Of a stretch of 49,287 nt of DNA, positions 1 to 49,287 are shown piece by piece; the first letter of the stretch is position 1, and each line of letters opens with the position of its first letter. The notes under the pieces were generated by a model that worked only from the letters and a program-made list of their open reading frames with translations, was not told the origin of the DNA and did no database searches. The DNA comes from Chamaesiphon sp. (GTDB lineage Bacteria > Cyanobacteriota > Cyanobacteriia > Cyanobacteriales > Chamaesiphonaceae), in contig CBDFFH010000019.1 in NCBI GenBank assembly GCA_965246715.1, forward strand, positions 1 to 49,287, in the 5' to 3' direction. The position numbers and the translations under genes were made by a program.

Positions 1-558
1 CCTGTCGCTCGCTCGGAAGTTCTCGGTTGGGCCAGCGAGATTTGTGGAGCACCTGAGTAGGCGAAAGTGCAGCTGTTCATTGTCCTGCTCGACGGGTGTC
101 AGATAGATGCCTGTGCGATGCGCCTTCCCAGGCTTGGTAGACTCAGTGAGGGTTTGGAATGTGTGCTCCGTGGAAATCCGGTTGAAGAGATCGCAGCCTA
201 GGTCGAAAAAACGTCGATAGTACACGCCGACACCATGTACGTTGATGGGCACCCGACCCAAATCCACCAGCGTCCATGTCTTGCCGTTGTCATCTTCGTT
301 ATAGCCGTGCGAGAGCCTCTCGATCGCGAATACCCGCTTGGCTGCATTGAGATTGTGGGCAGTTGACCTGGGATAAGTCGCCACATAAAATAAACGGTTT
401 TTCTGGGAGAAGCTGAGCAGATTAGAGAAAATATTATCGATCGAGATTACAGAACCGCAAAAGTCGCCGATCGAGCCTTCATCTTCTAACGTAGATGGCG
501 CGATTAGGATGTTATTTGCATCGAGGATGCGAGCTTCCGTTCTGTCTATCGTACGCAT
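1..558 (-). CDS. Hypothetical protein, runs off the window edge (missed by ORF track)
   Basis: Open frame from ATG at 558 to position 1: MRTIDRTEARILDANNILIAP...GRVPINVHGVGVYYRRFF...FQTLTESTKPGKAHRTGIYLTPV...LHFRLLRCSTNLAGPTENFRASDR. Confidence 0.7.
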   Translation of the reverse strand, partial: MRTIDRTEARILDANNILIAPSTLEDEGSIGDFCGSVISIDNIFSNLLSFSQKNRLFYVATYPRSTAHNLNAAKRVFAIERLSHGYNEDDNGKTWTLVDLGRVPINVHGVGVYYRRFFDLGCDLFNRISTEHTFQTLTESTKPGKAHRTGIYLTPVEQDNEQLHFRLLRCSTNLAGPTENFRASDR

Positions 559-774
559 TAAACTGTATCTACCATACTTTCTAACACTAACTCCTGCCAC
601 TAGTGCCTCCCCAATGGCCAGTTCGGGCTGAATATATTCAGTCTAATTACTTCCAAAGATAAATTCCCCGACTCTAAGAATATTTGTCATAAATATTTAA
701 TTAAGATGCGAAATCGATCGAAATACAATCTAGCCGAGCGGCTAAAATTTAGGAGAGAATTCGATCGATAGTAA

Positions 775-1468
775 ATGCGATTTATTTCCAAGTTTCGACA
801 CGGCGGTAAGACTCAATTCAATTGGCAACGTTTATCGATGGTTGTCTTGGGTTTGAGTGCGATCGGGCAACAAAAGTAGTGTGCTATTTCGCTTACAAGC
901 TCTGCATCAACTGGGATTTAGTATTTTAGTAGTCGATTATCGGGGCTTTGGAGCCAGCGGGGGTAATTTTCCCACCGAACTTCAGATTTATGAAGATGCC
1001 GAGTTAGCTTGGCAATATCTCACAAAATCCCGCCAAGTTAATCCTGGTAATATTGCGCTCTATGGGGAGTCAATGGGTGGTGCTGTCGCGATCGATCTGG
1101 CGAGCAAGCATCCTGATGCCTTTGGAATTATCGCCCAAAGTACTTTTACTACGATGTCCGACGCAGCTCGCCAAGATCCGTTATTGCGTTGGTTTCCGAT
1201 CGAATGGATATTAACAAATCGATTTAGATCGATCGAGAAATTACCCAATCTCAAAATTCCCATATTATTCATTCACGGCGATAATGATGATATTGTTGCC
1301 GTCTCGATGTCCGATCGACTCTATCGAGTGGCTTCAGAACCAAAACAACTTTATCTCGTTCCTGGCGGCGGACACCACGCGATCTACAAGCCCGAATCTT
1401 CATATCTACGAGCGATTAGTCGGTTTATCGCTCGATCGGAAAACCGATCGAATTCAGTCACAAACTAA
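775..1468 (+). pseudogene. Alpha/beta hydrolase (BEM46/ABHD-like), probably internally deleted and frameshifted
   Basis: DYRGFG, GESMGG nucleophile elbow, HGDND and GGGH motifs in 857..1468. The N-terminal HG oxyanion strand is missing. An out-of-frame N-terminus (ATG 775, MRFISK...LSMVVLGLSAIG) joins at CGATCG 860-865. Confidence 0.65.
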
Positions 1469-1678
1469 TCACTATGCCAAAATCGACGATCGAGTATTGG
1501 AATCCATTAATCCAGATAAATAACTACCTTGGAAACCGCTCCCAGGGCTGGAAGAAATGGTCGAAGAATTAACGCTGAGTATCCATACCGAAACTGGTGA
1601 ATACAAGCGATCGAAAGTTGTCCGATCGGATTCCGTAAATGACAACATAAGCCATCAAAATAGTTTTTACGATCGCCT

Positions 1679-1924
1679 ATGAAGAAGAAAAGGTTATTTA
1701 TGCTGAATAAGCAGGGACATCTGGTAGACGGGATACTCGGAAGTCTTGTGGACAGGGACTTTGTGAGACTTGAGCGGACTGCAACCCATGAAGCATCTGT
1801 TTCTCAACTATGGGGGTTAGCTCAGCATCCTCACCATGTAATTCGGCGGGCAGTTGCCCAAAATCTAAATGCGCCTCTAGAAATTATCAAGCAACTTATA
1901 TCAGATAGCCCCAAATTTATTTGA
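1679..1924 (+). CDS. Small leucine-rich-repeat-variant (LRV)-like protein, possibly a fragment
   Basis: LAQHPHHVIRRAVAQNLNAPLEIIKQL resembles an LRV repeat. Confidence 0.4.
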   Translation: MKKKRLFMLNKQGHLVDGILGSLVDRDFVRLERTATHEASVSQLWGLAQHPHHVIRRAVAQNLNAPLEIIKQLISDSPKFI

Positions 1925-2213
1925 GGGCGGTGTTCGAGCGAAGCTAGAAGTCATTAAGCGGAAACGCTTAACCCGAACTCGCGTTAGTTAGATAGACAAA
2001 TTTCCACTTAACACGCCAAATCAGGTACCCAAGCAGATTAAATTCAGTCTAAACACCCTAGAGAATAGTCGATCGAGTCTGGCACTATTTGTAACGATCG
2101 TCAATCCATGCCCAACTTCAGCCGATCTACTTAAGATCGATCTTCACTAGTTACGAGTTTTGTACTAAAATCGTCTGTACATATACTCCATCACTAAAAA
2201 TAAAAAGTAGCTT

Positions 2214-3083
2214 GTGTTAAATCGTCGTCGCTGGGTAATGAATCTAGTCGTGTCAGTCTCTTTGCTGGCGCTAACTGGGTTTTCGCTGTTTCCGCTCGTC
2301 AATTTGGCATTAGATAGTGGTGCCGCATCTGCTACCGACTCAAATAGTCTGTCCGCCGCCCAGCTCGGTCAAATTCAAGCCCAAGCGCAGGGATACACTC
2401 AAGTGTTGCAAAAAGAGCCAGAAAACCAGGTCGCACTCAAAGGTTTACTCAATGCCCGATTGCAGTTGGGCGATATTAAAGGTAGCTTATTACCCCTCGA
2501 AAAAATTGCCGCACTCAATCCTCAAACTCCAGACTATACAGTACTGCTAGCTCAGACCAAGCAGTATTTAGGCGATCCTGAAGGTGCCACTGCTAGTTAT
2601 CGCACGGTACTCGCCATTCAACCTCAGAACATCAATGCTCTGCAAGGATTGGTAAGTCTCCTCATCGATGCCAAACGTCCTGAAGCCGCAATGGGTGCCG
2701 TACAGGAATCGCTGAAGAAAGTCACATCGCCAGCAGATGCTACGCCGATCGAGTTATTATTGGCTCAAATCTACATTACCCAACAGCGCAACGCCGATGC
2801 ATTGGCGATTTACGATAAGCTGATCGATGCAAATAAAGAAGATTTTCGCCCCGTCTTAGCTAAAGCTTTGGTATTCAAACAGATGGGCAATCTCACCGAA
2901 GCTCAAGCCTTGATGAATACCGCGATGGGTTTGGCTCCAGCTGAGTACAAAGACCAGATTCTCCAATTAGCACAAGCTACACAACCACCTAAAGCCGCGA
3001 TCGCACCAAATCTCAGTAGTCCCGTACCTTCAGCAGTTTCTCCCAAACCAGAAACTGCCCCTCAACCTCAAGTAGCCAAATAG
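2214..3083 (+). CDS. Tetratricopeptide repeat protein with N-terminal membrane anchor
   Basis: Hydrophobic N-terminus, TPR-like helices (VLQKEPENQVALKGL, VLAIQPQNINALQGL), Pro-rich tail. Confidence 0.85.
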   Translation: MLNRRRWVMNLVVSVSLLALTGFSLFPLVNLALDSGAASATDSNSLSAAQLGQIQAQAQGYTQVLQKEPENQVALKGLLNARLQLGDIKGSLLPLEKIAALNPQTPDYTVLLAQTKQYLGDPEGATASYRTVLAIQPQNINALQGLVSLLIDAKRPEAAMGAVQESLKKVTSPADATPIELLLAQIYITQQRNADALAIYDKLIDANKEDFRPVLAKALVFKQMGNLTEAQALMNTAMGLAPAEYKDQILQLAQATQPPKAAIAPNLSSPVPSAVSPKPETAPQPQVAK

Positions 3084-3262
3084 TTCGCTATTAATTAATA
3101 CTTAGGGGATAGTAGCAGATTTGGCTGCGGATTGGCTCCTGGTGACGTTGGGAGCGTCACCAAAACCAGATCGAGTTGCAGACCAACGATCGCGAATCGA
3201 TCGTTGGTTGAGACGGGAGAATTGCTATAATAGATAGTCCAGACTTCATCTTTAAAAATACA

Positions 3263-4495
3263 TTGTCCTTGTTCCAACTGTGGCTATACTTGGCTCCACC
3301 TCTGGCTGGTGCAGTTGTCGGCTATTTTACCAATGATGTTGCGATCAAAATGCTATTTCGACCGTATACGGCGAAATATATTGGTAAATATCAGTTACCG
3401 TTTACGCCAGGACTGATTCCGAGCAATCAAGAACGATTGGCGACGCGGATCTCGGATACGATTATGGGTTCGTTACTAACCCCATCGGAACTGCAAAAAA
3501 TCGCCAAGCGATTGCTTGAAGTAGAGCGAGTGCAGGCGGCAATTAGTTGGTTGCTGCAACTAGCTTTAGACCAGATTCAAGCAGATAAAGAACAGAAGAC
3601 AGTCAAGATTTTAGCGAACATCCTCAAGGATTTATTAGGTGAGTCTTTACCTCGTTGGCTCCGAGTCTTAGCGCGGAAACCAGATTTTTTAGAACCACAG
3701 TTAAATCAAATCTTCGATCGTGCGATCCTAGAGTTTGAGTTGACTGATGCTCAAGCCAAACAATTGACCGATTGGTTGATTAATGTCATTTTACCACCAG
3801 AAACATTGCGCTTGGCGACGATCGATTTTTTGACCGATCGCAACATTCAAGCGATCGATGAAAGTTTTCGTGAAAAGAGCAGCGGTACTTATTGGGTAGT
3901 TGCTAATTTATTTGGTGTCAAGAATGCCCTCAGTCGGTTGCGCACCTTTTGTTTGGACGATCGCGAGCAAGCCAATCGAGTCATCGCCGATCTGATTAAT
4001 GCCTTAAATATCCGCAATCGCGTGCAAGAGTTACTACGCGATCTGTCGCTCCAAAATTTACCCGTCTCCACTGTCAAACAACTTCGCAAAACTTTGAATG
4101 ATAGCGTTCGCAGCTATCTTCAGAGTAAAGGGATTGAATTATTGCAAGGATTGACCGATTCGGTTGATTGGGAAAATATTGCCAATGTTGTCATCGGACG
4201 GCTCCGGAGTTCGACGATCCTCACCTCGTCTTTGGATGTCGTCAGCGCCGAATTAGCGACGATCATCGATCGCTATTTAGAACGCGATCTCGAACAAATT
4301 GTCACGCAAGTGATTCCGATTTTGAGTATCGACCAAGTAATTATCGATCGCGTCAAATCAACTTCTCCCGCAGATTTGGAAGCTGGAATCCAAGGCATTG
4401 TCAAAAGCGAACTGCAAGGGATTGTCAACCTCGGTGGAGTACTCGGTTTTATCGTTGGCTTGATGCAAACTGCCATTCTGTGGTTCCAACAATAA
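3263..4495 (+). CDS. DUF445 family membrane protein
   Basis: [16 protein letters not shown]-terminal motif and [18 protein letters not shown]-terminal motif. Confidence 0.9.
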
Positions 4496-4597
4496 CTAGT
4501 TTGCACCGGAAATTTATCTAGATTCAATTACGATCGAGCGTCCCAATTCGATCGCGATCTATAAATTTTAGTGGCTAATGACTAACGACCGATAAGT

Positions 4598-6108
4598 CAG
4601 GTTAAACGCATCAAAACTTGATATGAGGCGATCGAATTCAATAATACATACAACTTAAGCAGTATTTATGAACTAAATACATTTACGACGAATTCAATTA
4701 GAACTGATGTATAGTATAAGGCAATATTTATTTAATTTAATGCAATATAAAGTAGTCGATCGAAGGAATAACTTAAATCGTCGATATATTATAGAAGTAA
4801 TTTGATTTCAACCAATAGTTCGTAAATTATAAAATACCTTCTAAAATTTCAGCCAAGTATTTGTCATCTATACCTGCTAGAAATCTCTTGCTTTTCACAC
4901 TTAATTTCCGACTTTTATTTTGACTAATTAAGTTAATAGCTATGTGCCGTAATACTGCAAAATTAGCTGGCGCATTATCTTTCCTAATTCGACTATAATC
5001 TTCTCTTAAAGAAACATCAAGTACCCAATGAAGTGAATTTTCTATCCCCCAATGACCTCTAATTGCTCCGGCGACTCTCTTGGCATTATTAGCTAAACTA
5101 CTAATAAAATAACGAGTCTCTATGGTGGTTTTATCCCCAATAGTTCTTACTGATTCAACCATCGCAATACTAGTCAATTTCATCCAGTTATGGGATGAAT
5201 CTATTCGATCGGCAACATCTGATATCATTAAATAATTACGGATTTCTTCCCTACCCCCATTAATCTCCTTAGTCCTGAAATCACTCAGATTGAAACCTGC
5301 GCCACCAGTTGCAATAGCCTGTTTAAATAGCCTTTCTACTTGGTCGTATAAACTTGGTTGATTCTTTTTCACAGCAATTACATAATCTGCATCTTTTTCA
5401 ACAATTTTTTTTACTATTTCTCTTTGACATCCCATTGCATCAATGGTAACTATACATCCGGCTAAATCTAGAACTTTAATTAATTCAGGAAGTGCTGTGA
5501 TTTCATTAGATTTGCCCTCAACCATTTTCTGTCCTAATACTAATCTATTAGTTACAGCCCATGCACTAACAGTATTTAGTACACCTTGTCCATTAGTATT
5601 ATCTCCTGAATTTCGAGATTGTTTGCCGTCAAGTGCAATTATTTCTCCTGCTGTTATTTTAGATATTCCTTTAACCCAACTCAGGAAACTTTTTTGAAAT
5701 TCTTCAGGATTAATTCGTGAAAATACCCTTCCAAATGTATCATGTGATGGAATACCATGCGGCAACTCTAAAAATTTACCTAGCCATTCCTTCTTCGCCA
5801 AACCATAAATTTCTATATCTATCCATGTATCAGCTCCAGATACTACAGCACAAATGGTAATGGTGATGATATCAATTAATTTATGCTTTTTCCCGCGCTC
5901 TGTCCTGTAGTCTTCTACACTCTCGAAGTGTTCTATAATACTATATTTTGGCTTCAGCTTCATTTTAGTTAAATTAAATTTGTTAAATTCTAACATAGTT
6001 AATTAGCTCTAACTATTACCTAGCAGTAATTACAAGATTTCTAGATGCTATTTATTCATTCGATCGTCAAAGTTTTTAGTAATAACAAATTTAAGTGCGT
6101 TTAACCTG
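4598..6108 (-). mobile_element. ISAs1-family insertion sequence, intact
   Basis: 13-bp terminal IRs CAGGTTAAACGCA (4598) and TGCGTTTAACCTG (6108). 10-bp target duplication ACCGATAAGT at 4588-4597 and 6109-6118. AT-rich. Confidence 0.95.
4827..5996 (-). CDS. ISAs1 family transposase
   Basis: PSHDTFGRVF, IALDGK, KSNEITA, TIDAMGCQ, HWGIENSLHWVLDV motifs. Confidence 0.95.
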   Translation of the reverse strand: MLEFNKFNLTKMKLKPKYSIIEHFESVEDYRTERGKKHKLIDIITITICAVVSGADTWIDIEIYGLAKKEWLGKFLELPHGIPSHDTFGRVFSRINPEEFQKSFLSWVKGISKITAGEIIALDGKQSRNSGDNTNGQGVLNTVSAWAVTNRLVLGQKMVEGKSNEITALPELIKVLDLAGCIVTIDAMGCQREIVKKIVEKDADYVIAVKKNQPSLYDQVERLFKQAIATGGAGFNLSDFRTKEINGGREEIRNYLMISDVADRIDSSHNWMKLTSIAMVESVRTIGDKTTIETRYFISSLANNAKRVAGAIRGHWGIENSLHWVLDVSLREDYSRIRKDNAPANFAVLRHIAINLISQNKSRKLSVKSKRFLAGIDDKYLAEILEGIL

Positions 6109-6510
6109 ACCGATAAGTCTATATTTAAGTTAGCCGATCGCAATTGAGTAATGGTAATTTCTGCTGGCAATCTAGCTTGCCAATGTCAGCCATTGCCCTT
6201 CCCATAAATATCGCAGCGCCGAATTACCTAATTTTATCGAACCATCCCAATTAACAATTTAATGATTAATTAATTTTTCCAATTCAAAAAAACTGGTATG
6301 TTTTTAAAGACTGGAGAACTTTAAGGTGCTAATTTACGTCTGAGATCTTCAAGGTACGAGAGTACATCTCAGCTCGAACTTCACCCAGATCGACCCCCAA
6401 TCGATCCATTCACCAACTTATCTTAGCGTCCGCTCGCACGCTAGAGCCTTAAGAAAGTCGTGAGGGAAAAAGTTTTGGCAGCCACTTGTAAAGGGAGTTA
6501 AACAAAACTC

Positions 6511-7491
6511 ATGCCTAGTGCAAAAACTCAAACGATCGGTCAACCCAGATATACAGGCGATATGGTGCGTACCTATCTTCATGAAATCGGTCGCGTACCA
6601 CTGCTGACTCACGAGCAAGAAATTTGCTACGGGAAGCAGGTGCAACAAATGATGCTGCTACAAGAGGTCAAGCAGAGCCTCGAACAGGTATTAGAGCGTC
6701 CGCCGACTACTATTGAATGGGCGAGTAAATCGACGCTTACAGAGACCGAACTCGACCGAGCATTGCGGCGCGGTCTTCAGGCAAAGCAAAAGATGATCGC
6801 CGCCAACCTTCGCTTGGTAGTTGCAATTGCTAAAAAATACCAAAAGCGCAACCTCGAATTTCTTGACTTGATTCAGGAAGGTTCGCTCGGACTAGAGCGC
6901 GGTGTTGAAAAATTCGATCCGACCCGAGGGTATAAATTCTCCACCTATGCTTACTGGTGGATCCGACAAGCAATCACCCGCGCCATCGCCCAGCAAGGTC
7001 GATCGATCCGACTGCCGATTCATATTACCGAAAAACTCAACAAGATCAAAAAAACCCAGCGGGAATTGTCCCAACAACTCGGACGCAGTGCGACTTCAGC
7101 TGAAATTGCCACCGCGCTCGAACTCGAACCCGCCCAAATTCGCGATTATCTTAACATTTCGCGCCAACCGATCTCACTCGATGTCCGGGTGGGGGATCGT
7201 CAAGATACCGAACTCTCGGAGCTGCTCGAAGATGGCGGGATCTCCCCAGAAAAATACACGGTGCAAGAGTCACTGCGCCAGGAGTTACAAGCTACCCTTG
7301 CCGAACTATCGGTTCAGCAGCAGGAAGTAATTAGTTTGCGGTTTGGGTTGGATGGCGGTAAAGAGCTATCGCTGGCAAAAGTTGGTGAAATTCTCAATCT
7401 CAGTCGCGAACGCGTGCGGCAATTAGAACATCAAGCGCTATCGCACTTCCGCCGCAGTCATAGCAGCTTCCGCGATTATGTCGCCAGTTAA
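6511..7491 (+). CDS. sigB: Group 2 RNA polymerase sigma factor (SigB-like)
   Basis: DMVRTYLHEIGRVPLL, ANLRLVVAIAKKY, DLIQEG, YKFSTYAYWWIRQ, region 4 SRERVRQ; no region 1.1. Confidence 0.85.
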   Translation: MPSAKTQTIGQPRYTGDMVRTYLHEIGRVPLLTHEQEICYGKQVQQMMLLQEVKQSLEQVLERPPTTIEWASKSTLTETELDRALRRGLQAKQKMIAANLRLVVAIAKKYQKRNLEFLDLIQEGSLGLERGVEKFDPTRGYKFSTYAYWWIRQAITRAIAQQGRSIRLPIHITEKLNKIKKTQRELSQQLGRSATSAEIATALELEPAQIRDYLNISRQPISLDVRVGDRQDTELSELLEDGGISPEKYTVQESLRQELQATLAELSVQQQEVISLRFGLDGGKELSLAKVGEILNLSRERVRQLEHQALSHFRRSHSSFRDYVAS

Positions 7492-7598
7492 CCAGTTCAA
7501 ACTTTGATTGCGCGATCGATATGCCCCCTTTGCACTAGGTTAGACTAGGGTAAGAGGGCATATTTATTTTTGTCAGTTTACAGAATGCAGAAGGTAAA

Positions 7599-8108
7599 TT
7601 GAGGTTATTGCTGAAGATCGTCATCAAATTTTTGCAGTCTGTCCGCAATCGCCAACCACTCTATCTTATTAGTGCGGCAATTGCAATTTTAGATTTAGTT
7701 GTGATTCATCTGATTGGGATGGCAGACCGTCCTACTCAAGCGGCTTTACCGCAGATTGCCGATGGTGCTTATCTATATGGCGAAGTCTCTCGACCGGATG
7801 TAATTGGTAAAGAGTATATCGCGATCGACAAGCGCGGCGATCGCGTAATTGGGGCATTTTATCTCCCGCGTTCGGAATTTAGCTGCTTTTACGGTCGGGT
7901 TCAGGGTTCGCAACTAAACATCACGTTAGTCGATCCATTCGATCGCCAAAAATCTAATTATACGCTCGCTGTCACTGCTAATGGTTTGACTGCCAGCAGG
8001 CAACAAAAACTGGGAACGCCTACCTATCGATCGCTGGGCAAGCTTGGTAAAATCGATCGGCAGATCTTAACTAGTTGCAAGAGCCAATTTAAAAACGTCA
8101 AGCAGTAG
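7599..8108 (+). CDS. Hypothetical cyanobacterial membrane-anchored protein
   Basis: N-terminal TM helix, then DGAYLYGE...IGKEY...GAFYLPRSEFSCFYG; start uncertain. Confidence 0.7.
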   Translation: MRLLLKIVIKFLQSVRNRQPLYLISAAIAILDLVVIHLIGMADRPTQAALPQIADGAYLYGEVSRPDVIGKEYIAIDKRGDRVIGAFYLPRSEFSCFYGRVQGSQLNITLVDPFDRQKSNYTLAVTANGLTASRQQKLGTPTYRSLGKLGKIDRQILTSCKSQFKNVKQ

Positions 8109-8244
8109 GCGTGATGCCCACGACAACAGGGTGAGAGTAGTAACTACCTTCACCCCAAATTGACGATCGGATTGAATTGCCAAATAACTGCGATCTGTGT
8201 TCTGCTAAAGTTGCTGATGAAGATCGCCAGTCATTCGCGTTAGA

Positions 8245-8544
8245 TTAGTAGCTGGGCTTGTTGCGGAACTCACCACCGCTACGACCGCCGCCAGCAGCAT
8301 CTTCACGGGGACGAGCCTTGTTGACTTTGAGATAACGCCCCATCCACTCAGCACCATCGAGATTGGTGATGGCATTGTCTTCGCTGGCATCATCAGACAT
8401 TTCGACAAAAGCAAAGCCACGCATTCTGCCAGTCTCGCGATCTGTAGGTAAGACAACGCGTTTGACTGTGCCGTAATCCTCAAAAACTGTTTTTAAGTCT
8501 TCTTCGGTGGCTTGATAGGACAGGTTTCCGATATAAATGGTCAT
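8245..8544 (-). CDS. rbp: RRM RNA-binding protein with Gly-rich tail
   Basis: RNP2 IYIGNL, RNP1 RGFAFVEM. Confidence 0.95.
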   Translation of the reverse strand: MTIYIGNLSYQATEEDLKTVFEDYGTVKRVVLPTDRETGRMRGFAFVEMSDDASEDNAITNLDGAEWMGRYLKVNKARPREDAAGGGRSGGEFRNKPSY

Positions 8545-8841
8545 GTGAGAATCGATAAAGCTGGACGAGACACCTTACCGTGCAGTCAACCGACGTAAGT
8601 TGGCCGCTAGCAAAAAGCAACGCAACTAAGCCTGGTTCAAATCGCTGGTCGATCGAAAATTCGAGCAAAACTCACCTTCACAAGGTAGTCGTCCAAATTT
8701 TAAAATTAACCAACGACATTACTGCACGAGTAATTATCTTTTCTATCATACCCGATTTGCTCAAAAACCGAGTTATCTAGATTACAAGTTTACCGATTCT
8801 TTGCACGACCGAGTGGTTGAGTAAATGTACTTATCGAGAGT

Positions 8842-9051
8842 TTAATCGATATCGATCGATTGTGGCCCTTGACGATTGCCTGTATCGGTTTGAGTATTAG
8901 CTGGAGTATATCCTGCTTGCTTTTCCAACCATGTTTTGATGGGGTCATCATTGAGATTGAGCCGCAACACACCAGACATGAAACCGTTGCAAAAAGCTAC
9001 TGGTTCTTTCGCTAGTTCTTTAAGAATCGGTGTTAGTTCGTTTAAAAGCAT
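8842..9051 (-). CDS. Small conserved cyanobacterial protein (UPF0426-like)
   Basis: MLLNELTPILKELAKEPVAFCNGFMSGVLRLNLNDDPIKTWL...GPQSIDID; start placed at ATG 9051. Confidence 0.75.
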   Translation of the reverse strand: MLLNELTPILKELAKEPVAFCNGFMSGVLRLNLNDDPIKTWLEKQAGYTPANTQTDTGNRQGPQSIDID

Positions 9052-9165
9052 ACGATCGATCGGGCTAAACTGTAGGATATCTGTCATTTTTGATTCTAGC
9101 GCGTCTAGAGTTGGATCGATATTTGGAATCGGGTCTTCAGATCGCCGATCGGCTAAACTGGATCG

Positions 9166-10275
9166 ATGGGCGATCGGGCAAGAAGCGCTCGCCACTGTAA
9201 CTATCAAGCAAGTCTAGTCACTAATTCAATTTTGAACTCGTCGTCGTTCGCACTCTCCCACCTCCAAACCCCACTTGTCATTGGCTCTCTCCAGCTCCAC
9301 AGCCGCGTGCTCCAGTCGCCCTTGTCAGGCGTTACCGATCTGGTGTTTCGGCGATTGGTGCGGCGCTATGCCCCCGATTCGATGATGTATACCGAGATGG
9401 TGCAAGCTTCAAGTTTGCGCCATCTCAAAGAAGTGCCGCGCATCATGGAGATCGATGTCAACGAGCGCCCGATTAGCATTCAGTTATTTGACTGTCGCCC
9501 AGATTTTATGGGCGAAGCAGCGCGAATTGCAGTCGCACAAGGTGCCCAATCGATCGATATTAATATGGGTTGTCCGGTTAATAAAATCACTAAAAACGGT
9601 GGTGGTTCGTCATTACTCCGCGAACCCGCTACGGCAGTGGCACTTGTCAAGGCGGTAATTAATACCGTCGATGTGCCAGTGACGGTGAAAACCCGCATCG
9701 GTTGGGACGATGATGAGATTAATATTTTGGACTTTGCGCGGCGGATGGAGGATGCTGGGGCACAGATGCTCACGGTTCACGCCCGCACGCGCGCTCAAGG
9801 TTACAATGGCACGGCGAAATGGGACTGGATTCGTCAAGTTAAGGAAGTATTATCGATTCCCGTAATTGCCAACGGGGATATCTTTTCGGTAGAGTCGGCG
9901 ATTGCTTGTCTGGCGAAAACTGGAGCCGATGGAGTGATGTGTTCGCGGGGGACGCTCGGCTATCCATTTCTCGTCGGCGAGATCGACTATTTTCTCAAGA
10001 CAGGGGAATTATTACCACCGCCAAGTTCGATTGCCAGATTAGAATGCGCTAAAGAACATTTACAAAATTTGTACTTATATAAAGGCGATCGTGGTGTCTT
10101 CCAGGCACGAAAGCATCTGACTTGGTACGCAACCGGGTTTCCAGGTGCAGCGGAGTTACGGACTTATTTGCAAGCGATCGATAATGTAGCCGAAGGTTGG
10201 GAATTACTCGATCGGCAAATTGAAATTTTCGCGAATCAACCGCTGGCGGTTCTCTCTAGAGAACTAAGCAATTAA
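9166..10275 (+). CDS. dusB: tRNA dihydrouridine synthase B (true start probably downstream)
   Basis: IDINMGCP, VTVKTRIGW, VHART, VIANGDI, ARKHLTWY. Confidence 0.92.
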   Translation: MGDRARSARHCNYQASLVTNSILNSSSFALSHLQTPLVIGSLQLHSRVLQSPLSGVTDLVFRRLVRRYAPDSMMYTEMVQASSLRHLKEVPRIMEIDVNERPISIQLFDCRPDFMGEAARIAVAQGAQSIDINMGCPVNKITKNGGGSSLLREPATAVALVKAVINTVDVPVTVKTRIGWDDDEINILDFARRMEDAGAQMLTVHARTRAQGYNGTAKWDWIRQVKEVLSIPVIANGDIFSVESAIACLAKTGADGVMCSRGTLGYPFLVGEIDYFLKTGELLPPPSSIARLECAKEHLQNLYLYKGDRGVFQARKHLTWYATGFPGAAELRTYLQAIDNVAEGWELLDRQIEIFANQPLAVLSRELSN

Positions 10276-10484
10276 GCAGTTCTATTCAGAGAACTTTTGC
10301 TATTAGCCCGAACTTATAGTTCAGGGCTGTGCTTAAGCGGAGAAAATCAATTTTCCCTAACCCGAACTGGTGCTGGCTAGACTTTTGAGGGATTTAACAT
10401 TCAATATTAACTCACTCCCTACTAATAACCTACCGTTGAGTAACTGCCGAAGGCAATCTAAGCTAGCATACCAGAAATCCATTC

Positions 10485-10557
10485 GCAGGGGAGCCTGAGG
10501 GGCGGCGACCCGCTCCTCAGCGGGGGGTCTGGGGGTTCCGACCCCCAGATTCGGGTT
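10485..10557 (+). repeat. GC-rich dispersed repeat core; an inverted copy lies at 33636-33708
   Basis: GCAGGGGAG..GAGGGG..CCGCTCCTCA.CGGGGGGTCTGGGGG(loop)CCCCCAGAT.CGGGTT aligns with the reverse complement of 33636-33708. Confidence 0.85.
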
Positions 10558-10635
10558 TTTGCGTCTACCAATAACATTTTTACTTCTCGCAATCAATCGC
10601 GAATGGGAAGGCTTCGCCCACAATTCAAGCTCGAA

Positions 10636-11271
10636 CTAAAAGCGATAACTTTTATTGCCCACCCATAGACTTACAGGCACCGGATGACCGCTACTGTCGA
10701 TTTTGACCTCTACTAACAACTTACGGGGATTGCGACCGATATCGCTGTTAACAGTATCCTTCTCTGATTCGGGCATATAAAACTTCTCGATGCCATAGCT
10801 GATATTATTCTGCCAGCTAGAGTTTTCAGCCTGAATTCCTTGAATCGCGATTTGCCCGTTAGGTAAATTAGTCGGACGTTGTGCTGAAACAGCAATCGGT
10901 CGAGCTATTTGTTGTCCTGGAGTTGACGGGAGCGCAAGCGTCACAAAAAATTCACCAGTCTTGGACTTCTTATCACTGAAAATTTCACCACCAGGTAGTT
11001 TTGCCAGTTTAGATCGATCGGCGATATCGTAGTTGAGCGTCTGATAATAACCGCGCAATAGATCGTAGGGATCGACTGGCGCAGTTTGGAGGAAGACGGT
11101 AGTACCAGTATTGAGAGTATAAATCGCTGGAGCGGCGATCGTTGATAAGAGCGCAAATTGCGCCCCCATTGCCAACCAAAAATTACGTTGGGGGATGGGA
11201 GTAGGTTGACTTTCCCGATCGAGTTGTGGCTGTGGCGGTGTGTCGGTCGGGTTGAGAATTGTATCTGACAT
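10636..11271 (-). CDS. GDYXXLXY domain membrane-anchored protein
   Basis: LQTAPVDPYDLLRGYYQTLNY and YGIEKFYMPE; adjacent to DUF2157 gene. Confidence 0.88.
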   Translation of the reverse strand: MSDTILNPTDTPPQPQLDRESQPTPIPQRNFWLAMGAQFALLSTIAAPAIYTLNTGTTVFLQTAPVDPYDLLRGYYQTLNYDIADRSKLAKLPGGEIFSDKKSKTGEFFVTLALPSTPGQQIARPIAVSAQRPTNLPNGQIAIQGIQAENSSWQNNISYGIEKFYMPESEKDTVNSDIGRNPRKLLVEVKIDSSGHPVPVSLWVGNKSYRF

Positions 11272-11295
11272 AATTTTTTTAAGTAGAAGTAATAT

Positions 11296-12681
11296 TTAAC
11301 GAACTAGTCGCAGCCGCCGCTCGAACCACATACCTAGCGCGATCGTTACTGCGCCACTGGCGATAAAGAGTAAGGCTTTGAGACTCAGATCCGTCTGTGT
11401 CAAGGCAAACCAAATTAAAATCCTCATCGATATCAACAACCAGCCGAAGTAAAAGGCACCGCGATCTGCTGTCTGTAAGCTCGTGCGGATGCAGCTCAGG
11501 GTGACACCAGCCAGCAGGATGAAGAACAGCGCTGGGAGCACAGCCGCGATCTGAACCCCGACAGCACCAAGCGCTAGCAATCCAGTGATACTCAGTCCCA
11601 ATCCCAGCATGAGTAAGTCGTTTCGCTGCCAGCGACTGGACAATCGCCACAATGTTACCCACAATCCGATCGTCAATCCCACCAGTAGGAGGAGATCCCA
11701 GGGTACGGTACCTAAAAATTTGCCACGCTCGGAAAATCGCAGCGCACCTGCAATGAAATAGTCTAACGATAGAAAAAAACAGGTGAGACCACCAGAGAAT
11801 ACGGCCATGCGTTGACTGAAGTGCGCGAACTTCTGTCGGTAAGCAGGCAGCGGGAAATATTCCTCAACTCTACCCGCAGCCCAAAACAACAGCAGTGGCA
11901 AGCTACAACCGAGTATTACAGGTGAGATGTTTAGCCCACTAGTAGAGGAGAAAAATTTGAACGTATAGGCAGTTGCCGCAAACTGAAATGCAGACAACCA
12001 GGCGATCGCACCCAGCCCAAAAATTAAAGGCGATCGACAACGATAAGCCAAGGGTAAAAAGAGGATTATCGAGAAGATGGGCATATACTCAAACAGCCAT
12101 TGCGCCCAAAGTGGTGCGGTTGCCACGGCATCTCTAGCCATGCCCATACCTGAAAATGCTGCGCCCCAGTAGCCACAACCCATCAACGCGATCGCCATCA
12201 CACCCAAAGAAGGCAGTTTGAGAGTGTAAGCCATTAGCAACACCCCGATCGACCAACCCATGAATAAAATAAAGGTATCGCCAGAAACTTGAAATAACTG
12301 GGCTAGCAGCGCCAGATCTGCCCCGAAAATCATCGCCCCCAAAATGAGCAAACCTTGCCCGAGGCGGCGAGTATCTGACTTTTGCCATAGGTAAAAGCCG
12401 CCAGCATTCACTGCCAGTAGTCCACCCAGCAACACGGCGATCCGGTAGGGTTTGTCTAAATACTGCCAATTGAGGGCGACGAAGCTCAAAATCCCCAAAC
12501 CAATTAGGATGCCCCCCAAGCCGATAATGGCACTGATAAAGGTACCGCTAGCCTCGGCATCGAGTTTGTCGAAATTATAGCGATCGGCTAGACTTGCATG
12601 GAAGTCGCTATCGATAAAGCCTTCCGATCGCCAGCGATTGGCTTCCTGTTGTAAAGTTCGGCGAAATTTAATATTCGGCAT
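11296..12681 (-). CDS. DUF2157 multi-pass membrane protein
   Basis: W..EGFID, GILSFVALNW, GADLALLAQLFQ, many TM helices. Confidence 0.88.
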   Translation of the reverse strand: MPNIKFRRTLQQEANRWRSEGFIDSDFHASLADRYNFDKLDAEASGTFISAIIGLGGILIGLGILSFVALNWQYLDKPYRIAVLLGGLLAVNAGGFYLWQKSDTRRLGQGLLILGAMIFGADLALLAQLFQVSGDTFILFMGWSIGVLLMAYTLKLPSLGVMAIALMGCGYWGAAFSGMGMARDAVATAPLWAQWLFEYMPIFSIILFLPLAYRCRSPLIFGLGAIAWLSAFQFAATAYTFKFFSSTSGLNISPVILGCSLPLLLFWAAGRVEEYFPLPAYRQKFAHFSQRMAVFSGGLTCFFLSLDYFIAGALRFSERGKFLGTVPWDLLLLVGLTIGLWVTLWRLSSRWQRNDLLMLGLGLSITGLLALGAVGVQIAAVLPALFFILLAGVTLSCIRTSLQTADRGAFYFGWLLISMRILIWFALTQTDLSLKALLFIASGAVTIALGMWFERRLRLVR

Positions 12682-12797
12682 CTTTCATTTGCAACGATTG
12701 GGTATTATTTCCTTCATTGTCTCATCCTGATTCTTCCTGACTGGAATACCTTATGCCAGTTTTAGAATTGTCAATCCGCTCGATGTTGCTAAAAATA

Positions 12798-12836
12798 ACG
12801 AGTGCCAACGATCTCTATGCGATCGTCGGCACTCGT
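12798..12836 (-). terminator. Probable intrinsic terminator downstream of psb30
   Basis: ACGAGTGCCAACGATC...GATCGTCGGCACTCGT stem followed by a T-rich run on the minus strand. Confidence 0.6.
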
Positions 12837-12936
12837 GGAGCACTAAAAATATAATTTTTTCGGTATATTATTTCAAATCTAGAGCCGTAGCGTAACTACA
12901 ATCGAGCTAATTGCAAGCCGAGATTACGCCGCCGTC

Positions 12937-13077
12937 CTATAAATTACCGCGCAAGGCTGCGAGCAAAAATACTACAACAGGACCAGCAATCATAATCATT
13001 GCCACCATTGACAGTTGGGCGATTACTTCCCAATTAATACTGAGTACGCTATCAACAATACCGCTCAAAAAGTCCAT
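12937..13077 (-). CDS. psb30: Photosystem II protein Psb30/Ycf12 (46 aa, below ORF track cut-off)
   Basis: MDFLSGIVDSVLSINWEVIAQLSMVAMIMIAGPVVVFLLAALRGNL. Confidence 0.95.
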   Translation of the reverse strand: MDFLSGIVDSVLSINWEVIAQLSMVAMIMIAGPVVVFLLAALRGNL

Positions 13078-13188
13078 ATTTCCTCGCAAATGGATTTAAA
13101 TTTATCAGTTAGCCTACAGGATCGGCCATCCAATTCTAGCGATGTCTGACCACTGTAGATTAATTTCATTTACAAAAGTACATATAAA

Positions 13189-13230
13189 TAGTGGCTAGTG
13201 GCTAGTGAATAGTGGATAGTGAAGAGTGGA
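13189..13230 (+). repeat. STRR-type heptamer tandem repeat
   Basis: TAGTGGC TAGTGGC TAGTGAA TAGTGGA TAGTGAA GAGTGGA. Confidence 0.75.
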
Positions 13231-13250
13231 TCTTAACTGTTAACCGAACT

Positions 13251-13613
13251 ATGGCTACTTGGCAGTGTATGAAGCAATGTGGGGCTTGTTGTAATCTCGA
13301 TCCGAGCGATCGACCGGAATTAGAAGAATATTTGGATCCAGCCCAACTAGCAATCTACCTGAGTATGGTGGGCGCAGATGGCTGGTGTGTCAATCTCGAT
13401 CGAGATACGCGATCGTGCAATATTTATGAAGTACGCCCGTCCTTTTGTCGGGTACAGGAGGATACATTTGTCGCAATGTTTGGGATCGAACCGGAAGAGC
13501 TAAATGATTTTGCGATCGATTGCTGCCGCCAACAGATCGAAGGTGTTTATGGTGAACTCAGTCTCGAAGCCATTCGCTTTGACAAAGAGGTCGGAATTTC
13601 GCTTGAGTTGTAG
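13251..13613 (+). CDS. YkgJ family cysteine-cluster protein
   Basis: WQCMKQCGACC...GWCVNLD...CNIYEVRPSFCR; ATG at 13251. Confidence 0.88.
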   Translation: MATWQCMKQCGACCNLDPSDRPELEEYLDPAQLAIYLSMVGADGWCVNLDRDTRSCNIYEVRPSFCRVQEDTFVAMFGIEPEELNDFAIDCCRQQIEGVYGELSLEAIRFDKEVGISLEL

Positions 13614-13717
13614 ACCTTTGGCGATCGATATGACAAAATGAGGAGAATATGAGAGCTGGTCATAGTTCGTCCGCTCCCAAAATCGATCCCCCTCCAACCT
13701 AGAATTTTCCCTAATCG

Positions 13718-14101
13718 ATGTTACTTCCTCCACCATTAGGTTCTGCCGACTCAGAGCTACCCTCGATCGATGCTATCCCGCCAGTAGTGGAAATAATCCC
13801 GTCCACAGAGTATCCAAAATCTGGAGCGTGGGCTACTTTCTTCTCAACGTTCATCACCATTTTTCTAGCTGAAATGGGCGATAAAACTCAGCTAGCGACA
13901 TTGCTGTTGAGCGCTCAATCTCAATCGCCCTGGATTGTCTTTGTCGGTGCTAGTAGTGCTTTGATTGCGACTAGCTTGGTAGGCGTACTATTGGGACGTT
14001 ATCTAGCTAAGGTATTAGCGCCAAAAACTCTGGATATCGCCGCTGGGGTATTACTGCTCGTAATTTCGATCCTGTTGTTATGGGATGCGATCCATCTCTA
14101 G
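13718..14101 (+). CDS. TMEM165/GDT1 (UPF0016) half-size protein
   Basis: Single FLAEMGDKTQ motif, about 3 TM helices. Confidence 0.9.
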   Translation: MLLPPPLGSADSELPSIDAIPPVVEIIPSTEYPKSGAWATFFSTFITIFLAEMGDKTQLATLLLSAQSQSPWIVFVGASSALIATSLVGVLLGRYLAKVLAPKTLDIAAGVLLLVISILLLWDAIHL

Positions 14102-14513
14102 CACGAGTCAGTTGTCCCAAAGAACGCAGTAGCTCCCTTGTCATAACACTGGCATTGGCTCCAGCAACGCAATTTCACAGTAGGATCGGGGTGAGTTAAC
14201 CAATCTCGATCGGAAAAGTTTACGATTCTTAGTGTTGAGAGTTACCGCTAGATATGAAGATGAAGATAGATAAGACGATCGATGTCAATCGGGAAAATTA
14301 CTGGATCGCAAGGGTTCTATGCAGTCTACTCTAAATCGAAGTCGCTGAGGCTAGCATCGATCGGGGGTGAAGCAACTAATTTTCTTAAAATATTGAGACA
14401 ATCGTTCTCAGCTAAAGATTAGATTCGATCTATACTTATCGCTCGTGACCGAGCATCAGTTTATTTGCTTGGTTCGTTGGGTTCTAGATAATCAGTGATG
14501 TGAGACCAAAATT

Positions 14514-14921
14514 ATGATAACTACTACTGTTGCTAACTTAAGTGAGGATACCGGACGCATATTTGAGATCGCAGTTACAGGCAGCACACAACAAGCAAGG
14601 TTGCGGACTAGCAGTTATAAAATTAGAGTAAGTTACTCCACCTTAGCAAAAACCATTCGCTCGATCGCTCAACGAGGTGGAAAAATCGTCGATGTCAAGA
14701 TGTTAAGCATGTTTGAGCCTGAGGGCGAGCGCATCCCAGCGGTGGCTGAATTGTCGCAGCCGATTACCGAAGCAGTTGACAGTATGCCAGCGGTGGCTGA
14801 ATTGTCACAGCCGATTACCGTGGATGTAGCGCAACCAGCTGTAATCCAACCAACCGTTAAACCGACGAACAATCGGCCAGCAGCAGCGCGTAGCAAACAC
14901 TCGAAATCCAAAAAACGTTAA
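14514..14921 (+). CDS. CpcD-like phycobilisome linker domain protein with repetitive tail
   Basis: RIFEIAVTG...RTSSYKIRVSYSTLAKTIRSIAQRGGKIVDV; duplicated PAVAELSQPIT. Confidence 0.75.
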   Translation: MITTTVANLSEDTGRIFEIAVTGSTQQARLRTSSYKIRVSYSTLAKTIRSIAQRGGKIVDVKMLSMFEPEGERIPAVAELSQPITEAVDSMPAVAELSQPITVDVAQPAVIQPTVKPTNNRPAAARSKHSKSKKR

Positions 14922-14934
14922 GTAATTGTGGATT

Positions 14935-14992
14935 GCAAAGAGTGCGATCGGGGCTAGCATCAATTATGCCAACCTCCGATCGCACTCTTTGC
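14935..14992. terminator. Long hairpin between convergent genes
   Basis: GCAAAGAGTGCGATCGG...CCGATCGCACTCTTTGC. Confidence 0.7.
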
Positions 14993-16322
14993 TGTAGCCG
15001 GATGAACATCACATCAAAACTAGATTTGACAGGTGGATTTTTAGATTAGTTCAGTGAAGATTTGAACAGATGTTTGTGGAGCATTTTTAGAATCAAATCT
15101 GCTTGTACTGGTTTCTTGATAAATCCATTCGCACCGACAAATTTGGCATGTAGACGATCGATAGAACCATCTTTACCAGTGAGAATAACGATCGGAATAT
15201 TTTTTAATAATGGAGTTTTCCGAATCTGCTTGCAGACTTCATAACCATTCATAATTGGCATTAACAAGTCTAGAAAGATAAAATCTGGATTAGTTTTAAT
15301 TAAACTAGTAATAATTTTGAGCGGATCTTGAATTCCAAAAGAGCAGAAGTTATGTGCTGTTAAGATTTTCTCCAAACTTTTATAGACATAAATACTATCA
15401 TCGATACAAGCAACTAATGGCCGAGTTTTAGAGGTTGAGTTGTCAGAACTATCGTTATTAGTAATAGTTATGCTCTCATCGCTTTTAGCCACCCACTTGA
15501 ATTTAGATGCTAGCGGTAAGCTCAAACTGATTTCACCTAACAGCAACAATGGTAATAACGGTTTCGTAAAATCAAGTAAATTTTTCTGATGGTAAATTGC
15601 TAAACTTCGTAGCGAGCGATGACCGTCAAACGATAAAATTGCCTTAGCAACATCCGTTCGATCGATCGGCCAGTCGAACTTTGTTGAGATGTTTATAACA
15701 GGAGACAGACTAGGTGCATAAGCTACCCCTGTTAAGGTGACAAAAGCATGACTAAGTAGTGAGGAGCCGAAAAGTAGCAATATGAGGATGTTTGGGGTCA
15801 TACTTCTTCTTTGTGGGCGGCTTTTTTGCTCCTCGTGGGGACGACAAGAAACGTTTGAGATTCACATGACTTGCACATGCTCGCAAAAACTCCGCTAACA
15901 AAAGCACACTCATGTGTGCAAAAGGTTGCCAATCCTCAGCACAGATCGCAATCTCCATCCCTCGAAAAGTTGACTGGACTTCTTCAACCACATAATAATT
16001 GGATAAGCTCGACTCAATTTTTCCGGCACCATGAACATCTTTAAGCGCAGCTTTAACCGTAGATAGAATGTTAAACGCCATCAGTGCTATACAAAAAACG
16101 CACAATGCCGCTTTGGGATAACCCAATGTCTTGAGTTCACAATTAAAAGTATCAGTAATAACTTGGAACATCTGTTCGATTTGCCATCGATTGAGGTAAA
16201 GATCTGCCACCATGATGGCTGTCACCTCTGTCTGAGGCAAATTAGTTAACACTGTTACTTGTAAATCGCCATGACGAGTTGAGTGTTTCAGTTGAATCGT
16301 CACTCGGCGGACAAAAAGACCA

Positions 16323-17149
16323 GGCGTTGCTGGATTAGGATATGATCTAAGGCGATCGAGAGAAGTAACAAGAGCAAATATCTAAATGGAATGTCCTGAA
16401 TGTAGATCGTCTAATATCAATAAAAATGGGCGAATAAAGGGAAAGCAGAACCATATTTGTAAAGACTGCGGACGGCAATTTATAGATTGTTATGAAGCAC
16501 ACAGAGGATATTCACCACAAATCAAGCAGAAATGTTTGTCAATGTATGTTAATGGGATGGGATTTCGAGCAATAGAAAGAGTAATGGGTGTGCATAATAC
16601 AACTGTCATGGATTGGGTGAAGCAAGTAGGGGGAAATCTCCCAGATTACTATAATTCAGACCAAATACCAGAAGTTGGTGAGTTGGATGAGTTAGAGACG
16701 TTTGTTGGCTCAAAAAAAACAAGATCTGGCTCTGGACGGCAGTAAATCACTTTCAGATGGGTATTTTAGGATGGGTATTAGGCGACCACAGTGCTAAGAC
16801 ATTTAGACCGCTATGGGAGAATTTGGTAAGTACATGGAAATGTTATTTTTATGTGACGGATGGGTGGAGGGTCTATCCAATATTTATTCCAGATGGTGAC
16901 CAAATCGTGAGTAAAACTTATATGACAAGAGTTGAGGGTGAAAACACTAGGCTCAGACATTACTTAGCTCGATTAAAAAGAAAAACATTATGTTATTCTA
17001 AGTGCGAACAAATGCTAAAGCATTCTATTAGATTGTTAATTCATTATCTTAAATTTGGTGAAGTACCAACTCCTAATTCAGTTAGTTCTGGCGATCGACG
17101 GCACAGATTACCTCTCGATCGCCAAATCATATCTTAATCCAGCAACGCC
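16323..17149 (+). mobile_element. IS1-family insertion sequence (827 bp)
   Basis: Long imperfect IRs GGCGTTGCTGGATTA.GATATGAT; 8-bp target duplication AAAGACCA at 16315-16322 and 17150-17157. Confidence 0.93.
16386..17137 (+). CDS. IS1 transposase InsA-InsB, joined by a -1 frameshift
   Basis: Zn ribbon CPEC..CKDC and ELDE. A8C slippery run at 16712-16720 leads to NKIWLWTAV, YVTDGW, RVEGENTRLRHYLAR. Confidence 0.9.
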
Positions 17150-18611
17150 AAAGACCACTATCGAGTCGAACCTGTTGCTCGAAAATAGTGCCACTGTCAT
17201 TTTGCCCAACTGCCAATCTTGGTGTTATTTCCGTCCATTTCAAACCCAGGTGCTCTCGAATCACAAAACTGGCTCCATGTGTACTAATACCAGTCAAAAA
17301 GTCCTTGGTGCAAAAATTCCGGTCAGCAATCCATACTTGCCCTGCTTTGACCGTTTCGAGCACTAATGGTAGCAACGATCGCTCTTGAGCGTGAGCATCT
17401 TCTTCTGGAAATACATCCACGACCATTTCTCGCTGCGGGTCTAGTACCGCGATTGCTTGTCCTGGCAAGGCTCCTGCAACTTCTGGTCGTAATACCTTTA
17501 GTCGATGTTCTGTGCCCCCGATATGATTCCCATCAATGATTCTGACTTCGGATCCTGGTAAGACGACCTTAATTGCTTGAGTAAATTCTGTGACTACTGA
17601 GGAAAGTTGTTCGCCACTATACCGCACCAATGCCTGAGACAAATTAGGTTCTAGCCCATTGATTTTGGCATACAAGGATACTTTCGACACCCCCACTACT
17701 TTCTCGAATGCTTTGTAAGCGGCACCCACTGATGGATAAATCCCGCAGACGACTAAGCTCATGATTCCGACTACGTTTGAGAATAAGAGTTCTCTGGTGT
17801 ACTGCCGCTCGGCAGTGTCTTCAAACAACCGCTCTAGTTGCTCTGTGGCAAAGATTCTTTCCATAATTGCTCTTACCATCACTGTCAAAGGTGTCTGTTC
17901 TACAAATCTCTCAAAGATGTCACTAATCATCTTCAATTCCCTCACTCTGCTTAGGTTTTCAGCTTTCGAGTCAGATTATACTCGGCTTTTATGCCCTTTG
18001 AGGCTCTACCAGTACAACAGCTCACCTTAACAGGGGTAGTGCATAAGCAGCAAGCCCTACGTTCGTCCATTCTTGCCAAACTTGAATCGCTCCAGCTAAA
18101 ATTGGTTCGATATCCAGAATGGGTAAATTTGGATCGGTAACAATAAGATTACTGTTAATTGGTACTAGTTGATAAGATAATCGATCGCGTTTGTGTTGAC
18201 TGAATTGAATGATATCAAAAATAACTTCCTCGATCGCATGTTGTTGTGCCAATATATTAGAGTTTAAAAACATTTCCTCGTTATTAATAGATTTGACAAA
18301 GCGATCGAGCGGTAAATTAAGGCAAGCTACTGCTAAACTTCGTTGCCAGCGATTGCTTGAGTCGATGCCACCACTAATAGTTGCTAAGCGCCCCGATAAA
18401 AAGCAAAAAAACCAGTTCGGCAGCTCGTCTATTTTAACTATTAAGTTGCCGCTAAAATAATTCTGCTTGATATCATTTATCTGAATGATAAAATTTTTGA
18501 AACTAATATTAACATGCTCGTTTCGATCTTGGATACTTTGGCTCATGATTACTCAAGCGAACTCGTTGCTGTTTAAATACTAACTTTTACGGCGTAACGC
18601 ATACATTTATC

Positions 18612-18705
18612 GGCGGTGCTGAATTGGGGTATAAAAAAGACGGAGGGGGAGATGTCCAGTTAATTGTTATAAAAACAGTAAATCATCCCTAAAATCAGCA
18701 ACACC
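18612..18705. mobile_element. 94-bp MITE with IS1-like ends
   Basis: Ends GGCGGTGCTGAATT / AAATCAGCAACACC resemble the IS1 IR GGCGTTGCTG; degenerate 8-bp flanks CATTTATC / CATCGATC. Confidence 0.55.
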
Positions 18706-19063
18706 CATCGATCGCTTACTTATTGGTTCACTCGTCTTAGCATACAAAAAAGGATCGGTAATGTTTCGAGCGAATACTTCGGATATCTCTTGATAGTGTA
18801 CCCATCTCGATCGTCAAATCGCCGATCGCTTCTGCCAACGCACGATAAATAACATCCATCCTCAGGCGGATCCCGAATTTTGACGCAGTATGCTAAAATC
18901 TTTATCCGTTACGAAATGTGCAAGATGAGATTCCCAGCTCTGGAAGTGAGGATAATACCGTCAGATCGCGACAAATAGCCAGTAGTACAACCAATTGACA
19001 AATGATAGAATACTTGACATCGCACAACTTCTTGTGTGGTTTGAGGTGTGGAGTCTAAAAACA

Positions 19064-19729
19064 ATGTTGAAAAAATCCGTTTCACTAGTGTTAATAACAC
19101 TATCTATCGGTAGTGTAGCTGGCTGTAGTACTAAGATCGCCGATCGACCAGTGACGACTACGAAGCCTGCCACCTCTGGAGCTATGACTACTACTAGCAA
19201 TAGCAAACCTGCAACGTCTGCGGGGGCATTGCCTGTCGTCCCTGCCGGAACGACGATCGATACCGATTTACAGCGAGAACTTTCTTCTGGTAAAAATCGT
19301 AACGATGAAAAATTTACAATTAAAGTGAAGAATGGCTCTGTTGGTAAATATGCAGTACTAAAAGATGCCACGATCGAGGGACACCTAGAAAATGTCACCA
19401 AAGCGGCAAAAGGTAAAAAAGCGCAGCTAAACCTATTTTTCGATGATATCAAGCTCAAAAATGGTGATGTTTTACCGCTCGACGCTAGCTTAATCAACAC
19501 GAAAGTTGAGACAAAAACTAAGGGTCAATTTCTCAAAAATACGGGAATCATTTTAGGTGGCACGATTGCTGGGCACTTTGTCGGCGATAAAGCCAATTTC
19601 AAACACGGTAAACTTGCTGGAGCCGCCGCCGCGACAGCTTTTGTATTATCGAGTCCCGGTGGTGAAGTAGTGCTGAAAAAAGGTACGGATTTACAGCTAA
19701 AACTTAAATCTAATCTCGATCCAAATTAA
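19064..19729 (+). CDS. Predicted lipoprotein, unknown function
   Basis: MLKKSVSLVLITLSIGSVAG-C lipobox, Thr/Ser linker, VPAGT..., glycine-zipper-like segment. Confidence 0.75.
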   Translation: MLKKSVSLVLITLSIGSVAGCSTKIADRPVTTTKPATSGAMTTTSNSKPATSAGALPVVPAGTTIDTDLQRELSSGKNRNDEKFTIKVKNGSVGKYAVLKDATIEGHLENVTKAAKGKKAQLNLFFDDIKLKNGDVLPLDASLINTKVETKTKGQFLKNTGIILGGTIAGHFVGDKANFKHGKLAGAAAATAFVLSSPGGEVVLKKGTDLQLKLKSNLDPN

Positions 19730-19772
19730 GTTTAGTTTGGAGTTAAGCCGCTCGCTAATGGTGAGCTATTAA

Positions 19773-19810
19773 AGCGTCGAGGTTGCAACAGTGCGATCTC
19801 GGCGCTATTT
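19773..19810 (+). terminator. Probable terminator hairpin
   Basis: AGCGTCGAGGTTGCA...TGCGATCTCGGCGCT followed by ATTT. Confidence 0.5.
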
Positions 19811-20034
19811 AATAATAATTTCGATAATTAAATTCGATCGCCCCCAGATAACTACCCGATCTGCTGCGATCGCGCTGCATTCACTTTGCTATAATGACAC
19901 ACGAGCAGTAGATTTCAGCGCGCTCGATCGCTTGCTGATAGCCAACCACCTACATGGATAGATTGTGAGTGCGAGCGGCAGATGTGGAGCTTCGACTGAA
20001 TTTAGGGGATGGGCAGAGGCGAGATTTATTTATT

Positions 20035-20793
20035 ATGGTTTACGAAGAAGATCTAAATTTCCTTGAGGATGACATCGATCTAGAAAGTCCTCTCGACGAT
20101 CTGGATACTCTGGCTGTACTCGATGCCAATACCGAACCACCCAAGCCAGATCCAGAGGAAATGCTGTCATTACTCGATCGTGCAGTCACCGAGCAACGGA
20201 TGCTAGCTGCCCGAGCTTTTTGTGAAATTCAAGATGCACGCGCGATTCCCCATTTGATCCGCTTGCTCGCCGATCCTTGTCCGCTGGTGCGAGTTTCTGC
20301 GGCTTATGCGCTCGGGCGCAATCCTAGTCCGGATGCAGTCGAACCGCTGATCCACCAACTCGAGCGCGATTGGAATGGTTATGCTCGGAAAGGGATTGTT
20401 TGGGCTTTGGGCAACTGTCACGATCGGCGTGCGCTCAAGCCATTATTGCACGCGCTGAAGATGGATATCTCAGCCGTCCGGTTGTGGGCGGCAAGTTCGC
20501 TCGCACAGGCAGCAGACCTCAGTTATGAGGCGGTAGTAGCAACGGTACCGCCAATTATTGAAGCTTTGATTAACGACCCACTCGCAGCCGTCCGCAGCAA
20601 TTGTGCGTGGTCGTTAGGGCGATTGTGTCGGGAGTTGCCCTCTAATGTCGTATATGCAACTGCGGTTGATGCGCTGATCCAAGTATTGGAGGAAGACCGC
20701 GATCTTGGTGTCCGGGAAGATGCCAAAGCAGCTCTGCTCAAGCTGGGCGATACGCGGGGTATTCAAGCGATCGAACAGCTTGAGTTGGAGTAA
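20035..20793 (+). CDS. HEAT-repeat (PBS lyase-like) protein
   Basis: Repeats VRVSAAYALGR, VRLWAASSLAQ, VRSNCAWSLGR; likely ATG at 20035. Confidence 0.88.
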   Translation: MVYEEDLNFLEDDIDLESPLDDLDTLAVLDANTEPPKPDPEEMLSLLDRAVTEQRMLAARAFCEIQDARAIPHLIRLLADPCPLVRVSAAYALGRNPSPDAVEPLIHQLERDWNGYARKGIVWALGNCHDRRALKPLLHALKMDISAVRLWAASSLAQAADLSYEAVVATVPPIIEALINDPLAAVRSNCAWSLGRLCRELPSNVVYATAVDALIQVLEEDRDLGVREDAKAALLKLGDTRGIQAIEQLELE

Positions 20794-20844
20794 ATTTTAG
20801 GTTGGGTAGAGCAAGGCGAAACCCAACACACTTAGCTAGATCGG

Positions 20845-21489
20845 TTACTCCCCTTTCGCTTCTTTAGCGACTTGTTCGATTTCATCAGTCGCCAAGATTG
20901 CCAAATTTTGTTGTGCCAAATCACCACCCAATGCCCGCAACGAACGCGCTAATTGATAGCGGATTTGCCAATCGGGGTGGGTGACAAAGGGAATGATGCT
21001 CTCAACCGCACTCGGATTGCCCAGTTCGCCAATCGCACCAATCGCCGCCGTTTGTACCAAAGCCGTCGGCGAGGTAAGCGCGGTTTTTAATAAATCTAAG
21101 CCGCGTGGTTCGCCCAATTCACCTAGCGCGGCGATAATGCTAAACTGTACCAACCATTCCGGCGTAGTCTGATACAGATGCTGGAGATCGTCAAAAGCAG
21201 CTACGATCTTTAATGCGCCGATCGCATCGGCGGCGGCGGCTTGAACATCAGGTTCGGGATCGTTGACCAATCGATCGCGTAAAATAGCCGAACTCTCGAC
21301 TAAATCTTCTGTGCCTAATGATGCTAATTGACTTACCGCTGCATAGCGCACTCTCGTGTCCTTATCTAGCACCAATTGTTTGATATAACCATAAGCCATC
21401 GCTGGTTCGATGTCCCGCACCAGATTCAAGGCTTTGATGCGATCGCCTTTAGATTCAGAATTAACCAGTGCAGTAATCGATTCAGTCAT
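20845..21489 (-). CDS. nblB: Phycobilisome degradation HEAT-repeat protein NblB
   Basis: GDRIKALN, VRYAAVSQL, DPEPDVQAAAADAIGAL, EWLVQFSIIAALGELG. Confidence 0.8.
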   Translation of the reverse strand: MTESITALVNSESKGDRIKALNLVRDIEPAMAYGYIKQLVLDKDTRVRYAAVSQLASLGTEDLVESSAILRDRLVNDPEPDVQAAAADAIGALKIVAAFDDLQHLYQTTPEWLVQFSIIAALGELGEPRGLDLLKTALTSPTALVQTAAIGAIGELGNPSAVESIIPFVTHPDWQIRYQLARSLRALGGDLAQQNLAILATDEIEQVAKEAKGE

Positions 21490-21614
21490 GGCTCGGTATA
21501 GGTAGAGTACATGATATTAACCTAGCATTTGTCAGGGTGGGTTTTGAGATAAGTTATCGATCGCACAAATTACAGATTACAGACTTACAAACCACATTAT
21601 CGATCTGGTAGCTG

Positions 21615-24600
21615 TCACCCCGATGCTCTTCTAGTTAATCTGGTGGTTGTTAGCTCGTCCAATCCATTTAACCCAGCGATAAAATCTCTTGCCAGTCGAT
21701 CGATCCTACCGCTCTCACAACCATCGGGAACAGTTAAAAACAAGCTAACGGTACTAGTTAGCTCGCTAGTTGTGACTTGCGGACTCGGACGGACGAATAG
21801 ATCGAGTTGTTCGAGTTGAATTACCAAGCCGATGAGACAACCCTCCAAAATTCCTAGAGATTTTTCGCGTTCCTGGAGATCGGCAGTTACGATCTCGATC
21901 GTTAACACAGTATCAAATTCTGCCTCAAAATTAACTAGTGAATATAGCATTTGCCAATTACTTTTATCGACTAAAATTTGACTGGTAATTACCGCACCTC
22001 TAGCCAACTCAGCTTGTAAAATTCGAGCGGTAGAGCGCGTAACGTTTCTAGCGGTATTTTTGCAAGGTTCGATCGAAGACACGATTGGTAACCAATCCCT
22101 AGGCACATGCGCTTCATAAGCTCTGCCTACAGCTGTGAGCGATAGCGGCTCGCTCCAATCGTACCGACTCAGCAGATCGAAGAAATGAGCGAGCAAGGAT
22201 TCGATCGTGAGATCTTTACCCCGATAATCGATACAACTGTAAGCACACAACAACGACCAGGAAAATCCACCTAAAAATCCCCAGGAGTTGCCATAAATAC
22301 CGCGAGCTTTAGCCCAGCCTCGAACAGCTTTTAATAACAACTTAAAAGAGTCCGATGGTAGATGTTGTGAGACTAAATCCATAATGAGATCGGCATCCCA
22401 ACAGCCACTAATCGACTTCGGATTTTTAATCTGCGGTTTGAGCGCATGAAGATCGAGTTTTTCCCAACCATCAATCACTTCAACCTGGGTATACAGTAAA
22501 TCCAGCGATATCCCCTCGATTTGTAACCGCAGTACCGGAAATCTGGCATCGACGACTACTTGAGATCGATCGCATAATCCCTGCAAACATGCCTCCACCC
22601 TACCCAAAAATCGCTTACCAGCGACATAATTGGGAATCGTACAAATGACATCCACATCGCTATCCGAGCTGGCTACGCCCAATCTCGCCGAGCCGAGTAA
22701 GTGCAAAGTTGCCTCAAACCCCAAACATTCCGTACAAGCCTGCTGCACGATGGCTAAAACAGTCTCCCGTTGCAACCGTTCGGCAGGGCTTAATTCTGGC
22801 TCTAGGCGGGCAACTATCGCCATCAATTCGCTCGATTGAGTGACTGGAGGGATAAATTTACCCAACTCCACCAAATGTCGCGTCGCACAAGGTTCGTCGT
22901 TGCGACGACTGACTAAAGCGACTGCATCGACGGTAAATTTTACGGGATGCCATTGCGGTAATTTTGCTTTAGCTAGCGCGGGAGTATCGAATTGTCCGAC
23001 ACTCAAATGTGGCGTAAATCCCGCCTCGGTTTTGGTACTCTGTTCGTAACATTGAGGAAAGAGCTGATTTAGCCGAGCCTGCAACTCGTGTAATGCTCCT
23101 GCTGGCTGGACTACCGGACGCAGCCAAGCAGTTGCCGTCTTGCGATGGGTGAAAATTTGAAAATCAGTTAATGTGACGGTAAATGGCTCGATTGTTGCCA
23201 AGATCGGCGCGATTAGATCGACGACTTCCTCAAAATATTCATCCGGTAAAAATCCATACAGCAAGGTGATATGCGGTACGATTCGCACGAATCCCGCATC
23301 ATATTGTTGTCTGATTGCTTGAATTTGGGGAAATAGATCTTCAGGAGGAATGATTGCTAAGATGCTTTCATAGACTGGGCGAATCGTGGTTAAGCCATGA
23401 AAATTTTGGATTGTGCTCGGATATGAATCGATTTGTAATGACGATTTAGCTGCATTAGCAGTAGATTGAGGGTTAGACTCGGCAACTTTTAACACCGTAA
23501 AAATACCAAAATGATCTGAAGGATAAATTTGTTTGTTAGTACCGCTGACAGGGCTGCAGCCAAATAAATTTACCGATCGAGGTTGATAATTAGCCACTGG
23601 ATCTCGGCGGAGTAAAATGCGATCGAATCGAGCTGGTTTTCCTGCCAAACTCATCAACATCGCCAATGGATTGCACTCTGGATCGAATGTATAACCAGCT
23701 TCATCTGGATACAATTGGTTCCATAGATCGCTAAAATTAGCATAATTTACAATCTCATCCTGCTCGTTAGCTCGCGTATTAAAATCACCGACGATTAGGC
23801 AATCTCCCACTTGCTGTTCGAGATAACCGATGACTGTTGCTAGTTGCTGGATCCGTTTTTGTAAAGCATTTTCACCGCGATCGCTAGTTAGGTGAACGTT
23901 AGCGACACGAACGGATCGATCGTTAATCTGCCAATTGCCCACTAATACCCGCTTGTGTCCAGAAAATTGATATTCTAATAATTCAAATGGCCACCGTGAC
24001 ATCAATAAATTGCCATAAGGTTTGACATTATTCGCACTAGCAGATTCAGAAATATAATAATCTTTAACCCAATCTGTAGCTAAAATAAACGCAATCGATT
24101 CGGGAGTTACTTCCTGGATGGCGATAATATCAGCCTGAGTTTGTTGTAACTCATTGAGAATAGCTGGCAAACGTTTATCCGTTTGGATTTTATCTGCTTC
24201 ATGGAGATTGGAGAGAATATTATAGCTAGCAATAGTCAGCAAATCGAGATCGATCGCTGTTACTGTACCGGTAAATACCCGCCACTCATTAGCCACATGA
24301 TGATAAACCGATCGTGATTTAAATTCAGCTCGATTGTTAGCAATTAACGCGGCTAAATCTTCTTGGCTAGCTCTCGTAGGATCTAATTTCCATGCAATAG
24401 TAGGTAATTTGTCTGTCGAGATGAGATCGATTCTATCATCTCGATCCCAAACGATGACATCACCACAGCGAATATAGCGAACTCGATGCCACGGAATATC
24501 GCTATTGTCGTCCCACTGAGCTAAAGGTTTTTCTCTAATCCCATCGGCGATCCGTTCGTGAAATCCGGCAATAAACATATTGCGATTCAGCCGAGTGTCC

Positions 24601-24668
24601 CAAATGATGCGGTTATATACTTCCGCGATCGTTGCCATTTTTTGTTTTTCTGGTTTTTGATTTGACAT
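21615..24668 (-). CDS. Multidomain RNA-repair protein: MJ1316/DUF504 + EEP phosphoesterase + 2H phosphoesterase + eukaryote-type poly(A) polymerase
   Basis: MJ1316: YNRIIWD..IPWHRVRY..VWDR. EEP: SYNIL, IQEV, GDFN, RFDRI, SDHFG. 2H: PHITL and PHLSV. PAP: GSARLGV..SDVD, GISLDLLY, WAKARGIYGNSWGFLGG, PCKNTARNVTRST. Confidence 0.88.
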   Translation of the reverse strand: MSNQKPEKQKMATIAEVYNRIIWDTRLNRNMFIAGFHERIADGIREKPLAQWDDNSDIPWHRVRYIRCGDVIVWDRDDRIDLISTDKLPTIAWKLDPTRASQEDLAALIANNRAEFKSRSVYHHVANEWRVFTGTVTAIDLDLLTIASYNILSNLHEADKIQTDKRLPAILNELQQTQADIIAIQEVTPESIAFILATDWVKDYYISESASANNVKPYGNLLMSRWPFELLEYQFSGHKRVLVGNWQINDRSVRVANVHLTSDRGENALQKRIQQLATVIGYLEQQVGDCLIVGDFNTRANEQDEIVNYANFSDLWNQLYPDEAGYTFDPECNPLAMLMSLAGKPARFDRILLRRDPVANYQPRSVNLFGCSPVSGTNKQIYPSDHFGIFTVLKVAESNPQSTANAAKSSLQIDSYPSTIQNFHGLTTIRPVYESILAIIPPEDLFPQIQAIRQQYDAGFVRIVPHITLLYGFLPDEYFEEVVDLIAPILATIEPFTVTLTDFQIFTHRKTATAWLRPVVQPAGALHELQARLNQLFPQCYEQSTKTEAGFTPHLSVGQFDTPALAKAKLPQWHPVKFTVDAVALVSRRNDEPCATRHLVELGKFIPPVTQSSELMAIVARLEPELSPAERLQRETVLAIVQQACTECLGFEATLHLLGSARLGVASSDSDVDVICTIPNYVAGKRFLGRVEACLQGLCDRSQVVVDARFPVLRLQIEGISLDLLYTQVEVIDGWEKLDLHALKPQIKNPKSISGCWDADLIMDLVSQHLPSDSFKLLLKAVRGWAKARGIYGNSWGFLGGFSWSLLCAYSCIDYRGKDLTIESLLAHFFDLLSRYDWSEPLSLTAVGRAYEAHVPRDWLPIVSSIEPCKNTARNVTRSTARILQAELARGAVITSQILVDKSNWQMLYSLVNFEAEFDTVLTIEIVTADLQEREKSLGILEGCLIGLVIQLEQLDLFVRPSPQVTTSELTSTVSLFLTVPDGCESGRIDRLARDFIAGLNGLDELTTTRLTRRASG

Positions 24669-24746
24669 AATGTTATTAAAATCTTCATGAAGTCCCTTCG
24701 CTTAATAACCTTTCTAAGGGAGATTTATTACCCTTACATAGCACTG

Positions 24747-25895
24747 TTAAACTTTAACGACGTAATCTAATTGATGAGCTTCGGTAATGTTGGGAATTTC
24801 CACGCGATCGCGAAATCGATAGATAACGGCAGTAGGAACTTGCCTCGCTCGATTGCGATTTTGTTGTAATACTCGCTCGATCGGAACTTCCAGATACACG
24901 ATCCTGATTCGTGCATGATAGCTAGCAAATAACCGAATTAAACCCGATCGAATCGGTTTGACGATATTAGTTGCATTCCAGACAAATGGCGTTGCAGCTT
25001 GCAGATAGCCTTTTGCTAAATCTTTGCCAGCTTGGACGATCTCACCCTGCTCGGCTGTCGGAGAAATTTCCATTTCTGCGCGCAACCTGTCGAGTGATAC
25101 CATTGCTAAATCTGCATGATTTTGTTCGATCCAATAATCCTTACCAGTACCAGGTAAACCACACATGAGAATTACTTCTAATTGGGTATCGTCGTAAGCT
25201 GCATAAGTCGGATCGGCATCTTCTTTCTGAAAATACATAAATCGACTATGCGCCGATGCGAATGGATAAGGTCGATCGAAACAATCATGCTCGCGACAAA
25301 ATTCTCGAAAGAAATCGATCGTCTCTAATAATCTCTCTCGATCGGCACAAATCCGCCCCATAACATCTGCCTCAGCTATCAATGCCAACCAATCGCAGCG
25401 AACTAATTGGCTCACTCTAATAATCGATTTGAGTGGGCGATCTTTATCCCAAAACCATAACGGTAAACTTCCATATTCGACGATCGCGACGATTGCTTCG
25501 CGAATTGCAAATGGAGTATGCAAATCTTGCAAAATTTGCCGTACCATCCGCGCACCCAAAGTACCATGTCCCTTAGCAGTAATCTTGCCATCTGCATCTA
25601 CTTTAATAGACTCAGGTTTTGCAATATCATGAAACAAGGCTGCGGCAAATAAGATCGATCGATCTGTTGGATTCAGCGTTTGCCAAGTTGGTAGAGACAC
25701 TAAAGATTCACAGACTAATCGTGTATGTATCCATACATTGCCTTCGGCATGATAAAGCGGGTTTTGTTGGCATTGTGCTAGTTTTTGCAAGTATGGAAAT
25801 CTTGCTAAGATCGCTGCCCAATCAATTTGTAAATTTGATAGCAATGGACAATCGGGAAATGTCCAACTTGGATCTACAGTTACAATGGTATTCAT
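24747..25895 (-). CDS. HD phosphohydrolase fused to a P-loop (AAA_33/PNK-like) kinase
   Basis: HAEGNVWIHT, ALFHDIAKP, GLPGTGKD, WNATN. Confidence 0.88.
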   Translation of the reverse strand: MNTIVTVDPSWTFPDCPLLSNLQIDWAAILARFPYLQKLAQCQQNPLYHAEGNVWIHTRLVCESLVSLPTWQTLNPTDRSILFAAALFHDIAKPESIKVDADGKITAKGHGTLGARMVRQILQDLHTPFAIREAIVAIVEYGSLPLWFWDKDRPLKSIIRVSQLVRCDWLALIAEADVMGRICADRERLLETIDFFREFCREHDCFDRPYPFASAHSRFMYFQKEDADPTYAAYDDTQLEVILMCGLPGTGKDYWIEQNHADLAMVSLDRLRAEMEISPTAEQGEIVQAGKDLAKGYLQAATPFVWNATNIVKPIRSGLIRLFASYHARIRIVYLEVPIERVLQQNRNRARQVPTAVIYRFRDRVEIPNITEAHQLDYVVKV

Positions 25896-26040
25896 CTAAA
25901 CATACCTGTAAATAATTTATTGAAATCGGTTCTGTAAGTACTGATTTATGCTAGTAACTATGGAAAAAGGTAAAGTATATCGCTCTAGAGATTAGTTATA
26001 CAAACCCATTCTTGCAATATCTATGACAGATAAAAAGGAT

Positions 26041-26829
26041 TTAAATAATCCCAAATAAATCGACTCCAGCTTGTAGCTGATTGGGGATAATCGGACGACT
26101 CAACCAATGACTTTCAGACTGCAAAATCGTTGTTAAAAAGTCCGCACGGACGTATTTATAACGTGCCACTATCAACTCTGCTGTCTCGACTTTGAGATAC
26201 AATCCTTCCATCAACAAACTTTGATTTGTCTGTTGGATCGATCGATCTGCATCTAACCCTTGCTCGATACAAAGTTCGCGCAATCGATCGATATGTCCGG
26301 GTTGAATAAAATGCGATTGTTGCAGTAGGCTTACGAGTTGCTTGTGCGACTGGAGTTTGCCTGCAAATAACACTGGTACCGAAGCTAAAGGTAATCCTTG
26401 TAATAGATTGCTTCGCGCCGCCGTACTGAGAAAATTACCGCTAGCTCGATCGAGTAAATCGTATTCTAAGAAATAGTGCGGCAACCTGTTATAAAATACC
26501 GTATGTTTGGCATATAGCCATTCACCGTAGAGAAGATATCGATCGCCTAAAACATCCCACAATGCCGCATAATGACTGTGCGCCCATTGTTTGAAGAGGT
26601 TAAAATGCCGCTCGCGCGGGCCACCAGTTAAATAATGTCCGCGACTTTGCAATCGCAACTGTCCTTGCAAATCAAAGCTAATTGCCGCATTCGCGCCATC
26701 GACTTTTTCTTCTACTACGACGTACTCATTCGCAATTGCGCTAAATGGTACGCTATCTAAATCTTCATCCCCAGGTTGGTACCGCGAACCCTCAATATGT
26801 GGGGTTCTGGGATATTTTTGCATCAACAT
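26041..26829 (-). CDS. ATP-dependent RNA ligase family protein (Rnl-type nucleotidyltransferase)
   Basis: KYPRTPH, motif I EEKVDGAN, LQSRGH, YGEW, EGLYLK, RYKYVR. Confidence 0.9.
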   Translation of the reverse strand: MLMQKYPRTPHIEGSRYQPGDEDLDSVPFSAIANEYVVVEEKVDGANAAISFDLQGQLRLQSRGHYLTGGPRERHFNLFKQWAHSHYAALWDVLGDRYLLYGEWLYAKHTVFYNRLPHYFLEYDLLDRASGNFLSTAARSNLLQGLPLASVPVLFAGKLQSHKQLVSLLQQSHFIQPGHIDRLRELCIEQGLDADRSIQQTNQSLLMEGLYLKVETAELIVARYKYVRADFLTTILQSESHWLSRPIIPNQLQAGVDLFGII

Positions 26830-27006
26830 TTGAGTTCCCCTCTCAAGGCAACATTTTAATTAATTTGGTTGTGGTAATCGATCGAGCGAAATAATGTTTC
26901 GGTCGCAAGGCTGCTACTCTTGCTGAAAAACTTACCGCTGACAATTCGGTGGCTGACTGGCCGATAATGCCGATCGATTACTAATTAAAGATGGAGAGGT
27001 GGAGAA

Positions 27007-27012
27007 CTACAT
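27007..27012 (-). promoter_or_regulatory. Start-stop uORF (ATG TAG) overlapping a candidate anti-SD in the ligase leader
   Basis: Minus strand reads GAGCGTCCT ATG TAG TTCTCCACCTCTCC; GTTCTCC-ACC-TCTC is complementary to the ligase SD GAGAGGGGAAC (26834-26844). Confidence 0.45.
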
Positions 27013-27045
27013 AGGACGCTCGCAGGCAAACTTATCGATATTCTC

Positions 27046-27074
27046 AATCTAGTGGATGAATTCTGAGATGTCAA
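27046..27074 (-). promoter_or_regulatory. Sigma70-type promoter for the RNA ligase operon
   Basis: Minus strand TTGACA-17 bp-TAGATT. Confidence 0.7.
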
Positions 27075-27594
27075 TAGCTAGATGACTCGATCTGGAAGAA
27101 TTTCGCTCGGTACTTTCAGAAACTCTATTTTTCACAGGTGATTTTAGCTTTGAAGCAATCATTAGATCGATTATTCCGCTTATTTAACTACTCGATCTAT
27201 TCAATCGATCGATAGAAAATGAATGCGAGAAATCTCGATCGGAGATCGCACGATAACGAATAGGGTATTTAATGTAGTTGTGAATGTCGATATAGTCTTT
27301 GCAGCTATTTTTAATCAAAATTTTAGCTGAATTTACTTTTCTGGCCTGCTTTGAGATGACTTGTCAACCGATCCGGGTTTATAATAGACATGGATCCAAG
27401 GTTACGACTAGCAAGCGGGAGTGCAATTGCGCCAGAAATTTGAGCTGTAGGAGATCGATTTAATGTATGTTCTGAGTGATGGGCAATTTGCTAATACAAC
27501 GGGACACTCACGAATCGGCTGTTTAATTTCGATCTAAACAGCAATTTAGTCAGCAGGTTAGCATCGATCTTTAAAGAATAAAAATTTCTGCATA

Positions 27595-29019
27595 ATGAAT
27601 CCTCAGCTACTTGCAAAATTACAAAACTTATGTCGAGATGAAGTTGCTTTCGAGCAACTCAAACAGACGCTCACAGCAGAACTGACACCATTAGAACGGG
27701 AAATCGAACAAGCCAAATTTCAGGTCGAGCAGCAAAAAGCCTTATTTCGTGTCATCGCTCGGCTGCGCGCACCTTTAGAACTGGAAGCTATTTTTCAAGC
27801 CACGGCTACTGAAGTCCGACAATTATTATCCGCCGATCGGGTGGGGATGTTCAGATTTTATCCCAATTCTGGTTGGGATGATGGTGAATTTGTCTCAGAA
27901 GATGTTGATGCCGCATTCCCATCAGCAATGGCGCAAAAAGTTCACGACCATTGCTTTGGCGAACAATTTGCGCACCGTTATCAGCATGGGCACATGCAGG
28001 TAGTTGCCGATATTTCTGCTGCGGGACTGAGCCAATGTCATATCGATGTGCTGTCACGGTTTCAGGTGCGGGCAAATCTAGCAGTTCCGCTGTTACAGGG
28101 GCAAAATCTGTGGGGGTTGCTGTGCATCCATCAATGCAGTGCGCCCCGCCAGTGGCAGGAAGTAGAAATTGAGTTTGTCAAACAAATCGCCAATCATTTG
28201 GGCATAGCCCTCAAACATGCCGAACTCATGGCTGAGTTACAGGCAGAAGTCATCGAACGCCAGCAGGCCGAGCAAGCCGTGCAAACTCTCAATAACGGTC
28301 TCCAGCAAGCTGTTGTCGATCTCAAGGCGGTAAATCGTGAGTTAGAGTCCTTTAGCTACTCGGTTTCGCACGATCTCCGCGCACCGTTACGCAGTATCGA
28401 TGGTTTCAGTCAAGCGCTGCTCGAAGACTGCGGCGAACACTTAGATGTCAATGGACAAGAATATCTGCGTCGGATTCGCAACGCAACGCAACGGATGGGC
28501 AACTTGATCGACGACATGCTCGATCTCGCTCAAGTGACGCGCAGTGAGATGAATCTGGCACCTGTCAATCTGAGTTTATTAGCCGACAACATCTGTACGG
28601 AGTTACAGCGGAGTCAGCCAGAACGTCAAGTCGATTTCGTCATCCAGCCAGGAGCAGTCGCCCAAGGAGATGCGCGACTGCTCCAAGTGTTACTGATGAA
28701 TTTACTCAATAATGCCTGGAAATTTAGTGCAAAAAGTCCACACGCACGCGTTGAGTTTGGTGTCATTTCTGATGAGACAGAGGTACCAGTTTACTTTGTC
28801 CGAGATAATGGTGCAGGCTTTGATATGACTTTTGCCAACAAGTTATTTGGGCCGTTTCAACGGCTCCACAGTGCCACTGAATTCCCTGGCAACGGGATCG
28901 GGCTGGCAACCGTCCAGCGGATCGCGCATCGGCATGGTGGTAAGGTCTGGGCAGAGAGTACTGTGGGACAAGGGGCAGCATTCTACTTTACGTTAAAACC
29001 AGGGACAGCAAGTATATGA
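27595..29019 (+). CDS. Cyanobacteriochrome (DXCF-type GAF) sensor histidine kinase
   Basis: GAF with DHCF and CH bilin-binding motifs and LWGLLCIHQC; HisKA SHDLRAPL; HATPase DNGAG, GNGIGLA. Confidence 0.88.
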   Translation: MNPQLLAKLQNLCRDEVAFEQLKQTLTAELTPLEREIEQAKFQVEQQKALFRVIARLRAPLELEAIFQATATEVRQLLSADRVGMFRFYPNSGWDDGEFVSEDVDAAFPSAMAQKVHDHCFGEQFAHRYQHGHMQVVADISAAGLSQCHIDVLSRFQVRANLAVPLLQGQNLWGLLCIHQCSAPRQWQEVEIEFVKQIANHLGIALKHAELMAELQAEVIERQQAEQAVQTLNNGLQQAVVDLKAVNRELESFSYSVSHDLRAPLRSIDGFSQALLEDCGEHLDVNGQEYLRRIRNATQRMGNLIDDMLDLAQVTRSEMNLAPVNLSLLADNICTELQRSQPERQVDFVIQPGAVAQGDARLLQVLLMNLLNNAWKFSAKSPHARVEFGVISDETEVPVYFVRDNGAGFDMTFANKLFGPFQRLHSATEFPGNGIGLATVQRIAHRHGGKVWAESTVGQGAAFYFTLKPGTASI

Positions 29020-29459
29020 GCGCGAATACCAAAACTATCCTACTGGTGGAAGACAATCCCGATGATGAAGCGCTGGCGCTCCGCGCCTTCAAACGCCATC
29101 ATATCGGTAACGAGATCGTCGTAGCCCATGATGGCGTGGAAGCGCTAGATTATTTGTTTGGGACTGGCATCTATCTCGGGCGGGATCTTAATGCCAAACC
29201 GACTGTGGTATTGCTCGATCTGAAGCTACCCCGACTCGATGGGATCGAAGTATTGCGCCGCATCAGAGCGGACGAGCGAACGAAACTGATGCCAGTAGTC
29301 GTGCTGACTACTTCCAGCGAAGAGCAAGATATGCTCGATAGCTATAGCTTGGGCTGCAATAGCTATATCCGCAAACCTGTCGATTTTCTTCAGTTCTCCG
29401 AAGCAATCAGACAATTAGGGATGTATTGGCTGTTAATGAACGAACCACCACCAGCTTAG
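29016..29459 (+). CDS. Single-domain response regulator (Rcp1-like)
   Basis: LVEDN, LLDLKLP, LTTS, YIRKP; ATGA overlap with the kinase. Confidence 0.92.
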   Translation: MSANTKTILLVEDNPDDEALALRAFKRHHIGNEIVVAHDGVEALDYLFGTGIYLGRDLNAKPTVVLLDLKLPRLDGIEVLRRIRADERTKLMPVVVLTTSSEEQDMLDSYSLGCNSYIRKPVDFLQFSEAIRQLGMYWLLMNEPPPA

Positions 29460-29501
29460 GAATGAGGATTTAATAAGATGCAGATCTACGCTTACCCCAA
29501 T

Positions 29502-29638
29502 CTTTGGTAGGGGCAATTCATGAAGCGGCGGTTTTATTCGGAGGTTCCCTCCGAATAAAAAAACCGACAAGACAGCGGCTCGCGCACGCCTTTGTTCCCC
29601 GACGTAAAAAGCGAGACAAGACATTGCCCCTACCAAAG
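29502..29638. repeat. REP-like palindrome interrupted by two tandem ~50-nt hairpin elements
   Basis: CTTTGGTAGGGGCAATTCATGAA|inserts 29525-29574 and 29575-29623|TTGCCCCTACCAAAG; the uninterrupted form is at 43152-43185. Confidence 0.85.
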
Positions 29639-29833
29639 GAGGAATTGTAGGTTATTTAATTCTTATTCATTAGGAGCGCGAAGCTAAAATCTGGGCTGTA
29701 AGAGTTTAGATCCCCAAACTCAACAGGCATTACCAAATCTAAGATCTAAATTTACTGCTCTCCCCCGCTCCTAAACTAGGGATGAATTAGCTTTTAACAA
29801 CCGAACTACTGCCCGCTTACCAAATCAGTCGAA

Positions 29834-31765
29834 ATGCAAACTCCCCTAAACGTTTTGATTGTTGAAGACTCGGAAGATGATATGTTGTTGCTCGTCCGCG
29901 AACTCCGGCGTGGCGGCTACGATGTCGAGTATACGCGGGTAGAGACTCCCGCAACAATGCAAGCAGCACTCGATCGCCAATCCTGGGATATCGTCATTTC
30001 AGATTATACGATGCCCGCTTTTAATGCCTTTGAAGCCCTGAAAATCCTCCAGAACCGTAGCGATTTACCGTTTATCATCGTTTCCGGCACGATCGGTGAG
30101 GAAACTGCCGTAGCGGCCATGAAGGCTGGCGCTCAAGACTATATTCTCAAAGGCAATCTCACCCGGTTGGTACCCGCCGTGGAACGGGAATTACGCGAAG
30201 CCGAAGATCGCCAGCGGCGACATAGTGCCGAACAAGCCTTAGCACTCAGCGAAGATCGATTTAAAACCCTATGTGGAGCGGCTCCGCTGGGCATTTTTCA
30301 TTGCGATGCACAGGGCAAAAATGTCTATGTTAATCCGCTCTGGCAGCAAATATCGGGATTGTCGGCAGCAGAGAGTTTGGGTGAGGTGTGGCTCCAAGCC
30401 ATTCATCCCGAAGATTTCGAGCTTGCCAGCGAGTCTTGGCAAGCGACGCTCGCCCAGCAGCAAAGTTGGACGAGCGAACACCGACTCTTGACCCCACAAG
30501 GCGAAACCCGCTGGGTACGCACGCTAGTCAGTCCGATGTATTCGACGCAAGGGGAGTTTTTAGGGCATGTCGGTACAGTCGAGAATATTACCGAAAAAAA
30601 ACAATTAGAGACTCAATTTTTGCGCGCCCAACGGTTAGAGAGTTTGGGGACGATGGCGAGTGGCATCGCTCACGATTTGAATAACGTCTTGACCCCAATT
30701 ATGGGGATTGTCGAATTGTTACCCCTACAAATTTCCAATATCGACGAACAGACACAGATGTTATTGCAAATTCTCGACGAGAGCACGCAGCGCGGTGCCG
30801 GTTTAGTCAGACAAATTCTTTCATTTACGCGCGGCGTTGAGGGCAAACCTACGCATACCCAAGTCAGTCATTTATTGCGGGAAGTATATAACATCATCCA
30901 CCAAACTTTCCCCAAAAATATTCGACTCTCGACGGAGTTATCCCCAGATTTATGGGCGATCGTAGCAGATTCGACACTATTACATCAAGTATTTATGAAT
31001 CTTTGCGTCAATGCTCGCGATGCCATGCCCGATGGGGGTACATTGACGATCCGTGCGGAAAATCTGACGATCGACGAACACTATGCCAAGATGAATTTAG
31101 ACGCGATCGTCGGTGATTATGTCGCGATTACGATCGCGGATACGGGGACAGGGATCGTGCCAGAAATTCTCGATCGGATCTTCGATCCGTTCTTCACCAC
31201 CAAAGAAATCGGGAAAGGTACGGGATTGGGACTCGCTACCGTACTCGGTATCGTCAAAAGTCACCAGGGTTCGATCGACATTCACAGCGAAGTCGGCAAA
31301 GGTACCCAATTCAAAGTTTATTTGCCCGCAACCGCAACCACTCAAGTCGAGCAGTCGATCTCAAATGCTCAACCCCAGTTAGGACGGGGCGAACTCATCT
31401 TGGTGGTGGATGATGAAGTCGCCATCCAAGATATTACCAAAGCAACTCTCGCTGCATATAACTATAACGTTCTCACTGCCAGCGACGGCATCGAAGCGAT
31501 CGCGATGTACGCTCAGCACAAGGAAGAAATTAGCATCGTATTACTCGATTTGATGATGCCAGCCCTTGACTCTAGCACGCTAATTCGTACCCTTTTTCGC
31601 CTCGATCCACAGGTACGGATTATTGCGATGAGTGGCTTAGCAACCAATGAGTCGGTCAAGAAAACCATGAATGAGGGCGTTTGTGCCTTCTTAGCCAAAC
31701 CGTTTACAGCACCTGAATTGCTAAATTTGCTACAGCGGTTTTGTGTCGCTACCGATCGGAATTAG
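29834..31765 (+). CDS. Hybrid histidine kinase REC-PAS-HisKA-HATPase-REC
   Basis: IVEDS/ISDY; PAS YVNP..IHPED; AHDLNN; DTGTG, GTGLGL; C-terminal VVDDE/LDLMMP. Confidence 0.93.
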
Positions 31766-31919
31766 CAGATTTTGAGTATTGCCAAACTGTCGATCCAGCC
31801 TGCTAATAGCCAAATAATACAGCGAACTTCTCTGCTAAGTGTACTTTGTTTGGCTGTAGTCTCAACCGATCTGCGATATTGTAAGAAGATAAAAACTCCA
31901 CAAATCGACGCAATCTACA

Positions 31920-33206
31920 GTGGCACAAGTAGTTCTCGAAAATATCTTCAAAAGCTATACTCCTTCAACCTCTAAAGGGAAAAGTACTGCTGCGACCAAA
32001 GATCTCGCCGATCGAGAAAGCGTCCTCCGGCGGATTAATTTGACCGTGAAGGACGGTGAATTTATGGTATTGGTGGGAGCATCAGGCTGTGGCAAGAGTA
32101 CCCTGCTGAGGCTGATTGCTGGCTTAGAGACGCTAACTGCTGGGAACATCACGGTGGGCACTACACTAGTTAACGATTTGCCACCCAAGGAACGTGATAT
32201 CGCGATGGTGTTCCAGAGCTACGCGCTGTATCCACACATGCGAGTGTATGACAATATTGCTTTTGGCTTGCGGCGCAGTGAATCTTTCTTGGCATCAAAT
32301 CCCGCACCAAACAAGGGTGGTTTACCACCACAGCTAGAAAACTTTTTGGTAGAAATCAGTCGAGGTTTCCCACGCGGCTTACGATACATTACGCCACGGG
32401 AAAAAGCGATCGGGCAAAAAGTCCACCGCGTAGCAGAAATGCTCCAAATCGAAGGTTTATTAAATCGATTTCCCAAACAACTCTCTGGCGGGCAAAAACA
32501 GCGTGTAGCACTAGGTCGCGCGATCGCCAGAGATGCCCAAGTCTTCCTGATGGACGAACCTTTATCCAATCTCGATGCCAAATTACGTGCCGAAACTCGC
32601 ACCCAAATCGTTAAATTACAACGGCAATTAGGTACGACGACGATCTATGTCACCCACGATCAAACCGAAGCGATGACAATGGGCGATCGCATTGCCGTAA
32701 TGAATAAAGGTCAAATTCAACAAGTCGCGACTCCCCTCGAAATCTATAACCATCCAACCAATATTTTTGTCGCTCAATTCATCGGTTCGCCGCCCATGAA
32801 CTTGATTCCCGTTCGCGTCAAACAACCGCATTCAATTGAAAATAACCAATTTCGAGTTACGTTATCCGAAGAGTGGGAATCAACATTAGCTGAGTATACC
32901 GATCGATCTTTATTACTCGGCATCCGTCCCGAACATCTTACATTAGGTTTACCCGCCACCAAAAATTTTCATGGCTTCATCGAAACAGTCGAAGCCTTGG
33001 GTAACGATACCTATATTGCCGTTAGAGTTGGCGAGTTGGATCTATCTAGTGAGGGTAATACCTCAAAAGAACTAATTCTTCAGGTGCGAGTTTCACCCGA
33101 TAAAGAAGTTAAAATCGGCGAAGAAGTCTGGCTATCAGTCGCTACCGATAAGATTCATATCTTCGATCGAGAAACCACTTTAGCACTGAGTATTCGATCC
33201 TTCTAG
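31920..33206 (+). CDS. Sugar ABC transporter ATP-binding protein (MalK/UgpC family)
   Basis: GASGCGKST, VFQSYALYPHM, LSGGQKQR, DEPLSNLD, TOBE tail. Confidence 0.93.
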   Translation: MAQVVLENIFKSYTPSTSKGKSTAATKDLADRESVLRRINLTVKDGEFMVLVGASGCGKSTLLRLIAGLETLTAGNITVGTTLVNDLPPKERDIAMVFQSYALYPHMRVYDNIAFGLRRSESFLASNPAPNKGGLPPQLENFLVEISRGFPRGLRYITPREKAIGQKVHRVAEMLQIEGLLNRFPKQLSGGQKQRVALGRAIARDAQVFLMDEPLSNLDAKLRAETRTQIVKLQRQLGTTTIYVTHDQTEAMTMGDRIAVMNKGQIQQVATPLEIYNHPTNIFVAQFIGSPPMNLIPVRVKQPHSIENNQFRVTLSEEWESTLAEYTDRSLLLGIRPEHLTLGLPATKNFHGFIETVEALGNDTYIAVRVGELDLSSEGNTSKELILQVRVSPDKEVKIGEEVWLSVATDKIHIFDRETTLALSIRSF

Positions 33207-33227
33207 AGCTGATATCGATTCTTTATT

Positions 33228-33384
33228 TAACCCAAGTTGCTACCTACAACTCCAGCGGTTAAAACCGCTGCTCGGAATGCAAAGTCCGCCTTCGCGGACT
33301 AATAAATTCAGTCCGCGAAGGCGGACTTTGCAACATTAGCCGCGACTTTAGTCGCAGGCAATAAGTATGTAGCAACTTGGGTTA
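33228..33384. mobile_element. MITE-like element with internal long palindrome
   Basis: IRs TAACCCAAGTTGCTAC / GTAGCAACTTGGGTTA; inner GCAAAGTCCGCCTTCGCGGACT...AGTCCGCGAAGGCGGACTTTGC; TATTTA on both flanks. Confidence 0.75.
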
Positions 33385-33487
33385 TTTACGATCGGGAGTG
33401 CTATTCTCTAACGTTCCCACCCTCAACACGGAACTTTCCCCCAGCTCGTCTAGTCAAAATAGTCAGGTGCTATAACGCAAATCGGCT

Positions 33488-33540
33488 ATCTGAGTTTGAC
33501 TGTCTCCTTTTGGTGATGAGATAGATGACTCAGATTTTTT
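33488..33540 (+). terminator. Intrinsic terminator, possibly ending a small RNA
   Basis: ATCTGAGT..CTGTCTC..GAGATAG..ACTCAGAT followed by TTTTT. Confidence 0.55.
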
Positions 33541-33556
33541 ATTGGCTGAGTGTAAT

Positions 33557-33855
33557 TAACCTCAGTTCGGGTTAAGGATTTCCCTTTTAGACCATTCTTG
33601 GACTGGTGCTTAGTTTTAAGTTACTGGTGAAGTGGAACCCGGATCTGGGGGTTCCGACCCCCAGACCCCCCGTTGAGGAGCGGAGTGCAGCCCCTCAAAC
33701 TCCCCTGCACAAGGGTTAGTTAGTTTGCAGCGTAACGCGCTCCGCATTAGCTCCGCAATGGGAATCGATCTGTGGGTTGGGGGTTATTGTTTGGGGCGGT
33801 GCTGAAACGAAGCCAGGAGTCGTTAATCGAAAATCCTTATCCCGAACTAACGTTA
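33557..33855. mobile_element. ~300-bp MITE with AGTTCGGG-type ends
   Basis: TAACCTCAGTTCGGGTTAAGGATTT / AAATCCTTATCCCGAACTAACGTTA; similar end remnants near 1969-1986 and 10357. Confidence 0.75.
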
Positions 33856-34027
33856 ATTATCAGATCCGATCGGTATCGAACGGCGCACCAGTCGCTTAGC
33901 GAATAAATTCGCGGCTACGCACACTGGTTGACTGTCAACCATAGTAAATTTATACCGATTTAAAAATAAGGGTGACAGATAGGTTAGCAGACTTCATCTA
34001 CAGCAAGGCTTTCTCAATCCAAAATCC

Positions 34028-34077
34028 TGTCTTGACCCAAACACATGCGGAGGGAACCTCCGCGTGATTTGGGTCGC
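34028..34077 (-). repeat. 50-nt GCG...CAAGACA hairpin element inserted in an (AAAATCC)n tandem repeat
   Basis: Minus strand GCG ACCCAAA TCAC GCGGAGG TTC CCTCCGC ATGTG TTTGGGT CAAGACA; removal restores AATCC AAAATCC AAAATCC AAAATCC AAAAT. Confidence 0.85.
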
Positions 34078-34188
34078 AAAATCCAAAATCCAAAATGGTA
34101 TTATTTGCCAGACATCTACATCTCAAATTTGCTGTCGATCGCGAGTTCCGGTATATTTGAGCAACTTCTCCACTGCAACATCCCGATC

Positions 34189-35514
34189 GTGACCGACACA
34201 TCTTCTGCTATTGATACACTCCTCGCACCATTTCATCAATTCGGCGTAAATTTAGGACTCAGCCGCATCCAGACATTACTCGCCGCACTCGGTTCGCCGC
34301 ATACCTCCGTCCCGATAATCCATGTAGCAGGGACGAATGGCAAAGGTTCGGTATGTGCCTATCTCTCAAGCATTTTGAGTGCCGCTGGTTATCAAGTCGG
34401 TCGCTATACATCGCCGCACTTAGTAGACTGGAACGAACGGATTTGTATTAACGGCGAGCCGATTGGTACAGAGGTTGCGGTGAGTATCCTCGATCGAGTA
34501 ATATCCGCGATCGATCCTACACAACCGACCCCGACTCAGTTTGAAATCGTCACCGCTGCGATGTGGTTGTATTTTGCCGAGTCAGGGATGGATATTGCCG
34601 TCATTGAAGTCGGCTTGGGTGGGAGATTGGATGCTACGAATGTGTGCGATCGACCCTTAGCCACCATTATCACCTCGATCTCGCTCGAACACTGGCAACA
34701 ACTCGGCGATACGCTCGCCAAAATTGCTGGTGAAAAAGCTGGAATTCTCAAACCCCACTGTCCCGCAATTATCGGCACTCTCCCACCAGAAGCAACAACC
34801 GTAGTCAAAGAGCGGATCGCCACTTTAAACTGCCCCGCAATCTGGGTTAAACCCGCCGTCAAGATATCTCTACCCAAATTCACTGCCGAATCATCATCAC
34901 ATCTGTCCTGGGCAGAATTTGAAGGTATTGAGTATCCACTCGCTTTATTAGGTAAGATGCAATTAACCAATTCCGCGATCGCGATCGCTACAATTGAGAT
35001 CTTACGCCAAGCTGGATGGCAAATTAGCGATGATGAGATCGGCGCGGGGATGTTAAATACTCGCTGGTTGGGACGCATCCAAGCAACTACTTGGCAAGGG
35101 CATGGATTAATCATCGATGGCGCTCACAATACCGCTGCCGCGATCGCCTTGCGAGAATATATCGATACCTTAAATGCACCAATTAGCTGGGTAATCGGAA
35201 TGCTCTCGACTAAAGCACATCGAGAAATATTCCAAGCTTTACTCAGATCTGGCGATCGATTGTACCTCGTCCCCGTCCCCGGACACAGTTCTGCCGAGCC
35301 AAAGGCACTAGCAGATTTAGCTCGATCGATCTGTCCCGATCTAAAGTCACTAAATACTCATACAGATTTAACCGCTGGCTTAACAGCCGCCGCAACTACC
35401 AACAACACGCATCAGCTAGTTCTGTGCGGCTCTCTGTACCTATTAGGACACTTTCTGAAACTGGAGCAATCGGGCTTAGATAACGACGGCATGGCGATCG
35501 TAACTGCGAGCTAG
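34189..35514 (+). CDS. folC: Bifunctional folylpolyglutamate/dihydrofolate synthase
   Basis: HVAGTNGKGS, YTSPHL, EVGLGGRLDATN, DGAHN, GSLYLLG; GTG 34189 preferred over 34045, which lies within a repeat. Confidence 0.95.
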   Translation: MTDTSSAIDTLLAPFHQFGVNLGLSRIQTLLAALGSPHTSVPIIHVAGTNGKGSVCAYLSSILSAAGYQVGRYTSPHLVDWNERICINGEPIGTEVAVSILDRVISAIDPTQPTPTQFEIVTAAMWLYFAESGMDIAVIEVGLGGRLDATNVCDRPLATIITSISLEHWQQLGDTLAKIAGEKAGILKPHCPAIIGTLPPEATTVVKERIATLNCPAIWVKPAVKISLPKFTAESSSHLSWAEFEGIEYPLALLGKMQLTNSAIAIATIEILRQAGWQISDDEIGAGMLNTRWLGRIQATTWQGHGLIIDGAHNTAAAIALREYIDTLNAPISWVIGMLSTKAHREIFQALLRSGDRLYLVPVPGHSSAEPKALADLARSICPDLKSLNTHTDLTAGLTAAATTNNTHQLVLCGSLYLLGHFLKLEQSGLDNDGMAIVTAS

Positions 35515-35554
35515 ATCCAAAATTTAGCACTAATATCGATGAATTAAAGCGATT

Positions 35555-36565
35555 ATGAATGAATTATCAGAAAACTCGATCTGTCGTCATACATTCGATG
35601 CCCAAAATCTCATTAATTCTCATCCACCTAAGCTAAAGAATGCGAATAAAAAGATTGTTTATCAAATTGCTTGTCCACCCAAATCTATTCATAATGGTCG
35701 GTTGACATTTTCACGATGGCGAGAAATACCGTTATCACAGAACGATCTGTCTATGAATTATGAAACAGCATTCGAGGAACGAAAAGGTTACTTTGGATAT
35801 GAGTCATCAGGACAAAATAATAACCAAGTTGAGTGGTACCTAAATTTCGCCCATGCCGATCTTTTTTGTGCTTATGGATTTGCAGTATTCGCTCAAGATG
35901 AAATCCAAGTTGCCGAACACCCAGCACTTGCCTCGCTACGAGAAGCATTACTCAGTGCCAAGATCGAACCGTTAACTGTCGAGAATGGAATGCCAACACC
36001 CATTACCATCCGAGGTGTAGAACGACGTTGTACGATCGCAACTGAGATCGATCCCGAACAGGGACGACCTTTGGGACTTTATGGTAATAACTTTGCACGG
36101 GCTACCGCTGAGGCGATCGAATTAGCTGTCCAACCGATCGATCCACCGACGTTGACGAATATAATTGCAATGGAAGCTCCTGCTGGAGGCTATGGCTCTT
36201 ATCGATACGATGAAATCGAGTATGTTTTAACAACCGCAGTTACTGGGTTTACAGCAGCCAAAATCGAGTCTCGGTTAGAATGTGAAGCACCCATTGTTAC
36301 CATTCATACTGGTTTCTGGGGCTGTGGCGCTTACGGCGGTAATCGAGTGCTGATGGCGCTGTTACAACTGTTAGCAGCTCGGCTGGCACAGATCGATCGG
36401 TTGATATTCCACACTGGCGATCTGGCAGGATCTCAAGCGCTAGCAACGGCTCACAAAATTCTAGAGCGAGATTTTGCAACTGGTAGCTTTTGTCTTGAAG
36501 TAGCCAATCTACTGGCAAAAATTGAAGCAATGAAATTTCATTGGGGTGTTGGCGATGGGAATTAG
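35555..36565 (+). CDS. Poly(ADP-ribose) glycohydrolase-like macrodomain protein (canonical PARG type)
   Basis: LNFAH (cf. DFAN), AQDEIQVAEHPAL (cf. QEEI..PEL), IIAMEA, HTGFWGCGAYGGN (cf. TGNWGCGAFGG), LLQLLAA. Confidence 0.75.
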   Translation: MNELSENSICRHTFDAQNLINSHPPKLKNANKKIVYQIACPPKSIHNGRLTFSRWREIPLSQNDLSMNYETAFEERKGYFGYESSGQNNNQVEWYLNFAHADLFCAYGFAVFAQDEIQVAEHPALASLREALLSAKIEPLTVENGMPTPITIRGVERRCTIATEIDPEQGRPLGLYGNNFARATAEAIELAVQPIDPPTLTNIIAMEAPAGGYGSYRYDEIEYVLTTAVTGFTAAKIESRLECEAPIVTIHTGFWGCGAYGGNRVLMALLQLLAARLAQIDRLIFHTGDLAGSQALATAHKILERDFATGSFCLEVANLLAKIEAMKFHWGVGDGN

Positions 36566-36705
36566 CGACTCGAATTCGCGACTGACACGATTGTAGAATT
36601 AAGATCCCGAAGGCAGCTATGTTGCCAGCGCATTAGCGGAATCTATCGGAATATGACTTCAGTTTTTTACACACTTTAAGACCCGCTAATATTATCATCT
36701 CAGCC

Positions 36706-39369
36706 ATGCACCTCATCATCCCCGAACTCTCACTCGTCATCCTCATTGGTGCCTCTGGTTGTGGCAAATCTACCTTCGCCCGCAAATACTTCAAAGAGAC
36801 TGAAATCCTCTCCTCCGACCACTATCGTGGTGTCGTCAGCGACGACGAGACCGACCAGAGTGCCTCCAAAGATGCCTTTGAAGTTTTGCATTATATCGCT
36901 GCCAAACGCCTCGCAGCGGGCAGATTAACCGTCATCGATGCAACCAACGTTCAGCCGGAAGATCGCAAAAAGCTGATTCAGATTGCCAAACAGTATCATG
37001 TCTTCCCGATCGCGATTGCCTTCAATCTCCCCGAACAACTTTGTCACGAACGTAATACCCAAAGACCCGATCGCAATTTTGGCCCCCATGTAGTCAAGCG
37101 CCATACTCAAACCATGCGCCGTTCGTTGAAAAGTCTGCACAAGGAAGGCTTTCATCGTAACTATATTCTCAACTCTGTCGAACAAATCGAGCAGGTTGAG
37201 ATCGATCGTCAACCACTATGGAATAATCTCCAGCAAGAACACGGCCCCTTTGACATCATCGGTGATGTCCACGGCTGTTGCGACGAGCTAGAACAATTAC
37301 TCGAACAACTCGGCTACCAATTAAGCTCCTCCACTCTTATTCCCCTCCAAGGAGCGAAAAGTGCAGTCTTGGGGTTTCCCCAAGTGGAGCACCTTTTCAA
37401 GACAGGGGTGCCCGATAGGGTGGGGTGGGTCGGGTCTGGAGGATCTCACTATAGCCACCCAGAAGGGCGCAAAGTCATCTTCCTTGGCGATTTGGTCGAT
37501 CGTGGTCCCAGAATTCTCGATACAATTGCCCTAGTCCAAAACATGATAAAAGCTGGACAAGCATTTTGCGTCGTCGGCAATCACGATGACAAATTGCTAC
37601 GCCAGATTCAGGGTAAAAATGTCAAAATTAACCATGGATTGGAAAATTCGATCGCGGAAATCGAAGAATTACCCACCGAAACCAAAGCAGATACCACAAA
37701 AGATATCCAAGGCTTTTTAGAATCCCTCATCAGTCATTACGTCCTCGATGACGGTAAATTAGTCGTAGCTCACGCCGGATTGAAACAAGAACTTCAAGGA
37801 CGCGGCTCCGGTGCCGTGCGTGCCTTTGCCATATATGGCGAAACCACTGGCGAAATCGACGAATTTGGCTTACCTGTCCGCCATAATTGGGCGGCGGAAT
37901 ATCGCGGTCAAGCGATGGTAGTCTACGGACATACCCCCGTCCCCGAACCTATCTGGCTGAATAACACGATCGATCTCGATACCGGCTGCGTCTTTGGTGG
38001 CAAACTCACCGCCCTCCGCTACCCCGAACGCGAACTAGTCAGCGTTTCCGCTGCCAAAGTATACTGCGAGCCAATTAGACCACTTATCGACACTAGCACT
38101 AGCCTCTCCGCCCAACAAGATCTCGACGATCTGCTCGATTTAGAAGATGTCTTGGGCAAACGTCGCATCGAGACCCGATTGCAGCCCAATATTACCATCC
38201 GCGAAGAAAACGCGATCGCAGCATTAGAAGCGATGAGTCGGTTCGCTGCTAATCCTAAGTGGCTGATCTATCTTCCCCCTACGATGTCTCCCGTCGCCAC
38301 CAGCAACGTACCAGGGTTTTTGGAGTACCCAACTGAAGCGTTGAGTTTCTACAAGTCACAGGACGTTACAGAGGTCGTCTGTGAAGAGAAACACATGGGT
38401 TCGCGGGCGATTGTTATTGTCTGTCAGAGTGAAGCGGTCGCCGAGCGCAGATTTGGTGTATCGGGTGAGGGGATTGGGATTTGTTATACGCGGACAGGGC
38501 GGAAATTTTTTAATGATGATACGTTAGAAACAGCATTTCTCGATCGCATTCACCAAGCCTTAACTAATAGTAACTTCTGGCAAGAATTAGCAACTGATTG
38601 GGTTTGTTTGGACTGCGAATTGATGCCGTGGTCTGCTAAAGCGCAAGAGTTAATCCGTCAACAATATGCACCTGTTGGGATTGCCTCGCGGGTGACATTA
38701 TCAAAATCGATCGCATTACTCACACAAGCTCGATTCAGAGGTGTCGATGTTAGCGATAGTGTCGAAAAATATCAGACTCGCGATCGACTTGCCGAAGATT
38801 ATACCGCAGCATATCGTCGCTATTGTTGGACGGTAAATAGTCTTGACGACCTCAAGCTGGCTCCATTTCATATCCTCGCTACCGAAGGTAAAGTTCACAC
38901 CGATAAAACTCACCTCTGGCATATTCAACAAATCTCTAAGTTTAGTCAATCCGATCCCAAATTACTGCTGGCAACTAATTATCGAGTAATTAATCTTGAA
39001 GATAGCCAGCAGATCGATCTCGCTGTCGATTGGTGGCTAGACATGACTAAACAAGGCGGTGAAGGGATGGTTGTCAAACCGATGAATTTCATCGTCAAAG
39101 GTAGTAAAGGAGTCCTCCAACCCGCAGTTAAATGTCGGGGACAGGAGTATCTACGAATTATTTATGGTGCTGAATATACGTTACCAGATAATCTAGACAG
39201 GCTTCGCAAACGCGGTTTATCACTCAAGCGATCGTTAGCAAGTCGCGAATTTGCACTCGGAATTGAAGCTTTACAAAGATTTGTCGATCGCGAGCCGTTG
39301 CGACGGATTCATGAGTGCGTGTTTGCAATTTTAGCTTTAGAAAGTCAACCGATCGATCCACGCTTGTGA
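36706..39369 (+). CDS. pnkp: Bacterial polynucleotide kinase-phosphatase-ligase Pnkp
   Basis: Kinase GASGCGKST/DATN; metallophosphoesterase GDVHG, GDLVDRG, GNHD, GHTP, DTGC; ligase EEKHMGS, EGMVVKP, KCRG, DPRL end. Confidence 0.95.
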   Translation: MHLIIPELSLVILIGASGCGKSTFARKYFKETEILSSDHYRGVVSDDETDQSASKDAFEVLHYIAAKRLAAGRLTVIDATNVQPEDRKKLIQIAKQYHVFPIAIAFNLPEQLCHERNTQRPDRNFGPHVVKRHTQTMRRSLKSLHKEGFHRNYILNSVEQIEQVEIDRQPLWNNLQQEHGPFDIIGDVHGCCDELEQLLEQLGYQLSSSTLIPLQGAKSAVLGFPQVEHLFKTGVPDRVGWVGSGGSHYSHPEGRKVIFLGDLVDRGPRILDTIALVQNMIKAGQAFCVVGNHDDKLLRQIQGKNVKINHGLENSIAEIEELPTETKADTTKDIQGFLESLISHYVLDDGKLVVAHAGLKQELQGRGSGAVRAFAIYGETTGEIDEFGLPVRHNWAAEYRGQAMVVYGHTPVPEPIWLNNTIDLDTGCVFGGKLTALRYPERELVSVSAAKVYCEPIRPLIDTSTSLSAQQDLDDLLDLEDVLGKRRIETRLQPNITIREENAIAALEAMSRFAANPKWLIYLPPTMSPVATSNVPGFLEYPTEALSFYKSQDVTEVVCEEKHMGSRAIVIVCQSEAVAERRFGVSGEGIGICYTRTGRKFFNDDTLETAFLDRIHQALTNSNFWQELATDWVCLDCELMPWSAKAQELIRQQYAPVGIASRVTLSKSIALLTQARFRGVDVSDSVEKYQTRDRLAEDYTAAYRRYCWTVNSLDDLKLAPFHILATEGKVHTDKTHLWHIQQISKFSQSDPKLLLATNYRVINLEDSQQIDLAVDWWLDMTKQGGEGMVVKPMNFIVKGSKGVLQPAVKCRGQEYLRIIYGAEYTLPDNLDRLRKRGLSLKRSLASREFALGIEALQRFVDREPLRRIHECVFAILALESQPIDPRL
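37354..37404 (+). repeat. 51-nt GCG...CAAGACA hairpin element inserted in frame in pnkp
   Basis: GCG AAAAGTGC AGT CTTGGGG TTT CCCCAAG TGGA GCACCTTTT CAAGACA; removal restores hairpin CCCCTCC AA GGAGGGG. Confidence 0.8.
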
Positions 39370-39402
39370 TCGAACTAAATAAATTACTAGGCTAACGAGA
39401 TA

Positions 39403-40251
39403 ATGCGTCGCGACTCTATTTTTTATCGAATCTTTCAACAGTTTCCATCATTACTATTTGAATTAATTTCCAATCCACCCGAAAATGCCGAGCGGTATAC
39501 TTTTGAGTCAATTGAGGTGAAGGAAACAGCTTTTAGAATTGATGGGGTATTTCAACCGCCGGATCGCAATGGTATCGTCTACTTCGGGGAGGTGCAATTC
39601 CAGAAGGACGAACTATTCTATGAGCGACTGATGAGTGAGGCATGGGTGTATTTTTTTCGTCATCGCGATCGATGTCATGATTGGAGAGCTGTGGTAATTT
39701 ATCCAGCTCGGAGTATCGAGCAGGCTGAATTACACCCATTTCAGGATTCTTTTGCTAGTAATCGAATTACGCGTATTTACCTGAATGAAGTGGGAAATAT
39801 CGATCGATTGCCTTTAGGAGTAGGCTTGATGGTATTGACAATCCTAGATGACGAGCCTGCAACAGTAGCAGCTAGAGATCTCATCGATCGATCTGCCCGC
39901 GAGCCAGAGATCGGTCGTGCCATAATAGAAATGGTGGCTACAATAATTGCCTATAAATTTGTCGATCTAAGTAGATTGGAGGTTGAAGCGATGCTAGGAA
40001 TTCGGTTAGAAGATAGTCGAGCTTTTCGCGAAGTCAGAGAAGAAGGTAAGGCTGAAGGTAAGGCTGAAGGTAAGCAAGAAGAAGGACAATCTCTGATACT
40101 GCGGATGTTAACACGGCGATTTGGGGAGATTTCGCCAACTTTGCGATCGCGTATTCAAGAACTCCCACTACCTCTATTAGAGGAGCTAGGTGAAGCATTA
40201 TTAGATTTTACTGACATCGATAATTTGATTGCATGGCTAGATCGGGTGTAA
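39403..40251 (+). CDS. Rpn-like / DUF2887 + DUF4351 protein
   Basis: MRRDSIFYRIFQ, EVKETAFRIDGVF, EVQFQ, EGKAEGK repeats, LEELGEALLDF. Confidence 0.9.
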   Translation: MRRDSIFYRIFQQFPSLLFELISNPPENAERYTFESIEVKETAFRIDGVFQPPDRNGIVYFGEVQFQKDELFYERLMSEAWVYFFRHRDRCHDWRAVVIYPARSIEQAELHPFQDSFASNRITRIYLNEVGNIDRLPLGVGLMVLTILDDEPATVAARDLIDRSAREPEIGRAIIEMVATIIAYKFVDLSRLEVEAMLGIRLEDSRAFREVREEGKAEGKAEGKQEEGQSLILRMLTRRFGEISPTLRSRIQELPLPLLEELGEALLDFTDIDNLIAWLDRV

Positions 40252-40596
40252 CGAGCGTTTTTATGAAGATAATCGCTCCCAATTGCGATCGAGATCTCAA
40301 CCATTAGCTAGATCTGTAGTTTAAGATTGGGTAATAGCATTCAAAATTTTCATATCTGCCATAGTCATGTTTTCCAAACAGCAAGCGACCGAATTTACTG
40401 ATAAGTATACGCGTCATAGCCATCGACTTAGTTCTTGATATTATCACCATACCGCGATCTCAACTCGCACTTCAATCGCAACTTTTCAAGTATATTTCGC
40501 ATAAGCAGACTAAACTATCCTCCTAACCTGCGTAGGCAGGTTTTGTTTGTGTAGCTGCGGTTTCAACCGCTAAGCATCAATCTCGATCGTCTCATC

Positions 40597-41067
40597 ATGG
40601 AATTAATTATTTTTATCGGTTTGCAAGCTAGTGGCAAAAGTACATTTTTTCGCCAGAAATTTGTAATGACTCACGAACATATTAGTAAAGACCTGATGCC
40701 GCGTAAGGGCAAGGAACAGCGACAGCAACAACTAATTGAAGCTGCACTCCAAGCGGACAAGTCTATCGTAGTCGATAACACCAACCCTAGTCCGATCGAT
40801 CGAGCTACAATTATTCAGCAAGGTAAAACATACCAGGCAACAATTATTGGCTATTACTTCTCTTCAGTAATCGATGAATGTATGCAGCGCAATCTTCAGC
40901 GTGAGGGTAAATATTTGGTTCCAGATGTCGGTTTCTATTCGACTGTGAAAAAGTTAGAAAAGCCAACCTATGCTGAAGGGTTCGATCGCTTGTTTTATGT
41001 TCGGATTGGTGAAAACAATGATTTTATTATTAGCCCCTGGGGTGAAGGAGTAGGCGATGGAACCTAA
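40597..41067 (+). CDS. P-loop kinase (AAA_33/PNK-like)
   Basis: IGLQASGKST, VVDNTNP, PTYAEGFD; overlaps thg1 start. Confidence 0.88.
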   Translation: MELIIFIGLQASGKSTFFRQKFVMTHEHISKDLMPRKGKEQRQQQLIEAALQADKSIVVDNTNPSPIDRATIIQQGKTYQATIIGYYFSSVIDECMQRNLQREGKYLVPDVGFYSTVKKLEKPTYAEGFDRLFYVRIGENNDFIISPWGEGVGDGT

Positions 41068-41602
41068 AAGTTTTGACAACCAAATGCGCGAGTTGGAGTA
41101 TTTCCACTCGTTACGATTGTTGCCTGGTGCTTGGGCGGTAATTCGCGTGGATGGGCGGAGTTTTTCTAAGTTTACTGCCGAGCGATTTGAGAAACCATTC
41201 GACATCAAATTTCATGAGCTGATGGTACAGACTACCGAAGCGTTATTGATGGAGTTAGATGGGATTTATGCTTTTACCGAGAGCGATGAAATTTCGATTT
41301 TATTGCCACCGGATTGGAATTTGTTCGATCGAAGTTTAGAAAAAGCGGTTTCGATTTCTGCGGGGATTGCTAGCAGTCAATTTAGTATTGCCATCGGCGA
41401 ACCAGCCACATTCGATAGTCGGGTATGGATGGGAGCGACGACGGCTCAAGTTTGCGATTATTTTAGCTGGCGACAAGCCGATACGACGCGCTGTGCGCTA
41501 AATGGCTGGTGCTATTGGACGTTACGCAAATCGGGAATTAGTGCGCGCAAAGCAACATCGATGGTAGATGGGAAAGGGGTGGATTTTAAAAACCAATTAC
41601 TA

Positions 41603-42828
41603 GGGAGCATCCCACTTTTTATTAGTTTTATGTAGATAAAGCGTATGTACTAGTATGGCGATCGAGAAATCTGGTGAAAATAGCAGCAGAGGGAGCATAA
41701 TCTTGAGATAATGGGGTCAAGTAAACTAAGGTAGTGTAATGAGTCCAGAAGAGCAAAAAGAACTCGATCGACACACAAAAGCTATTGCCAAAATATTGTA
41801 TAAAAATACACCAAAAGAAGAACTAACAAGCTTAGGAAAAATCGAAGAAGCGGTGAGAGCGAGAATGCAAGAGTATGTGATGCCATCCGTCGGAATTTTT
41901 TTATCGAAAATGTCACAGTCGAAACTGGAGGATATAAAAGACAGATCCAAAGCATAATTGGAGAATTAGCAATCACAAGCAAACAGGCAGCCAAGCTAAA
42001 TATCAAAAGTCATACCCAAATCAGTCCGTATTTGGAAGCTTGTTGCTTGCGTATAAGTGCATCAATTTCTTACGAAAGGACAACAGAGGAAGTCAAATAT
42101 TTAACTGGAGTGGAGATATCAAAAAGTGCCCAACAGAGGTTAATTCACAGACAAGAATTTGAATTGCCTCAAGCTGAGACACCCGTGGCAGAATTGAGTG
42201 TAGATGGGGGGAATATTCGAGTGAGAACCCCAAAGGGAGAGGTGTGTAGCTGGAAAGGATACAAAGCAACAGTACTACATCAACAGCAAAAAATTGCATC
42301 ATCATTTCAAGAAAATGAGACGATCGTTAATTGGGTAAATAGTCAAGAATTAGCTCCAGTTGTTACTTGCTTAGGTGATGGCCATGACGGGGTATGGAAT
42401 ATCATCAAGGAATTTGTACCTATTGGTGAAAGAAGAGAAATTCTCGACTGGTTTCATTTGATGGAAAATCTCCATAAAATTGGCGGTTCCAACCAAAGAT
42501 TATTTGCAGCCAGAGAATTACTCTGGTACGGAAAAGTTGATGAGACGATTAAGTTGTTTGGTGATTGTAATCTCAAGCAAGCTGAAAACTTTTGTGCTTA
42601 TTTAGAGAAACATCGTCATCGGATAATTAATTATTATTATTTTCAAGCCGAACAAATCTGCTCTATTGGTTCTGGTTCCATTGAGTCTACAATTAAACAG
42701 ATCGATCGCCGGACTAAAATTTCTGGAGCGCAGTGGAAATCTGAAAATGTTCCTCAAGTATTAGCGCATCGCTGCGCCTACCTCAACGGGTTAATTTGCG
42801 ATCGCTAAATAAAAAGTGGGATGCTCCC
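41603..42828 (+). mobile_element. ISKra4-like insertion sequence (1226 bp)
   Basis: IRs GGGAGCATCCCACTTTTTATT / AATAAAAAGTGGGATGCTCCC; 9-bp target duplication CAATTACTA at 41594-41602 and 42829-42837. Confidence 0.9.
41739..42808 (+). CDS. ISKra4-like transposase in two frames, joined by probable -1 slippage at a T7 run (41896-41902)
   Basis: SVDGGNIR, LGDGHDGVW, LDWFHL, IGSGSIES motifs. Confidence 0.75.
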
Positions 42829-43151
42829 CAATTACTATTCGAGCATGGCATCAATTTTAACGATTTACCCGCATGGCAACGACGGGGTTCGGGTTTGTAT
42901 TGGGAGACTTACGAGAAGGTAGGTTACAATCCGATAAAGCAAATCGAAGTAATTACCAGTAGGCGACGGATTAAAGTCGATCGAGAGTTACCGATGAAGG
43001 GTGAATATCGCGATTTTATTATGGAAATTACCGACAGTATTCAGCCTAAAGATCCAGCTCCAGCTTCACATAATAATGTCACCGCTATCGAAGATTAATC
43101 GGCGTTGCTGAATCTATATATAATTTACCAAATAGGAGATCGCTAAAATCT

Positions 43152-43185
43152 TAGGTAGGGGCAATTCATGAATTGCCCCTACCTA
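43152..43185. repeat. Perfect 34-bp REP-like palindrome between convergent genes
   Basis: TAGGTAGGGGCAATTCATGAATTGCCCCTACCTA. Confidence 0.9.
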
Positions 43186-43206
43186 GGGTTGCATATTTAC
43201 TTTAAT

Positions 43207-43755
43207 TTAGGCGAATAATTGTCGAACATCGATCGAGAGATCGGGAAAAGCTAATGGGGAAATCGTACCACTATCGATTTGAGTTTTCGATCGATATCCT
43301 GATGCTGTCCAATCTCTAAATACAACTAATACCGATCGATGTAAATCCATCACCCAATATTCAGGAATTCCCGCCTCTGCATAGATATCTTTCTTCAATC
43401 CCAAATCTTTGACGAGTGTAGAATTTGAAATCTCAATCAACCAGTAAATATCATCCGGTTGCGGGTGTCGCTCTCGATACAATGAGGCTGGTGTGCGGAC
43501 GATCGCGATATCCGGTTCCGGTTCGGAGTTGTTTGGCAGTGTAATCGGATGAGCCTCACTAATCCTGGCTCGATCGCCTAATAATTGCCGCAGATACTCA
43601 CCTGTTTCTCGACAGTAAAATGAATGAGGTACGCCTTCTGGCGACATTTCAATAATTTCCCCTCTAAGTAACTCTACTTGCCTGTCGTCCAGTATTCCAG
43701 TATCGATCATCTGGTGATAGTCTTGTAGAGTCCATTTGGCGATTACGATGCTCAT
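43207..43755 (-). CDS. Uma2 family endonuclease-like protein
   Basis: VELLRGEIIEMSP, EPEPDIAIV, LIEIS, K..YAEAGIPEYWVMD. Confidence 0.92.
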   Translation of the reverse strand: MSIVIAKWTLQDYHQMIDTGILDDRQVELLRGEIIEMSPEGVPHSFYCRETGEYLRQLLGDRARISEAHPITLPNNSEPEPDIAIVRTPASLYRERHPQPDDIYWLIEISNSTLVKDLGLKKDIYAEAGIPEYWVMDLHRSVLVVFRDWTASGYRSKTQIDSGTISPLAFPDLSIDVRQLFA

Positions 43756-43839
43756 GGCAATTTACCTCGCTGGTTGAGATCTTAACTATTATTTTAGCCA
43801 TCGATCGATCTGGATACATTCCGACAATCGAGCTAAAAT

Positions 43840-45189
43840 TTACTTCCCTAACATCATCTGTTCGACAAAATTGGTATAGACTTCACCCTTAATAAAACCT
43901 GGATGTTCGAGGATCTTTTGGTGAAATTCGATCGTCGTTGGTACGCCAGTAATTGCATACTCGCGGAGCGCGCGACGCATTCGCCGAATCGCTGTTTCTC
44001 GATCGACTCCCCAGACGATCAGTTTACCGATTAGCGAGTCATAAAAAGGTGGAATCTCGTAATCGGTGTACACATGCGAATCGATCCGCACTCCTGGGCC
44101 GCCTGGTGCCAGATAGCCAGTGATTTTGCCTGGAGATGGCCGAAAATTATAATTAGCATCTTCAGCATTGACGCGACACTCGATCGAGTGACCTTTGAAG
44201 ACTACTTGCTCTTGAGTCAGCGCAAGTTTTTCGCCCTGAGCCACCCGAATCTGTTCGGCGATCAAATCCAATCCAGTGATCATCTCCGTCACCGGATGTT
44301 CGACTTGGATGCGCGTATTCATCTCCATAAAGTAGAAAGCGCCATGCTTATCGAGCAGAAACTCTACCGTTCCGACCCCAGCATAATCGATCGATTTTGC
44401 CGCAGCGATCGCGGCATCACCCATTTTCTTGCGTAATTCTGGAGTCAATGCCGGACTGGGAGCTTCTTCTAATAACTTCTGGTGCCGACGCTGGATCGAG
44501 CAATCGCGTTCGCCGAGGTGGATGACATTGCCATAATTATCTGCCAGAATCTGGAACTCGACATGACGCGGACATTCGATAAATTTCTCGACATAGACAC
44601 CACCATTCCCAAACGCCGCCTCTGCTTCGCCTTGAGCGGCATGATACAACCGGACTAAATCTGCTTCTTCATGCACCAACCGCATCCCGCGTCCGCCGCC
44701 ACCAGCGGTAGCTTTGAGCATTACCGGATAACCGATTTGGCCTGCGACTTTGAGCGCTGCTTCGGCATCAGCTAAGAGTCCATCGCTCCCTGGTACCGTC
44801 GGTACCCCCACCCGTTTCATCGTCTCCTTGGCAGTAGATTTGTCACCCATCGCCCGCATGGCGGCTGGGGAAGGGCCGATAAAGGTGAGATGATGGTCGG
44901 CACAGATTTCCGCAAATCGCGCGTTCTCAGCCAGAAATCCATAGCCTGGATGAATGGCAGTAGCGTTGCGAGTCAATGCGGCAGATATAATATTTGGAAT
45001 ATTCAGATAACTCTTACTGCCGATCGGTTCGCCAATACAGACTGCCTCATCTGCTAATTGAACGTGGAGTGCCTTTCGATCGATCGTCGAATGCACGGCG
45101 ACTGTCCCAATCCCCATTTCGCCACAGGTACGGATGATTCTCAGGGCGATTTCGCCCCGATTGGCGATTAAGATTTTTGAAAATGACAT
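43840..45189 (-). CDS. accC: Acetyl-CoA carboxylase biotin carboxylase subunit
   Basis: [50 protein letters not shown]. Confidence 0.97.
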
Positions 45190-45401
45190 GATAATAATAT
45201 TCCTGGCTCTATAGATTGGGGCACAGTCTCAGCCCCAGCCATTCGAGCGCACGATCGATCCGCACGCTGGGCAAGGATCATTATATTTTAGATTAGTGCG
45301 GTTTCGCTGGATTTAGGCGGCGATCGTCGATCGTCAGTTTCCAGTTGCAATTTAGGTATGGCAATATTTTTTTCGATGTCGATCGGATGCGCGAACGATC
45401 T

Positions 45402-45980
45402 TCATGTCACACGTTCGAGGATTATCTCCCAAACAGATTTTGGATATAGATATTTGGAGATAATTTTTTCCTCAACAGCCAAGATCTGCCAACCGCTCGA
45501 AAAAAGAGCGATAACTGTCTCCCGATCGAAAAATCGCTTCGGTTCGCCATTGACTGAGTAATAATTTTCGGCAATTTGCGGATGACCAGTCGCGCCATAA
45601 TAACGATCGTTTGTAGAATTTAATCGACATAACAACACTCCACCTAATTGTAAACAACTGTGAATTTGCTCGACGATCGCCAGTGTCTCCGCCCAAGTAA
45701 AGTAATGCAGGGATAGGCTGGCGATAACCACACCAAGTTCTGACGCAGTTGGTGGAAATGTTGCGCGGATGTCTTGACAATGATATTCAGCCGTTGGGAC
45801 TTTAATTTTTGCCGCTGCGATGGCTGGTGCGGAGAGATCGATCGCGATAACATGGTGCCCATTAGCTACAAGAGTTAGGGTATCATCGCCTTCACCACAA
45901 CCGAGTTCGAGGATCGGCACCGCACCAACACGCGATCGAATCAGTGGCAAGTATTGTTGCAGCCAGAGATCTTTCATCAC
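45402..45980 (-). CDS. Class I SAM-dependent methyltransferase
   Basis: ILELGCGEG, AIDLS, ASLSLHYF. Confidence 0.88.
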   Translation of the reverse strand: MMKDLWLQQYLPLIRSRVGAVPILELGCGEGDDTLTLVANGHHVIAIDLSAPAIAAAKIKVPTAEYHCQDIRATFPPTASELGVVIASLSLHYFTWAETLAIVEQIHSCLQLGGVLLCRLNSTNDRYYGATGHPQIAENYYSVNGEPKRFFDRETVIALFSSGWQILAVEEKIISKYLYPKSVWEIILERVT

Positions 45981-46271
45981 AAGCAGTAGGGATTAGGATA
46001 ACGATCCATGAGAGTAAACTTTCTTACCTGTATGTTACAATGACAATATCCCGATTGCTATACTGGGTAAAGACAATTATCGTTTAGACTACAGCGATTT
46101 CGCTAAGTGTTGAAGGATTTCGGAGGTTGATAAGCATAAATGACGAACTTCGCTCGCAATGTCCCAATCCCTGGCAAATAGAATTACGATGTAACAGGAT
46201 AGGTAAGTAATTCCTGGCGATCGGGCAACGAACTTCCTATTGCTGTTTATTGTGGTTCTGAGAATAAAATC

Positions 46272-48773
46272 GTGCCGCCAGTTGTTGTTGCTGCTAGTCG
46301 CTTTGCTTCTGCTCTGGAAACAGGGACAGCAAAATTGTGGATGCTATTAGTTGGGGTCAACCATTATGTCGATCTCACGCTCCCATCTTTACGATATGCA
46401 GCGGGAGATTGTCAGGGAATCGGCGCATCGCTGTCCGCCGCAACTCAAGCATTTCCGCATAAAGAATTGTCGATCTATCACGATTTTGCCGCCGAATTCC
46501 CGACACATAGCACAGTTACAGCTAGCTTATCCCGGATTGTCGCCGAAGCGCGATCGCAAGATACGGTATTAATCTATTTTTCTGGGCACGGTGTCCTCGA
46601 ACCAGTCACGCAACAAACTGTATTATGCCTGCGTGATACCGATTGTCGCAATTTATTGAGTACGGGTTTACAGATCCAATTTGTATTGCAACAGCTCCAA
46701 AATTGTGCGGCTCACGATCGACTGTTGTGGTTGGATGCCTGTCATAGTGGCAATCTCAGTTTTATGGGGACTCAAACCGATCGCGCCATCGCCACGCTGC
46801 TAAATCCGACCGCGCAATTGGTAGAATCTCTCCGCCAGGGCGCATCTCAAGGCCGGGGATTTTATGCTTTATTATCCTGCGATGAAGGCCAACAGTCTTG
46901 GGAATTTCCCGATCTCGGGCATGGTGTATTTAGTTATTATCTGATGCGTGGCTTGCGTGGGGAGGCCGCAGACGAGCGCGGGGTTATCGATGCCGATGGC
47001 TTGTATCGCTATGTTTATCGCCAAACGGTGCAATATATCGATACGCTCAATCAACAGTTACGCGTAGCAGATCGGGAACAACGCGATCGGGGGGAAATCA
47101 GCTGGTATCCCGAATATTCGCCCCAAACACCCAAACGAATCGTGGCAGGGGTAGGGGAGATCGTTTTGGGTCTACAGCAGTCCAGCGAGCTGGTACAGAC
47201 GGAGCGCAGGGCTTTGCTGGTCGATCTGACGGCAGATCCCAGCAGCGATGCGCTCGGCCGCGTTTTGCAAGCAGAGGGGAAATTTACTGTTGATGCGTTG
47301 TTGACTGACTCATGCTCAGTTGCGGATGTAGGCGATCGAATTCAGACTTTCCTCGCAGGCGAGCGTGGTGAAACGTCGAGGAGCGAGTACCGATCCTCCA
47401 CGCGGTTGTTATACCTGCGGGGGAAAATTACCGCGCTACAAGGCGATGATGTTGGGCTGGAGATCGCTGGAGGGGTCACGCTAAGCCGCAATTGGCTCTG
47501 TCAAGCATTGCACCACAACATTCATACTCAGCAAATCGTCATCCTCGATTGCCTGGTAGCGAATGAAACACCTCCCGATCCTCACCTCGCAGCTGATTGG
47601 GTGACTGCTTTAAACAGCACGACTATAGCGGGGATAAATGTCTCTGGTACGCGGCCGAGTCAGTGGATGATGGTCTGTATCGCGCCGCTAGAAGATGCCG
47701 AAGTGTTTGCCCAGGTACTGCTCGAAGCAACGATTTCGACTCCCTTGTACTCGGGCACGACCGTTAGCGATTGGTTAGCGATCGCCCAAACAAATCTGGC
47801 AGAATTAGGGATCTGCTCGATGTTGTGGCGATCGGATGCTCAGCGGCAGGATATTTTAGCGACAACTCCAGAAGTAGATCCGGTGGCGCAGCTACGCCAG
47901 TGGTCTACCGGAGCTTTGGCTACTGCTGGAGACCCACCAATCCTCGATCTCGAAACCGCAGACACCGAGCGCATTCAGTCAGCAGTGGAACCAACTGTTT
48001 TTTCTGAAAATTTAGCAGCGTTGTTACATCGATCGTTCGGCCCGATTGCGGCAGCTTTACTCGCGCGATTAGAGTTAGCACGGGTGGCAGATCCGGCGAT
48101 GGCGATTGAAATATTGTTACCGTTATTACCCGAGCGGGAGCGAGACAATTTCGCTCGACAGGTCGCGGTTCTAGGCGAACGCCAACCCCAGCAATTGACT
48201 CCAGTGGCACAGTCTCCGGCTCCCCTCCCGCCGACGAGTGCTACTCCTAGCTCCAAGACGAGTCCGCCCACACTAGCTGCCACTGGGCAGATCCACTTTT
48301 CGGGGGCAGCAAGAAGCGAGATCGAGATCGCCCTCCGAGGGATTGTCGGCCCCGTTGCAAGTGTCTTGCTCAGTCAAATCGAGCCGACAGCGTGGAGCAC
48401 CGATCGATCGTTGATTGCGGCACTGACACCTCATCTGACGGAGGATCTCATCGATCGATTCGATCGTCAGCTTCAGCAGATCGTCCACTCATCAACAACC
48501 GCCAGTGTCGAGCCAGAATCTGGCTCGACACTAGGTGCTAATGGGCGCGGCATCGAGTCGGCTCCATTACCAGTCGCACTGAATGACGATTTTATGATTG
48601 TATGCGAGCGCGAATTGACACTGGCAATCGGCCCGATCGCCAAATTTATTGTTGCTACTACCTACCAGGCACATCCACGTCTATCTGCGACAGATTTTGC
48701 TGCAATTTTAACCGAGCAAATCTCCGATCCCGAGCGCGCAGCATCGTTTCTCCGTCAACTGAATTTACGCTAA
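46272..48773 (+). CDS. Caspase-family (C14) protein with degenerate second caspase-like domain and C-terminal GPIA repeats
   Basis: LLVGVNHY, YFSGHG, LDACHSG dyad; second YLRG/ILDC; repeats FGPIA, VGPVA, IGPIA. Confidence 0.85.
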   Translation: MPPVVVAASRFASALETGTAKLWMLLVGVNHYVDLTLPSLRYAAGDCQGIGASLSAATQAFPHKELSIYHDFAAEFPTHSTVTASLSRIVAEARSQDTVLIYFSGHGVLEPVTQQTVLCLRDTDCRNLLSTGLQIQFVLQQLQNCAAHDRLLWLDACHSGNLSFMGTQTDRAIATLLNPTAQLVESLRQGASQGRGFYALLSCDEGQQSWEFPDLGHGVFSYYLMRGLRGEAADERGVIDADGLYRYVYRQTVQYIDTLNQQLRVADREQRDRGEISWYPEYSPQTPKRIVAGVGEIVLGLQQSSELVQTERRALLVDLTADPSSDALGRVLQAEGKFTVDALLTDSCSVADVGDRIQTFLAGERGETSRSEYRSSTRLLYLRGKITALQGDDVGLEIAGGVTLSRNWLCQALHHNIHTQQIVILDCLVANETPPDPHLAADWVTALNSTTIAGINVSGTRPSQWMMVCIAPLEDAEVFAQVLLEATISTPLYSGTTVSDWLAIAQTNLAELGICSMLWRSDAQRQDILATTPEVDPVAQLRQWSTGALATAGDPPILDLETADTERIQSAVEPTVFSENLAALLHRSFGPIAAALLARLELARVADPAMAIEILLPLLPERERDNFARQVAVLGERQPQQLTPVAQSPAPLPPTSATPSSKTSPPTLAATGQIHFSGAARSEIEIALRGIVGPVASVLLSQIEPTAWSTDRSLIAALTPHLTEDLIDRFDRQLQQIVHSSTTASVEPESGSTLGANGRGIESAPLPVALNDDFMIVCERELTLAIGPIAKFIVATTYQAHPRLSATDFAAILTEQISDPERAASFLRQLNLR

Positions 48774-48782
48774 TGCCGATCG

Positions 48783-49287
48783 TTACTTCTGCCGATTGAG
48801 TAAATTCATCGAAATTTCCAGACTAGATTTCATCCGCTTAAATGCGGCAGCCAATAGCCCGATCTCATCTTGACTCTTGTGCTCGAATTCACCATCCATT
48901 TGCCCCAAGCTAACGGCATCAGCAGTTTTGGCCATTTGCCGGATCGGGCGAATCACGGCTCGACGGAGTAGATAATTAACGGTCAGGAGAATTGCCGCAA
49001 ATACTGCGAGTAATATGCCCATAATCAGCTTGAGTGCCGATTGAGCGTTATCGTATACTTGCTCGGCAGGCACCGAAATGACCTGAGCCGCAATCACTTG
49101 CCCTAATTTCCAGTTAAAGCCATTTTCCGAACCATATGTAGTAATTTGACTTTTGGGGGCGCGATCGGGTGTAGAGTGGCAACGCAAGCAGCTTTCTTTG
49201 GTAATGGTGAGCGGATGGGCGATATAGAATACTTTGCCCCCAGGGAGATCCCGAAATCCAGAGATATCTTTAGTTTCTGATTCAGTC
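48783..49287 (-). CDS. DUF3365/Tll0287-like heme-c protein with HAMP domain (partial, start outside window)
   Basis: Frame is open to the window edge: FYIAHPLTITKESCLRCHSTP (CxxCH), TM helix, HAMP DEIGLLAAAFKRM. Confidence 0.85.
   Translation of the reverse strand, partial: TESETKDISGFRDLPGGKVFYIAHPLTITKESCLRCHSTPDRAPKSQITTYGSENGFNWKLGQVIAAQVISVPAEQVYDNAQSALKLIMGILLAVFAAILLTVNYLLRRAVIRPIRQMAKTADAVSLGQMDGEFEHKSQDEIGLLAAAFKRMKSSLEISMNLLNRQK

Follow-up and report, generated by a model that had tools for sequence, protein, structure and literature searches.

A canonical-type poly(A) polymerase in a four-domain fusion protein encoded beside an RNA-ligase-type gene and an HD-kinase gene in Chamaesiphon sp.

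In a 49,287-nucleotide stretch of Chamaesiphon sp. contig CBDFFH010000019.1 (hereafter the window), an RNA-ligase-type gene, an HD-kinase gene, and a gene encoding a fusion of MJ1316, EEP, 2H, and poly(A) polymerase (PAP) domains lie next to one another. We lean, at slightly better than even confidence, toward reading this trio as an RNA end-repair pathway, with the fusion as an optional helper that would clean a broken 3' end and extend it by one or a few nucleotides ahead of sealing by the ligase. The reading builds on what our analysis established: the domain content, the predicted folds, the conservation of catalytic residues, the linkage of the genes, and the accessory distribution. Canonical PAPs are usually counted among eukaryotic enzymes; a bacterial copy that is intact and tied to an RNA ligase and an end-healing kinase is a direct test case for repair fill-in versus decay tagging outside mRNA processing, and it bears on the source of eukaryotic poly(A) polymerase. 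The trio proteins look soluble, cloneable, and assayable.

Gene layout and domain content

The trio and the domains of the fusion protein are as follows.
26829-26041, minus strand: RNA-ligase-type adenylyltransferase gene (262 aa; ORF translation)
25895-24747, minus strand: HD-kinase gene (HD phosphoesterase plus P-loop kinase, HD-Pnk type; 382 aa)
24668-21615, minus strand: MJ1316-EEP-2H-PAP fusion gene (1017 aa)
24441..24638, minus strand: MJ1316 domain, predicted reader of cyclic-phosphate RNA ends (fusion aa 11-76; PF04457, E 6.5e-18)
23481..24242, minus strand: EEP phosphoesterase, TDP2-like (aa 143-396; Pfam match 147-386, E 2.7e-14)
22866..23375, minus strand: 2H phosphoesterase, YjcG-like (aa 432-601; PF13563 match 441-592, E 6e-35)
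21618..22838, minus strand: canonical-type PAP with catalytic, central, and RRM-like domains and no C-terminal tail (aa 611-1017; fold and profile)

The first-pass annotation had described three co-oriented genes within 21615..26829, and we recovered the ORFs at these limits on the minus strand and matched all of their domains. The intergenic gaps are 145 bp (ligase to HD-kinase) and 78 bp (HD-kinase to fusion), with no terminator-like site in either; based on co-orientation, short gaps, and conservation, the trio is a putative operon. Promoter and terminator counts in the window were at chance level, and the window contains no Rfam match. Recent transfer is not supported, as codon usage is genome-typical (86th-98th percentile), with GC3 on the low side (9th-22nd). 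A downstream HEAT-repeat gene was excluded as a fourth partner, its linkage being confined to the genus. A search of the genome contigs with the fusion protein as sole query identified one locus only.

All Pfam matches within the fusion exceed the Pfam cut-offs, and the AlphaFold model (mean pLDDT 86.7, pTM 0.48) has four separate modules. MJ1316 residues W23, D24, P59, H61, R62, W74, and R76 are kept in all 95 full-length relatives; so are EEP residues N150, E186, H259, D295, N297, D349, and D385, with H386 kept in 94/95. Profile comparison of the EEP domain with the PDB ranked TDP2 first (E 1.6e-22), followed by CCR4 (8e-7), nocturnin (2e-5), and PDE12 and ANGEL2 (both 3e-3). The predicted fold likewise aligned best with TDP2 (Z 28.8, rmsd 2.0, 234 aligned residues, identity only 22-27%), ahead of sphingomyelinase (Z 24.5) and nocturnin (Z 23.0). 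By profile and modeled fold, TDP2 is thus the nearest solved relative, a likeness of structure; TDP2 itself removes 5' adducts by 5'-phosphotyrosyl hydrolysis, so the phosphate removal proposed earlier for EEP is less certain.

The 2H domain, whose best PDB match is BSU11850 (E 1.3e-9), has both Hx(T/S) motifs, HIT at 466-468 and HLS at 554-556. Both histidines are kept in 134 of 136 family representatives, in which the first motif is HxN in 91 and HxT in 39; it is HxT in the window copy and HxN in 48/95 close relatives. The strict order proposed earlier, in which 2H opens the cyclic phosphate and EEP or HD then removes the phosphate, is not required, because at least 9 of 120 close relatives have lost 2H while retaining EEP and PAP.

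The poly(A) polymerase region

Pfam matched PAP_NTPase at aa 657-764 and PAP_central at aa 774-909 (E 1.7e-24). The catalytic motifs (GS at 659-660, D671, D673, and D723) align to bovine G101, S102, D113, D115, and D167, and the signature WAKARGIYGNSWGFLGG at 785-801 aligns to bovine PAP W230-G246. The best PDB sequence matches were canonical PAPs (E 1e-34 to 1e-27), a similarity well outside chance, and in the profile search canonical PAPs scored E 2e-73 to 1e-62 versus 2e-11 for Cid1. The predicted fold of aa 611-1016 aligned with human PAP-gamma over 393 residues (Z 37.3, rmsd 2.5, chain 36-491), whereas the TUTase-type folds URT1, CutA, and Cid1 gave Z of 25 or less and reached only aa 914-917. 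No class II PcnB/CCA match was found for the fusion in Pfam or NCBIfam at E 0.05, or among 25 PDB profile hits. We rejected a PcnB/CCA or TUTase assignment, as canonical PAP matched across the whole region; by sequence and predicted fold, the polymerase region is a canonical (nuclear-type) PAP, as had been claimed for it at first reading.

The canonical eukaryotic PAPs compared (human PAP-gamma, bovine PAP-alpha, yeast Pap1, and S. pombe Pla1) share with the fusion PAP the three-domain fold (Z 32-37), the Asp triad, the GFLGG region, and the P-x-x-T/S...N-x-x-x-N motif. Unlike them, the fusion PAP sits behind three end-processing domains and has no C-terminal tail; we know of no cleavage/polyadenylation machinery in the bacterial host. 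It also has L658, S754, F802, and R874 where bovine PAP has F100, N202, V247, and Y327. We take bovine N202, K228, K232, Y237, N239, V247, and T317 to be nucleotide-pocket residues; at K228, K232, Y237, N239, and T317, the window copy has R783, K787, Y792, N794, and S864, each identical or a conservative change, whereas S754 and F802 depart from N202 and V247. Within the cyanobacterial branch these positions are largely kept (R/K783, K787, N794, and T/S864 each in 94/95; Y792 in 70/95), and the polymerase is predicted probably to add mostly AMP there. Across the wider family, the residues at Y237 and N239 are less well kept (Y in 25/136, N in 50/136).

If the PAP were a decaying passenger and the phosphoesterases alone mattered, one could point to how often congeners have lost the gene, to the four non-canonical residues L658, S754, F802, and R874, and to copies that are truncated or split (L011, L026, and L029). 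However, the Asp triad is present in 95/95 close relatives and in 125 of the 126 family representatives covering the site, the PAP region differs from that of G011 by 42 synonymous and 29 non-synonymous codons, and relatives drop 2H yet retain PAP; of the explanations weighed here, we regard decay as the least probable.

A faint CdnC profile match to the PAP (E 5e-4), together with the EEP match to PDE12, would fit nucleotide signaling, in which the transferase makes a soluble oligonucleotide in the style of OAS or CD-NTases and 2H and EEP erase it; enzymes that break down signals of this kind are known in both the 2H and the EEP family. The score for canonical PAP is nevertheless better than that for CdnC by some 60 orders of magnitude, the RNA-binding RRM-like domain is retained, and the adjoining genes are the ligase and kinase, with no conserved effector gene among them. 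We consider signaling very unlikely.

RNA ligase and HD-kinase

The ligase matches Pfam RNA_ligase (PF09414, E 2.3e-34) and has the features of RNA ligases, namely a KxDG motif I (EEKVDGAN, aa 40-47), motifs III-V, and an adenylyltransferase fold; K42, D44, G45, E103, K225, and R228 are invariant in 44/44 distinct relatives. When its AlphaFold model (pLDDT 71.9) was compared using Foldseek, T4 Rnl2, archaeal Rnl3, Naegleria Rnl, and REL1 came out on top (E 2e-6 to 1e-4), and the DNA ligases of ASFV, T4, and T7 ranked lower (E 1.4e-3 or worse), placing the modeled fold nearest RNA ligases. Searching the PDB with a profile of the aligned ligases yielded only weak matches (best E 0.019). The model stops after the catalytic domain, with no C-terminal/OB domain and no T4_Rnl2_C match in Pfam. 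Rnl2 uses its C-terminal domain in nick sealing; the window protein does not have that domain and is therefore Rnl2-like, not an Rnl2.

The HD-kinase has the HD-Pnk layout, with an N-terminal HD domain (Pfam E 1e-6; FHDIAK, aa 88-93) and a C-terminal P-loop kinase (AAA_33, E 3e-20; GLPGTGKD, aa 246-253) that matches bacterial Pnkp kinase and PSTK. Residues H49, H57, H89, D90, D177, G246, G251, K252, D269, and R272 are invariant in 42/42 distinct relatives. Complex prediction for the ligase and HD-kinase scored 0.00, which we counted neither for nor against.

Related systems, along with the TDP2 likeness of the EEP domain, raise the alternative of DNA or mixed DNA/RNA break repair, in which EEP would free 5' ends of protein adducts, the HD-kinase would heal, the polymerase would add, and the ligase would join. 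The Runella slithyformis HD-Pnk, a 2',3'-phosphoesterase and 5' kinase encoded beside a ligase, is called a DNA/RNA end-healing enzyme in the title of its report (PMC6097658). Radiation is reported to induce a Deinococcus ligB-PARG-kinase operon, whose kinase is required for radiation resistance (PMC6300522). Proteins encoded on Deinococcus plasmids match the window HD-kinase with up to 95% coverage (E 1e-32); for the D. radiodurans plasmid, the match covers the kinase part only (E 3e-6), and the window ligase query did not find this plasmid at E 1e-5. The RNA-ligase-like predicted fold without an OB domain argues against DNA repair, as do the lack of a ligase match to the D. radiodurans plasmid and a T4 Rnl2-type ligase at the related locus L042; canonical PAP, 2H, and MJ1316 are RNA-linked domains, and one relative bears an RWD domain. 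We judge DNA repair improbable.

Distribution and gene linkage

The fusion is not confined to cyanobacteria; the same four domains occur together in other bacteria and in protists. A domain scan found the MJ-EEP-2H-PAP order in 111 of 146 representatives, with named carriers including Chamaesiphon, Nostoc, Calothrix, Aureispira, Pyxidicoccus, Streptomyces, and Capsaspora. The architecture defines a widespread family that databases already name and that has been predicted to act in RNA repair; we found no feature distinguishing the window copy from it. Literature searches, limited to the top-ranked entries of a library short of most subscription papers, turned up no biochemical study of an MJ1316-PAP fusion. 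A prim-pol (PPL4) stands in place of PAP in one protist protein, and a second protist protein includes a fused AAA_33 kinase, which suggests that the nucleotide-adding module can be exchanged and is linked to end healing. No relatives were found in viral contigs and phages.

In a sample of 400 cyanobacterial genomes, the fusion occurred in 1 and the ligase in 25; the single fusion lay far from the ligase pair. The HD-kinase is directly downstream of the ATP-dependent ligase in the window and in 22/25 other ligase loci of the phylum sample. Within Chamaesiphon, 8 of 27 genomes have the whole fusion, all 8 with the ligase, and the fusion has been cleanly lost in congeners. Ligase and HD-kinase are thus the common core and the fusion an accessory. 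The earlier claim of a three-gene unit holds insofar as its three modules are conserved together across three phyla of bacteria, but not as a fixed set.

Linked arrangements vary among these phyla. In the cyanobacterial locus L011, the trio is linked with gaps of 6 and 15 bp, and in L042, a Bacteroidota-like contig, two RNA ligases (one of them the T4 Rnl2-type) lie upstream and an HD-kinase downstream of the fusion. Three of three named actinobacterial records (two Embleya, one Nonomuraea) have a single ligase-kinase gene whose stop overlaps the fusion ATG. By eye, from translations, the HD motif of this partner looks degenerate; 3' healing there would therefore fall to the fusion. Among metagenome loci with a long match, 12/27 have a ligase or kinase neighbor. 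The 15/27 without one (6 with <1.6 kb upstream) include all five myxobacteria-like high-GC loci and a Calothrix plasmid copy. No further conserved partner appeared among 58 neighbors scanned, which were picked from a list of 97 and a few additional ones.

Proposed pathway and comparison with known systems

In the proposed pathway, MJ1316 would bind the damaged RNA end, as others have predicted. Judging by family chemistry and intact active sites, 2H and/or EEP, redundantly with HD, may turn an end bearing a 2',3'-cyclic phosphate or a 2'/3'-phosphate into a 3'-OH. The P-loop kinase, by analogy with the HD-Pnk literature, would phosphorylate the 5'-OH; PAP may then add untemplated NMP, replacing lost nucleotides or giving the ligase a usable end, and the ligase would become adenylated and join the ends. 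Linkage in three phyla, the RNA-ligase-like predicted fold, the kept PAP triad, the swapped modules, and the RlaP and Runella precedents make such a role likely. Against it, the fusion is dispensable and many loci have no ligase or kinase neighbor, HD-Pnk renders 2H and EEP redundant on paper, and the EEP domain appears, by profile and model, far from ANGEL2 and nearest a 5'-adduct enzyme.

The fusion might instead clean blocked RNA 3' ends and oligoadenylate them for 3' exonucleases, in parallel to or apart from the ligase. Poly(A) is a decay signal in bacteria. The fusion chain has all parts needed for such tagging and is found by itself in numerous genomes and in protists; all three PAP domains are kept, RRM-like included, as are most bovine-pocket matches in the cyanobacterial branch. 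On the other hand, the fusion is repeatedly in close linkage with ligase and 5' kinase genes, with stop/start overlap in Actinobacteria, the 58 scanned neighbors include no exonuclease, and the Y237 and N239 positions drift family-wide. We hold decay tagging to be possible but unlikely.

The repair pathway shares with T4 Pnkp/Rnl1, fungal Trl1, and bacterial Pnkp-Hen1 the established logic of a ligase, a 5' kinase, and a 3' phosphoesterase; here, HD, 2H, and EEP are all candidate 3' healers, a polymerase is added, and the locus contains no Hen1 methylase. In the Runella cluster (ligase and HD-Pnk, plus Tpt1 and MTase-HIT), the ligase is directly upstream of the HD and P-loop kinase, as in the window (PMC6097658). 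The likeness is one of layout, and the accessory partner differs, being the fusion here and Tpt1/HIT in Runella or PARG in Deinococcus (DR_B0100/DR_B0098). Also weighing against the repair pathway, the Runella ligase was reportedly adenylated yet joined none of the substrates tried (PMC6097658); the fusion could explain why this HD-Pnk-linked ligase joined no standard substrate.

RlaP (PF10127) is a transferase of the Pol-beta superfamily whose gene lies next to those of RNA ligases; it extends damaged RNA by one or two NMP (PMC12776372) and offers a functional model for the fusion PAP. It belongs to a different family, as the fusion has no PF10127 match in Pfam at E 0.05. Separate RlaP genes occur elsewhere in 5/5 genomes tested, and mutual exclusion of fusion and RlaP was rejected at the genome level.

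Origin of the fused polymerase

The fused-PAP family is deep, spanning four bacterial groups and several protists. A more speculative scenario, to which we give little credence, is that the eukaryotic mRNA PAP stems from an ancient RNA-repair lineage of bacteria made up of these fused PAPs, which would refill nucleotides lost at breaks and so supply the end needed by an otherwise inactive HD-Pnk-linked ligase. In trees of fused members only, a single eukaryote clade was not rejected (p-AU 0.16 and 0.17; 20 named rows). In these trees, cyanobacteria group with Bacteroidota (99/99), and the window copy groups with Chamaesiphon (100/100).

The three-gene locus

The first-pass annotation had described three co-oriented open reading frames, and all three were found on the minus strand with identical limits. 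Pfam confirmed their domain composition with matches over the cut-off, and every motif that the annotation had named is present in the sequences.

Genes of the trio, with Pfam matches over cut-off
26829-26041, minus strand: RNA ligase, 262 aa (RNA_ligase)
25895-24747, minus strand: HD-kinase, 382 aa (HD and AAA_33)
24668-21615, minus strand: fusion protein, 1017 aa (MJ1316, EEP, 2H, PAP_NTPase and PAP_central)

The ligase and HD-kinase genes are separated by 145 bp and the HD-kinase and fusion genes by 78 bp; each gene is present in one copy in the host genome. Consensus scans of the window for promoters and terminators gave counts no higher than chance. The trio is real and intact, and it belongs to a widespread, database-named family that is computationally predicted to act in RNA end repair; within the fusion family, the window locus is not distinctive.

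Family breadth and phylogeny

When 1.84 billion representatives were searched with a profile, 2052 proteins matched at E ≤1e-30. A scan of viral contigs turned up none. The order MJ1316-EEP-2H-PAP occurs in 111, and 2H-EEP-PAP-MJ1316 in 6, of 146 proteins scanned among the best 150. Thirty members looked up by name include bacteria (Aureispira, Pyxidicoccus, Myxococcales, Streptomyces) and protists (Capsaspora, Pelomyxa, Balamuthia, Clastostelium, Paratrimastix, Soliformovum, Ploeotia). In trees comprising fused members only, the window's fusion clusters with Chamaesiphon sequences (100/100), and cyanobacterial and Bacteroidota members group together (99/99); the placement of the protist members is poorly settled, with a single eukaryote clade tolerated (p-AU 0.16 and 0.17).

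Some members depart from these architectures. In Ploeotia vitrea (P0257), MJ1316-EEP-2H is followed by a prim-pol domain (PPL4/AEP) where PAP would be; another protein (P0264) has an AAA_33 kinase inserted between 2H and EEP; and a Soliformovum protein (P0258) lacks PAP and carries an RWD domain at its N-terminus.

Polymerase domain of the fusion protein

The proposal that the C-terminal domain is a canonical PAP was borne out by sequence matches, profile scores and predicted fold. By sequence, the PAP region matches human PAP-gamma, bovine PAP-alpha, Pla1 and Pap1 best among PDB entries (E 1e-34 to 1e-27). A profile built from 16 bacterial PAP regions gave E values of 2e-73 to 1e-62 for canonical PAPs, as against 2e-11 for Cid1, 9e-7 for Trf4 and 5e-4 for CdnC; beside these scores, nucleotide signalling appears a very improbable role. 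In the AlphaFold model of the fusion (mean pLDDT 86.7), residues 611-1016 superpose on PAP-gamma 36-491 (Z 37.3, rmsd 2.5, 393 residues), whereas TUTases reach Z ≤25 with the alignment ending near residue 915. Because the fold alignment spans 611-1016, the catalytic, central and RRM-like domains are all present.

Residues D671, D673 and D723 align with bovine D113, D115 and D167, and this triad is kept in all 95 full-length close relatives and in 125 of the 126 distant representatives covering those positions. At the bovine positions that we take to be pocket residues, R783, K787, Y792, N794 and S864 are the same as or similar to K228, K232, Y237, N239 and T317, whereas L658, S754, F802 and R874 are unlike F100, N202, V247 and Y327; across family representatives, Y792 occurs in 25/136 and N794 in 50/136. 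The triad is near-invariant and the pocket residues are mixed or drifting, and therefore the metal chemistry is more conserved than base selection. A dead PAP domain, to be weighed against the retained triad as well as beside the divergent pocket residues, is extremely improbable. Judged from sequence, AMP addition would be the likeliest activity of the domain in cyanobacteria.

Other domains and partner enzymes

All catalytic residues of the EEP domain are kept. Its profile is nearest to TDP2 (E 1.6e-22), followed by CCR4 (8e-7), nocturnin (2e-5), and PDE12 and ANGEL2 (3e-3); the predicted fold is also nearest to TDP2 (Z 28.8), albeit at just 22-27% identity. The ligase model is predicted to be a bare adenylyltransferase domain (pLDDT 71.9), for which T4 Rnl2, archaeal Rnl3, Naegleria Rnl and REL1 were the top fold matches, with viral DNA ligases ranking lower. 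DNA break repair, a reading to be set beside both the TDP2 likeness and this ranking, is in our view decidedly unlikely.

The 2H domain is YjcG-like, with both histidines in 134/136 representatives and HxN as the first motif in 91/136. At least 9 of the 120 close relatives listed carry an internal 2H deletion and retain the EEP and PAP motifs. Streptomyces fusions often lack 2H (13/60 among the matches listed, in a search limited to 709 aa).

The HD and P-loop residues of the HD-kinase are invariant in 42/42 distinct relatives, and the ligase motifs in 44/44. The actinobacterial partner is a single ligase-kinase gene, only 22-28% identical to the window ligase; its translations (L135-L137, about 5050-6998; L055:2-919) contain an HD-like middle region, apparently without the HD motif. 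In two congeners, an ORF of ~100 aa with no Pfam match lies between ligase and HD-kinase (L013:5052-5351; L017:6267-6578), and in genome G191 a divergent Band-7/SPFH gene (L146:6706-7572) adjoins the pair.

Gene linkage and distribution

Conservation of the neighbourhood held in part. Because the trio occupies one syntenic site across the genus, its linkage there counts as one event. It recurs independently of Chamaesiphon in another cyanobacterium (L011), whose genes are 6 and 15 bp apart; in a Bacteroidota-like contig (L042), where the fusion has two RNA ligases on one side and an HD-kinase on the other; and in three named Actinobacteria, where the ligase-kinase stop codon overlaps the fusion ATG. 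Independent cases also come from metagenomes, where a ligase or kinase neighbours the fusion at 12 of 27 loci with a long match (two of the 12 being near-duplicates); 15 show neither neighbour, 6 of them with <1.6 kb upstream.

However, the fusion is often absent or alone. Among 400 sampled cyanobacterial genomes, it was found in 1 and the ligase in 25, of which 22 have the HD-kinase within 1.5 kb of the ligase; in the sole genome with both fusion and ligase, the two are far apart. Within Chamaesiphon (27 genomes), 15 have a whole ligase and 8 a whole fusion, all 8 also having the ligase, and the fusion is cleanly or near-cleanly deleted in three congeners. A lone copy lies on a Calothrix plasmid. 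Given this rarity, these deletions and the lone copies, the ligase and HD-kinase form the core, and the fusion is an optional, sometimes stand-alone helper. That the fusion heals RNA ends and then tags them for decay, to be considered beside both its lone copies and its recurrent ligase neighbours, is a tentative and rather doubtful alternative.

In L042 (3879-10467), two different RNA ligases (one with a T4 Rnl2 C domain) precede the fusion, and a 109-aa ORF lacking any Pfam match separates it from the HD-kinase that follows. In congener G005, all that is left of the fusion after an intact ligase and HD-kinase is 52 aa of its end (L023:7330-7485); in G024 and G017, the HD-kinase directly precedes the HEAT-repeat gene found elsewhere downstream of the fusion. 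The lone Calothrix copy (L134:8995-11970) is on a conjugative plasmid of Calothrix brevissima NIES-22, a possible route of spread. In L041, the gene immediately before the fusion, on the same strand, encodes an ADP-ribosylglycohydrolase (5018-5938).

Proposed mechanism

From the domains, folds, conserved active sites, linkage and accessory distribution established directly here, we lean slightly towards RNA end repair in which the trio would heal, add one or a few nucleotides, and seal. MJ1316 would grip the damaged end; the 3'-OH would come from 2H and/or EEP, with HD as a redundant route; the kinase would make the 5'-phosphate; PAP may add one or a few nucleotides; and the ligase would seal. 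This heal-extend-seal reading fits with the prim-pol swap, with the kinase found fused in one member and with the actinobacterial HD, which looks degenerate.

In the literature, MJ1316 is described as recognising RNA 2'-3' cyclic ends and as fused to RNA-repair domains across eukaryotes (PMC6514570, citing Burroughs and Aravind 2016), 2H domains are described as resolving cyclic phosphates, and nucleotidyltransferases adjoining RNA ligases are predicted to replace missing bases (PMC7824862, PMC9503650). In Runella, HD-Pnk is described as a 2',3'-phosphoesterase and 5' kinase encoded downstream of a ligase that adenylates, yet joined no tested substrate, in a cluster also holding Tpt1 and MTase-HIT (PMC6097658). 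Studies of other systems report radiation induction of the Deinococcus ligB operon, which includes a kinase (PMC6300522), and addition of one or two NMP onto damaged RNA by RlaP, an enzyme required to restore over-damaged tRNA (PMC12776372). No biochemical study of an MJ1316-EEP-2H-PAP fusion was found in the literature searched, which most subscription papers fall outside. A canonical PAP next to a bacterial RNA ligase merits a biochemical test.

Several RNA repair routes, as predicted from sequence, coexist in the host genome. RtcB matches, a Tpt1/KptA gene and RlaP matches occur elsewhere in it (C21, C12, C14, C25, C35).

Outside the trio, a response-regulator gene at 15046-18546 of the window, whole (391 aa) in genome G011, is in two pieces, split by transposase ORFs at 15752-17945 that are themselves broken by a second small element (16386-17137).
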